Origin: Eledone cirrhosa
Taxonomy: Eukaryota
Length of the DNA stretch: 64,000 nucleotides
Assembly: GCA_964016885.1 (NCBI GenBank)
Contig: OZ024743.1
Coordinates: forward strand, 317,936,001 to 318,000,000
Reading direction: 5' to 3'
Position 1 is the stretch's first letter. Every line of letters begins with the position of its first letter. The translations under genes were made by a program, and so were the position numbers. This document shows, one piece after another, positions 1 through 64,000 of this stretch. The notes beneath the pieces were generated by a model. It saw only the letters and a list, made by a program, of their open reading frames with translations, was not told the origin of the DNA and did not search any database.

Positions 1-131
1 CGAACACAAATACTCGGGAATTCGTACAGAGACATCAGGGCAGCAAGAAGCTGACCATCAATCCCATACTCTTGCATAACCTTCCACAGCAGGTCCCGAA
101 GAACGCGGTCATATGCCTTCTCGATGTTGAC
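1..131 (-). mobile_element. LINE (RTE-like) reverse transcriptase fragment running off the window edge
   Basis: Minus strand reads VNIEKAYDRVLRDLLWKVMQEYGIDGQLLAALMSLY. Confidence 0.75.
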
Positions 132-212
132 ATATATATATATATATATACACATACATACATACAGCCCGTCTCCTCAATCTTTCTATTTCTTGGTTAA
201 TTTCTCATTCTA

Positions 213-248
213 TCTTCTGATGAAGGACTAGCGTCCGAAACGTTAAGA
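213..248 (+). ncRNA. Minimal type I hammerhead ribozyme motif (Penelope-like)
   Basis: UCUU-CUGAUGA-A-GGAC(UAGC)GUCC-GAAA-CGU-U-AAGA; palindromic ACGU stem III. Confidence 0.65.
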
Positions 249-330
249 CTCCTACTATATCAAGCGTAAAACTAATAATATATTTCTCCATTGTACTGCG
301 TCGTTTGCTTTGTTATTTCTGTTTGACTTT

Positions 331-365
<35 letters not shown>

Positions 366-506
366 CAGTATTACGTTCAATAATTTAAATTATCTATTGT
401 ATCGTATTGTATTATAATTATGTATGTTGTGTCATTTGAATATGTGCATGCATGAGGTAAATTATGTATCATATAGAGATCATATGATCATATGTCAAAA
501 ATAAAA

Positions 507-537
<31 letters not shown>

Positions 538-555
538 GTCTTTTATCTTTTACAG

Positions 556-580
556 ATTTGATCCTTATCAACTGTTTGAG
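556..580 (+). CDS. PLA2G4A: cPLA2 (group IV phospholipase A2) exon 1 in window: FDPYQLFE; start codon upstream of window
   Basis: Acceptor ttttacag, donor gtgagt; peptide resembles the cPLA2alpha N-terminus (FIDPYQHII); phase 0 joins the next exon in frame. Confidence 0.8.
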
Positions 581-669
581 GTGAGTCAGCTTTTCTATGT
601 TGAAAATAATTCATATGTGGAGTAGACTGTTCTGAAGCTTCAACTGTTATTGAATTCATTTTATATATA

Positions 670-888
670 CAGTATGAGCTCGCTTCTCAGTTTACGAACG
701 GTGTCTCGAGTAACGAGCAAGCCAGCAACAACGGTTGACAACAAACTTGGAGAATCGGCAGGAAAGTGTCACTTGCAGTGTAGTTAGTTATTATGGTGAT
801 ATCTATCTGTCTTTCACACACAGTCTCTTTCTCACTGTATTTCTGTCTCAACATTTCATATGGAAAAAAAATAGTTTTGGCTTACGAA
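670..888 (+). mobile_element. Truncated copy of the Tc1/pogo-like MITE at 38525
   Basis: Shares ggaaagtgtcacttgc-gtgtagttagtta-tatggtgata and caacatttcatatgg with 38525-38889. Confidence 0.6.
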
Positions 889-1419
889 AGATCATCAGGC
901 CAGTGCTTATCCTGGTTTCTGTTGTGTGAAGGGACTGAGAGTACAAGACTTCCCCTGGACAAGACACCAGTGGAATGTTCAGCCACTAATCATGCTAAAA
1001 GTCTAAAGTCTATCTCAAGTCCGGCCGGTGAAGATGAGTATTACTAACACGACGTATGAACCGTACCTACACTTGTTTATTCTAGAGTCAGCAACTTTAC
1101 AGAGCTGAGGTAATTTATCGCCCTGGGCATATAACAAAGCCCAACTGCTTCTTCTTCTTCTTCTTCTTCTTCACCCATTTATTTATGGGCCAGGCACAGG
1201 AGCAGAGTCCTAGGACACGCCATCTAAAGGGTCATATCAGAAACAACTGTCTCCAAATAACCCAGCTGGATACACAAGTGAGACTAACCAAGAGTACGGA
1301 TATTACCCAGCCAACTTGCTCGTTGTCTACCTTAGGTGGTGATGGTGTACGAGGAGGTCGAGGAAGAGGAGGAGAGGTGGAGGTGGTGGTGATGTGACCG
1401 TTGTTGTTTTCACCTTACT

Positions 1420-1772
1420 GCTAACTACTGTATGCATGCCTGGTCCCATAACTCTTAAAGGAGTCATCGGGGTGCCATATTGACATATGACGTTTCTGAG
1501 GCATTTTAAAACCTGGCGGAGCCCATCTCCTCTCCCGGTCTGAATACAGCAGATTTCTTCCAGAGAAGGAGAGAGAGTGAGAGAATGGAAGTGAGAAGGA
1601 GATATAGGGGAAGAATCAACACCAGTACTAAACTGGTACTGCTTTATCGACGTCGAATGGATGAAAATTAAAGTTGACCTCGGCAAGATTTGAACTCGGA
1701 GAGCTGAGAGCCAAAATGAATACCACAAGGCATTCTATCTGACGTTCTAACGACTCTGCCAATTTACCGCCC
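1420..1772 (-). mobile_element. tRNA-derived SINE, family A (Nin/Deu-like core)
   Basis: Minus strand box A tggcagagtcg, box B gagttcaaatc, core gccgaggtcaacttt...tttcatcc...gtcgataaa...gtacc; many copies in window. Confidence 0.75.
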
Positions 1773-2928
1773 AATTCTGTATATATGATAGTTATTGCTA
1801 GAACCAATACCGCAAGGCATGCTATCCGACATTCTAACGGCTCTGCTAGTTTACTGCTTAACTACTGTGAGATAGTTATTGTTAGTTTTGTGGTTTATAT
1901 TAGATACAAACGGTGGCCAGTTTTATCTGTTTCTCTTTACTTTTATCTTTTAAGTTTCGTTGTTTAAATACCTAGTTGTTATATATCCATTGTATATAAT
2001 GTTGAAATGTTTTGTTTGAAGTTTCCATTAGCTTTTATGTGGCTACCTGCCTTTTGTGTCATTTAGGTTGTACTTTGTTGCCATTTTATTATACTTTGTT
2101 GAATTGAATGTTTTTAATGTTTATAATTATTTAATTGAATGTTGGTTAAGTTAAAGTCTGGTGCTAATCCAGTTTCCTTGACATTAAACAATTGAGAGTA
2201 CAAGACTCTCCCTGGATATGCCTCATGTCTATAGTAGGATTAACTTCCTAGCTACTGCTGGTACTCACTCTCAACTGAGTGTCCAGGAATTGAACCGATG
2301 ACATTACGATGATCCGCCTTCACAATATTAGTTGTGGTGTTGTATATATTGTAGTGCATATGTTAGTGATTATGGTGTTGTTATATGTAATGTAGTGGCT
2401 ATGTTAGTGGTTGTGGTGTTGTATATACAGTAGTCTCTATGTTGGTAGTTGTGGTGTTGTATGTAATGTACCGACATGTGATAGTATATTAGAAATCGTA
2501 TTGATTTATTATTTACCAAGTGGGTGGAGTAGTTCAGTGTGTGGGTCAGAAAGTGATGATTAAGGAAAAGATTCTTTCGTTGACATAGTGAGATATGAAT
2601 GACTATATTTATATAAATTGTTCAAGATATAAAGGAAGTTTAGTCGTGATGTTATTGTGTTACCTCTTTTGTTCTCTGTATTCTTTGTAACTTGGAAACA
2701 TTTGAGTGCATTGGTATCCTCCCAATGATTGTGGTGTGTAACCTACTGAAATTAATGGTGATGGCAATTGAGGTATTTTTATTATATTACCTAGACCACC
2801 CGCCACCCATTGGTTCACCTTCACTGCAAAATATTTTTTTTTAAATCATGTTAACTTAAAAATAATTTTTAAATAATTAAAATATCCACAGACATGTATA
2901 TAATGTAAAATGAAACTGGAAGGCCCAT

Positions 2929-2984
2929 ATATATACGTGTGTGTGTGTATATATATAAATGTGTGTGTATACATACACACACAC

Positions 2985-3081
<97 letters not shown>

Positions 3082-3123
3082 TGTATATATGTGTGTGTGT
3101 GTGTATGTGTGTGTGTATATATA
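2929..3123. repeat. Compound (TA)n/(TG)n microsatellite
   Basis: Directly visible. Confidence 0.95.
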
Positions 3124-3531
3124 CTCCGGGAGAGATGACCCCTTAGCCTTTGTCAAGGCAGAATTCTAGGAGAAGGAAAACTCTGATATAACACCTGCAA
3201 CTCTGATGGTATCCAATGGTGTTGACTTGTTCTTCTTTTTGGTAAATATCATCTTGGTTAAGAGAGTGGGACTGGCTTTGTGCAGTGCCTTTACTCACTA
3301 TAAAAGCTTCACGGCACAGGCATTGCTTTATATCTGGAGATCTCTCTGCACTTGTCACATGGTACCATGGGCCCAGCACTATGTGTCAATAATTGTCACA
3401 AGTGTAGTGTTTGTACCAGAGTTTTCAAGTCCCTGGCTGGACTAAAAAGTCACACTCGTTCAGCGCATCGGTAGGGGTTCTCCTACATGGATATAAAGTA
3501 GTTGCCGTACTCGAAAACGAGTTGGCAGCCA

Positions 3532-3587
<56 letters not shown>

Positions 3588-4090
3588 TTTTCTCTCTCTC
3601 TCTGTTTATGAAGGTACTCGGAAAAACCCCATATCTCAGGAACACGTGCTCCGATTTACTCGAAACTTGTTTTATTCGATTTGTATTCCCATTGCAGGGA
3701 CAACTTCCTTTCAAAGTATTTTCCTATTATGCGCCCTTTTGGCTGTATTACATTACAAACAAGCTAGCAATCACAGAGTTTTAGGAGTATATAGATAAAT
3801 ACCAGTAATGCACTGGGATAATTGCTGGCCTTGTGCCAAAAGTAGAAACAATTGTATTAATGTACTTCGTGTTGCTGGTACTTGTTTTGAAAGCCTGTGT
3901 TTCTTGTATCGTATTGTTTCTTATTAAGTTATGGATCCGGTTTGTGACTCCTAAATGTTGTACACTTGTTTTTTTATGTACTTTGGGCAGTATTTGTGTG
4001 TTGTGACTGTCAAATATTTATATATCAGTTAGTCAAATACATATACATATATACATATACAGGCTCTGACAGTTGGCAGGTAAGCAGTAT

Positions 4091-4137
4091 ACTGCACTGA
4101 TGAAGGGTAATCACCCAGAAACATTAGTGTCTGCAGT
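4091..4137 (+). ncRNA. Type I hammerhead ribozyme motif with GUC cleavage triplet
   Basis: ACUGCA-CUGAUGA-A-GGGU(AAUC)ACCC-A-GAAA-CA(UUAG)UG-UC-UGCAGU. Confidence 0.7.
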
Positions 4138-4308
4138 TCTGTTTACATGCCAACACAAGAGCAAGAATGACGGGGGTCCTTCCACTGACATGACTTTAAA
4201 GAGGCTGTTTGCATAATTGCAAACGGATCGAATATTATTATTAATATTCGAAAAACTCAGATTACATTTATTGTAGTCAGCCATGTAGAGCGCTAAACCA
4301 TTTGTTTG

Positions 4309-4355
4309 TTATATATATAAATATGTTATATATAAATATGTTATATATAAATATG

Positions 4356-4387
<32 letters not shown>

Positions 4388-4471
4388 GTATACACACACA
4401 CATATATATACGTATACATACACACACACACATATATACGTATACACACACACACATATATATATACGTAT

Positions 4472-4512
<41 letters not shown>

Positions 4513-4517
4513 CGTAT

Positions 4518-4554
<37 letters not shown>

Positions 4555-4715
4555 CATATACGTACACACACATGTATATATATATATATGTATATATCCA
4601 TAAATATATATACATATATATACATACATATATTATATATATGTATATATACACACACACACTCACACATATATACATACACACACATATACATATACAT
4701 ACATATATATATATA
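4309..4715. repeat. Compound TA/CA/TACG microsatellite
   Basis: Directly visible. Confidence 0.95.
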
Positions 4716-4920
4716 AATGTAGAAGTTCTATTTAAATTGTTGGGATACAACAAGCAAATATTTTTATAACTGATATAAAGCACTCAACAAATTATTGGAG
4801 TAAAAATACGATATATTAACAAATGGAAATATTAACAAATGGAGCTTCCAACAGAAATGGTCGCATTCTTTAAGGGTATGTCAATATTTATTTATAAAAC
4901 TGATCTATATTATATTTTAG

Positions 4921-4967
4921 CTGATGAAAGCACACCATAATTTAACTTGGTGTCCTTGAAATATGTA
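4921..4967 (+). ncRNA. Degenerate hammerhead motif
   Basis: CUGAUGA-AAGCACACCA(loop)UGGUGUCCUU-GAAA-UAUG-UA; stem I poor. Confidence 0.45.
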
Positions 4968-5018
4968 TAATGAAATAAATATGGTTTTATAAATATAGTT
5001 TCCATTTGTTAATATATC

Positions 5019-5127
<109 letters not shown>

Positions 5128-5185
5128 ATATATATATATATAACTTTGATAGGTTTCGGCCAGACCATGTCTAACTTAATAGCAC

Positions 5186-5392
5186 CTGTGTGTGTGTGTG
5201 CCTGTATATGTATGTATATGTATATATGTGTGTGTGTGTGTGTATATACATATATATAATATATGTATGTATATATATGTATATATATTTATATATATAT
5301 ATACACATATATATATATATATACATGTGTATGTGTATATATATATGTGTGTGTATACGTATATGTATATATATATATGTGTGTGTGTATAC

Positions 5393-5434
<42 letters not shown>

Positions 5435-5475
5435 ATACGTATATATATATGTGTGTGTATACGTATATATATAGA
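5186..5475. repeat. Compound TA/TG microsatellite, inverted relative of 4309-4715
   Basis: Directly visible. Confidence 0.9.
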
Positions 5476-5622
5476 TATACTCTCATACGCACATGCATGA
5501 ATGGGAGTTCAGTAATCGTGTTTGTATTATAACAATAACCAAGAATTGATTAGGTTAACATATCATCCTTCACCTAAATTCATAACATTTCTTCTTTTTG
5601 TTTCTTTGTTGTTGTTCTAAAG

Positions 5623-5704
5623 GTTGAACAGAAGGCATGCCTGCTGCTACATGTCAATGTTATATGTGCCAGAAATGTGTCCAAAGGATGGGCATATGAT
5701 TTAA
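5623..5704 (+). CDS. PLA2G4A: cPLA2 exon 2, start of C2 domain: VEQKACLLLHVNVICARNVSKGWAYDL
   Basis: Pyrimidine tract plus AG, donor gtaagt; 82 nt; aligns with [27 protein letters not shown]. Confidence 0.9.
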
Positions 5705-6384
5705 GTAAGTGCATACTATATTTCTTCATAATCTTGCAATGATAGATATATATAGAGAGAGAAATTAGATATTAATTTAACAATGAAAATAACAAAGTCA
5801 AGTTATTTTACCTATTCATATTATTATTTTACGATCGTTTCGGAGGGTTGATTATATTGACATATTGACTGATCTATAGCAGTTATATAACTGTATATCA
5901 GACATCATATATAGGTTCGATCAAACTAAGTTTGTTACTAAATTAGACCAGCCGATCTCATGGATGTTATCTAACCATTTTGTTTGTGGTCTACCTCTAG
6001 ACCTCCTGGCATTTGGTTTTCCTCGTAAAATCTGTCCTGCAATTATTTCCTGAAACATTCTAACTGCCTGCATGGCCGTAGTATCGGTTCACTTTGGAGC
6101 GACTCTCTAATCTCCGAGATACACAACCTATTAAGTTAATCCAAAGATCCTTCAGGTGAACCTCATTTCGGCTGCTTGTATTCACAGTCATATCCTTTCA
6201 GACATCATAATTTATCACATCTTGATTTATAACCTCGTAGATTAAGATGACACCATACGTCCTAATTTGTGACATTTTAGTTTAAAACCTCCCAGTTTAA
6301 AGTATTATATTCTTCACATCTAGCATGTTGTTTTTTGTTGTTTCTTTTGATATTCATTTTTAACTTTCTTTTTTTGTATCCCAG

Positions 6385-6531
6385 TTGACACACCTGATCC
6401 CTATGTTGTTTTAACAATAAAGACTGCTCCAGCGGGACGGAAATGTACCGAAATTAAAGACAATACTGCAAACCCTGTATGGAATGAATCTTTTATATTT
6501 CTCCATGATCCACTTGTTAACTTTGAACTTA
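6385..6531 (+). CDS. PLA2G4A: cPLA2 exon 3, C2 domain: DTPDPYVVLTIKTAPAGRKCTEIKDNTANPVWNESFIFLHDPLVNFEL
   Basis: DTPDPYV and NPVWNE C2 signatures; cccag acceptor, gtaagt donor; frame consistent. Confidence 0.95.
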
Positions 6532-7385
6532 GTAAGTAATACATGTGATTTCTTTTTTGGTTCTTTAATTAAATTAGCGGATGGAAATTCTATTTTTATC
6601 AGGGCTGGTGCTACCATTTGACCATCTAGGCAGCCACACAATGTACAGACTTCAGAGAGGCACATTACTGATCTTTAAAGGTTCACAGTTTTATACGAAT
6701 TTGTATAATCAAATTAAGTACATAATTTCCTGTGATCAATAAATAAATCACTAAAAATCTCTCCCTGTAGCATTGTTATAGAAATATCCAAAGCAGTGGA
6801 GTGGGTTGTATGGTGTTATAACCTGTCACATGATTTGGCATGGGTGTGTGTGGACTGTGTAGTAGAAAATGCAGGCTTTGTAATTTTCTTAGTGAAGTTA
6901 GAACAAGAAGTGTTAAAGACAAGGTTTGTCAGCTTGTCAAATTGAAAATTGAAATTATATTATTTGGGGAAATGGGGCGCTAAATATCTAGGCACCGCCG
7001 TGATTTTTATTGTATATTTAAAAATCATTGTACGTTTTTAAAATTTGATCTACAATTAAAATTATTTTATAAAATATATGTCATACATACACAAATGTAA
7101 GTCAATCTGAATATAAGGTGATTCCCTTCTATTTTATGTCTGAGAAATGGGCAAAAATCCAAACCCTATTTATAAGCTGAGGCAGCTAATCAACACATTA
7201 TGTTTAGATGGTGCGGTTTTGAAAATTCTCTTGAGTAGAGAATATATTTATGAAGTTTTTATATTTTTATGTTTTAAGTGTTGTTTAGAATATAGTTTTT
7301 GTTTCACAACTCCATTACTTAATGATTTTTTTTTTTTTTGAGGCCATATTTATTCAAAACATAAAAACTAAAGGTAAAACAAATT

Positions 7386-7575
7386 TCACCCCCAAAGTAA
7401 AATCGGTGTAATATTCACCTCCAAAGTGAAACCAGTGTAATATTCACCTGCAAAGTAAAAACTGGTGTAATAGTTACCTCCAAAGTGACAGCAGTGTAAT
7501 ATTCTCCTCCAAAGTGAAATCGATGTAATATTCACCTTCAAAACTGCAACTGGTATATTTCCTTCCAAAGTGAAA
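7386..7575. repeat. Minisatellite with about 29-bp unit, about 6 copies (ccaaagtgaaaccagtgtaatattcacct)
   Basis: Periodic ccaaagt...gtgtaatattcacct. Confidence 0.85.
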
Positions 7576-7759
7576 ATATTTTAACACCTCATTTACGTAG
7601 AATTTTGAAGTTGGTGAAAATCAGCAAAATATTGACTTCGAATATAAGCACGCCCCACCTCCATTTCAACATTGATTTTTTTTTACACATATGTCTCGGC
7701 TTATGTACAAGTATATACGATTATATATATCTATGTAATTATTTACAACAGTGATATAT

Positions 7760-7809
7760 ACAGGTACTTAAGTTTCGTTGGGTTATACACCCCAATTCAT
7801 TCAGCCTGT
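7760..7809 (-). ncRNA. Type I hammerhead motif, antisense to the gene
   Basis: ACAGG-CUGAAUGA-AUUGGG(GUGUAUAA)CCCAAC-GAAA-CUUAAG-UA-CCUGU. Confidence 0.6.
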
Positions 7810-8191
7810 TATATAAAATAAAAAAGGCTACCTCCACAGGTTATTTTATAGTTTTCAGAAAATACCAGAGTGTTCTATGAGGGCAGGTAATCGCGAATTT
7901 AGCTATAAATAAACAAATCTTTTAGATAATGAGAATGGAGGAAACTATAAAAAAAAACTGCAAAGGGGGGAAATTTATGCTAAAATAAACGTGATCTATA
8001 CCATTTTCTCAGAATGAATATCGTTTCGTGTGGACAGTGAATAAAGCAGTCGCAGCGGGTATTTAAGCAGTGTTTCTATGAAGCTAGTTGCGAGAGTATA
8101 TTCAACTTTTCCGAGTTACACAGCCGGCAAAATTTTGTCTCATTAACATAAGGGGTGGATTTTCTGATACACTCCATTTAATGCATATTTT

Positions 8192-8230
<39 letters not shown>

Positions 8231-8258
8231 TAATACGGTATATTTTGGTAGATTTATC

Positions 8259-8412
<154 letters not shown>

Positions 8413-8546
8413 GTAATTATACTATGAAAAGCTGTTTCAATAAAACATCTTTCGATGATATGTCGTTTGATAAAAAGCCGTGCCACTTCTAATCAATTTA
8501 AATCAAATCCATCTTCATTCATTTCTATGTTGTTTGTCCCTTTCAG

Positions 8547-8662
8547 AAATCAGTTTGATGGAAGCAAATTACACAATAGACCATGAAATTGGTAATGTTA
8601 CTATTAAAAGCAGCGAATTACAGATAGATAAACTGGAGCGAAAGACAATATATATTAATGAG
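8547..8662 (+). CDS. PLA2G4A: cPLA2 exon 4, C2 domain: KISLMEANYTIDHEIGNVTIKSSELQIDKLERKTIYINE
   Basis: tttcag acceptor, gtacag donor; matches ITLMDANYVMDETLG. Confidence 0.92.
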
Positions 8663-8775
8663 GTACAGTATATTACATTGTATATTTGATACATGACGGC
8701 CAATTGGCTGTCATATTATATTATATATTATATATTATTATATATTATTCATCTATTTATATACTTTTATATATA

Positions 8776-10341
8776 TCATCATCATCATCATCATATTTTT
8801 CACGCTAGCCTGGGTTAGACGGGTTGTCCCATTTGAGCCAAGTCGGGTCAAGTGACTGTATCTTACTCATACAGAACTGTTTCTACTGGATGCCCTTCCT
8901 AAAGGCAATCTCATTTACTGTGTGTGCTGGATGCTTTTTGTTGTGACACCTACATGACCACTTTAATCTGTGGGCTGGGTGTTTTTTGTCTTGGTACCAA
9001 AACGGCCACTTTACAGTGTGGACTGGAGATTGGGGCAGGGGTGTAGAGGCGTGGAAGAAGGATGGCGTGATCAGGTGGGTGGGGTGTCAGGGCGTGTGAG
9101 GTGTATGTAAGAGGGAGGGAGGATATTGGTTAAGAGGTGCATATTAGATGTATGCTTCCATCTGTACACATAGGAAGACAGGTCTTCTGTATCATTGCAT
9201 AACGCCAAAGATCTCCATCCTGTGCCATTGCCTTTGAGAGGTGCAATTGTGCAAAGTCAGCTTTTACCACCTTATCCCAGGTCTTTCAAGGTCTTCCTAC
9301 TGCACGGCTTCCATCAACTTTGATCGCCCTGTACCTTTTTATACAGCTGTCATCTTTTATTCGCATCACATGGCCATACCCACACAACCTCCTCTCTTGC
9401 ACACTGCATCTGATCCCTTAATTTTTCACTCAGTTCATTTACGCTTTGCTGTTCATGTATATTACTATTACACATCGATCGGATTATGCAGGCGTCATTT
9501 CTTACCAATCTTTGCAGGTCCTCTGCACACAGCACCTTGCATCATATAATCTGCCCTTCATTTTGAGGGAAATACCTTTTGTAGCTAGCAGTAGTAGTAG
9601 CTCCCAGGACTTTATCCATTCCGTTCTTCCGCTGGCTATTGTACTTTTGGAACCCTCCTCTGCTGCCAATTTGGTCACCCAGGTAACAGAAACTGTCGAC
9701 TATTTTTACAGAGCCCTCAGGGCATTTGAAGGAGCTCGTATCTTGTGGACTCTTGCTACTTACTGCACCTGTGCATTGGCCCCATATAAAACCTGTTCTT
9801 TGAGAGCCTACATCTTTTATGTACCTATAGCTTGCATTTGGGACATAGGATGGAATTTATACCTCCTCCTTTCCTGCACACTGATCATGGCCATATCCAT
9901 GAGGGATTCTGGGCCTTGTTTTCCTTTCTACATACTAGGACTTTAGTCTTTGACAAGTTAACTTTAAGACCTTTTTGTTCTAGACCATGCTTCCAGGTTT
10001 GAAATTTATTCTCTAATTCTGCCATAGATTCAGCTGTAAGGGTTAAATCATCTGCATACAGAGGTTCCCATAGGCAGCCAGTCTTAAACTCTTCTATTAT
10101 AGCCTGTAGTGCTAAGAATGGAGCCCTGATGGACACCTAATTCTTTACTATAGTCTAATTCTTTACTATAGCTGACTGTTTCTCAATACATGGCTTGTAC
10201 AGCCTTCACAAGCCACTTATCTTCTAGTTTTCTAAGGGCTCACCAGATAATTGAACAGGGGGACTATGTCAAAGGCTTTCTCCAGGTCAACAAAAGCTAA
10301 AGGGGTTTACTTTTAGCTAGGTACATCTCCTGCAGTTGCAT

Positions 10342-10343
<2 letters not shown>
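8776..10343 (-). mobile_element. Decayed 5'-truncated RTE LINE, same family as 57995-61034
   Basis: Fragments LQAIIEEFKTGCLWEPLYADDLTL and LCAEDLQRLVRNDAC; (GAT)n tail at 8776-8795. Confidence 0.9.
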
Positions 10344-10392
<49 letters not shown>

Positions 10393-11119
10393 GGGCTAAA
10401 TTTGACGGTGTTTTTATTTATTTATAAGAGAAAAAAAAGTGAATATCTTAGCCAAAAATAAATTTGGCATAAAGATTAAAACAATCAAAAGAGAAAATTC
10501 ACTCAAAGAAGCCACCCTCGGCATCCACCACGGCCTCGATCCGGCTCCGGAATCTAGCACATGCCGCCTTCACTGTGTCCCTAGGGAGAGCATCCTTAAT
10601 CCTATTAATCAGCTGTTAATCAGCTGGTGTTATAAGCAGTGTGGAATGCAATCAAGGGAGTTAGGGGGCTTTTCATTCATGAGGTCAATAAACAACGTAC
10701 CAATCTAGTACTAGAGTTGATTCTTGCTCAAGGAAACAATGCATCGCCTGTTCCAGGAATTGAAATCATAAACTCACGATTATGAATCCAACTCTCTAAC
10801 CACTAAGCCACGTGCTTTCTGACAATTTTACGACATATATAACCAACAATTTGACGACATTTATAACAGACAATTTTACGGCACTTAATTACTTTTTTAT
10901 TGCCTATATATATTTTGAGAGACTTAATTATTCTAGAGTAGATAATTATCTTTCTAGATAATGGCATTTCTGACACTTTCCCCCATTATATATGATAATA
11001 TTACTGTGCTTGCATGACGTTCGTCTGTTGGAGGGTTACACATTAACTAACCTTAACTATGGAACAAAATAGAAAGACATAATCAAAATATTTAACATAA
11101 TGAAACATCTTTAACCACA

Positions 11120-11335
11120 ATGTGGTGGTGGCGGCAGCGGCGGCGGCGATTATGGTTATGGTGGTGGTGGTAGTGGCGGTGGCGGTGATGATGATGATGG
11201 CGTCGGTGGTTGCGGTGGCGGTGATGCAGATGGTGGTGGAGCTGATGCTGGTGGGATGGGTTGGGGGTGATGATGGTGGTGGTGGTCTTCGTCGTCGTCG
11301 TCGTCATCGTCGTGGTAGTGTGGTGGTCTTGATGA
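11120..11335. repeat. Degenerate (GGT/GAT/CGT)n trinucleotide tract
   Basis: Directly visible. Confidence 0.85.
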
Positions 11336-11864
11336 CATCCTAACCGTCATAATTGCTGAATGGAGCAGTAGGGATAAACTGTTCTAGGAAGACATTGTAT
11401 TCAGTTCTGTCTAAAAATTTCATGCAAAGTTATTTGCTATCTTCTATCAAGTGTATACCCACATCCACTCTACTAAATAAAGCTACAAAGAAAGGGAGTC
11501 ACTAGGATATAGGTCATAGAGGTCAAGATGGCAGCCAAATTTAGAAATCACATGATATATTCCTAATATGAATTCATTACATAATAGAGTATGTTTTTTA
11601 AATAGGTGATAGGCGCTAATTAGACTGTTAATTCACCTCCCAACAAAATGCTATCAATGACTATCCCATGGAACATACAGAGTAAAATTAGTTTTGTCCA
11701 ACGTGAAACAAAATATAATTCATCTAATTTATAATTACCATCAACCTTCACCGGATCTTTTTCATTTAACATTTTCATTGGGGGGGGGGGGGGGGTATTG
11801 TCTACTGTGTGTAGTTTTGTATATTGGTTGCAAAAAATAAAACATCTTATTTTCAGAAATAAAT

Positions 11865-12305
11865 AATGGTTTCTGATTTTTGGCACAAAGCCAACAATTT
11901 TGGAGGAGTTGGAGAAGGGGAAAGTCAATTAAATTGCCCCAAGTGCATTACTGGTACTTTATTTGTCGACCCCCATAAGGGTGAAAAGCAAAGCTAATCT
12001 CGACGGGATTTGAACTCAGAACGTAAAAGACCGTAACTCTATGCCGCAAAACATGTTGTCCGACATTCTACCGATACTTGCAATCCACCGCTCTTAATAA
12101 TGGTTTCTGATTTAGGCACAAGGCCAACAATTTTGCTGGAGGAGAAAATCAATTAAATCAACCCCAGTGCATTACTGGTACTTTATTTTATCGACTCCGT
12201 AAGGATGAAAGGCAAAGTTAACCTCGGCGGGATTTGAACTCAGAATGTAAAGGGACGTAACTATATGTGGCAAAGTATGTTGTCCGACGCTCTACCAATT
12301 CTACT
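11865..12305 (-). mobile_element. Two tandem family A SINE copies
   Basis: Duplicated aataatggtttctgattt-ggcaca-gccaacaatttt...gggatttgaactcagaa at about 11865 and 12097. Confidence 0.8.
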
Positions 12306-13604
12306 GTCAAAATAACAATGTTACAGCTTATTAAAGATTGGATTCTAAAGTAATTTTAACAAAAGAAAGAAAAAGTGGGAGAACTCAATGATGTGACTAC
12401 CATTAAATGGAAGTTTCCGAGAGTTGAACTAACGAGACTTAGGAATGGATAAAGAAGTAAAGGATTTGCTAAATCAAAGGTCTCAAACGTGTATCTCCCC
12501 CTCCCCCGCGCCACACACAAACTATTTTTCTATGGACCGCAGCAAAACAATTGTTTAAATTTGAAACGGAAAATCTTTGCCCCTACACTATGTACTAATT
12601 CACATATCCCATTTACTATCATATACGTATTCATTTTGATGGGTGGGAGGGGGGGGGGGGGAATAAATAAATATTAGCCTATCAGCTGTCTTGCAGATTA
12701 GCATCATAACTGGTGGAAGTCAGCCCCACCTCATGTCACTTTCAGCCACGTGTGCCTCTACCCCAGGACGTAAACGGCCTTTTTTGTCCTTGAGTTTGAG
12801 ACCCCTGTGCTAAATCTAATGACTGTCTTTCAATAAATTTCTATTCTCATAGGATTAATTACAGCCACTCATCTCATCATAACCTAGATCTATCCCATTG
12901 ACTTGGGTATAAAACGAATTGGTCGGTAAATGGATTCCTCACTTAACCACCATGGTCTATTCCGCCGACCTGATCGTAAAATGATGTGGTCAGTAAACGA
13001 ACTCCTCACTTAAAAACCAAGTTCTATTTCAGTGACCTATTCATAAAATATATTTTAGATATTTTAATGTCAGATAATGGGTGTGATAAGTTACCAAATA
13101 TCAGTTTTATCTTAAATGAATTATCTGAATAAATAATAATCGTGAAGGTTCTAATGGAAATACAATCTTAATAGTTGTAAACTTTTGATAAAAAAAAGAC
13201 AAAAATATATAACATAAAAAATATTACATAAAAGAAATTTAAAAAGTACATAATATATATATGTCATTATCATCATTGGCCGTCCATTTTCTTGCATGGG
13301 TTAGACGGGTTGTCACGTTATGAGACAAGTCAGGTCCAAAGACCACGTCTTGCTCATACAGGTCTGTATTTTGGCTTGGTTCCTACAGTTGAGTGCCCTT
13401 TCTAACACCAACTCTATTATACTGTGGACTGGGTGCTTTTTATCGTGGCACCGAAACAACCACCTTACAAGGTGAGCTGTGTGTTTTTTGTCGCGGCACC
13501 AAAATAACCATTTTACAGGACGAACTGGACACTTTTTGGCGCGTCATTTACATGACCACCTTACAGGGTATACCAGGTGTGTTTTTTCTCATGTCACCAT
13601 CAGG

Positions 13605-14178
13605 TCCAGGGTTCGATCCCACTGCGTGAAAATTTGTGAGTGACATTATATAGATGGAAACTTTCTGGAAGCCGTCAGATGGACTATATCTATAATTGAA
13701 AGGGCCACCCTTGTCACGCTGTGAATTACGTTAAGTGTACACGTGTCTGTTGAGTGTTCAGCAACTTACATGTTAACTTCACGAGCAAGCTCTTCTATTG
13801 ATCAAATAACTGGAAAACTCATCGTCGAAACCGACGGAGGTCCATTCCACTGTAAAGTAGACGTCTCTCATACATTCGCAAAAAAAGGGGCAAAAAATCA
13901 TGCTAAAGTCAGTCTCGATCCCGGAGGCGTAATTATCCTGTGCTTATCCCAGTTTTCGTGGCATTAAGCGACTGAGAGTATAAGACTTCCCCTTGACAGG
14001 ACACCAGTCCATCGCAAGGTCAAACCCCCAGTTGCTGTTGTTACTCATTATCAGCTGAGTATACTGGAGCAACGTGAAATGAAATGTTTTGCTCAAGAAC
14101 ACAACACACAACCCATTCCAGGAATCGAACCCACGACTTTATGATTGCAAGTCCAACACTAGGTCAGGCACCTCCACA
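13605..14178. mobile_element. tRNA-derived SINE family B (CORE-like) copies, + at 13605-13850 and - at 13935-14178
   Basis: Box B ggttcgatccc and ggttcgattcc; core ctgagt..actggagcaacgtgaaatgaa..gtttgctcaag recurs near 19400, 42710 and 62530. Confidence 0.6.
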
Positions 14179-14399
14179 AAACATGCCATAAATTTGAAAT
14201 TTAGTTATGGCTGGTGATAGGAGAGATAAGCAAAGATTGGACATAATGAACGCGTTATACATGTAGTAGTAGATCTGTAGAGGGAAACAGGGCATATGGT
14301 AGGCGGAGTACTTGTAGTTAGAGTAAGACATGATAATATTACCTTGTTATGTTTAACATTTTGGTAATAAACTTTACAGTACATTTCTTTGGTGTCAAG

Positions 14400-14666
14400 T
14401 ATATATCACACAACTCGAATGTTACATCATATGACTTTTTTACGCCAATTCTCCCCATATAATTATATATATGTGTGTGTGTGTGTAATAGACATATATA
14501 TAGGGAAAAGCGGACGTAAAATGATGATATATATATATATATATATATCATCATTTTACGTCCGCTTTTCCCTATATATATGTCTATTACACACACACAC
14601 ACATATATATAATTATATGGGGAGAATTGGCGTAAAAAAAGTCATATGATGTAACATTCGAGTTGT

Positions 14667-14676
<10 letters not shown>
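14400..14676. repeat. Near-perfect palindrome of about 275 bp centred on (TA)n
   Basis: Arms are reverse complements apart from one homopolymer length difference (T6 vs A7). Confidence 0.95.
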
Positions 14677-14709
<33 letters not shown>

Positions 14710-14790
14710 AAGGTATATATTGAGTTAGGAACTCAAAATAGTCTCTTACAACAAAATAGCTCTAAGAAAGAGATATTTCCGAGCCGTATA

Positions 14791-14920
14791 TTATAATTGA
14801 ATATAAAAGAAAAAAGAAAACAGACATATACATATATGTGTTCAAATCGTAAGGGACCAGATTCGCTTTGAACACATATATGTATATGTCTGTGTTCGTT
14901 TTTCTGTTATATTCAATTAT
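14791..14920. repeat. Imperfect inverted repeat, about 55-bp arms and 20-nt loop
   Basis: cagacatatacatatatgtgttcaaa / tttgaacacatatatgtatatgtctg. Confidence 0.85.
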
Positions 14921-15459
14921 TATATATATATATATAATATACTTACGTACGTACACACACACACACACACATATGACATATGTGTGTATATATATATATA
15001 TCATCATCATCATATATGTATATATTACATGCATGAACCAACCCATACATCAAATGATTTCACCATATCTCTCCTTTTCAGTTAAACAAAAACACAACTT
15101 TTTGTTTTATTGTTTACTTTGGGTGTATAGATTAACATCGCCCTAACCATAACTCTCTTTTCTTTGAAACAAAACTATCACAAAGCAACACAACCAATAT
15201 ATAACATTTCTCATAAACAGTAAACAACATATACATTTACATATTTTCTTTACACAACTATTTTTTCATTTTTATCTCAATGTTATTTTAAGTTATTTTT
15301 AGAATCCAGTTTAATGGCTTTAACTATAACACTTAAAGGCGTATGGCCTAGTTCAGCCGTTGGGCTCAATAGCTGGGCTGAATGAATCCAGATATTTCGA
15401 CCTTTCTCTGGCTCTTCAATCTTTCACCCCAAATTTCTTTCTTTCTTTCTTAAACTCTG

Positions 15460-15782
15460 TAACTCCTGATGGAGTCTTAGGGGTACCGTAGTCTCATACA
15501 ACGTTTCTTGGGCTTTTTAAAAAACCTGATGGAACCCATCTCCTCTCCATGTCTAAATACAGCAGATTTCTTCCAGAGAAGGATAGAAAGAGAGAAAGAA
15601 GAAGTGAGAAAGATTTATTGAGGAAAAATCGACCTCAATACTAGACTGGTACTTCATTTATTGACCTCAAAAGGATGAAAGGCAAAGTTGACCTCAGCAG
15701 GATTTGAACTCAGAAAACAGAGCTGCAACGAATACCACAAAACATTCTATCTGATTCTAATAACTCTGCCATTTTGCCGCCA
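15460..15782 (-). mobile_element. Family A SINE
   Basis: Same body as 1420-1772. Confidence 0.75.
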
Positions 15783-16326
15783 TCACTCCAGCAAAAGAAA
15801 TTGACAGGTCCTTAGTCCGAATTATTCATAAGGCTTAGACAGCTTTATGAATTATAAGGCCCTGTCCACTCACTCATTTAGCTGTTCTCCATATATTCCC
15901 TCTACGTGTGTCACACCCTCATATCAGTATATCGCCCATGTAGAAAACGAAGCCCTCTATTGTCTATGTGACTAACAAAACCCTATATCGTCCATGTGAC
16001 TAAAGAAGCCCTCTAGTAAACCCTTACAACTATATAACCCCGCCATCAATACGGCACCCCTACGACTAATGGGACCATACCATTCAAAATTTGTAACTAA
16101 TCCTGTTTGTTGTTATTTGCTACAAGTGTTTTGTATGAACATTCTGGAAAATCACCCATTGACATCGTTATGATTCAAAACAATCATATTTATTTATTGA
16201 AGTGATCAAATGTTTACCTTCCTTCAACACTTCATACCTCCCCAACACATACTTCCATCACTTCCCACTCTTCTTCAATTTCAGATAAATTCAGTCCTTT
16301 TTAAAACATCCGTTTCATCTCTCATA

Positions 16327-16423
<97 letters not shown>

Positions 16424-17463
16424 GCGTGTGTGAAATTAAATGTGCAAATCACTGAACATCTCACGTATCCGCCTAATATAATTCCCAGGGAGATTCAATG
16501 TTTAGTGAGTAGTGATTCTGTACCAAACCTTAAAATTAACAGTCAGGCAGGGATTGTCACTAGGATTGGTCACTTAATGATTGTCAGTAATACATTTGAC
16601 TGTAATTGTGTTTTAAACACTAGAGTCTTGTATCATATAAAATGTAAACTAATGTTGCAAACTGGCCCTTTCAATAGAGAAAGTCCCTGGAGTGCCACTC
16701 TAGACGTATTACAATCGACAGTCACCACTGATCCCTGTCCTCAGTTGCAGTCAGTTCTTGTGGTACCACTCTAGATGTTCTAATAGTTAACAATCCCCAC
16801 TGATCCCTGGGTCCCTGTCATCACAGATAGAAGAGTCGCAGTGTTGAGACCTGTTAAATCCTTGTTGTTGTTGAACCAGATTATTTTACTAAATCCCTCT
16901 GAATTGTTAAATTAGTTTCAAAGTTTAACTGCAGCACATCAACAACGTATTTCATTAAAAATATGATTTTTAAAATTTCTTATATATGTAAATAAAACCG
17001 TCAATTACCCAAACTTGAATGTAAATGCATCTAGAATTATCCATGAACATGATTAAATGTATAAGCCAAGGGACATGTGACAAAAAGAACAATGGTAGAA
17101 AGGGTCAGCGTATATTTGGGACCAATATTTTGACGATTTTCACCAGCTTCAAATCTAAACTATAATAAAGTAAGAAGCGCGGGACTGCGTACTGTTTATA
17201 ATTTTGTATCCCCTTACTAAAATTACTTTGAATAAATAATTGTTTCTACTTTTGGCACAAGGCCAGAATACTTTGAATAAATAATGAATGAATATTACAT
17301 AATTTATCTACTAAATTTCGTGGCTGTTCATTAAATATATTTTATTACTTATTTTAAGATTCACTTCTTTAAAATGTTCAAATGTCAACACTTCCGATTA
17401 GCGATCGCTTAAATAAATATTCATATATTTCTGTCACTAATTTTCTCAATGCAGTTTATATGT

Positions 17464-17812
17464 AATATCGTCTTTTTTTAATGTATCATAGATTACGTTA
17501 CTGATTACATAAGACAGTGTAACACAGTCTTCGTTCAATTTCTGTGTATATTATCAATTACGATTTTATTTGATGTATCATATCTATATGTAAATATACT
17601 TGCGTATAATATCAATATACACACTACACATGCTAGCAGATATATAATATCGTCTTTTTTTAATGTATCATGGTTTATGTTACTGATTACAGAAGACAGT
17701 GTAACACATTGTTCGTTCAATTTCTGTGTATATTGTCAATTACGGTTTTATTTGATGTATCATATCTACATGGATATATACTTGCGTATAATATCAATAT
17801 ACATACTACACA
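17464..17812. repeat. Tandem duplication with about 180-bp unit, 2 copies
   Basis: aatatcgtcttttttaatgtatcat...cttgcgtataatatcaatatac repeated at 17464 and about 17647. Confidence 0.9.
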
Positions 17813-18663
17813 AGCTAGCAGAAAACCACCCGAAGGGTGGTTTTTCTGCTAGTTCTATGTAAATAAGGTTTGGATTTTTGCTCATTTCTCGGGCATGAAA
17901 TAGTGCTTATATTGGAGTATATACGGCATATATTGGAGTATATACGGCAATTATAATCTAATCCAGTGCGAGATACTTATGCAAGAGGCCTGTGAACTGG
18001 GATCTCCTTCCACACAGTATCAAGGTATGACATAGATATATGTCAATTGCCCAAACCTGAACGCAAATACATCTAAAACCAACCCAAAGCTATCCACGAA
18101 ATAAGATCACTGATTGTCCCAGCCCGTAAACAATAAACTCAGAAAATCAAAGCTAATTAACAAATTAAATTAAATGTTTATACTTGAAATTAGACATCAT
18201 CCATATTTCCTGAGGGAAATCCAGGGGTTTCTCACTCCTGTTGGAGGAACTCCTGTCTGGTTGACCTCCAATCCAGGGCCTTGGAAGAACCTCTCCCCGG
18301 TTGATCTCCACCGCTTTCTGTTTGGTTTTGGCCATGTCTTCAGGGGTATTGCCGTGCTCACCACGCTTGACCACTTGCTGGTTGGTGTGGCTGTTTAACC
18401 CATAGTTGGGTGGATGGCAGTTGACTCTGAGGAATTCATCCACCCTTTTAACAGTTCTTGTTTTTTTTGTGTGTGTGCTGCTGGGGGTTCCACCTACCCT
18501 CCTCACCAGACCAGGGTCTGATGTGGTAGCTGGTTTAGTCGCCGACCACTCGACCATGAAGCAGGTTGTACTGGATAACATATGTTAAATAATTACCATT
18601 TAGATATTTATATTTCCCATTCTAAATATAAAATATTCATTTCAATATTTTTGTTTGTTTCAG

Positions 18664-18701
18664 GTTATTGAACTCGACATTGAATTGAAAACTGAGTTGA
18701 A
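18664..18701 (+). CDS. PLA2G4A: cPLA2 exon 5 (38 nt): VIELDIELKTEL
   Basis: tttcag acceptor, gtgagt donor; last C2 strand; needed to bridge phase 0 to phase 2. Confidence 0.85.
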
Positions 18702-18769
18702 GTGAGTTTATTTCGTTTAACATTCTTTCTTTGCATGAAGATATGTCTTATTCAAGATGCTCTAAATTA

Positions 18770-19045
18770 ACAGAGTCGTTCGAACATCAGATATAATGTT
18801 TTATAATATTTGTTTCAGCTCGCTTTACTTAGAGTTCAAATACCGCCAAGGTCAACTTTGCCTTTCATCCTTTCGAGGAGGATAAATAAAGTAGCAGTCC
18901 AGTACTGGTCTCAATCCCACCTCTCTCACTTTCTCTCATCTTTGCCTGGAAGAAATTGTCTGTGTTCAGACCTGTTGAAGGGAATGTACTCCATCAGGTT
19001 TAAAATGCTCCAGACATGCTTTATATCACTACGGTACCCCTGTGA
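18770..19045 (+). mobile_element. Family A SINE
   Basis: gagttcaaataccgccaaggtcaactttgcctttcatcctttcgag. Confidence 0.7.
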
Positions 19046-19719
19046 CTCAATCAAGAATTCATTCAGCCTATGATATGGCATTTTTCTTATTAAAATATCG
19101 TAATCAGTTTGATTTCTACTAATTCTTTGTTGCTACCAACACACACCTACAAAACCGCCATTTTAATCCACTCATGATTCCATATCATAAAATATCTTGG
19201 TTCTGTTTTTATTGGACCTCTGTCAGCTCCAACGACGAGAGTTCTAGTTCGGCCAACGTAACAACATGCTTATCAACTTAACGTACTAGTGGTTGAGCAT
19301 ATCACAGACACGTGTACCATTAACTTAATTCTCAGTGAGAACGAGCATGTCACAGTGTAATACAAGGCTGGGCCTTTGAATTATTGGCACAATTTATTTT
19401 TGCCATTTGAATGAATTGGAGCATCGTGAAATAAAGTGTCTTGTTCAGCGATACACTACACCATTGGGATCTCTTTGTTCTGTTATTACTAAACGAATTG
19501 ATTAGGTACAAATTACAGCATACCAATATCACGATTTACTAGGGAAATATATAATATTTCAGTCAAACTTTATCGAAATGTTGCTACGTCATTACCAGAT
19601 TTCCAGGCTATTGTTTAAACCACTTCTGTACTCCCGCCTTCGCATTCTTAGAATTATGCATATAATTATACACACATATACACATACATATGCACACACT
19701 ATACACATATATACACACG

Positions 19720-19952
19720 CGTAGGTGGATTGGCAGAATCGGTGGAGCGTCGAACAACATGATTTGCAGTATTTAGTTATACTACCCTTTACATTCTGAG
19801 TTCAAATCCCACCGAGGTTAGCTTTACCTTTCCTCCTTGCGGGGGGGGGGGGTCGATGAAATAAAGTACCAGTAATGCACTGGGATCGATTTAATCGGCT
19901 TTCCCCTTCGCTTCAAATTGCCGGCCTTGTGCCAAAAAGTAGAAACAATTAT
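19720..19952 (+). mobile_element. Family A SINE
   Basis: Box A tggcagaatcgg, box B gagttcaaatccc, core and tail. Confidence 0.75.
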
Positions 19953-20299
19953 TGACATTAGAAAATACTTTTACATAAGTAAATGCAATAGATTATATTG
20001 ATATGAATCATAGGAATGGTTTCTAAACTAAACGTCTTTTCTACTGAGTTCGCAGTAATTATCTTTATATAAATATCTGTGTTAGGTTATATATTAATAT
20101 AAATCACTGCTTATTAACTCACATAGTATGATAAGGATGCGACAGAAATGTCGTTAAAGCGTTTTCGTCATAACCTTGGTATTAAAGGGAAGATTCTGAC
20201 AAAGTTTGGGGTTGTTTCCAGTTTGTAGCTAGGTGATTACCGAATGCTGAAGCTGGCACATTACTGCACCAGTTCCTGTAATTATTGCACTTACTTCAG

Positions 20300-20497
20300 C
20301 CTCCTGCCTTTCATCAAAGTGAACACGGCCCCGAGATACTTGAACTTCCCCACCTGGTTCAGTGGAACTCCATTCACGTGTAGAGTGCACTGCGCAGGCT
20401 TCCTTGAGAGGAGGAGTTCCTCAGTTTTTGCGGTTCTGATTTTTATTCCAGCCATGCAGCAGTCAGCATCAAACCTATCAAGTGCAAGTCGGAGATC
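20300..20497 (-). mobile_element. RTE-like RT fragment
   Basis: Minus strand LRLALDRFDADCCMAGIKIRTAKTE...CTLHVNGVPLNQVGKFKYLG. Confidence 0.7.
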
Positions 20498-20539
20498 ACC
20501 AACTCTCGGTCATGTTGAAAGGTCAAAGTGAAGGTCATA

Positions 20540-21300
20540 CGGGAAAGTCAAAAGTTATCAAAATCTGACCTGAAAACACCGTGTCCTGCTGTCAAACGAT
20601 TTAGTTGGGTTAAGGAAGGTAAAGAGGATAGGCCTAATTACGCAGCTGGGTTGGGGTTGTAGATACTTAGATCATGTATTTGTTTCAAATTAGGGCATTT
20701 CAAGGCTTTACTACACATAATCTTGAGTTTAGAGGCGAAAAGGAATGGTTGCGATTTTAACGGGGTCAACTATTTAGACGTCACTAATGAGAGGAACGAT
20801 GAGTCAATAGTGAAGACATTTTACAATAAGATTTGGGTTTTTAATTTTTTAGGTGGCATAGATGCCCTTTGCAGCCAGCTGTATACCCTTGTTGATGGGA
20901 TACAACGTGTTTTCCAGTCAAATTATATAACACGGTAGGATAAGTAGCCAGATAAATGTTTTTTATGAAAGAAGATAGAAAACTATTAACACACATCATT
21001 GGATAAGGATTCAATAGAAAAATCATTGATACTGTATCATCGTAGCCTTGGTATTAAAGGAGAGATTCTGACAAATTTGGGGGATATTTCTAGTTTGTAG
21101 TTGGGGGACGTATGGCTAGAGATCAGGAATAATAAGTAAATCTTTGGATTTCCATCGAATCAATATAGCGGGAAGTATAGATTAGATATTTTTAGTTGCA
21201 TTGGGGTAGTATGATTGGTGTCGGTGTGGAGGTGTATCATAAAGAATTGATACGGAGGCGGTTAGTCGATCAATGAGATCACTGCAATATAAGCCACCTC
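20540..21300 (-). mobile_element. Possible heavily decayed Penelope-like RT remnant
   Basis: Only weak peptide echoes (HQQG near 20890, reminiscent of the Penelope IPHxEG motif); 35-bp block repeated at 20175 and 21047. Confidence 0.25.
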
Positions 21301-22076
21301 CATATCAATTCTTTGTTTATATATTTTGCTGTAACCCAGAAGTTGATTGCTAAATCTTTTTAATGTTTTATGTTCATTACACCTGACGACGTCATCGAAT
21401 GTCTTTCATCATGATCTGATGACGTAAGCCGCCCGCCATAGAAATACGCATTATGTGTGTGTATGCAACATTAAAGGAATATATTGGAATCTGGCCTTGT
21501 GTGTGTGTGCGTGTGTGTGTGTGTGTGGTATATATATATGTGTGTGTATGTGTGTGTATTGTATGTGTGTAATGCAGTTTGAAGTATGTACTTAAATTTA
21601 AATTGCTTTTGAATATTGTATTTATGTAATATTCATCTATTTGATTATTTCATTTATTTCAATAATAGTTTGGTTATTTTCATGTGATGTATTGGCTTTG
21701 GCTTTTCTGATAAAAGTTTCCTGGCATACAGTATCGTGCCGTCAGATTACGTGGTCTTGAAGGATTGCTTTGTCTCGGACTTTCGTTTTGGAGTTTATAG
21801 ATCAGAGACGTAATGGAATTGTAGTCGCCGCAGATAAATATAATTGTATTAAACAGAAACTACGAAATATGACAGCTGCAGCTTGATAACACTTGTCTTC
21901 CCCATCTGGTGGCTGGTGTGGGTTTGAGGCTAGTGTAGGTTTGTGGTTGGTTTACGGAATGTTGGGATACGGTGGTTGGTTTAGCGAGAATTATGAGTGC
22001 AGATCAGTGGTTCGTTTACAGTATTATCCGAGTGTTTTATTTACAGGTTAGAACAATCAACGGTCTTATTAGCGAA

Positions 22077-22227
22077 CATACATACGTACACACATACATA
22101 CATACATACATACATACATACATACATACATACATACATACATACATACATACATACATACATACATACATACATACGTACGTACGTACGTACGTACGTA
22201 CGTACGCACACGCACACGCACACACAC
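22077..22227. repeat. (TACA)n grading into (TACG)n microsatellite
   Basis: Directly visible. Confidence 0.95.
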
Positions 22228-22818
22228 TACAAATGGCTGCGATAGCTGGCACCTTCAAAATTTGCAAAACGTTCTTGTTATTTAAGGTATGACAATTTCT
22301 TTTCTTTTACAACCTTGCCACCAGAAAGGTGGTCGGTCAATAATGTACTCGAAATTAAGAGAAAGAGAAAAATGCATACATACATCTAATAACTGCATTA
22401 CACATGTACAGATACAAAGCATATGTACATACACATATATAACTCAAAACATACATATCCACACGTACAATAACATCCATACCTGCACACAGGCACGCAT
22501 GCAGACATGCATACGTATCTACCTAGTTGATGTTGTTTAAATTCCAATGAGAGAGTCTTGTGTCTGTTAGAAACCAACTCTCTCTCTATTGGTATAAATT
22601 TATAAAATTATAAAACCAGAAGGACATACATACACCCACATAAATACATACATACATACATGCATACATGATGGCTGCCCCCTCGTTATCGAGTATGGCC
22701 ATTGCACGAGGAGGAAAAAAAATATATATATATATATATATATATATTAATAAATAAATAAAAAAGAAAAGAAAAGAAAAAAAAAGATATATATATATAT
22801 ACACACATACATATACAT

Positions 22819-23845
22819 ACCAGCTAGAAAAATGCGTACAGCAAAAAAAAGTAATATTATTGGAATATAAACCTTTAAAAATACAGGACAAGAAACTAAG
22901 ATAAAACTTTAAAGAATTGGACAAGAAATAAAAAATTTTACAATAATATTAGTGGCAAAATTTTTATTGGTAAAAAATCGAGTTCCACATTCATAGGCTC
23001 TGGGTTCCACATTCAGAGGTCGTCGTCAGACCGGGGGGATCATTTGATCCTGGTTTGAACACCAATTGGGCCATAAGCATACCCCTATTTCATCATTCGG
23101 CGACACGCCTCATGTGTCATGCATAATGTGAATGGACCCATGGGCCCATGAGCACAGATCTTGAGCAGCAGCAGACGGTCTTGTCGTCCCGCTCATCCTT
23201 GATCTTGACCAACCCGTCCATCTTCTCCTTGCATCTTGTCCTTAAGTTCAAGTCCGGCAGTCCAGATGAATGCGTGCCACAGCTTTCTGGTACAGGAAGG
23301 GGGAGCATGAGGACTGGAGGGATGACGGGACAGAGGGAGGGAGGACCGGTGGTTCAGGGAGGTGCCGTAGTCGGTGGTCAGAGTCGACATCTTGTCCAGG
23401 TCGTCTTCTCCATCTTCGTCTGGTGTTTCGGGACCAGAAGTGCATTCTTGGAGGAGACCTGCAGCTGCATCGGCCAATTCTTCTTGCACTGGTCATTCTG
23501 ACGGAGCAGAACTGCTCAGCCAACCAACCCCAACCAGAACCAACCGCTCAGGGGCAACGCACAATGAGAGCATGACAATTATTATGCACTAATCAAGAAG
23601 ATACTGGGGCATAGCACAGGAAACGAATAAAAATATTTTGCCACTAATATTATTGTAATTTTTTTTATTTCTTGTCCAATTCTTTAAAGTTTTATCTTAG
23701 TTTCTTGTCCTATTCTTTTAAAGTTTTATCTTAGTTTCTTGTCCTATTCTTTTAAAGTTTTATTTTAGTTTCTTGTCCTGTATTTTTAAAGGTTTATATT
23801 CCAACAATATTACTTTTTTTTGCTGTACGCATTTTTCTATCTGGT
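22819..23845. mobile_element. Non-autonomous TIR (foldback-type) DNA transposon with GC-rich interior
   Basis: Inverted arms 22819-22965 and 23630-23845 containing about 32-bp subrepeats (about 2 left, 4 right). Confidence 0.8.
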
Positions 23846-24970
23846 CTACTATTTTTTAAGGCAATGTAAGCAACAACTATCTAATAATTAAAAGATCATA
23901 GTGAATTACTGACAAGTGATTGACATTTTAAAGTTCTTTTGAGTATAATTGCAATGTAGATGAGGCAACTGGCTTAATGACAAAGCTAGTAAATCATGAA
24001 TGCATTTGAGATGATTAGTGCATAATAGTGAATTGGTGAAACTTGTGCATTTCAATGGTGTTACGGATAAAAACTGATACTGCTGTCTACGACCTTTATA
24101 TAGGATTGTCATGTTTCTCTGTATCTGCAATGTGGGTATACAAAATAAGAATTATGATATTAACTTTTATTTAAAATCCCAAAAAATGCTGTGCATGAAA
24201 ACTTCAAAAAGTAATTCTATTTCTATTGATGACCTCTTAGTTGCTCATACTAATTTTGTAAAAGATTTCAAGCCAATAATCAGAATGATCTGGTATAATT
24301 TTTATGCAGATAAATGACTAATTAGTATAAAGGGCCATCCAGATATCATGTGGACACCGCGAACCAAAAATGGTCACATGATATCTGGATGGCTCCTAAG
24401 CATCCCCTCCACATGGCGGGGACATGGGTCATCATCGTGGAGCACTCACCTATTTTTAAAATATTAGACTATGATAAATGAATTTAGTTAAAAATACAAT
24501 TTGAAATATATTAGATTACCTCACCTCGTAATTACCTCCCCTAGCGTCACGCTTACTACTCACTCACTTGAACACAAGATTTATCAGCAAACTTTGATTA
24601 TAAACTTTTTCCCGCTGGACCAAATTTCTAGATTTTTAAGCCAAAAGATGCGTAATGATCTACTGTTCATGCTCATATAAGTTTTATCTCAGTTAAATAA
24701 AGTAGAGCCGCGCTGTACTGTCGTAAACAGACGATTGCCAACGAAAACACGACCACAACAATATTACTAAACGGACTACCGTCCGTTTAGGATATACACA
24801 CATATATATATACATACACACATATACATTAATAACAATAATAATAATAATAATAATAACAACAATAATAATAACGACAATAACAACAATAATAATATAC
24901 ATATACATATATATATACACACACGCGCGCGCACATAAACATATCTATACACACACACACATGATAGCAA

Positions 24971-27900
24971 CTAACAGCGCTGCGATCGAATGTGGCTTTT
25001 TAGCCCAGCCAATGATCTAAAATGTCTTGCACAGAGTCGGCAACCAAAACATTCACTGAGAATAGCCGGCTGTGGTTGGAGTTCATGCACTTTTGCATGT
25101 CGCTTGAGCCCTCCTGCTGATTTACATTCTCTACCACATGTTTGGCAAGCATGATGAGTAGCATCTCCAACAGCAGCCTGGTAGTCAACCACTGGTCTTA
25201 CTTTATGACTGCGAAGATGACTTTCGAGTCCAGCTTTGCTTAGGCAGAGTCTCGCAGAGACGTTGCAAGTCAGCATCATAGGAGGACCCTCGCCGTCTGG
25301 AAGTGCAACAGCAATGCCCTTCCTCACATTCCGCTTTACTTTCTCGTATGCGATTCAAGATGCCTCAAAGGCAACTTTTCCCTCATATACAGTCTTTCTC
25401 CATTTATTACGATCAGCAGCAATATTTTCCCATGTATCAGCAGAAATGTTAGCGTCTTTCAAAGAGGCTTTCAAGGAATCCTTATACCTCTTTTTTGGTT
25501 TATGTGGCGGTCGTTTTCCTTTAACCAACTCTCCATAAAAGAGTTGTTTTGGTATTCTAGAATCCTTCATCCTGGCAAGGTGACCACTCCAACGGAGTCG
25601 TTGCTTAAGCACAAGATCTTCTATACTGTCACACATAGAGCTTTCCAAAATCTCGACATCACTGATGTGGTCCCCCCAGTGAACGCCATGGATCCGTCTG
25701 AGGCACATCTGATGGAAACGCTCCAATTGCTTAAGGTGGTGTCGATATGTGACCCAGGTCTCGCAGGTATAAAGAAGACAAGAGAGCACACATGCCTTGT
25801 ACACCTTTACCTTTGTCCTCCTGCATATGTCTCGCCGACCCCAGAGTCGCCTTTCTAGCTTTCCGAAAGCATCACTTGCTTTCCTAATACTAAGTGAGAT
25901 TTCATTGTCAAGGTTGCTGTATCGATTGACAGTGCTTCCCAGGTAGGCAAACTGATCAACCACTCCAAGTCGTTTACCATACACATAGATATTTGGTTCA
26001 GAGTACTGCTTACCAGGGGCAGGTTGGTACATGACGACGGTTTTCTTGAGACTGACAGTCAATCCTAGGGCAGTGCAAGCATCAGAAAATGCATTCAAAA
26101 TGTGCTGCATATCACTCTCTGTGTGCGCTACAAGATCGCAATCATCTGCATACAAGAGGTCTCTTATGATTGATGTACATAGTTTTGTCTTTGCAGCAAA
26201 GCGCCTGATGTTAAATATGCTGCCTGAGGTTCGATATCGGATGTAAACACCGTGCTCGCAATTCCTGAATGCAATACAGAAAACCATTGCAAAGTATATG
26301 GCAAACAGGATCGGTGCTGGAATATCCCCCTGTTTCCCTCCATTTTTTACTGAGATAGGCTCCGACATGTTACCTCCGACATTAACCCAAGCCTTCATGT
26401 CGTCATGGAAAGACCTAACTAAAGCAAGGAACTTATCAGGGCAACGAAGTTTCTGGAAAACCTTCCATAATGCATCTCTGTTAACAGTATCGAAAGCTTT
26501 TGTCAGATCGACAAAAACTTGATACAGATCCAAACCTTGTTCCATGCACTTCTCCTGGAGCTGTCTATCTGAGAAGATCATATCAGTAGTGCCGCGTCCA
26601 GCACGAAAACCAGATTGACTTTCAGGAAGAACACAATCTGCAATGTGTGTCAGCAAACGGTCCAGAAGCACCTCACATAAAACTTTCCCTACGACAGAAA
26701 GCAATGATATACCTCTGTAGTTCCCACAATCATTCCTGTTACCCTTTCCCTTGTACAAGACCACCATTACTGCATCTCTCCAGTCCTCAGGTACGGATTC
26801 ATTAGCCCATATCCTGCCAAACAAAGAGTGAAGATGTTGCAGGAGTCTCTCACCACCATATTGAAGGAGCTCAGCATGTATCCCATCCATACCTGGAGAC
26901 CTTCCACTGTTCAGCTTCGAGATAGCCACTGCAACCTCCACAAGCGTCGGAGGTTCTGCGAGAGCTACTTTCACAGGACTTTCTGGAATGAGATTGAGGA
27001 AATCTTCACTGACGACAGACGGCTGATTCAAAAGATCATCAAAGTGCTCTCGCCACCTTCGTAGAATTCCTTGTGAGTCACGAAGAAGTTCTTTGCCATC
27101 CTTGCTGCGAAGCGGTGTCACCAGAGAAGAAGACGGTCCATAAACCTCACGCAAGAGACTGTACAACAGCTTTGTGTTATTGGAATCTGAGGCAGTTTGT
27201 ATCTCACCAGCCTTCTCACTCCACCACTGATCCTTCCTCTGAGAAAGACTCCACCTAACACGTGATTTTAGATCCTTGAGTTCCTCATGCAACGTATTCC
27301 TCTCCTGTGGTTTTGCCGTCAAGTAGCGTGACAGAGCACGCCTCTTATCAGCCAACAAGTCTTCTATAAGTACATCATTCTCATTAAACCAGTCCTGATG
27401 TTTTCTCTGCACCAATCCCAGAACACGCCTGCCTACATCATAAACTGCAGCCTGCATCTCTTCTTGCAATGTCCTCTTCACATTTTTATCCTTAAGACGA
27501 GCAGCATTCAATATTTTGGGCAGGGCAACACCAGGAGCCCGGATTTTACGTTTAGTGATTAGTTTCACTTTTGCGCGTACCAGGCGGTGGTCCGTCCAGC
27601 ACTCAGCTCCACGAAGAGCACGAACACACTGCACATCCTGTCTGTCGCGCATCCTGACTAGGACGTAGTCCAAAGGATGCCATTCCTTAGATGCAGGATG
27701 CATCCATGTGGTCTTGAATTTGTTCTTTTGTTTGGAACATGGTGTTGGTAACACACAGATCCAGCTCCTCACACATCTGCAGCAGGGGCATACCATTGTT
27801 GTTACACTTTCCCACCCATGCCTTCCGATTACATTCCATGTGTTAAAATCCCTACCCACTCTAGCACTAAAGTCACCAAGCACGATGACTTTGTCTGCCT

Positions 27901-28330
27901 GAGGGATATTTCTTAAAAGACCTTTCAATGCATGGTAAAAGGACACTTTTTCTTCATCGACAGAATTCATAGTTGGAGCATACACACTCACCAGGGTCGC
28001 ATATCTTCCTTTGTCCAGCGGAATTCTCATGGACATAAGACGCTCACTAATCCCTACTGGGAATTCTTCTAATTTATTCACAAGAACAGTCTTAACAGCA
28101 AATCCTACCCAGCCTCTCTTCTGGTTCCTTCATCTCTTCCTTTCCAGAATTCTCCACAAAATTCTGTAAGATGACCATCTCCAGCTAACCTCGTCTCAGA
28201 TAAAGCCACGATGTCAAGATCGTAACGTCGAAGCTCCTTTGCAACAAGAGCGGTCCTTCGTTCAGGACGCTCCAAGGAATCCCTGTCAAGCAGCGTCCGT
28301 ACGTTCCAGCAGCCAAGACTAAATGCCTTG
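24971..28330 (-). mobile_element. Near full-length RTE-clade LINE: APE endonuclease, RT and C-terminal C2H2 fingers; mildly disrupted
   Basis: GCWNVRTL, ALSETR, LGDF and TDH (APE); NYRGISLL, DLTKAFD, LLYADD and YLGS (RT); frameshift near 28105 and in-frame TGA at 25355. Confidence 0.95.
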
Positions 28331-28505
28331 TTTGGCTCTACTACAATGGCACGATGACGAGCGGGCCCATGCTGTGATAACCTGGGGCCCCTGCCCTTAT
28401 TGCCAATTATCTTTTTTGTTCCAGAATCTAAATTGCCAATTATCTCTTTTATATTGTTCTCGAACATCATTGAATTGGAAAAAAAAAAAAAAAAAAGTAA
28501 TAATA

Positions 28506-28551
<46 letters not shown>

Positions 28552-28574
28552 ACTATTAATAATTATTAATGCAC

Positions 28575-28815
28575 TCGTGCAATGCCTGTGCGTGACGAAT
28601 ATTTTTAAAGTGAGGAAAGACTGTGCACTGAGCCAATCCCACTCTCTGAGCGACAGTAGCTATAACCCGAAAAGAAGAAAAGATCAACATCATCGGTAAC
28701 TACTAAGCCGCAGGTTTTATGTCGGAGTTAACCCAGTTTCCTGAGATGCCTTCTCCTAGAAGAATGCTCTGACAAGGGCTAGGGGTTCATCACTCCCAGT
28801 GGTTTAACTGCGCGA
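28575..28815 (-). mobile_element. Fragment of a non-autonomous RTE-derived element, near-identical to 30869-31095
   Basis: About 230 bp shared, including gtgaggaaagactgtgcactgagccaatcccactctctgagcgacag; a diverged inverted relative lies at about 3140-3300. Confidence 0.65.
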
Positions 28816-29053
28816 TCGGGCATCCAGCCCGATTATTTCTATGTCCCCGCGCAAAAAAAAAAAAAAAAAACTCACTTATTGACACTTATACGTACGACAT
28901 ACACACACGCGCATACATACGCGCGCACACACACGCATACATACGCGCGCGCACAGCAACACTCATACATACAAACAAACACACGCACGCTACTCACTTA
29001 CACACACGCTACTCACTTACACACACACACATACACATATATATATATATATA

Positions 29054-30046
29054 CTAGCAGTAAAGCTCGGCGTTGCTCGGGGTCGCTCAGTAGCTGTGTT
29101 AAAGTTACAATGTTAAGTTTCTTTTTTGGCTTAAAAACTGTAGTGTCTACTGTGCAGACTTGCATGTGGTGTTTTTGATTAATATTCCCTCAACCAACAA
29201 TATGCCTTATGAAGTTAAGAAAACATAACGATAACCCGAATGTTATAACAAAAGAGGATGCTGGGGATAAAAACTGCACTGGTTATTTATTAACAAAGAT
29301 CGAAAATGTAAACACTGCAACGCAGAGAAAAACATTAGCGTAACCAAATTATCAGTTATGTCTGTCTGCACGCCTATATCACCTCTCTGCACGACTGTCT
29401 GTCTGCACGCCTATATCACCTCTCTGCACGACTATCTGTCTGCACGCCTATATCACCTCTCTGCACGACTGTCTGTCTGCACGCCTATATCACCTCTCTG
29501 CACGACTGTCTGTCTGCACGCCTATATCACCTCTCTGCACGACTGTCTGTCTGCACGCGTATATCACCTCTCTGCACGACTGTCTGTCTGCACGACTGTC
29601 TGTCTGCACGCCTAACGACGAAATATTTGCTTGTTTTACGTAGTCTTTAAATAGACTTGTTTTCAAGTAAAAATATTGTTTTAAAATGCTTTTAAATGGA
29701 AATGAAGCAAAACGGAAGCTTAGTGTTCGAACTGATGAATTTTGCAGGTCAATATTTTGCTATGTCATTTTAAACGCTGAGAAAGCCAGCGTAATTTTTT
29801 ACGTAAGACGCTCAATGTAAACAGAACAAAGGGAAATAACTGATAACTTACGCTCAAAAATCGATACATTATATTCGATTTCGTCACATAGGGTGGGTCA
29901 ATTTGAAATTTTTTTTTTCCGATGTCTTCGTTAGGGCTCAATGTACAAGTATAGCAATTTCGGTGCAATTCCGTGAGAGATTCTAAGAGGAGATGTGTGC
30001 CAAAAATCGATAGACAGACAGACAACCACAGTTTTATATATATAGA
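29054..30046 (-). mobile_element. Non-autonomous Helitron
   Basis: Minus strand A|TC start, CTAG|T end, GC-rich subterminal hairpin-like segment (cccgagcaacgccgag), no TSD. Confidence 0.7.
29359..29612. repeat. 37-bp minisatellite, 6 full copies plus partial units (tgtctgtctgcacgcctatatcacctctctgcacgac)
   Basis: Units start at 29359, 29396, 29433, 29470, 29507 and 29544. Confidence 0.95.
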
Positions 30047-30184
30047 TTACCGTCATTACTGATACAAGATTACAAGATTATGTCAACTGTTGACTTTCAA
30101 GAGTTTGTATAGTTGAAGCCGTTCGTATTACAGTCCAGTATTATTATAATTGCTTTACAGCATAGAGCTATGGCTCTCCACGCT

Positions 30185-30610
30185 CTGAGCTTAAATCCCG
30201 CCGAGGTCAACCTTGCCTTTCATCCCCACGGAGTCAACAAAAGAGAGTACCAGTAATGCGCTGGACCAGTCGCTGGATCCGTGCCAAAAGCAGAAAAATT
30301 ATTATTAAAGTTGTTTTCTTAAGGCCCGGTCGCTGGTGATGGTGATGGCGGTGGTGGTGGTGGTGGTGTTGGTGGTGGTGGTGTTGGTGGTGGTGGCAGT
30401 TGATGTTGTTGTGTTGTGTGCGTGTGTGTGTTTTGTTATTTTGAGATTTTTGTTTGTTTGTGGGGGTTTTGGGGGGGGGGCAGTATTGGTAGAGGGTCGA
30501 ACGCCATGCTTTGCAGCAGAGAGTTTCGTCCCTTTACAGTCTGAGTTCAAATCCCGCAGAGATTAACTTTCCCCTTCATCCTTACGGGGGTCGGTAAAAT
30601 AAAGTACCAA
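30185..30610 (+). mobile_element. Two family A SINE copies separated by (GGT)n
   Basis: ccgccgaggtcaaccttgcctttcatccc near 30200 and gagttcaaatcccgc...cttcatccttacggggg near 30545. Confidence 0.65.
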
Positions 30611-30812
30611 CACCGGCACTAATGTTTACAGCAACAACAGCTTCAGAATGAATTGAAATGAACATTTACAACAACAACAGCGGCATCAAACGATAACATG
30701 CATACATACATACACACAAATACATACATACATACATACACACAAATACATACATACATACATACATACATACATACATACATACATACATACATACATA
30801 CATACATACATA

Positions 30813-31320
30813 CATGATGGCTGCCCCCTCGTTATCGAGAATGGCCATTGCACGATATACCATTATTATCGTGCAATGCCTGTGCGTGAGGAAAGTGAGG
30901 AAAGACTGTGCACTGAGCCAATCCCACTCTCTGAGCGACAGTAGCTATAATCCGAAAAGAAGAAAAGATCAACATCATCGGTAACTACTGAGCCGCAGGT
31001 TTTATATCGGAGTTATCCCAGTTTCATGAGTTGCCTTCTCCTACAAAAACACCCTGACAGAGGCTAGGGATCCTTCACTCCCAGTGGTTTAACCGTGCGG
31101 TACATGTGTATATACATATTTACACACTTTCGGATGGCCGTTGACTCTTATGAGTTCTTCCGTCCTTTGTCAGGTTTTGTTTTTTGTCCTGCAGGGTGTC
31201 CAAAATCACCCTCCTCACCAAGTAAACTTGGTGGGGTTGCCGGTTTAGTCGCCGATGACACGACCATGCGACAGGTTGTACTGGGTTACATGTTACCAGT
31301 AGCACTCAAGAGTGACCGAC
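30813..31320 (-). mobile_element. Short non-autonomous RTE-like element inserted in (TACA)n
   Basis: 3' end atgatggctgccccctcgttatcgag also at 22668; 5' head also at 18490-18587 and 41300-41412; flanked by (TACA)n on both sides. Confidence 0.6.
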
Positions 31321-31547
31321 ATACATACATACATACATACATACATACATACATACATACATACATACATACATACATACACCCACACAAATACATGCAC
31401 TCACTTACATGAATATAGATGCATACGTGCATACATATGTAGAATTAACAAATTTGATACGATGTTCATAGGAAGAGAGATTTGAATGTAGACATATAGA
31501 GAAAAAATAAAATAAGTGCTCATATTCAGTTCATTATATAATTGTTT

Positions 31548-31727
31548 CTTCTTTTGGCAGAAGGCCTGCAATTTCCCCAGTGCATTACTGGTACTTTATA
31601 TTACCGACCCCCGTAAGGATGAAGGGGAAAGTTAATCACTGTGGGATTTGAACTCAGACTGTAAAGGGCCGAAACTGTTTGCTGCAAAGCATGGCGTCCG
31701 ACCCTTTACCGATACTGCCAATCCACA
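31548..31727 (-). mobile_element. Family A SINE, inverted relative of 30475-30610
   Basis: gggatttgaactcagactgtaaaggg. Confidence 0.7.
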
Positions 31728-31898
31728 TGTTGAGATGTAACGTTATAGGGAGTATATTCATTGTTTTTTTGTTTGTTTTTGTGTGTGTTGACTGCTCTTT
31801 TTATCTTTTACATGTTCCAGCTCATGGGCTGTGGCCATGCTGGAGCACACACACAAAATAAAGAAAGATAATGTTAATGTGTGTTGCATTAATTTCAG

Positions 31899-32031
31899 CC
31901 GGAATCCAGATTTGAGGTATGGCCTTTGTCTTTCGGAAGACGAGAAAGATTATTTAACAAACCGGAAATGCCGAGTGTATGAAGCTTTGAATAATTTATT
32001 AGAAGATGATGCTCCACAGAATATTGATGAA
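31899..32031 (+). CDS. PLA2G4A: cPLA2 exon 6: RNPDLRYGLCLSEDEKDYLTNRKCRVYEALNNLLEDDAPQNIDE
   Basis: Matches PDLRFSMALCDQEKTFRQQRK at the start of the catalytic domain; ttcag and gtaagt. Confidence 0.93.
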
Positions 32032-33841
32032 GTAAGTTTCATAAAACATTTATAACATTATATTATAATGGTTTAAAGCGCCTAACCGGTATCTGGGTGA
32101 TATGCGGTTCGATTCCGCATAGCGGCCGAAGGCAACTTCTTTTTCCATCTGTAATCGTCTTCACCCTATTTCAGAAGCTATTTTATAGCATCTTCGCACA
32201 TGAGCACTCCATTCTTTATATCAAATTTATTATAATGGCATTAAGAAGGACTGAGTGGGTGACCCAGGAATGCTTGTTGTATGAAAAACAATTAGTATGC
32301 AATAAAATATTTTCGTTATCATATTTATAATAAAAGACATTGCCTATGATTTTCATTAAATTTTGAAAATGATCAAGATTTTTAGAGATTTAGTAACATA
32401 TATCCAACTTTCTAATCATGATGTTTGGAACATAACTTAATTCTTTCTAAACCATGTTTCTGGTGATGACTTTCAAATAATTTTTTTAATTATCAAGTAT
32501 TTGAAGAGATTTAGTAATATAACTAATTATAACTAAAGAAATATTTGGAACATAACTTAAATAAGGTTCTTATACAAAACTTTATTTTTAAATAACCGGT
32601 TTTGTATTGTAGAAGCAGGGTCAGTTTTAGAATGTTTTGTATCAAAAGGGTTAATGCACTGAATCAAGAAACTTTAACAAAAATAAAATTATACTCATAG
32701 GGAAAAGAAAAAATCCCACCGTAAAGTTTTGAGGCCCAGACCAAGCAGTATTTTGTGTTCATTTTATTTCATGTTGTTCCAATTAGCTCAGCTGAAAATA
32801 AATACCAACATTTAGAGAATTAAGCATGTGATGGACTGGTGTCCCTTCCAAGAGAATTATTGTACTTTCAGTCACTTAACACCACCAGAAATCTGGATAA
32901 GCTCCAGTCTGATGAATCACTAAGCCCCAAAACGTTTTCAACTTTAATTAAATTAAGATGAAGGTTTTTTTTCCGCCCCTTGGATGTAATATTTAATTTT
33001 GAGTCACCAACGTTACTAATTGTTTTTCATGCAACTGGCGTCCCTGGTTTTTGTTTTTTTTCAGTCATTTATTTAAGGTTTGGGAAGGGGGTTAATATTC
33101 CACATGATTAAAAATATAAAGAAGAGAAGTTGAAAATGCACATTAGTACTTTGATGAAGATTTATTTACAATAACTCACTTTACTGGTTACATGATTTTT
33201 GTCGATTTTCCAAAACGACAAGGAAAGACATGAAACTTTGCCGTAAGTTCTCGCGTCCAATTGGGGTTTGAAAAATGTTCTTGTTTTATGCAGAGAACGT
33301 GGCTCAAAGTACTGTTTGTTTAAGATACAGTTTGATTCGTTGACGATGATCACATGATTAGACATAGAATAATTCTCCATTACGTCCATGCATTAAAAAA
33401 AATCAAAGCTATGTATATTCAATATTAAGGGGTAGAATGAACAAGATTTGTATATCTGTATGTAGGTTTAAAATTTAGCTATAAAATGTATTCTCTAATT
33501 CGCCCGTGTGTTTGTGACATGTGTGAAAAATTCATCATTGTGCCCAAAGTTGAGATTTTCATCTGTGTAACACCAACATGTCAAATGACAGAATGGACAA
33601 GGATTGTGTGTGTGTTTATGTATAAATAGTTGTTAGGGAATATATATAATATAATCATCATCATCGCATTTAATATATGTTCTTCAATGTTAGCATGGGT
33701 TGGACAGACTGTTCGGGTTTTGGCATGATTTGTACAGTTGGATGTCCTTCCTGTCACCAACCATTTTGCTGGACCGGCAATCGCTCTGTATAATCAGCTC
33801 CTGATTATTACTGGAATTCTATAAGAATCCAGCTTCTATAA

Positions 33842-33930
33842 TTTTCGGCGGAAGAGGGCAGTACGTAGCTCTGATGATTGCCAAAAGCATGAAACATACT
33901 GTTAGCTTCTCTGCCTTCTTTCGCCGAAAA
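33842..33930 (+). ncRNA. Extended type I hammerhead ribozyme candidate
   Basis: 20-bp distal stem I, internal loop, AGCU/AGCU, CUGAUGA, UGC(CAAAA)GCA, GAAA, ACA(UAC)UGU, GUU triplet. Confidence 0.75.
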
Positions 33931-34131
33931 GAAGTAAGTGAGATAGTCACTACTTTAAAAATGATAGCGTAAGGTCTTCAAAATGTTTTAAATTAAACAT
34001 ACGGTATATTGCCAAATATACTATGCATACATTCATGTATACATCGCTATTTCAGAGCACCAATCCTAATACAATATACATATATATATATATATATGTA
34101 TATATATATGTATATATATATATATATAATA

Positions 34132-35245
34132 CTAGCTGGCCCGTCCGACTGGCGCCCGGCTAGGTATACCGGCATTTTATCTTTTCAGGATTTCCCCCTC
34201 TACTCCAGTGCAAAGATACCGCACGCCTTCTCAAGTCAGCGAGGGGGTGGGGGTTAACATGCTCTGGTGTTGGGTTGGAATAGCTTTTAGGATTCCCCAG
34301 CTCAGCAGCCAGTACGTTAAAGAAAATTGATAGTTACAACAATAAAGGCTGAACAGAGAACACATTTTTTAACAAACTTTACAATAATTTGTACAACCAT
34401 AATGGAAATTCCAAGTAACAGAAAATACATAAATTACATTGTTAGAGCCTCAGAGTATACAATATTTTTTGTTCGGCCCTCGGGAGCAAAGATGTTTGGC
34501 GAGCTCACCCTAGAGCATCCTACATACAATTGACCATGGGAGCATGGTTTTCCCAGATGAAGGCCAGCCACTTTTAGGGTTTGATCCTGAGCTTTGTTGA
34601 TGGTAATCGCGAAGCTTAGTCTCTCTGTTGTTCTAGTAACATTTTTTTTCTTCTGGAAAATCTGATCTTGCAGCCAGGCTGGGACTTTTTGGGTGGCATA
34701 TCGGCAGTAACAATGACGATAAGCCGTCTGAGCTTTAACAGATTAAAGTTTAAGCAAAGAATCGCTGCTTTCACCCTTAACGTGATCTTCTGAAACTAAA
34801 AAAATCAATCTGTGAACGCAGAAGTAAATATTTGGAAAGACGTTGCAGCCGAAGGAAAACAGGAAGACAATACTTTGGTTCGTGAAGACAGACAGATATT
34901 ATAAGTGTGCGACGTTATAGCTATGTATCTATTGCAGACAGCCAGACATACAGAGACATATTATAAGGGCGCGACGCTATAGCTATGTATCTATCTAAAA
35001 AGACAGACTAAGGAAGAGAGAGTAATGTCGTATAACCGGAAGTGTTGACATTTGAAAATTTTAAAGAAGTGAATATTTAAATAAACGATAAAATATCTTT
35101 AATCTTTTAATGAAATTTAGAAGACAAAAATACCCTCACTTTCTTACTTGGAAAAAGTTACATCTATGGTGCAAATTTGGTGCTGTTTGGTCCAGCCGTT
35201 TGGCGAAAAGTTTGTTACATACAGCCGTCAGCTTTATAATATAGA
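34132..35245 (-). mobile_element. Non-autonomous Helitron
   Basis: Minus strand A|TCTATATTATAAAG start, CTAG|T end with adjacent GC-rich segment; same architecture as 29054-30046. Confidence 0.65.
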
Positions 35246-35284
35246 TATATGCGCGCGCACGCGCCTGTGTGTGCGCGTGTAAAA

Positions 35285-35460
35285 GGTAAATGGAAAACAA
35301 CGCAGCAAAACAATACAGTAACGAAGATATATATTAGTTTAACGCTTGATATAGTAGGGGAAAAATCATGACGTTTCGAGCACTAGTCCTTCATCAGAAA
35401 ATAGAATGAGAAATAAAAGAAGAAATAAACAGACAGGGGTGAATGAAAAGAAAGGAAAAA
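35285..35460 (-). repeat. Hammerhead-bearing short repeat (core 35370-35397), inverted relative of about 170-335
   Basis: Minus strand CUGAUGAAGGACUAGUGCUCGAAACGUC followed by cctactatatcaagcgt-aaactaat as at 251-276. Confidence 0.7.
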
Positions 35461-35534
35461 ACTTTTTTTTTTTTTTTAGAAAAAGCATGTGTGTGTTCAG
35501 TTAGCCAATCAAATTTTCTGATTACATTTTACAG

Positions 35535-35671
35535 GTACCAAATATTGCTGTGATTGGTTCTGGAGGTGGTTTCCGTGCTATGGTAGGATTCAGTGGAGTA
35601 ATCACTGCATTACAGAAAAGTAAAATATTAGACAGTGTTACATACTTAGGAGGTCTTTCAGGGTCCTCGTG
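35535..35671 (+). CDS. PLA2G4A: cPLA2 exon 7, catalytic motifs: VPNIAVIGSGGGFRAMVGFSGVITALQKSKILDSVTYLGGLSGSSW
   Basis: GSGGGFRA (oxyanion hole and Arg) and GLSGS (nucleophile Ser) are diagnostic of group IV PLA2; tacag and gtaagt. Confidence 0.97.
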
Positions 35672-35809
35672 GTAAGTAACTGTTTTTCCTGGACTTTTCT
35701 CTCTTTAATTTTGCATCCGAATATACACTTAGTGATGCTCTAAAGCCAGTATTGCTTGTTATAACCTCTAGTATGTATATATGGTGTTGTAACTGTTGAT
35801 AGAGTGGTA

Positions 35810-36085
35810 GGGGCGCCGTAGTGAGATACGGCGCTTCTGGGCATTTTAAGCCTGGTGGAGCCCATCTCTCCCCAGGCCTGAGTACAGCAGATTTCTTCCA
35901 GAGAAAGATAGAAAGTGAGAGAGAGGAAATGAGAAAGAGATATAGAGGTACTAGGCTGGTACTCTTTTTTTTATCGACCTCGAAAGGATGAAGTTGACCT
36001 CGATGGGATTTGAACTCAGAGAGTCGGAACGAATACCACAAAGCATTCTATCCGATGTTCTAACGACTCTGTCGATTTGCCGCCT
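35810..36085 (-). mobile_element. Family A SINE
   Basis: Same body as 1420-1772. Confidence 0.75.
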
Positions 36086-36439
36086 CTGGCTAAACACTGG
36101 AAACTCAATATCAAAGAGTACTCAGCTGGACAGTGGTTGTCTGCATGTCGGTGTTTCTCCTGGGGCTTGAACTCCGGATCTACAAGCCACACAAATACCG
36201 CTGTGGATCCCCTATAAAAGCTTTCGGCCTTCACCCACTGTCAATACCCTCACAGTGCTACTCGCCTACTGCACCATCCCGCTTTCAATGAGATCATTAA
36301 ACATGATTTGGATGCTGGAAGCTTCCCTTCGCAACTTGAACCAGAAGAGACGGCGGTAGGACAGAAAGCACTACAATCTTTCTATTCTGCAGTGGAAGCC
36401 CCTCATTTAGGGCGCAACAAGCAGCGACACTTTCTCCAG

Positions 36440-36800
36440 ACACCCACATCCTCACATCTGGACGTGTTTGTTGCACGGATCGCCATGACTCCTCTCCAGT
36501 CTGTTCGTTCTGTCATTGCTCATGGTAGGTCTTCTCGGGTGCACTCAGAATCCTCGCACAGTTATAGATTTGATGTTGTCTACCAACATTTGCGTACACA
36601 TGCTTCGGTTCCCAAAGAACGTCACTGACGATTTCATCCTCTGTTCTTTCAACCAGCTGCATTCCCTGACCGATTCAGATTCCGTTGCCCAACAAGCTGA
36701 AGATCACAAGCTGTTGTAACCACTTTCCAATAGGTTCGTTGTTGAACCTGTAGCTGTGAAGACTTCCAGTGTTTTTTTTTTAGTTGCTGGGCCACCTAAC
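36440..36800 (-). mobile_element. Decayed LINE 3' fragment
   Basis: Minus strand DEIVSDVLWEPKHVYANVGRQ resembles RTE C-terminal sequence. Confidence 0.4.
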
Positions 36801-37555
36801 TCAATTCTATTTGGAGTGGAGTTGGTCACGTACAGGAGTGAACCCCGTCACGATTCTGGCATACAAGGTGGACTTTGTGCTTTTTGTCAGGTCATGGCAT
36901 TGTAGGAGGTTAGATGTAAAATGTGTTTAGCTTTCAAGGGCTGGGCAGGTGAGGTATAACATGGCTGTGGGGGTGGGAGTAAGTGAGTTCGACTTGACGT
37001 CGATATTTAGGTATGATCAAGGTATTATGACGGGGTGTGAGGGTGCATGGGGGGGGGGGGAGTACCCCCCACCTCCGATATGTTTGTTTCGTTTCACTTT
37101 GTTGTGTGTGTGTGTGTGTGATGAGGTAGGGCTTGGATATGGAGGAATAATTGTGGAAGTTGCTAATTAAAGAGGTTTTCAACAATATCAGAGCTAAAAG
37201 AGGGAGAAAGACAAAAAAAGTGGGTCAACAGATGGGAGGAAGACACATAGAGAGGGGGAAGAGAGAGAGAAGAAGAAAAGGAGCTGGTGGAACAAGAGAA
37301 GAGATAGAGAGGGCGAAGTGGAGGGAATGCATTCAAAATATTGAAAAGATTCAAGATATAAAGATAGTGGGAGAGGAGAATAAACAAGTGAGAGATGGGG
37401 AGAGTGACAGTGGGAGTTTAGTTCCTTTGTGTTCGGACCTAGTGTATATGTATATATATTTATTTACCGCATCACGTTACATACACAAAGATTAACAACA
37501 GATAAAAGTATATAAATAGATCAAATCGTTCATATAAAAGGTATTTGTTTATTTG

Positions 37556-37678
<123 letters not shown>

Positions 37679-38524
37679 ATGTGTGTGTATATATATGAAC
37701 AAAAATAAAATGTCATCAGCGTGAAGAGTTGATAGGTAAAAGAGTGACAAGTAAATTGGTTTAAGATAGTGGAATGTTAACGATGTGTTGCTGTGGAGGG
37801 GGGTGAGTAATTGGAGCTGATCTATGTATGTAAAGTGGTATGGAGGCGGGGTTGACATGGGCTGTGGAAATAGATCAAGTTGAAAGGTGAACTCAATAGT
37901 TTTATTAAGACTAAAACGAAAACTAGAACAAGAACACTGTGACACCTTCTTCAGCGGCACTCTGGTGCATCAGTCTTTTGTGTGCTGTAAATCTCACTAT
38001 AAGTACTCAATACTGGATGCTGGTAATTAGGGATGGTTCCAGCTGGGGTCTTTAGCCAAGAATATTCTTAAAGAGAAGAATAAGAATCAAAGTGGGGTTC
38101 AATTATTATCTATCAAATTTACTACACAATGTATATATGGAAAAATATCACATCATCCACATGACAGGTGCAATGCAGGGACTAACCCAGGCTTCGCTAC
38201 TCATCAGCCTGAAGACAGCAAACTATCGATGTATCGATTGCCCTCTGATAGGTTTGTAGTGGAACCTATGGCAGTGAAGACTGTTGGCGTTCTTGGCACC
38301 TGTTCCATACTCACTAATATCGGGGCAGAGTTAGCTATTCCAACTCATTTCTCTTGCCATCCTCCAGAGCAACATTTTCTCCATTCTGTCCGTTGGGACC
38401 ATGACACAGCCTGAAAATAGAATAGTACGTGTGGCAAAATGAGCATCCTTGTATATAACAATATCTGTTTTAACACGTAATTTCACATCAAGGATCTTGT
38501 AAAATAAATACATAAATGTATATA

Positions 38525-38723
38525 CAGCGGAACCTCGCTTTACGAAAGCCTCTCATCATGAACAAATTAGTTTACGAACAATTTTTCTGAACATAAAACG
38601 TCTCGGTTCACAAACGGTGTCTCAAATAACGAATGCGCAAGCCGGCAACAACAGTTAGCAACAAGCTTGGACTATTGACGGGAAAGTGTCACTTGCTGTG
38701 TAGTTAGTTACTATGGTGATATA

Positions 38724-38794
<71 letters not shown>

Positions 38795-38889
38795 ATTTCA
38801 TATGGGAAAAAATAGTCTCGGTATACAAATATTTTGGGCGACGAATAGCCTTCAGGAACGAATTAAGTTTGTGAGCCGAAGCTCCACTG
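38525..38889. mobile_element. Tc1/mariner-pogo (Tigger-like) MITE
   Basis: TA|CAGCGGAACCTCG ... CGAAGCTCCACTG|TA terminal inverted repeats with TA duplication. Confidence 0.8.
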
Positions 38890-38897
38890 TATATGTA

Positions 38898-38955
<58 letters not shown>

Positions 38956-39205
38956 TTATATTTATTTCATGATATGTTGTGATTAGGAATCCTCTTTGCC
39001 AACATCACATTCCAAATCCTCAAAATATCATGAAACATAGGATGAAATATTGTTATTTTGTTTTGTTTTTCTTACTTTACTCTAGTTTTCATTTTTACAT
39101 TTTTAACCTGTCTTGTACCAGCTTTCCCCAAAAAATCTAACCAAACATTTCACAATGTTTCATATAAACTATACTGCTTCATATATATATCATTATATTA
39201 CACAG

Positions 39206-39428
39206 GTATATTTCAACATTATATTCTCACAAGAAATTCCCTGAAAACCCAGCAGAAAAACTACAAGATGAACTAAAAAGAAACATAGAACCTAGTCTTG
39301 TATGGTTACTTAAACCAAATAGTATTTATCGATATCTTGACAGAATATTAATGAAGAAAAGTACAGGTCAACCTGTCAGTTTTACAGACTTTTTTGGTCT
39401 TTTGGTTGGAGAAACATTACTGAAAGGG
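39206..39428 (+). CDS. PLA2G4A: cPLA2 exon 8: YISTLYSHKKFPENPAEKLQDELKRNIEPSLVWLLKPNSIYRYLDRILMKKSTGQPVSFTDFFGLLVGETLLKG
   Basis: STLYSH and GQPVSFTDFFG motifs; cacag and gtaact; open 223 nt. Confidence 0.95.
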
Positions 39429-39599
39429 GTAACTATATTTGAAAATCAACATTTATTTCTAAAATACAATGTCTAGAAGTTTTCACCCAAATTTGGTAAA
39501 AATTTGTAATCAATAAGTATTATTTTTTTTTTTTTGTTGTGTAGTAATATTTATAAGGATAAAAGGATAAAGATCCCATAACTACTTGTTGAGTAATAG

Positions 39600-39846
39600 A
39601 GACACCATCATACGATGTGTCTAGGGCACTTTTAAAGCTGGTGGATCCCAACCCTCTCCAGGTTTGAACACAGCCGATTTTTCTAGAGAGGAAGAATCGA
39701 CCCCAGTACTAGACTGGTACTTTGTTTATTGGCCTCAAAAGGATGAAAGGCAAAGTTGACCCCGGCGGGATTTGAACTCAGAGTGTGCAATGAGGTGGGA
39801 CGAATTCCGTAAAGCATTCCATCTGATGTCTTAACGACTCTGCCAA
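39600..39846 (-). mobile_element. Family A SINE
   Basis: aggatgaaaggcaaagttgaccccggcgggatttgaactcag. Confidence 0.75.
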
Positions 39847-41563
39847 AGTACATAAATCTTTTATTTTTAGAATAACATCACATAAAGAATTTAATATTTA
39901 GACAAGCATAAAAAAAGTAACAATGCAAAAGACTATAAATGAGAGGAAAGGGAGGAAAAAGGCAAGGATTATTAAGCAACAAAAGAAAGAAGGGGAGAAA
40001 GTGACAGCCGCTACACCTAAGTAAGAGTGGTGGACAGTGAATTGGCAGAATTGTTAGAGCATCAGACAAAATGATTTGCAGTATTTGCTCTGGTTTGTTA
40101 TGTTCAAAGTTCAAATCCCACCAATATTGATTAAATCTAATTATTATCTGTCAGGAGTTGTGACCAGTAGATAATATCAATGGAAACATTATTTCCTTGG
40201 TCCAATTTGACAAGTCCCAGCCCCACTCAGTAAGCAAATGAGGTATGGAGTCTTGTCAATTGAACTCTATCTTCAATAATTTGATTGACTCACAAACTAA
40301 TTAGCTAATTAACAGCTATCCTTTGACCATCACTGACTATGGGCTTACACTTGGAAGGTTGCTGTCTAAGGCATGAGCCTGGACAAATTGTTGAAGACCA
40401 GCAGTTTCCCGACAGTCTCCCTTGCCACACCACAGATGTCTAGATCTCAACGTTCTAACCCCTAAGCTACATATATATTTTTCTATACTCTGATTGTATT
40501 AATAATACCATTGTAATTGTTTCTACTTTTGGCACAAGGCCAGCAATTATCCAGTGTATTACTGGTACTTTATTTTATCGACCCCGTAAGGATGAAAGGC
40601 AAAGTTAACCTTGGCGACCCTCTACCGATACTGCCAATCCACCGCATAATGATACATATTTAGTAAATAATTTGGTCTTTATTCTGGAAATTAGTTACAA
40701 AAATTGGGAGAAACTTTCTGGACATCCTGTATACTCTTGTTAATCCATAATTGGTAACAGAATATAAATAATAGTTTAAAATTTTGTTTGGAATGGACCT
40801 CTGTTGGATCCAACAATAAGTGCTCCAGTTGTTCAATCAATGGAACAACATGCTCATAAAAATGAATGTGCAAGTGGCTGAGCATTCTACAAACACATGT
40901 CTTGCCTGGTCTGGTCTCTTCCCACCTTTATTGCTAAGGATCAGTGACCATGGACAATAGCACCAATGCTAATTTATATGATGTTGTATGTCCATGATTC
41001 TCATCGGGAAAAGAGTAACATTGGTGGGTCCCGAATCCTCATCTTGGAAGCTGGTTCCTAAGTCACAGCTCATCCACCTTCATAAGAAGGATGAATGCCA
41101 TTGACCACTTGAAAAGCTGTCACCAAGGTATCTAAGGAGTTCCATCTACTCCAGTTCTGAAATCAGAGTGATCCTTCTCCTAGACATACAGCCAACCAAG
41201 GCTAATGAACTCTACCTGTATTGGATTACCATTGACTTTCCTGAGTTTCTCTGTCCTTTGATGGGTTTTGTTTTTCATCCTGCCAGATATCCAAAAATCA
41301 CTCTTCTCACCAAGCATACTTGGTGAGGTTGCTGGTTTAGTCACTGACTAGCTGACCATTTGACAGGTTATACTGGGTTACATGTTACCAGTAGTGCTTG
41401 AGAGCAATCTGACATTACCTTTAATGTACTCTTAATGTAATTCTCAGGGAGATTCAGCACAGCATGACATAATTTTATTCATTAAATAGTGATTGTCATG
41501 CAGTGATAGGTTTGTCATATTCTGTAGCCAAACAATAAAGACTGTTTTATATTTTTGTTTCAG

Positions 41564-41678
41564 AGACAAAATAGTAAATTAAGTGACCAACAAAAAAAAG
41601 TAAGAGATGGAAATATACCTTTACCTATTTATACCTGTGTCCATGTCAAAAAAGATGTATCAGCTAAATCATTTCAAG
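41564..41678 (+). CDS. PLA2G4A: cPLA2 exon 9: RQNSKLSDQQKKVRDGNIPLPIYTCVHVKKDVSAKSFQ
   Basis: PLPIYTCVHVK matches PLPLFTCLHVK; tttcag and gtaagc. Confidence 0.95.
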
Positions 41679-42751
41679 GTAAGCAGTTTCTCTTTTACTC
41701 AACACTGGGAAAAAATATAACAGTCAGATCATACTAAGGAGTCTTATGTTTTCCATTGTTCTTTCCGTTACTTATACTATCATCATCATCACCGTTTAAT
41801 ATCAATCAGAAATTCTAACAGAAGCATCGCCTCTTTTTTTGGCAACAGGAACTGTGTGGGATGGGATTTGAACTGAGAACTCACAGAACTGAAATAGATA
41901 TTGCAAAGCATCTCATTGAATGCTTTAACAATTCTGTCAATCCACCACTCTGAGATTGGTACTATATTTATAGACGCATAAAGGATGAAAGGGAAAGTTA
42001 ACCTGGATGGGATTTTGAACTCAGAAAACAGAGAGATCTAGAACAAATACTGAACCATTTAGTCCAACACTCTAACAACTCTGACAATATATTGCTTCAT
42101 GCAAGAAAAACTATATATGTATATATGAGGACTCTTCTGTTGTGTCAAGGATATGACAACCTTTCTACTGTTGGTGGTTTACATGTTAAACACAACCTGT
42201 ACACAGTGAAAAGTGGCTGGTGATAGGAAGAGGATGTAGCCAAAGAGAACCTGCCAAACAAAGGGTAAGGATGACTCTTCAATTGTGTCAAAGACATAAA
42301 AATCTCCCTAGTACTGGAGCCATGATGAAATGCACTTGGTATAGTGAGGAAACGTATATAAGTGAGATACAGGCCCTCTGCCTGTTTGTGAGGTCTGCTG
42401 GCATAGTAAACAGACGTTAAATGATGATGATGATTATATACACATATATATCATCATCATCATCATCATCATTTTACATCCGCTTTTCCCTGCTTGCAAG
42501 GGTGGGATGGGAACTGATTCTGGCTTGATTTCTACAGCTGGATGCTCTTCCTAACACAAACCTCATTTACAGTGAGTGCTGGGTGCTTTTTTCCGTGGCA
42601 CCTACACGTCCACTTTACAGTGTGGGCTGGGTGCTTTTTTTGCCGTGGCACCTCCACGACCACTTTGCAGTGGAATGATAGGGACCCCAGTCCTATCAAC
42701 TCATTTCTACAGCTGAGTAAACTGGAGCAATGTAAAATAAAGTGTCGTGCT

Positions 42752-42878
42752 TAAATTAAAAAACGATTTAAATATTCACCTGTTCTATTGCCATTACCGA
42801 CGGTTTCACTAATCAAAAGATTGGAACCGTCGGTATTGGCAATAGAACAGGTGAATATTTAAATCGTTTTTTAATTTA
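42752..42878. repeat. Hairpin with about 53-bp stem and one mismatch
   Basis: taaattaaaaaacgatttaaatattcacctgttctattgcca / tggcaatagaacaggtgaatatttaaatcgttttttaattta. Confidence 0.95.
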
Positions 42879-43163
42879 TTTAAAAGATTGTTTGATGATT
42901 ACTTGTTCCACTCATTTTTATAGTACCATCGAACCACAACTATTATAAACACTATGCATATTTCTGTAGGTATTAGTGCCTGTTGGAATATCCATACCCT
43001 TCTATATATATATATATTTATATATACACAGATAAATCCACCAATTAATGGTAGGGTCCAAGCCGTATGAAGAACTCAATGTAATCCGTATGTAGAAGAT
43101 GTCATGAAGCAAAGTTTAAAATACAAAATTTCAACGATATAATTCATTGGAAGCAGAGTCAAA

Positions 43164-43391
43164 ATAATACAAATTCTGAAAACAATGAAATTAAACAAAA
43201 TACGGGTAATTCATAGTAAAACTCATTATTTTACGATCGTTTCTGGGGGGGTATTTTACATAGATAGATCACTAATAGAATGAACATACGGAGAACTACG
43301 CCCCCCCCCCCCCCCCAGAAACGATCGTAAAATAATGAGTTTTACTATAAATTACCCGTATTTTGTTTAATTTCATTGTTTTCACTATTTG

Positions 43392-43397
<6 letters not shown>
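43164..43397. repeat. Inverted repeat with about 85-bp arms carrying hammerhead half-sites
   Basis: aaaactcattattttacgatcgtttctggggg / cccccagaaacgatcgtaaaataatgagtttt. Confidence 0.9.
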
Positions 43398-43428
<31 letters not shown>

Positions 43429-43842
43429 CAGCTATATATAAATATAAATAACAAAGAGGGTGTAGTAAGATACCAGGTGGACCATAACAGACCAGAGTAC
43501 TCGATACTTGGGGTAGTAGAGGGGGTAATATGAAAAGATTCAGGACCCTGATAGCTGAGCTCCGGCCGGTTTGACAGCTAGATCTGAACTAAGCCACCAG
43601 TATTAGACTGGCAGGAATCTAGCTGAACTTATTAAGAGGTATAGTCCATATATGGGTATGCAGTCAAAGCAAAAAAAGCAAAAAAAATCCAAGCAAAAAA
43701 TCTTAATCTATATATATAATGAGGGTAATAATAAATATTACCCAATTCAAGTATGAAAATAGCTCAATGTAAAATACCAAGTATACTACAGAACTGAAAT
43801 ACAATATAAATGACAATCAAAGAGTGTTTAAAACATTTAATC

Positions 43843-43887
43843 ACTTACGATCATTTCATCCTAGCTCCAGCACGAAATCCTCAGAGT
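43843..43887 (-). ncRNA. Decayed hammerhead motif
   Basis: ACU-CUGAGGA-UUUCGUGC(UGGA)GCUAGGAU-GAAA-UGAUCG-UA-AGU. Confidence 0.5.
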
Positions 43888-44599
43888 AGACAATAAAGGT
43901 CAAACACAAATATAATATCAAAACTTTGCCACAAGAACATTAGGAGGATACATAATATGGGAGGCTAGATAAACATAAACATCAACATTTATATAAGATA
44001 TAAGATTACAGAGGCGGAAGAGGCATAAGAAGAATAGGAGCATATAAAAGCAATAAAAATTAGGAGCAGATAAAAGCATTAAAAACTTTAAATTTTAAAA
44101 ACATGCTGTTACAGAAGACTTGCAAAACATGCTGCTACAGAAAGGTTAAGTACAGTGAACAACATATATCATAAGCATTATAGAAAATGAATAAAGTTAA
44201 TAAGAGGAGGCATGTAATTCAAATATTAATTTAAAGCATACATACATCTCCCCAAAAAATATTTTTAATTATACATTTAAAAAAATATTTTTTATTATGC
44301 CTTTAAAAAAATATTTTTAATTATGCATTTAAAAATAGTTCGACTACATAATTCAGTCATAATAATAATTTTTTTTCCAAACTGTCCAAGAGAGTTAATG
44401 TTGAGTAAATAGAATCATCAAAGTAAAAAGTCAGATATAGATTGAAGTGTTATCAAGACACATTATCCAAAAGAATCACATATTTGAATACAGGAGACAA
44501 AGTCATATATCCTTAAGCATAAAAACCCCCATCTTAGCATGGAATTATCATTTATATTGTATGTATATATATATATATATATATATATGATAGTTGACA

Positions 44600-45040
44600 A
44601 CTAGTATAGTGATGAATTTAAAGTGCATGTGGGGCTCCACCAAGGATCAGTCCTCAGTCCACTCCTGTTTATCATTGTGCTTCAGGCCATCACTGAGGAG
44701 TTTAAAACTGGCATTCCATGGGAGTTCTTATATGCTGACGACCTAGTCCTCATAGCTGAATCCATAGAAAAGTTAGATGCAAAATTTCAAACATAGAAGA
44801 ATAACCTAGAGCTTAGGGACATAAAAGTAAATTTAGCAAAGCAAAAATTTTAATAAGAAAAAAGAAGACAGGAAGGTGATACCATCAGGAAAGTGGCCTT
44901 GTTCGATATGTCAGAAAGAGGTGGACAGGAATTCCATAAGGTGCACACAGTGTAAATTTTGGACACACAAGAGATGTAGTGGGATTGCAGGTAGGCTAAC
45001 AGAAAAGATAGATTTTACATGTGGCAGATGCACAGGGGTA
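44600..45040 (+). mobile_element. RTE LINE internal fragment (RT to PHD region)
   Basis: YSDEFKVHVGLHQGSVLSPLLFIIVLQAITEEFKTGIPWEFLYADDL, homologous to 59575-60010. Confidence 0.88.
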
Positions 45041-47135
45041 GCCTAACTGAAAATCAGTCTGTTGAAACTTTGTGGTGAGAAATAAAGAAAATTCTACTTG
45101 GGCTAACAGAAATAGCAGTGCCACTGAGAACGCCAAAATACAAGAAACACAAACCCCGGATAACAAAGACAATTATCCGCAAACAGAAGTTAAGAAATGC
45201 TGCTTGGGGGCACTATCAAGAGACCATGTCTGCGGTGGCATTTGAAGTTTACAGAAAGCAGTGAAATCATGTCAAACATATTTCCAGAATTGGAAGGCAA
45301 AATTTTGAAAGGGAACTTGCAAATGATGCCGGTCGTAATCCAAAGCGCTTTTACGCTCACGTGGAGAGAAATCAAAAACTGAATAATCAAATTGTCACTT
45401 TCCGAAACCCCGAAGATGCAGTTATTGAACACGCTGACCAACAAGCTTCTCTTTTTGCTGATGTTTTCGCAAATATCTTCAAAGAGGATGATGGCAGAGA
45501 ACCTCCAAATCTAAACATGATCGCCCCACCAATGCAGCCAACCACCGTCAGACCGGACGAGGTGGAAAAGTTGCTTTTGTCCTTAGATGTGAATAAGGGA
45601 CATGGTCGAGACGGTCTACATCCAGCGATTTTGGGTGCAGTTACACCCAACCTTGCTAAACCTCTAGCCACACTATTCAACCTATCATTGGCTACCGGAG
45701 TTGTTCCTGCCGACTGGAAAGTAGCTACTATTTGCCCTATCTTTAAAAAAGGTGACAAAGAAGATCCGGGGAACTACAGACCCGTGAGCCTCACCTCAAT
45801 TGTCTGTAAGGCCTGGGAATCTCTAATCAAGCGGGCAATTATGGCTCATCTTGCGTCTTTCACTGCCATCTCTCCATTTCAACACGGTTTCATCCCGAAA
45901 TGTTCCTGTCTCACAAACCTACTCTTGATGGAAGAATGGGTGACGAGGATACTGGACGATGGAGATGCGGCCGATATTATCTTTCTCGACTTCGCCAAAG
46001 CCTTCAACTCTGTCAACCACCGCCTGCTCCTGCATAAGCTCAGCAACTACGGTCTCCATAACTCGATTATAAAGTGGATTGGATCATTTCTTGAGGGTCG
46101 TACTTGCAGAGTTTGGATCAATGGCAGTCTGTCATCGGGGGTGGGTGTAGGCAGTGGCGTTCCCCAGGGCTCTGTGTTGGGCCCAATTCTCTTCCTTCTA
46201 TACATCAACGACATGCCGGACGTGATTGGTGGAAATGTGCTCCTATTTGCAGATGATGTGAAAATGGTAGCCCATAGGAGCGAGATCGACAATCTCAAGT
46301 CCAACCTCCAACGCACCTGGAGTTGATCCATTGACTGGGATTTATACCTCAATGTCGATAAGTGTTGCGATATGGCAGTGGGTACACCTTATAACTCAGC
46401 TCTTACCTTCAACGGTGGCACTACTCCTTTGAAGCAGGTTGAGGAGACTAAAGATCTTGGTCTGCTGGTCAACTTGTCCTTCAAATCATCAAAACATTGC
46501 ATTCAAGCCACAAACAAGGCAAGGAGCTCTCTTTGTCTTATTCGACGCTCCTTTGCCAAACTCACTCCAGAAATTTTCAGGCCTCTCTATGTAGACCTGT
46601 GAGACCGCACCTAGAATATAGCATCCAAGCATCAAACTCATATCTCATCCGGGATATCCATCACTTGGAAAGAGTTCAACAACTAGCGACTCGAATGGTA
46701 CAGGGTCTTCATGAGCTGCCCTACAAAAGCCGGCTGCAGAAGCTGAACCTTTTCTCCTTGGAGCGTCGACGGCTAAGAGGCGATCTCATTTTGGCTTACA
46801 ATCTCTTCAATGGCCATTACGATCTCCCTCAAGATCTCCTATTCACTCCGGCACTTGAAAGGGGTCTACATGGACATGACAAAAAGCTGTTTCACCACCG
46901 CTTTCGCCTAAATAGACGGAAAGCTGCTTTCTTGATCCGCATCTCTGGACCCTGGAATCGGCTTCCAGAAGAAGTAGTCAACGCGCCAACCATGCAACAA
47001 TTCAAGGCGAAATTGGACTGGTGTTGGACCACTGGGTTTCCGACTGTGTAAATTGTGCCCCTCTCCCCTCCTTACATGGCATCTGAAGCATCTATGTTTT
47101 ATTTTCTGCCAAATATATTGAATTGAATTGAATGT
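45041..47135 (+). mobile_element. 5'-truncated CR1-type LINE (RT, disrupted)
   Basis: NYRPVSLTS, DFAKAF, GVPQGSVLGP, FADD, RPHLEY, RRLRGDLI; stop at 46324 and frameshift near 46597; (TTGAA)n tail near 47118. Confidence 0.92.
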
Positions 47136-47998
47136 GGCACACAATACCTGGTTGTGGTATGGTATTAAAGAGTGCTCTATATGTAATATATATATATATA
47201 TATATATATGTAGAGCTTAGTAGTACTATGTATTTAAGAGTACTCTATATGTAATATATATATATAGTTGGTTCCACAAAATATCGGCAAGCCATCCTTG
47301 AAGATGTGTGTTTCACCCAACAGATTCTCAAACATGTGTCCTCCAGGATGGCTTGCTGATGTGTTGTGGAACTAACTCTATAGCAAACTCTTCCTATGTA
47401 CTGAGTGCTCTATTATTCCTGGTGTTCTACCTATATATATATATATATACATACATATATATATATATATATCCAGGGAGTGTAACTTGGAGTTATTGTA
47501 GGTTCACCCGGGTGAACACTCGATGTTTAGGTTCACTTCAGTGTCAAGGTGTAGATCTAGACAGAGTGTATTATAGTGAAAAGATAACAAGGACGATTGG
47601 TTACTCCTTCATTACATTTATTGGTTGGTGACGCGCGTTTCGTGACTGATCAGCTCAATGTTCGATTTGTATCGATCTGACCCGATTCTGTAATCTGCGG
47701 CTCATCGGACTCCTTGTAATATATGTATATATATATGGGAGTGGAGGTAGTAAGGGCCAGTTGGGCCATTGCACGCCAGAGTGCTTGATGCTTGGGGTGG
47801 TAGAGTAGGCAATGGGAAGGGTTCGGGACCCCGATGGCTGAGCTCTGGCCGTTTCAAAAGCTAGATCCAAACTAGCTTTTGAAATGACTAAAGCTCAGTC
47901 ATTGGGGTCCTGAATTTTTCATATTGCTCACTCTACTGCCCCAAGTGTCGAGTGCTCAGGTGAGTAGTGGTCTAACTGGTTTTTGCTGCCTCCATTCT

Positions 47999-48031
<33 letters not shown>

Positions 48032-48109
48032 ACAGAGCCTCATATTGAAGAGTACTCTATATGTAATATATATATATATATATATATATAGTAGGCACCT
48101 CTTAACCAA

Positions 48110-48457
48110 ATATATACCCCATCCCACTACCCCTACTCTATCCTACCACTCCCACCAACACCACCCTTTCTCTGTAAAGTTATGTTAGTACCACAACATC
48201 CAGTCCAAAATAAATAAGGTTGTGTAGGTGTCACGACAAAAAAAAACACAGTAAAAAACACGGTACAAACCTCCCGGTCCACACTGTAAACGTGGTTCGT
48301 GTTAGGAAGGGCATCCAGCCATAGAAAACCTGCCAGACAGTCCTATACGAGCGAGACACAATCACCCGACCAATCTTGCCTCAAGTAGGACAATTCCCGT
48401 CTAAACCCATGCTAGCGTGGAAGATAGACGTTAAACAATGATGATGATGATGATGAT
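48110..48457 (+). mobile_element. RTE LINE 3' end with (GAT)n tail
   Basis: Colinear with 60680-61034. Confidence 0.8.
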
Positions 48458-49067
48458 ATATATATATCACCATCATCATCATTTCATGTCCGCTTTTCCT
48501 TGCTTGCAAGGGCCTACAGTTTCTGGCCACTAAATTTCACACACAAGGGAATGGTGAACCCAAAGCTACAGTAGAAGATACTTGCCCAAGGTGCTGCATA
48601 GTGGGACTCAATCTGAAATCACATGGCTGTAAAGAAGCCCCTTTAACCCCTCAGGCATTCAAGTGTTTTTTTGTTTTTGTTACAAGCCTATCACAAGAAA
48701 AGTCTACCATAAAGAAAACCAAAGAAACAAAAACTATTGTCATCTCAGTTTCTTCACATTGTGGAACTATTACCAGATCTTGCTCATATATTCTGTTTTG
48801 GACTTAGTTTTCTATGGCTGGATATCTTTCCTAACACCAACCACTTTAGGGAATGTACCAGCTTTGTTGTCTCATGGAACCAGCACTGCCACATTCTAAT
48901 GTGGGCTGGGTGCATTTTATCATGGCACCAGCACTACCACATTCCAGAGTGGACTTAGTGCTTGAACACATTTTATTGTGGAACCAGTACCTTCACAATT
49001 TAACAATTGGATGATTGTATCTTTGTACCTGGTGTGTGAATATGCATGTATGTATTCACCGTTATAT

Positions 49068-52000
49068 ATAATAATAATAATAATGAAATTATTGTGTACA
49101 GTGCTCAGGTGCACTACAACTCATCAAAGGTGCATGTATAGTACATAGAATAATGTACAAATGTCAGGAAAATAAACAGTGTATGAGTCATGATATAATA
49201 ACAATAACGAAATATTGTGCACAGTGCCCAGGTGCACCACAACTCATCAAAAAAGTGCATGTACAGTACATAGGGCAATGCACAAACATCAGTAAAATGA
49301 ACAGTGCACGAGTCATGATACACACATGTGTGCATGTGTATGGAAGGGGTACATCAGGTGTAGTTTTGGCGTATTTTGGGAAGCATGAGTGTCTTAAAGG
49401 ATGCAGTGTCTCGGCAGCTAACAATTGACACAGGCAGTTTGTTCCATGCTTCAGCAACTCTGAGCGTGAAAAAATGTCTGCGAAAGTCATGGGAGCTGTG
49501 CTGTTTTCTTATCTTGTAGGCATGTCCATGTGTGTTAGACACATGGAGATCAAAGAGGCGCTCAGGGTTGCAGTTGGCGAGATGGTTAAAAACTTTGTGG
49601 GTATTCACCAAGTCCATTGCCAGACGTCGGAGCTTCAATGAATCCATGCCCAGGGAAGCAAGGCGTTCAGAGTATGGTAGGTGTCTGATGGAGGGTATGC
49701 GCTTGGTTGCACATCTCTGAACAGTTTCCAGGAGGTCAATGTTCCGAGCAAGATAGGGGTTCCAGACTGATGATGCGAATTCCAAGTGTGGTCGCACCAT
49801 AGCTGTATACAGTTTTAAATAGATGGCTGGAGAGCGGCTAACAAAGGTCTTGCTGAGTGATGCCAAGACACCCTCGGCCTTCTTGACAATCTTAGAGACA
49901 TGCTTTGTCCAACGCAAATCGTTGCTGACAGTAATGCCCAGGTCACGTTCACAAGAGGACTTTTTGATGTCAGTGTTGTGGAGGGAGTATGTGGACGCTG
50001 GATTTTTCCTTCCAAAATGCATGGTGGTACACTTGTCCACAGCCAGCTTCAGTTGCCAGTCTGTGATCCATTGCTGCATTGTGTCCAGGTCTGATTGTAG
50101 GAAAGAGTTGTAAATTTCAGGATCAGTCCTTTTGATTTCAAGGTACAGCTTGATGTCATCTGCATATTTTAGTACCGTGGCATTCTGTAAGTTGGCATCT
50201 ATGTCATTAATATATGCCACAAACAAAAGAGGACCAAGAACAGATCCCTGTGGTACACCAGATGACATCTCATATGGTGAAGAATGCTGTCCTAGAACCG
50301 TGACTACTTCCTTTCGGCTGAGAATGAAGGATTTCAGCCAGTCGAAAAGATCATCCCTCACACCCATTGCAGAGAGTTTTGCCATAAGTCTTTTGTGTGG
50401 CACAGAATTAAAAGCCTTAGCAAAGTCAAGGTAAACAACATCCACCCATGAGCCGCTGTCAGTGATCCGGGTGATGTCCTTAAGAAACTCGATAAGCTGA
50501 TCACAGCAGCTGGAGTTAGGGATAAATCCAAACTGTGAGGGCCGGATGAGGCTGTGAGAGCTCCAGAAGTTCCAAAGTGTTTCTCTGACACAGGATTCCA
50601 TCAGTTTGGCCATACAGCTAGTAAGACTGACTGGACGATAGTTGACAGGTGACATGCGGTTGCCCTTTTTGAACAGGGGAATGACACTGGCAGTTTTCCA
50701 CTGCTCCGGAGTAGCACCATTGCTGAGACAGTATTGAAAGAAAAAAGAAAGCTGGCGCAAAAGGAAATCCCCGCCACGTTTGAGAAGCAGGTATGTCACA
50801 CCATCAAGACCAGGGGAGGCATAGTTGCGCTTATTCTTAAGGTGACGTCGCAACATTGCAGGTGTAAATTCCATAGTTGTTATGGAATTTGATGTTAGAG
50901 ATGGTGGAGATGGTACATTCTGGTCCTCAACAGTAAAAATACTTGCATAGCACTCAGCAATGAGTTCTGCGCATTCCTTGGGATCGTCAGTGATCTGGCT
51001 TGTGTGGGGATTGCGAAGAGGACCAACTGGAGAGTGAGGTCTCTGCTTTGAATGAACATATTTCCAGAACACCTTACTGTCAGGATTGGTTGCGATGCAC
51101 TGTTCAAATTCAAGCACTGCCTTCTTTGTCACTTGCTTGAGATGGTTAGAAGATTTATTCCACTTTTTTCTGTTGGCATCTGATCTATGCAGTTTATATT
51201 CCCGTTCAGCGTTCCGACGTTCTTTCCTGGCAAGTCGGACCGCTGAAGTTTCCCAGATTGCACTTTTAGGGTGGTTATTTTTCCGCTTCCGTGGCACTGA
51301 TGCTGCACACGCTATCCATATTGAGTCCAGGATGCTCTGGAGTATAGAGTTCACATCTCCAGAGTTATACATCTCATGCCAGTTTGGGCGCTGTAGCTCA
51401 GTGCAGTACAAGTTCCAATCCGCCCTCTTCCAATCAAAGCAAGCAGATTGGAGATGGCCCTGGTTTTTGTTGCTGCCCTCAAGTGCCAGATTGGCAATGA
51501 TCATAGCATGATCAGAGTCGCCTAGAGGTTCCTCAGTAGTACAACTGATAACCACTTCAGGAGTAGTGGTGAAGATCAGGTCCAAAGTGTTGTCACCTCT
51601 TGTTGGAGAGGTGACTACTTGTGACAGTTTGAGTCCAGCACTAGTTCAAGGAAATCGTTTGCACCCTGTGGCCAACGAAAGGTTTCCCAATCGATCTCAG
51701 GATGATTGAAGTCACCTGCAATAAACACATAAGTGGCTGTTTTCTTGGCAGCAACTCTGAGGATATCGCAAAGCTGTGTGTCCTGATGGTAGTTTGGGGG
51801 GCGATAAACAACACCAAGCAGAAGTGTTGACATGGTCATACGTATGTCACAGAAAAAAACTTCTTCCTGTGATTCGTTCAAATCAACGCAAGGAATTACC
51901 GAAAAGTTTGAACGAACGTAGACCATCACACCACCACCACGGCGGTTAATGCGGTCCTTGCGGAAAAGGTTGTACCCAGTAATGGTGAAAACCCCATCAC

Positions 52001-52245
52001 AGAGTAAGGAATGTGCCCATGTTTCCGTGACTGTGATGAAGTCAGGGTCGATGCTTCTGACGTAGGATTCGAACAGATGTATCTTGTTGCATAAACTGCG
52101 AGCATTTAATGACAACAATTTGTACCCTGCTCGCAGTTTATGATGGTGTGTAGAGGGTGGCAGGTTGTTCTGGTTTAGTTTCCCAGAGTTGTAGCAGTTT
52201 TTACATTGCCAGTTATTGCGGGTAGATCACACTCAGACCAGCTGG
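49068..52245 (-). mobile_element. CR1-type LINE: ORF1 C-terminus plus nearly intact ORF2 (APE and RT), one frameshift near 51625, stacked 3' ends
   Basis: LSLNARSL, TETW, VYRPP, GDFNHP and SDH (APE); NYRPVSLTS, GVPQGSVLGP, KYADD and RPHLEF (RT); 743-aa ORF. Confidence 0.95.
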
Positions 52246-52904
52246 TATATATATGTGTGTGTGTGTATATATATGTGTGTGTGTGTATATATATATGTGT
52301 GTGTGTGTATATATATATGTGTGTGTGTGTATATATATATATGTGTGTGTCTGTATATATGTGTGTGTGTGTATATATATATGTGTGTGTATATATATGT
52401 GTGTGTGTGTATGTGTGTGTGTATATATATATGTATGTGTGTGTGTAGTATGATTGAAATAAATTTATTTTGATCTATATTTATTATGTATATGATAAGC
52501 TCCTTAGTGCTGATGATCTACCCAATAAAAGCACCCAGTACACACTATAAAGTGATTGGTGTTAGGAAGGGCATCCAGCCATAGAAAGCTTGCTAAACAA
52601 GGGGTTAGGAAGACCCTTCAGTTTGCACTTAATATGACTGTATGTAATAGGGATACAGACCACTCATCCTGTCTGGGCAGTCAGTAGCCCTGCATCAGTA
52701 CTGACTTGGTCTATGTAGATCTATCCAACCTTTGCTAGTAGGGAAAGTGAACATTAAAACGATGATGATGATGTTGATGAATATGTGTGTATATATGTAT
52801 ATATAATTTTATTTCATTGTAACCCATAACATACTTGTTGTAATCTGTCCATGTCTTGTCTCCTCATCCTTCATCCTTATGGCAAATTACATTTATTATG
52901 ATTA

Positions 52905-53114
52905 TTGGTTAATTCACAGAACTGATAGAGCATCAGATAAAATGACATTGTGACATTTGTTCTAGTTCTTTACATTCTGGGTTCAAATTCTGTCGAGGTT
53001 AGCTTTGCCTTTCATCTTTACGAGATTCATAAAATAAAGCACCAGTAATGCACTGGGGTCGTTCTAATCAACTTTCCCCTCCCCAAATTGCTGGCCTTGT
53101 GCCTATAGTAAAAA

Positions 53115-53155
<41 letters not shown>

Positions 53156-53165
53156 AATAATTATT
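52905..53165 (+). mobile_element. Family A SINE with (TTA)n tail abutting the exon 10 acceptor
   Basis: gggttcaaattctgtcgaggttagctttgcctttcatc; tail 53117-53165. Confidence 0.75.
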
Positions 53166-53184
53166 TTGATTTGAATCTTTTCAG

Positions 53185-53322
53185 AATGGATTGAGTTTAC
53201 CCCATATGAAATTGGCATCCCAAAATATGGAACATATATGAAAGTTGAACATTTTGGATCTAAGTTCTTTATGGGAAAAATATGTCGTGAACACCCAGAA
53301 CCACCATTGCACTATCTTCAAG
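53185..53322 (+). CDS. PLA2G4A: cPLA2 exon 10: EWIEFTPYEIGIPKYGTYMKVEHFGSKFFMGKICREHPEPPLHYLQG
   Basis: WxEFxPYEIG and FGSKFFMG motifs; tttcag and gtaagg. Confidence 0.96.
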
Positions 53323-53826
53323 GTAAGGTCTTTAGGAATGGATAATTATGGTGTCATGCCACCACCACTGCCAATACTACTACCACCATGAGGTTGATAA
53401 AATATGTACCAGTCCTGTACTGGGGTTGTTTCTTCCTTGTGTCTCTTACTCACTTCCATTCTCTCACTTTCTATCTTTCTCTGGAAGAAATCTGCTTAAA
53501 ATGAATGCCCTAGAAATGTTGTATACCACCACAGCGCCCCTGTGACACCATCAGGAGTTACAGGTCCATACCATACCAACTCTGCTATTCAAAGTCTGCA
53601 ATTGAATAAAAGGACACAAGATGGTGGCATTGATCTTTATACCAAAAGAGACTTTCCACTGTGTTTTGTCACTCGGTGGGATTCACACTGAAATGTTGAA
53701 TATTAATATGCCAATGCATGTAGTATGAAAATAGCAATAGTTTCATACAATAACAACTTGGCTAATATACAATTTCATTACATATTTAAGGGCAATAAAT
53801 TGGTAGAAATGGTGGAACATTGGATT

Positions 53827-54619
53827 AAATATTTGGTATTATTATAGAAGAATACTCCAATCGATTTCAGTAGTAAAAAACTTTTTTCCTTATTTTTTTC
53901 ATGTGCTATCAACTAATCTAACCTCTATAATTACCCCGGGAGTTTTCCCTATAATATTTTTTTTTTTCCGATGTTATCAATGAATATGACCACCAAACCA
54001 GTCAGAACCAACTAGATTTGTAGAAAAAGTGGGGTGAAAGGGGGCAAAATGATCATCGCAGTTTCACAGATCTACACACCTTTCGTGTTTGGTGGGAAAT
54101 AATTATCTTTCCTCGATTTTTTCTGGACCTTTTAGATGCTTGCAATAGACTTTTTTTCCTGGATTAGGGTGAGGATTAGGGATAGTTTTAGGGTTAAGGT
54201 TTAATTTAGGGTTAGGTTTATGGTTGGGTTTCTGTTTTCTGGGGGAAAAGTCCATTGCAAGCATCTAAGAGGTCTAGAAAAATAAAACCATGAAAGATAA
54301 TTATTTCCCACCAAATGCGAGAGGTGTGTAGATCTGCAAAACTCCACCCCAACCCTCACCCTACTTTTTCTACAAATCTAGTTGGTTCCGACTGCTTTGG
54401 AAGTCCTATTCGTTGATAACACGTGAAAAAGAAAAATGGAGAGAAATGTTTGAGGTGGGAGGACCACCCAACTCCCACCCCTCTGTTCTCTGGAAAAAAA
54501 AGTCAATTGCCAGAATCTTGGATGTTAGATTAGTTGATAGCACATGAAAAAAATGAGGAAAAAAATTTTTTCCTGCTGAAATCAAGTGGAGATTTGTTCT
54601 ATAACTTTACCAAATATTT
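53827..54619. mobile_element. Foldback MITE of about 790 bp with TTAGGG-like centre
   Basis: Four nested inverted blocks, e.g. catgtgctatcaactaatctaac / gttagattagttgatagcacatg and aaccaactagatttgtagaaaaagt / actttttctacaaatctagttggtt. Confidence 0.85.
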
Positions 54620-55416
54620 TATTTTCTCCCTGAACCTTTTGATACCAAACCACCTGAAACTGCCCCTGATTTGACAACACAAAACTCTATTTGAAGTTAG
54701 ACATTTTTATTGCTATAATTCTTTTTTATAATTGTTACATATATTTTATTATCATATAACAAATATATAAGAAGTACATACAAATAATTATTGCTAGGAT
54801 CTTTATAAATATAATACCCAAAAATATATAATCAGAGTAATAGAAAAAAAAACATCAATTCAACACTAAATGCTTTTTTTCTTAAAAAGAATATTTAAAA
54901 CTCCTAGTGTCTTCCTTCTGTGTGATTTTTGGAAGGTTTGGCTATTCTTTCTAGCATATCCTAAAGCAATGGCATATGTGATTTGAGAGTGATTTTGATG
55001 CTCTTTCTGGCATTTTCTTATAAATCTAAATTAGCTATTTGGCTGTTATTTCTAGCTTTTTACAAGACATCAAGGTGTGTGTGCTTTCAATGAGAATCGG
55101 CTGTCATTGCTAACATTTTACTAGACAACAGGGTGTGTATTTTGAAGGAAATATTCGTTGCAATTTCTAAAATTTTACAAGATATCAGAGTGTGTGATTT
55201 TGCTGTTCTTTCTAATATTTTCTTATACATAAGGATGGCTACTACTTCTAGCAGGTGGATTGACCATGTGGAAAATCACAAGCAGAATCAAACATTTTCA
55301 GTAAAACTAATTTGGTTAATAGTTAAGGGAATAGAACTCACTCAAGCTTATTGTTTCAGAGTTATTTCCCTTCCGTATATTACATAGATATGATATATCT
55401 TAGTCATTAACTTGAG

Positions 55417-55646
55417 TTAATCCTTTCGCATTAACATTACTCTATATTTACTATTGTATTTTTCATAGTAAAGACTTTACCTCACATAATTATCTCACAT
55501 AATATCGAATCTACGAGATTTTGATATTATTTATTTTGAGAACAATACCTTAACATTAGTATGAGTGGCCAGTTACAGCTAGCTTGAACAGAAAGAGGTG
55601 AGAGATTTCTAGCCGGATACAGCCAGTTTAAATGCTAAAGGGTTAA
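55417..55646. mobile_element. piggyBac-like MITE
   Basis: TTAA|tcctttcgcatt ... aatgctaaaggg|TTAA. Confidence 0.55.
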
Positions 55647-55809
55647 TAAGGCATATTAGGAATTTGGAGTTGGGTAGAGAGATGCGTATCCGAATGTGTA
55701 GATTACGATTATGTTAATGAATTAATACACATTTAAGGGGAATATAACAAAACTAGAATATGTGGTTAGAAGTACATTTGGTTGTTATTTCTCTCTCTCT
55801 CTCTTGAAA

Positions 55810-56535
55810 TATAATAATAATAATAATGAAATTATTGTGTAAAGTGCTCAGGTGCATTACAACTCGTCAAAGGTGCATGTATAGTACATAGAATAATATA
55901 CAAATGTCAGGGAAGTGAATAGTGTATGAGTCATGATATACGTGTGTATGTGTATGGAGGGGGAACATTAGGTTGGCGAAGGTCTTGCTGAGTGATGCTA
56001 AGACACCCTCGGCCCTCTTGACAATTTTAGAGACGTGCTTCGTCCAACACAAATCGCTGCTGACCGTAATGCCCAGGTCACGTTCACAAGAAGACTTCTT
56101 GATATTAGTGCTGTGGAGGGAATATGTGGACACTGGGTTTTTACTCCAAAAATGCATGGTGGTGCACTTGTCCACAGCTAGCTTGAGTTGCCAGTCTGAG
56201 ATCCATTGTTGCATTGTGTCCAGGTCAGACTGCAAGCAAGATCTTTAGTGTTCAGGATCAGTCCTTTTTATCTCAAGTTACAGCTTGATGTCATCTGCGT
56301 ACTTTAGTACTGTGGCATTCTTTAAGTTGGCATCTATGTCATTAATATATGCCACAAACAAAAGGGGGGCCAAGAACAGATCCCTGTGGTACACCAGATG
56401 ACATCTCATATGGTGAGGAATGCTGTCCCAGAACCGTGACTATCTCTCTTCGACTGAGAATGAAGGACTTCAACCAGTTAAAAAGATCATCCTTCACACC
56501 CATTGCAGAGTTTTGCCATAAGCCTTTTGTGTTTT
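55810..56535 (-). mobile_element. Truncated, internally deleted copy of the CR1 family at 49068-52245
   Basis: QSDLDTMQQWISDWQLKLAVDKC; jumps from LSKTF to the 3' UTR near 55972 (about 0.5 kb missing). Confidence 0.9.
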
Positions 56536-57297
56536 TCTACTGGATTGAACCAGCTCTTTTTACATACTTCACAATGTTTCCTATTAGCTACACTACATTA
56601 TATATGTATGTGTGTGGTGCAAGGTCAACAATGAAAAGCAGTGAAAATGAACACGAAAAACAATTACAAAAAGTGTTATTAGGTTCATGTTTGTATAAAT
56701 GGAAAAAGAAATCTCCTCAATGTAACAGATGTTAGTCCTTCATCAGGAAAGAAATGAGAGAGGGAGAGAAGGGGTTAGTGAAAAGGTTAGGAGGGATGAA
56801 GAAGATAGGATTAAAAGAGTGTGTTTACCTCCATGCAGGGCATGTATGTAGAGGTGGTGGCAGAATGTCAAGGCCTATCAGTGGTGCTGATGTATGTGTA
56901 TGTGTGTGAGTGGGATGGGGTGTAATATGGATTGTTTATAAAGCCATTAGTCATGTATTTCTGTGTGAGTTGTGAAAGATGTACACAGCTTCTGAAGGTG
57001 ATTCCAGCTAGAATCTAAACTCATAACAAGCTGTTTATTTATTTATTTTCTCTAATCAACAAAGAATTGTATTAATAAGTCATGCTTTCACGTTTACATA
57101 TGTAAATATAAAGTAGTATAGTTAATATGAAGTATTGTGAGATATTACATATCCCACAATGCTTCATATTATATCAGTCATAAATGTATATGAGTGTTTA
57201 CAAACACATTTCTTGTGTCATCAGTTAAATCTGTATAGTTTCTGTACAGATATTTCTAATCTATCTAAAGTTATAGAAATATCCTCATTATCTATAG

Positions 57298-57390
57298 GTA
57301 TTTGGGGAAGTGCCTTTTGCATCCTGTTTAAAAGATTACTGGAAGATAAATCTAGAAAAGACCCAGTTGCAATCATGCGACGTGATATAG
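57298..57390 (+). CDS. PLA2G4A: cPLA2 exon 11: GIWGSAFCILFKRLLEDKSRKDPVAIMRRDI
   Basis: GxWGSAF motif; tatag and gtgagt; 93 nt, phase 1 to 1. Confidence 0.93.
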   Translation, partial: VFGEVPFASCLKDYWKINLEKTQLQSCDVI

Positions 57391-57994
57391 GTGAGTATAG
57401 GACCTTCCTTTCTCAATGCATTTCTTATTTATTTGTTTGTTACAACTCAACATAAAAGTTTGCAGGGAATTATTACAAGGGTCAGCTGAAAATCTTGCAT
57501 TAATTTCAACTCTTCTTATTAATAACTACATTATTTCCCTCCAGGGAGTATGTTGAAAAATATGCCTTATTTAGTCATTCCATGAGAGTATCTTGTTCAG
57601 CCTATGAACTTTTCAGCCTATGAACATTTCAGCCAACCCTCATACTTTATCTCTCTATCTGTCTGTCTTGTTACGTGTCTACCCTTCCTTCATTTGGTCT
57701 ATTTATCATCTAATTATCCATCTGTGGACAATAAATAAAACAACAACTATCTATTTATCTGTCTGTCTACCTTTCTGTCATTTTGTCTATCTATCAACAA
57801 TACTAGGCAGAGAATTGACAGTCATTGCAGTATTCATTCAGGTTCACTCTGCTCTCTGAATATGAATCCTGCCAAGGTGTTGCAGTGAGTGTCTCTAGCT
57901 ATTCTCTGCAGTAATGCTTTTGCTGTTTTGTTTGGAGGCTGTTAGGAGGCTAAAAAAAAAAAAGAAAAGAAAAAAAGTTATTTTTATCTATATG

Positions 57995-60900
57995 CTATAT
58001 AATTATTGCAGGCGACCTAAACGGTCACGTTGGACAACATTGTGACGGCTACGACGAAATCCATGGAGGCTATGGGTTTGGTACTAGAAATGAGGAAGGC
58101 TCCAGAATCCTGGAATTCTGCGACGCAAATAACCTAACTATCTGCAACACTAACTTCAAAAAACGAGACAATCACTTGATCACCTACAGATAAGGGGAAC
58201 ATACTAGCCAGGTAGATTATATCCTTACCAGAAGACGTGACAAAGTGACTGTCGTAAACACTAAATCCCTCCCCCATGAAGAATGCACTTCCCAACATAG
58301 ACTGATAATTAGCGACCTAATAGTCAGGACGAGACGTACTAGACAACAGAAGAGGACTATCCTCAGGAGAAAAATATGGAAGCTAAAGGACCCCACAGCC
58401 AAAAATAAATTCCAAAGCATATTACTTGATGCTTTCGACAGTGAGGAAGAGCAATTAGAGACGTACAAGGTAGAGGAACAGTGGAAATTCCTGAAAGCAA
58501 ACCTGCTGACGGCGGCAGACGAAGTCTGTGGCTGGAACAGGCCTGTAGGCAGGAGGAGAGTAACATGGTGGTGGAACAGTAAGGTGGAGGGGTCAATTAA
58601 GGCCAAAAAGCAGGCTTGGAAAGTATGGCGGGATGGGGGAAGCAGAGAAGACTATCAAGTGGCCAGGAGGGAAGCTAGGAGACAAGTGTACTTCGCAAGA
58701 AGGGAAGCTAGGAGACAAGTGTACTTCGCAAGAAGGGAAGCAGAGAAAAGAAAGTTCAAGCATGTTCTACAACGCGATGACCAAAAACGTGAGGTGTTCA
58801 GGATTGCTAGGCAATGTGTCAAGGAAAACAGTGATATTGTCGGGGAGAAGTGTGTACTTAATGATGACGGCATACTTGCCATCACCGACGCCGATAAGAA
58901 GGTAGCTTGGAAGTGTCACTATGAAAGGCTACTAAATGAGGAGAATAAATGGGAGAAAGACAGTCTCCCCCACATCGACCCAATAGAGGGACCAGCAGTG
59001 TTAGTCGAGGGTAGTATAATAAGTAAGGCAATCAAAGATATGAAGACAGGCAAGGCGGCTGGGCCTTCGGAAATAGTTGCCGAGATGCTGAAGGCATCTG
59101 GTACGGTGGGACACACCATGGTCACCCGGATAGTCAACCAAGTCATACAGAATGGGGTTGTTCCGAAGGACTGGCGCAGCAGCATTATCGTTAACTGTTA
59201 TAAGGGTAAAGGAGATGCCCTAGATAGGAGTAACTATAGAGGCATTAAATTAATCGACCAGGTCATGAAGGTCACGGAAAAAGTTATAGCGCAACTAATC
59301 AGAGAGCGAATTGATCTAGATGAAATGCAGTTCGGGTTTGTGTCAGGAAAAAGTACCACAGGCGCTCTTTTCATTGTACGACAACTACAGGAGAAGTACC
59401 TAGCTAAAAGTAAACCCCTATACTTAGCTTTCGTCGACTTGGAGAAGGCCTTCGACAGAGTCCCCCGTTCCATTATCTGGTGGGCTCTTAGAAAACTAGA
59501 TGTTGATGAATGGCTTGTGAGAGCTATACAAGCCATGTATAAAGAAACAGTTAGCAAGGTTAGAATTAACAACGAATATAGTGAAGAGTTTAGTGTAAAA
59601 GTTGGTGTTCATCAGGGCTCTGTTCTTAGCCCCCTACTATTTATTATTGCCCTCCAGGCTATAACAGTGGAGTTCAAGACCGGCTGCCCATGGGAACTCC
59701 TATACGCAGATGATCTAACGCTCATAGCTGAATCAATGGCCGAGCTAGAGAAGAAATTCCAAACATGGAAGCACGGCCTAGAATCAAAAGGCCTTAAAAT
59801 TAACCTAGCTAAGACTAAAGTTCTAGTTTGTAAGAAAGAAAATAAGGCGGCGGTCCCCTCCGGGAAGTGGCCATGCGCAGAGTGTAGGAAAGGCGTAGGT
59901 AGAAATTCCATTTTGTGTCCCAAATGCAAAGTTTGGGTGCATAAAAGATGTAGTGGGATCACAGGTAAGCTAACTAAGAACATAGATTTTACATGTGGCC
60001 AGTGTTCTGGGGATATAAGTAGCAGCAAGTGCCCACAAAATACTAGCTCTTTCAACTGCGCAGAGGGTTCTATAGAAATAGTGGACAGCTTCCGTTACCT
60101 GGGTGACAAAATCAGCAGTGGGGGAGGGTGCTCTGAAAGTACAGTAGCTAGAGTCAGAACTGGGTGGAAAAAGTTCAGAGAGCTTATACCACTATTAGCC
60201 GCTAAAGGGTTCTCCCTAAAAATGAAAGGCAGGCTGTACGATGCCTGCATACGAACAGCAATGTTGCATGGCAGTGAGACCTGGGCATTGTGTGCAGAGG
60301 ATATACGCAGACTAGAGAGAAACGAAGCTTGCATGCTCCGCTGGATGTGTAATAGTAATATACGTGAACGACAAAGCATAAACGAACTAAGGAAAAAATT
60401 AGAAATAAGAGGGATCAGATGTTGTTTACTAGAGAGAAGGCTACGTTGGTATGGTCACGTGATGCGCATGAAGGATGATAGCTGTATAACAAAGTGCAGG
60501 GCAATAAAGATAGACGGTAGCCACGGAATAGGCAGACCCAGAAAAACCTGGGACGACTTGATAAACTCCGACCTCTCACACTTACACCTCACCAAGACAA
60601 TGTCACTGGACCGAGACCTTTGGCGGTACTCAGTAATAGAGAAGACCCGCCTTGCCAGTAGGCATCTCTAACAAAATACACCCCGTCCCACCACCACCCC
60701 CACCACCACCCCATCCACACCACCCCGTTCTATGTAAAGTTATGTTGGTGCCGCGCCATCCAAGTCGAAACAAATGAGATCGTGTAGGTGTCACGACAAA
60801 AAAACACACAGTCCATGCTGTAATGTGGCCGTGTAGGCAACACGGTAAAAACCTCCCAGACCCACACTGTAAATGTCGTTGGTGTTAGGAAGGGCATCCA

Positions 60901-61034
60901 ACTGTAGAAAACCTGCCAGACAGTCCTATGCGAGCAAGAAAATCACTCTTGCCTCAAGTGGGACTACCCCCGTCCAAACCCATGCAAGCGTGGAACACGG
61001 ACGTTAAACGTTGATGATGATGATGATGATGATG
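57995..61034 (+). mobile_element. 5'-truncated RTE LINE: partial APE, RT, PHD-like finger, (GAT)n tail
   Basis: 808-aa ORF with NYRGIKL, DLEKAFD, QGSVLSP, LLYADDL and FRYLG; IAGDLNGH upstream; premature TAA at 58191; 33-nt in-frame duplication. Confidence 0.96.
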
Positions 61035-61091
61035 TTATTGGAATTTTCTTAAGGCATTTCTTGAAATAATTCTGTTTATCTCCTTCAACAG

Positions 61092-61398
61092 AGGTGGAAT
61101 TAGATAAGCAGGATTTGGATGAAGGCAATGAGTTTTCAGATGATGAGGAGGAGATTGAAAAAGAAGAGACAGAAAAGAGAAAAAGTCTATTTGTCGATCG
61201 TAAAAGTGTCAATCTCCCCAAGAACTCCATTGAAACTGGAATTGGTGTGCTTGATAATAACATAAACCCAGAAACCATTTCAGTCCAGAATGGATCAAAT
61301 AAAAAAAATATTCCCAAAAAGGAGGAATCTGATGTTAAAAAGAAAGCTTCCGATTCTGCAGGTTTCTGGACCCAGATGTTAAGGGGATTGGTTGAGAA
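61092..61398 (+). CDS. PLA2G4A: cPLA2 exon 12, charged low-complexity loop: EVELDKQDLDEGNEFSDDEEEIEK...DSAGFWTQMLRGLVE
   Basis: 307 nt open frame between caacag and gtaagt; phases fit both neighbours; corresponds to the variable lid/cap loop region. Confidence 0.85.
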
Positions 61399-61717
61399 GT
61401 AAGTATGTCTATAGTTCAGTATCATCATCATCATCATCATCATTATTATTTTATATCTACTTTACATGATGGTGAAGGCGTATGGCCAGTGTTGGACTTA
61501 CCTATAAACTGCTTAGGGCCACACACCCTTAGGGGGCCTCATTTAAAAAAATATATATTTTTACTTTTCTATGCGGCAAATAGAATACATCCAGCCTCTC
61601 TCTCAGCTCATCTCATATTAAATAATTTGCCACATCAAATAGACACAAAATAAATAATAAACAAATAAAAATTATATACACAATTTAATTTTTTTTTTCT
61701 GAATTTTCTTTTCCCAG

Positions 61718-61830
61718 TCAGAATTGGGAACTGCTGAGTACACGAGCAGGAAGAGCTGGTGTTGTCCACAACCCACTGCGAGGTTTATTCCTCAGCAAAA
61801 CCTATCCATTGTCACCATTTACACCTTCAT
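61718..61830 (+). CDS. PLA2G4A: cPLA2 exon 13: QNWELLSTRAGRAGVVHNPLRGLFLSKTYPLSPFTPS; gene continues beyond window
   Basis: Matches LFNTREGRAGKVHNFMLGLNLNTSYPLSP; cccag and gtaagt. Confidence 0.94.
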
Positions 61831-62032
61831 GTAAGTAAACTACTTCATTCTCCATACTATATAAGGCCTGATGAGTAAAATAGTGATCTTTAAGAGAATT
61901 AATGAATTGTGAGTGTATTGGTACAGATGCATGATTTTGAATGGGTGAAGAAGTACCAAGAGATCTCAGTGGAAGGAAGCTACAGTAGTGGAAAACTGAG
62001 GAATAACTTTGCAGTTTATCTCAAAACACTGA

Positions 62033-62067
<35 letters not shown>

Positions 62068-62317
62068 AACAAGTAAGACCCCGACGGCTGAGCTCAAGCC
62101 GTTTCGACGGCTAATTCTGGACTGAATGAAAATTTATTCAGGTATTTAAATAGCCGAGCTTATCAAGGGGTAATTCCATATATGGTCAAAGAGATAATCA
62201 CCAGGATTGGTCACATCACAAGTTAGTAGTAAATCTGTGATGGCAAATTGGTGGGGGAAGGGGTAGCTGAACCTGCCGGTAGGAGATGATGATGATATAT
62301 ATATATATATATATATA

Positions 62318-62660
62318 TCATCATCATCATCATCATTTTATGTCCTCTTTTCCCTCCTTGCAAGGGTGGGATGGGAACTGATTCTGGCTTGATTTCTACA
62401 GCTGGATGCCCTTCCTAACACCAACCTCATTTTACAGTGAGTGCTGGGTGCTTTTTTGCCGTCGCACCTCCACGACCACTTTTCAGTGGAATGATAGGGA
62501 TCCCAGTCCTATCATCTCATTTCTACAGCTGAGTAAACTGGAGCAATGTGAAATAAAGTGTCTTGCTCAAGGAAACAACACATCACCTGGTCTGAGAATT
62601 GAACTCACAACCTTTCGATTGCAAGGCCAATGCTCTAACCACTAAGCTATGTGCCTCCAT
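62318..62660 (-). mobile_element. Composite SINE (family B head plus RTE-type 3' tail), near-identical to 42450-42750
   Basis: gcaagggtgggatgggaactgattctggcttgatttctacagctggatgc shared. Confidence 0.7.
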
Positions 62661-62844
62661 ATATATATATTAGTGCAGCAGAAACTCGAGTCCGGGAACC
62701 TTATAGGCACCCATTTTACGTGTGTTGTGTTGAGGCAAATAACTATGTGTATACTCTGGTAATGTATCTTACATTGCCTATTGAGTGCGCTGAGACACAA
62801 CCGGTACTGGCATTGATAAATATGCTGGGTCCGTCAACCCTTAT

Positions 62845-62919
<75 letters not shown>

Positions 62920-63084
62920 AAGAATGAAGGGTTCATTCTACTAACATGGCTATAAAATTGAGGCTTGTTTGCATAATTCCAAACGAATCAAATGTTATTA
63001 TTAATATTCAAAAAATTCAGATTACATTTATGTATATGTATATGTGTGTATATATATATATATGTAAATATATATATCTATCTA

Positions 63085-63121
<37 letters not shown>

Positions 63122-63267
63122 GACCAGGAATGCTTTTTATGAAAATCAGTCATATGGAACTATTGTCATCTTGCCTGATGGTTTGAACTTTACAACACCA
63201 CCTGCCTCTTTGAGGTCAAATACCAACCCTACTACCATCTACAGACTGACCAATGAGAATCAAGACT

Positions 63268-64000
63268 ATTATCAGTCTATGTTGAGACGTGCATTCTTCA
63301 TGGGGGAGGGATTTAGTGTTTACAACAGACACTCTGTCACGTCTCCTGGTAAGGATATAATCTTCCTGGCTTGTGTGTTCCCCTGATCTATAGGTGATCA
63401 AGTGATTGTCTCGTTTTTTGAAATTAGTGTTACAGATAGTTAGGTTATTTGCGTCAGAGAATTCCAGGATTCTGGAGCCTTCCTCATTTTTAGTACCAAA
63501 CCCATAGCCTCCATGGATTCCATCATAGCCGTCACAATGTTGTCCAACGTGACCATTTAGGTCGCCAGCAATAATTATATAGTCACTGTCGGTTATTTGG
63601 GAGGTAGTGAGCATCAGTGTCTCATAGAATCTGTCTTTTATAGTGCCGGGCAGTCCGGATTGGGGTGCGTACGCAGATATTACTGTCACAGTAGTTCTAT
63701 TGAGGACAAGTCTTATTTTAATTATTCTGTCGTTCACTCTATTTACGTCTATTATCTTATCTGCCCACTTTTCTGCTACCATGATTCCTACCCAACCCAG
63801 CCCATTGTCATTTCCCACCCAGAAAAGCTTATAGCATCATTCTTTACCCACGATGAATCTAGCAGACCCACCCCTCCACCTGGTCTCTTGAATACAACAA
63901 ACATCGACCTCCTTACGTTCAAGCATTTCTACAACCTCGTTAGAGTGACCCTTTAAGGTGCCTACATTCATGGTACCAACTCTGAAGTTTTGGATTGCGT
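63268..64000 (-). mobile_element. APE-endonuclease portion of the same RTE family, antisense, running off the window
   Basis: ISAYAPQ, IAGDLNGHVG, NTNFKKR and SQHRL; overlaps 57995-58309 in sequence. Confidence 0.93.

Follow-up and report, generated by a model that had tools for sequence, protein, structure and literature searches.

The hammerhead at positions 33842-33930 of the window, the 64,000-nt stretch of Eledone cirrhosa DNA analysed here, is most likely ordinary mobile DNA lying in an intron rather than a ribozyme kept by its host. Very probably, it belongs to a copy that was inserted recently and is a dead end, one of many copies of a 314-nt repeat whose likely mode of propagation is that of a non-LTR retrozyme. 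On every criterion that sequence can test, this unit is a member of the animal non-LTR retrozymes: its length falls within 150-450 bp, it carries a canonical type I hammerhead, it occurs in tandem and dispersed copies, it is non-coding, and Penelope-like elements (PLEs) coexist with it.

Reading of the sequence and checking of the pairs recovered every hammerhead element where the first-pass annotation had placed it. The elements are the following:

33842-33930, + strand: type I hammerhead, in the interior of the 314-nt unit, predicted cut after 33903
33842-33861 with 33911-33930, + strand: outer stem I, 20 bp, two of them G-U
33862-33866 (UACGU) and 33908-33910 (UCU), + strand: stem I internal loop
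33867-33870 and 33904-33907, + strand: inner stem I, 4 bp, AGCU on both sides
33871-33877, + strand: core CUGAUGA
33878-33890, + strand: stem II, 3 bp (UGC/GCA), CAAAA loop (5 nt), U-U closing pair
U33878 opposite U33890, + strand: U-U mispair, positions 10.1/11.1
33891-33894, + strand: GAAA
33894-33902, + strand: stem III, 3 bp (ACA/UGU), UAC loop
33901-33903, + strand: GUU triplet

The core nucleotides C3 U4 G5 A6 N7 G8 A9, G12 A13 A14, A15.1-U16.1 and H17 are all present, U being permitted at H17 by the core definition as worded in PMC3088659. Three helices are found with stem I open, and the Watson-Crick pair at 10.1-11.1 is absent (U-U). The type I architecture is canonical, as had been proposed, and the layout of loops 1 and 2 is HH9-like. 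The predicted minimum free energy (MFE) is −37.9 kcal/mol, with a z of −5.41 and none of 200 shuffled sequences equally stable, and the hammerhead descriptor matched four times in the window, this motif included, while none of the 30 Markov controls gave a match. Stem III, closed as it is, is nevertheless weak (pair probability 0.13), and the active fold is less stable than the MFE structure by 2.2-2.9 kcal/mol. When 351 nt were scanned with Rfam, the best ribozyme match was HH9 (RF02275), at 20.6 bits (E 0.011) for a gathering score of 52; a copy of subfamily A1 (see below) gave 25.1 bits against the same model. The whole-window Rfam scan gave no hammerhead match. Rfam matches to miRNAs (mir-449, mir-3202 and others) were below threshold and were set aside as hairpin or microsatellite noise.

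The hammerhead is in sense orientation to the pre-mRNA of a cytosolic phospholipase A2 (cPLA2) gene on the + strand, of which four coding exons were found upstream by homology. The parts of the gene that surround it are:

31899-32031, + strand: upstream cPLA2-like coding exon
32032-35534, + strand: host intron, 3.5 kb, GT..AG, phase 0, containing the hammerhead
35535-35671, + strand: exon with the GLSGS nucleophile motif (Pfam PLA2_B, PDB 1cjy)

The last exon matched Pfam PLA2_B with an E of 3e-10 and residues 187-230 of human cPLA2 (PDB 1cjy) with an E of 3e-13, in agreement with the catalytic-serine exon that had been placed 1.6 kb downstream of the motif.

Several other repeats were noted in the window. 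Minimal hammerhead-like repeats with the core CTGATGAAGGACTA lie at 217 (+), 35397 (−) and 56746 (−), the first two with a palindromic AACGT at stem III; one of these three is antisense and precedes the catalytic exon by about 140 nt. Degenerate hammerhead-like cores are present at 898 (−), 32909 (+) and 43884 (−), and one of them shares the intron of the hammerhead. A Helitron-like fragment, 34132-34742, directly follows the TA tract listed below, and contains a minus-strand frame that we take to resemble the C-terminus of a PIF1 helicase. Long LINE-like endonuclease/reverse-transcriptase frames are found in cPLA2 introns at 25358-28659 (−), 45265-47048 (+), 49357-52226 (−) and 58194-60668 (+). 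Positions 14495-14580 form a perfect inverted repeat with a (TA)n centre, MITE-like, and 62592-62649 (−) gives a weak, partial tRNA-like match (29.4 bits), possibly the head of a SINE.

Homology among copies of the hammerhead-bearing repeat starts at 33764 and stops at 34072, after which comes (TA)n. The unit and its immediate neighbours are:

33717-33763, + strand: piece of a different, very abundant repeat, adjoining the 5′ end of the unit and outside it
33764-34072, + strand: 314-nt hammerhead-bearing repeat unit, subfamily A3, 5′ truncation at the unit junction, tail at the 3′ end
34045-34072, + strand: 3′ tail, about 28 nt, on one end only of inverted insertions
34073-34131, no strand: (TA)n tract, likely target site; other copies end in (TA)n too

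The piece at 33717-33763 showed high depth, with loose ends on both sides (runs X1, X4, X5). There are hundreds of copies of the unit itself. Some are monomers, others partial tandems or inverted pairs placed head to head, and (TA)n is their typical end. Counting copies, a check that the first-pass annotation had suggested, revealed that the motif is multi-copy. A DNA search of the animal's own genome (3.0 Gb) gave 43 matches at 94-100%, a result resting on 40 scored of 1,735 candidates, and exact patterns for three subfamilies were found 174 (A1), 105 (A2) and 43 (A3) times, with 0 for the backward controls. A looser core pattern gave 1,732 matches versus 14 in the control; judged by eye, the family of the window accounts for about two thirds of the first 100 rows that it gave. 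About a fifth of these rows belong to a separate hammerhead family, of the type seen at window position 4097 (+), with a GGGT/ACCC stem II and a 6-bp stem I.

One 314-nt unit follows directly on another, a unit being preceded by the tail of its neighbour, in runs of up to three. In an A3 trimer (L064) the tandem period is 314 nt and consecutive units each hold a complete hammerhead. The head-to-tail joint 34072>33764 is present in contigs, and also in raw reads from other DNA runs, including those of other individuals. The window copy is a lone monomer. None of the six-frame ORFs listed over the unit reached at least 90 aa. Regarding the insertion site, the intron flank 33390-33610 is uncovered by the runs of other organisms, RAD reads (three other individuals) and contigs (two other organisms) miss the unique junction, and the small word shares of organisms B and C correspond to related repeat fragments only.

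The first-pass annotation had seen in the motif a candidate for a domesticated ribozyme. A host-kept intronic ribozyme of the RECK/HH9 type known from amniotes would agree with the architecture, the intronic sense position and the best, albeit below-threshold, Rfam ribozyme match. In the account given by PMC6155905, the domesticated amniote motifs are defined by cross-species conservation in a fixed intron. Low copy number, freedom from a mobile context, a ribozyme conserved beyond its flanks and an RF02275 score of at least 52 bits all fail to be found here: the motif lies inside a multi-copy mobile unit, and further hammerhead-like repeats occur in the cPLA2 gene, on both strands. The window copy differs from the A3 majority by 3 substitutions and 1 loop II deletion, two of these four differences being inside the ribozyme; the whole unit is equally preserved, and the ribozyme is not singled out. 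With a divergence of 0.8%, versus 1.3-7.7% in 29 other A3 copies, it is the least diverged of the 30 measured (L117, which is outside the A3 clade, was excluded from this set), and we therefore consider it a recent insertion. Across dispersed A3 copies, stem I has diverged by 4.3% (66/1,543), versus 2.8% and 3.4% in the flanking parts. Stem I thus decays as fast as its flanks, and the ribozyme is not protected after insertion. Domestication is, in our view, very improbable.

The U-U mispair and the GUU triplet, which had been pointed out as deviations from the usual hammerhead, are indeed present at those places, but they are not of local origin. As the window copy falls inside the A3 clade (support 100/96), both are subfamily traits, inherited from the source element. 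In the older subfamily A1, stem II is a 4-bp stem closed by A-U, and 88 of the first 100 copies listed have GUC; A2 has U-U, and around three quarters of its first 100 listed copies have GUU; in A3, which is young, U-U is joined by a C-G to U-A change, with 35 GUU, 5 GUC and 3 GAU among 43 (triplets all by eye). From nesting and core state only, we infer the order A1, A2, A3; in the tree itself the A1/A2 branching is without resolution, the bootstrap is not settled and the root is arbitrary. Divergences overlap, with means of 5.1, 6.5 and 4.9% for A1, A2 and A3 (one row per group being removed by the length and 25% filter) and medians of 3.8, 5.3 and 2.6%. Compensatory changes separate the subfamilies, namely G-C to C-G in stem I and C-G to U-A in stem II, and covariation is 0.148 versus 0.107 after shuffling (0/500), for copies that are related and a shuffle uncorrected for this kinship. 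The compensatory stem changes indicate that the fold was under selection in the source lineage while the element multiplied.

A recent insertion could still have consequences for its host, if the window copy were an efficient monomeric ribozyme cutting nascent cPLA2 pre-mRNA and lowering or altering the mRNA, a recent accidental regulatory mutation in other words. This we judge unlikely, in spite of the sense orientation within the intron, the intact core, the 3-bp stem III, the HH9-like loop 1 and loop 2 residues and the small energy distance to the active fold. U-U is also the best-tolerated mispair at 10.1-11.1, according to the mutational account in PMC3088659. The stem III of the family is near-palindromic, with a predicted dimer duplex of −6.9 kcal/mol; the private substitution G33897U weakens this duplex to −0.1 kcal/mol in the window copy, and also removes a predicted inhibitory pairing between core and loop III that is present in other copies. 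The G33897U copy could thus cleave better as a monomer than its siblings. Slow cleavage is nevertheless expected, because U-U, GUU, a weak stem III and a loop II of 5 nt, instead of 6 nt as in 27 of 36 close copies, are combined in it. GUU cleaves slower than GUC, and a cut in an intron need not block splicing. Published figures point in the same direction: the monomer of axolotl HHR_Amex2, whose stem II also has U-U at its base, is reported to cleave 22% in 1 h, and its dimer more (PMC7229834), and 8 of 9 predicted Xenopus retrozyme dimers are described as showing no cleavage (bioRxiv 10.64898/2026.07.22.740005). Some cleavage by the window motif is plausible. On these predictions, the window copy would probably cleave the cPLA2 intron slowly, with probably little effect on splicing, and the word "fast", attached earlier to this type of architecture, is doubtful as a description of it.

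The way in which the family inserts was deduced from 101 distinct loci, with a head-to-tail junction in 61 and an inverted piece in 47. At these loci, 3′ ends cluster at 34040-34044 (64 pieces) and at 34070-34071 (114 pieces, tandem-junction pieces included), and 5′ starts are dispersed and do not accumulate at the predicted cut after 33903. The tail of about 28 nt is on one end only in 25 of the 29 classifiable divergent inverted loci; among the other inverted loci, 15 have one unclassifiable end and 3 another arrangement. The insertion marks of PLEs, as set out by Craig et al. (bioRxiv 10.1101/2021.04.23.441226), are partial tandems, an inverted 5′-truncated copy, a one-sided tail of 30-40 bp and a bias for (TA)n. 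Partial tandems, inverted truncated copies, a one-sided tail and a microsatellite target are all present in the family of the window. Autonomous PLEs coexist with it in the genome, where ORFs with a reverse transcriptase plus a C-terminal GIY-YIG domain are abundant (10,595 GIY-YIG candidates).

Circular RNA expression was shown for the retrozymes of Cervera and de la Pena (2020, PMC7229834). For the window family, the existence of tandem arrays would suit a satellite spread by DNA-level recombination, with the hammerhead as an inactive passenger. Fixed 3′ ends, random 5′ ends, inversions and dispersed (TA)n targets are, however, marks of reverse transcription, and the compensatory changes keep the fold; we give the satellite reading hardly any credence.

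The same marks could mean that the unit is the solo pseudo-LTR (pLTR), a 5′-truncated end, of an autonomous PLE. Xenopus retrozymes are homologous to pLTRs in the description of bioRxiv 10.64898/2026.07.22.740005, and in E. cirrhosa the PLE 3′ regions downstream of RT-GIY-YIG ORFs at L100, L110 and L115 hold minimal hammerhead-like motifs with U-U closing stem II. What precedes the units, up to trimers, is nonetheless the tail of another 314-nt unit and not coding sequence. The hammerheads of pLTRs, moreover, are typically minimal as presented in PMC4209133, whereas in the window motif stem I is long and interrupted by an internal loop. No terminal sequence shared by the unit and PLEs was detected in 50 loci with PLE endonuclease matches, out of the 10,595 GIY-YIG candidates; this search covered 30 loci and 20 longer stretches, by BLAST with units A and B, and returned only independent insertions. 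A pLTR origin appears therefore quite improbable, and a separate, non-coding retrozyme is the reading that we retain.

The hammerhead-like motifs of the PLE 3′ regions, read by eye, have variant cores; a fourth one is found at L097, and those of L100 and L110 share the UGC/GCA stem with the window hammerhead. In L114 a PLE ORF is followed, after 1.3 kb, by a hammerhead, which was considered as a link to a partner and proved to be a separate nested repeat. This short repeat (L114:3132-3326, also in L099, L102 and L106) is nested in (TA)n, with a hammerhead core inside a long inverted repeat; it has U-U at stem II and GUU, and is 74% like family B, described below, over 80 nt. Near a Penelope-type ORF, at L107:8068-9553, hammerhead motifs occur four times in tandem, at intervals of about 490-510 nt.

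In the window family, copying starts 140-170 nt downstream of the cut and runs through the cut beyond one unit. From this we infer a template that was circular or an uncut multimer, rather than a linear monomer left by cleavage. A sister family, B, bears on this point. Its 310-nt unit can be aligned to that of the window over its full length, with the same hairpin layout, and its hammerhead has U-U, GUA and a palindromic stem III. An exact 31-mer of B gave 4,248 matches genome-wide, versus 0 in the control. Examples are:

L031:1-880: family B
L197-L206 (G000:C1, e.g. 5388577-5392836): family B

Ten B loci were analysed, the arrays that come first on one contig, and nine of them consist of two arms placed head to head, with up to 14 units per arm. 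In these nine pairs one end falls at 266-277 of the unit and the other at 301-308, each within (TA)n; the minus-strand arms are continuous, apparent splits coming from palindromic words. Among full B periods, 72 of 82 are identical to the reference unit, and the family, with near-identical units in dispersed arrays, is apparently active now. At two B loci a private base recurs in all the full periods examined, on both arms in the case of L201. Such a pattern is predicted by a single circular template, and fits rolling-circle copying of one circle; minor variant master arrays could also yield it. As a counter-point, the three units of the A3 trimer differ mutually in a mixed pattern, for which a single pass round one circle is insufficient without later conversion or duplication.

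A cycle can be proposed from these elements. Tandem copies would be transcribed, and two hammerheads, probably dimerised through the palindromic stem III, would cut after GUH and free 314-nt monomers. A host ligase would then circularise the monomers, by analogy with the coral, mussel and axolotl retrozymes. Finally, the reverse transcriptase and GIY-YIG endonuclease of a PLE, probably of the Neptune type, would nick (TA)n, start synthesis at one or the other of two fixed, AT-rich priming sites separated by some 28 nt, and go round the circle, to yield the monomers, partial tandems and head-to-head inverted pairs observed. With one unit and one ribozyme, the window copy cannot release a circle. 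For the lineage as a whole, we put at even chances a stronger proposal. Under it, this retrozyme lineage is active at present, and its insertions are a record of circular RNA being reverse transcribed by Penelope-like machinery, in rolling-circle fashion and from two primers; the record would consist of head-to-head arrays with as many as 14 identical units in each arm, two fixed priming sites and template-specific variants in every unit. The lineage would also have arrived repeatedly at hammerheads that are slowed (U-U, GUU or GUA), which would let circles survive reverse transcription.

Compared to known systems, the window family resembles the metazoan non-LTR retrozymes described by Cervera and de la Pena (PMC7229834) in its 150-450-bp unit with a canonical type I hammerhead, in tandem and dispersed copies, in a GC content under 50%, in having no ORF and in coexisting with PLEs. 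It departs from the descriptions in that source by its predominance of monomers and partial tandems, its inversions, its one-sided tail and its (TA)n targets. It shares co-occurring PLEs and intronic monomers with the Xenopus retrozymes of Li, Clavereau and Pollet (bioRxiv 10.64898/2026.07.22.740005), whose monomers are reported on all chromosomes, 42-44% of them in introns, together with Neptune and Poseidon PLEs; there the link to PLEs is pLTR homology, whereas here it is the insertion architecture, and no mollusc is among the groups named. PLEs with hammerheads in their pLTRs (described by Cervera and de la Pena in 2014, PMC4209133, and by Craig et al. in 2021) resemble the family in their partial tandems, in an inverted copy that is 5′-truncated, in a tail at one end and in (TA)n targeting; unlike them, the unit is without a reverse transcriptase or endonuclease ORF, and its hammerhead is canonical, not minimal. 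The amniote HH9/HH10 motifs (RF02275; PMC6155905) are likewise type I, with a stem I internal loop, a CAAA-type loop II and an intronic position; as PMC6155905 presents them they are conserved across birds and mammals, whereas the window motif is a young multi-copy insertion with U-U and GUU.

The locus itself is ordinary and matters little. What it illustrates is that an intronic hammerhead, however well formed, can be a passenger, and that copies should be counted before domestication is claimed. In the literature searched, the supplements of which may list one, we found no cephalopod retrozyme and no inverted (TA)n retrozyme signature; if the reading as an active lineage is true, this would be the first description of a cephalopod retrozyme in the searchable literature. 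That PLE enzymes copy circular RNA and so mobilise animal retrozymes is presented as a proposal, not as shown, in the papers drawn upon here. Families A and, above all, the very young B, with the marks of a PLE on a ribozyme circle, offer a concrete substrate on which to test this mobilisation, and would, if the reading is true, be direct genomic evidence for a rolling-circle PLE mechanism that has so far only been proposed. The stepwise drift from A-U and GUC to U-U and GUU, with compensatory stems, also provides a natural series in which to ask whether slower cleavage favours propagation.
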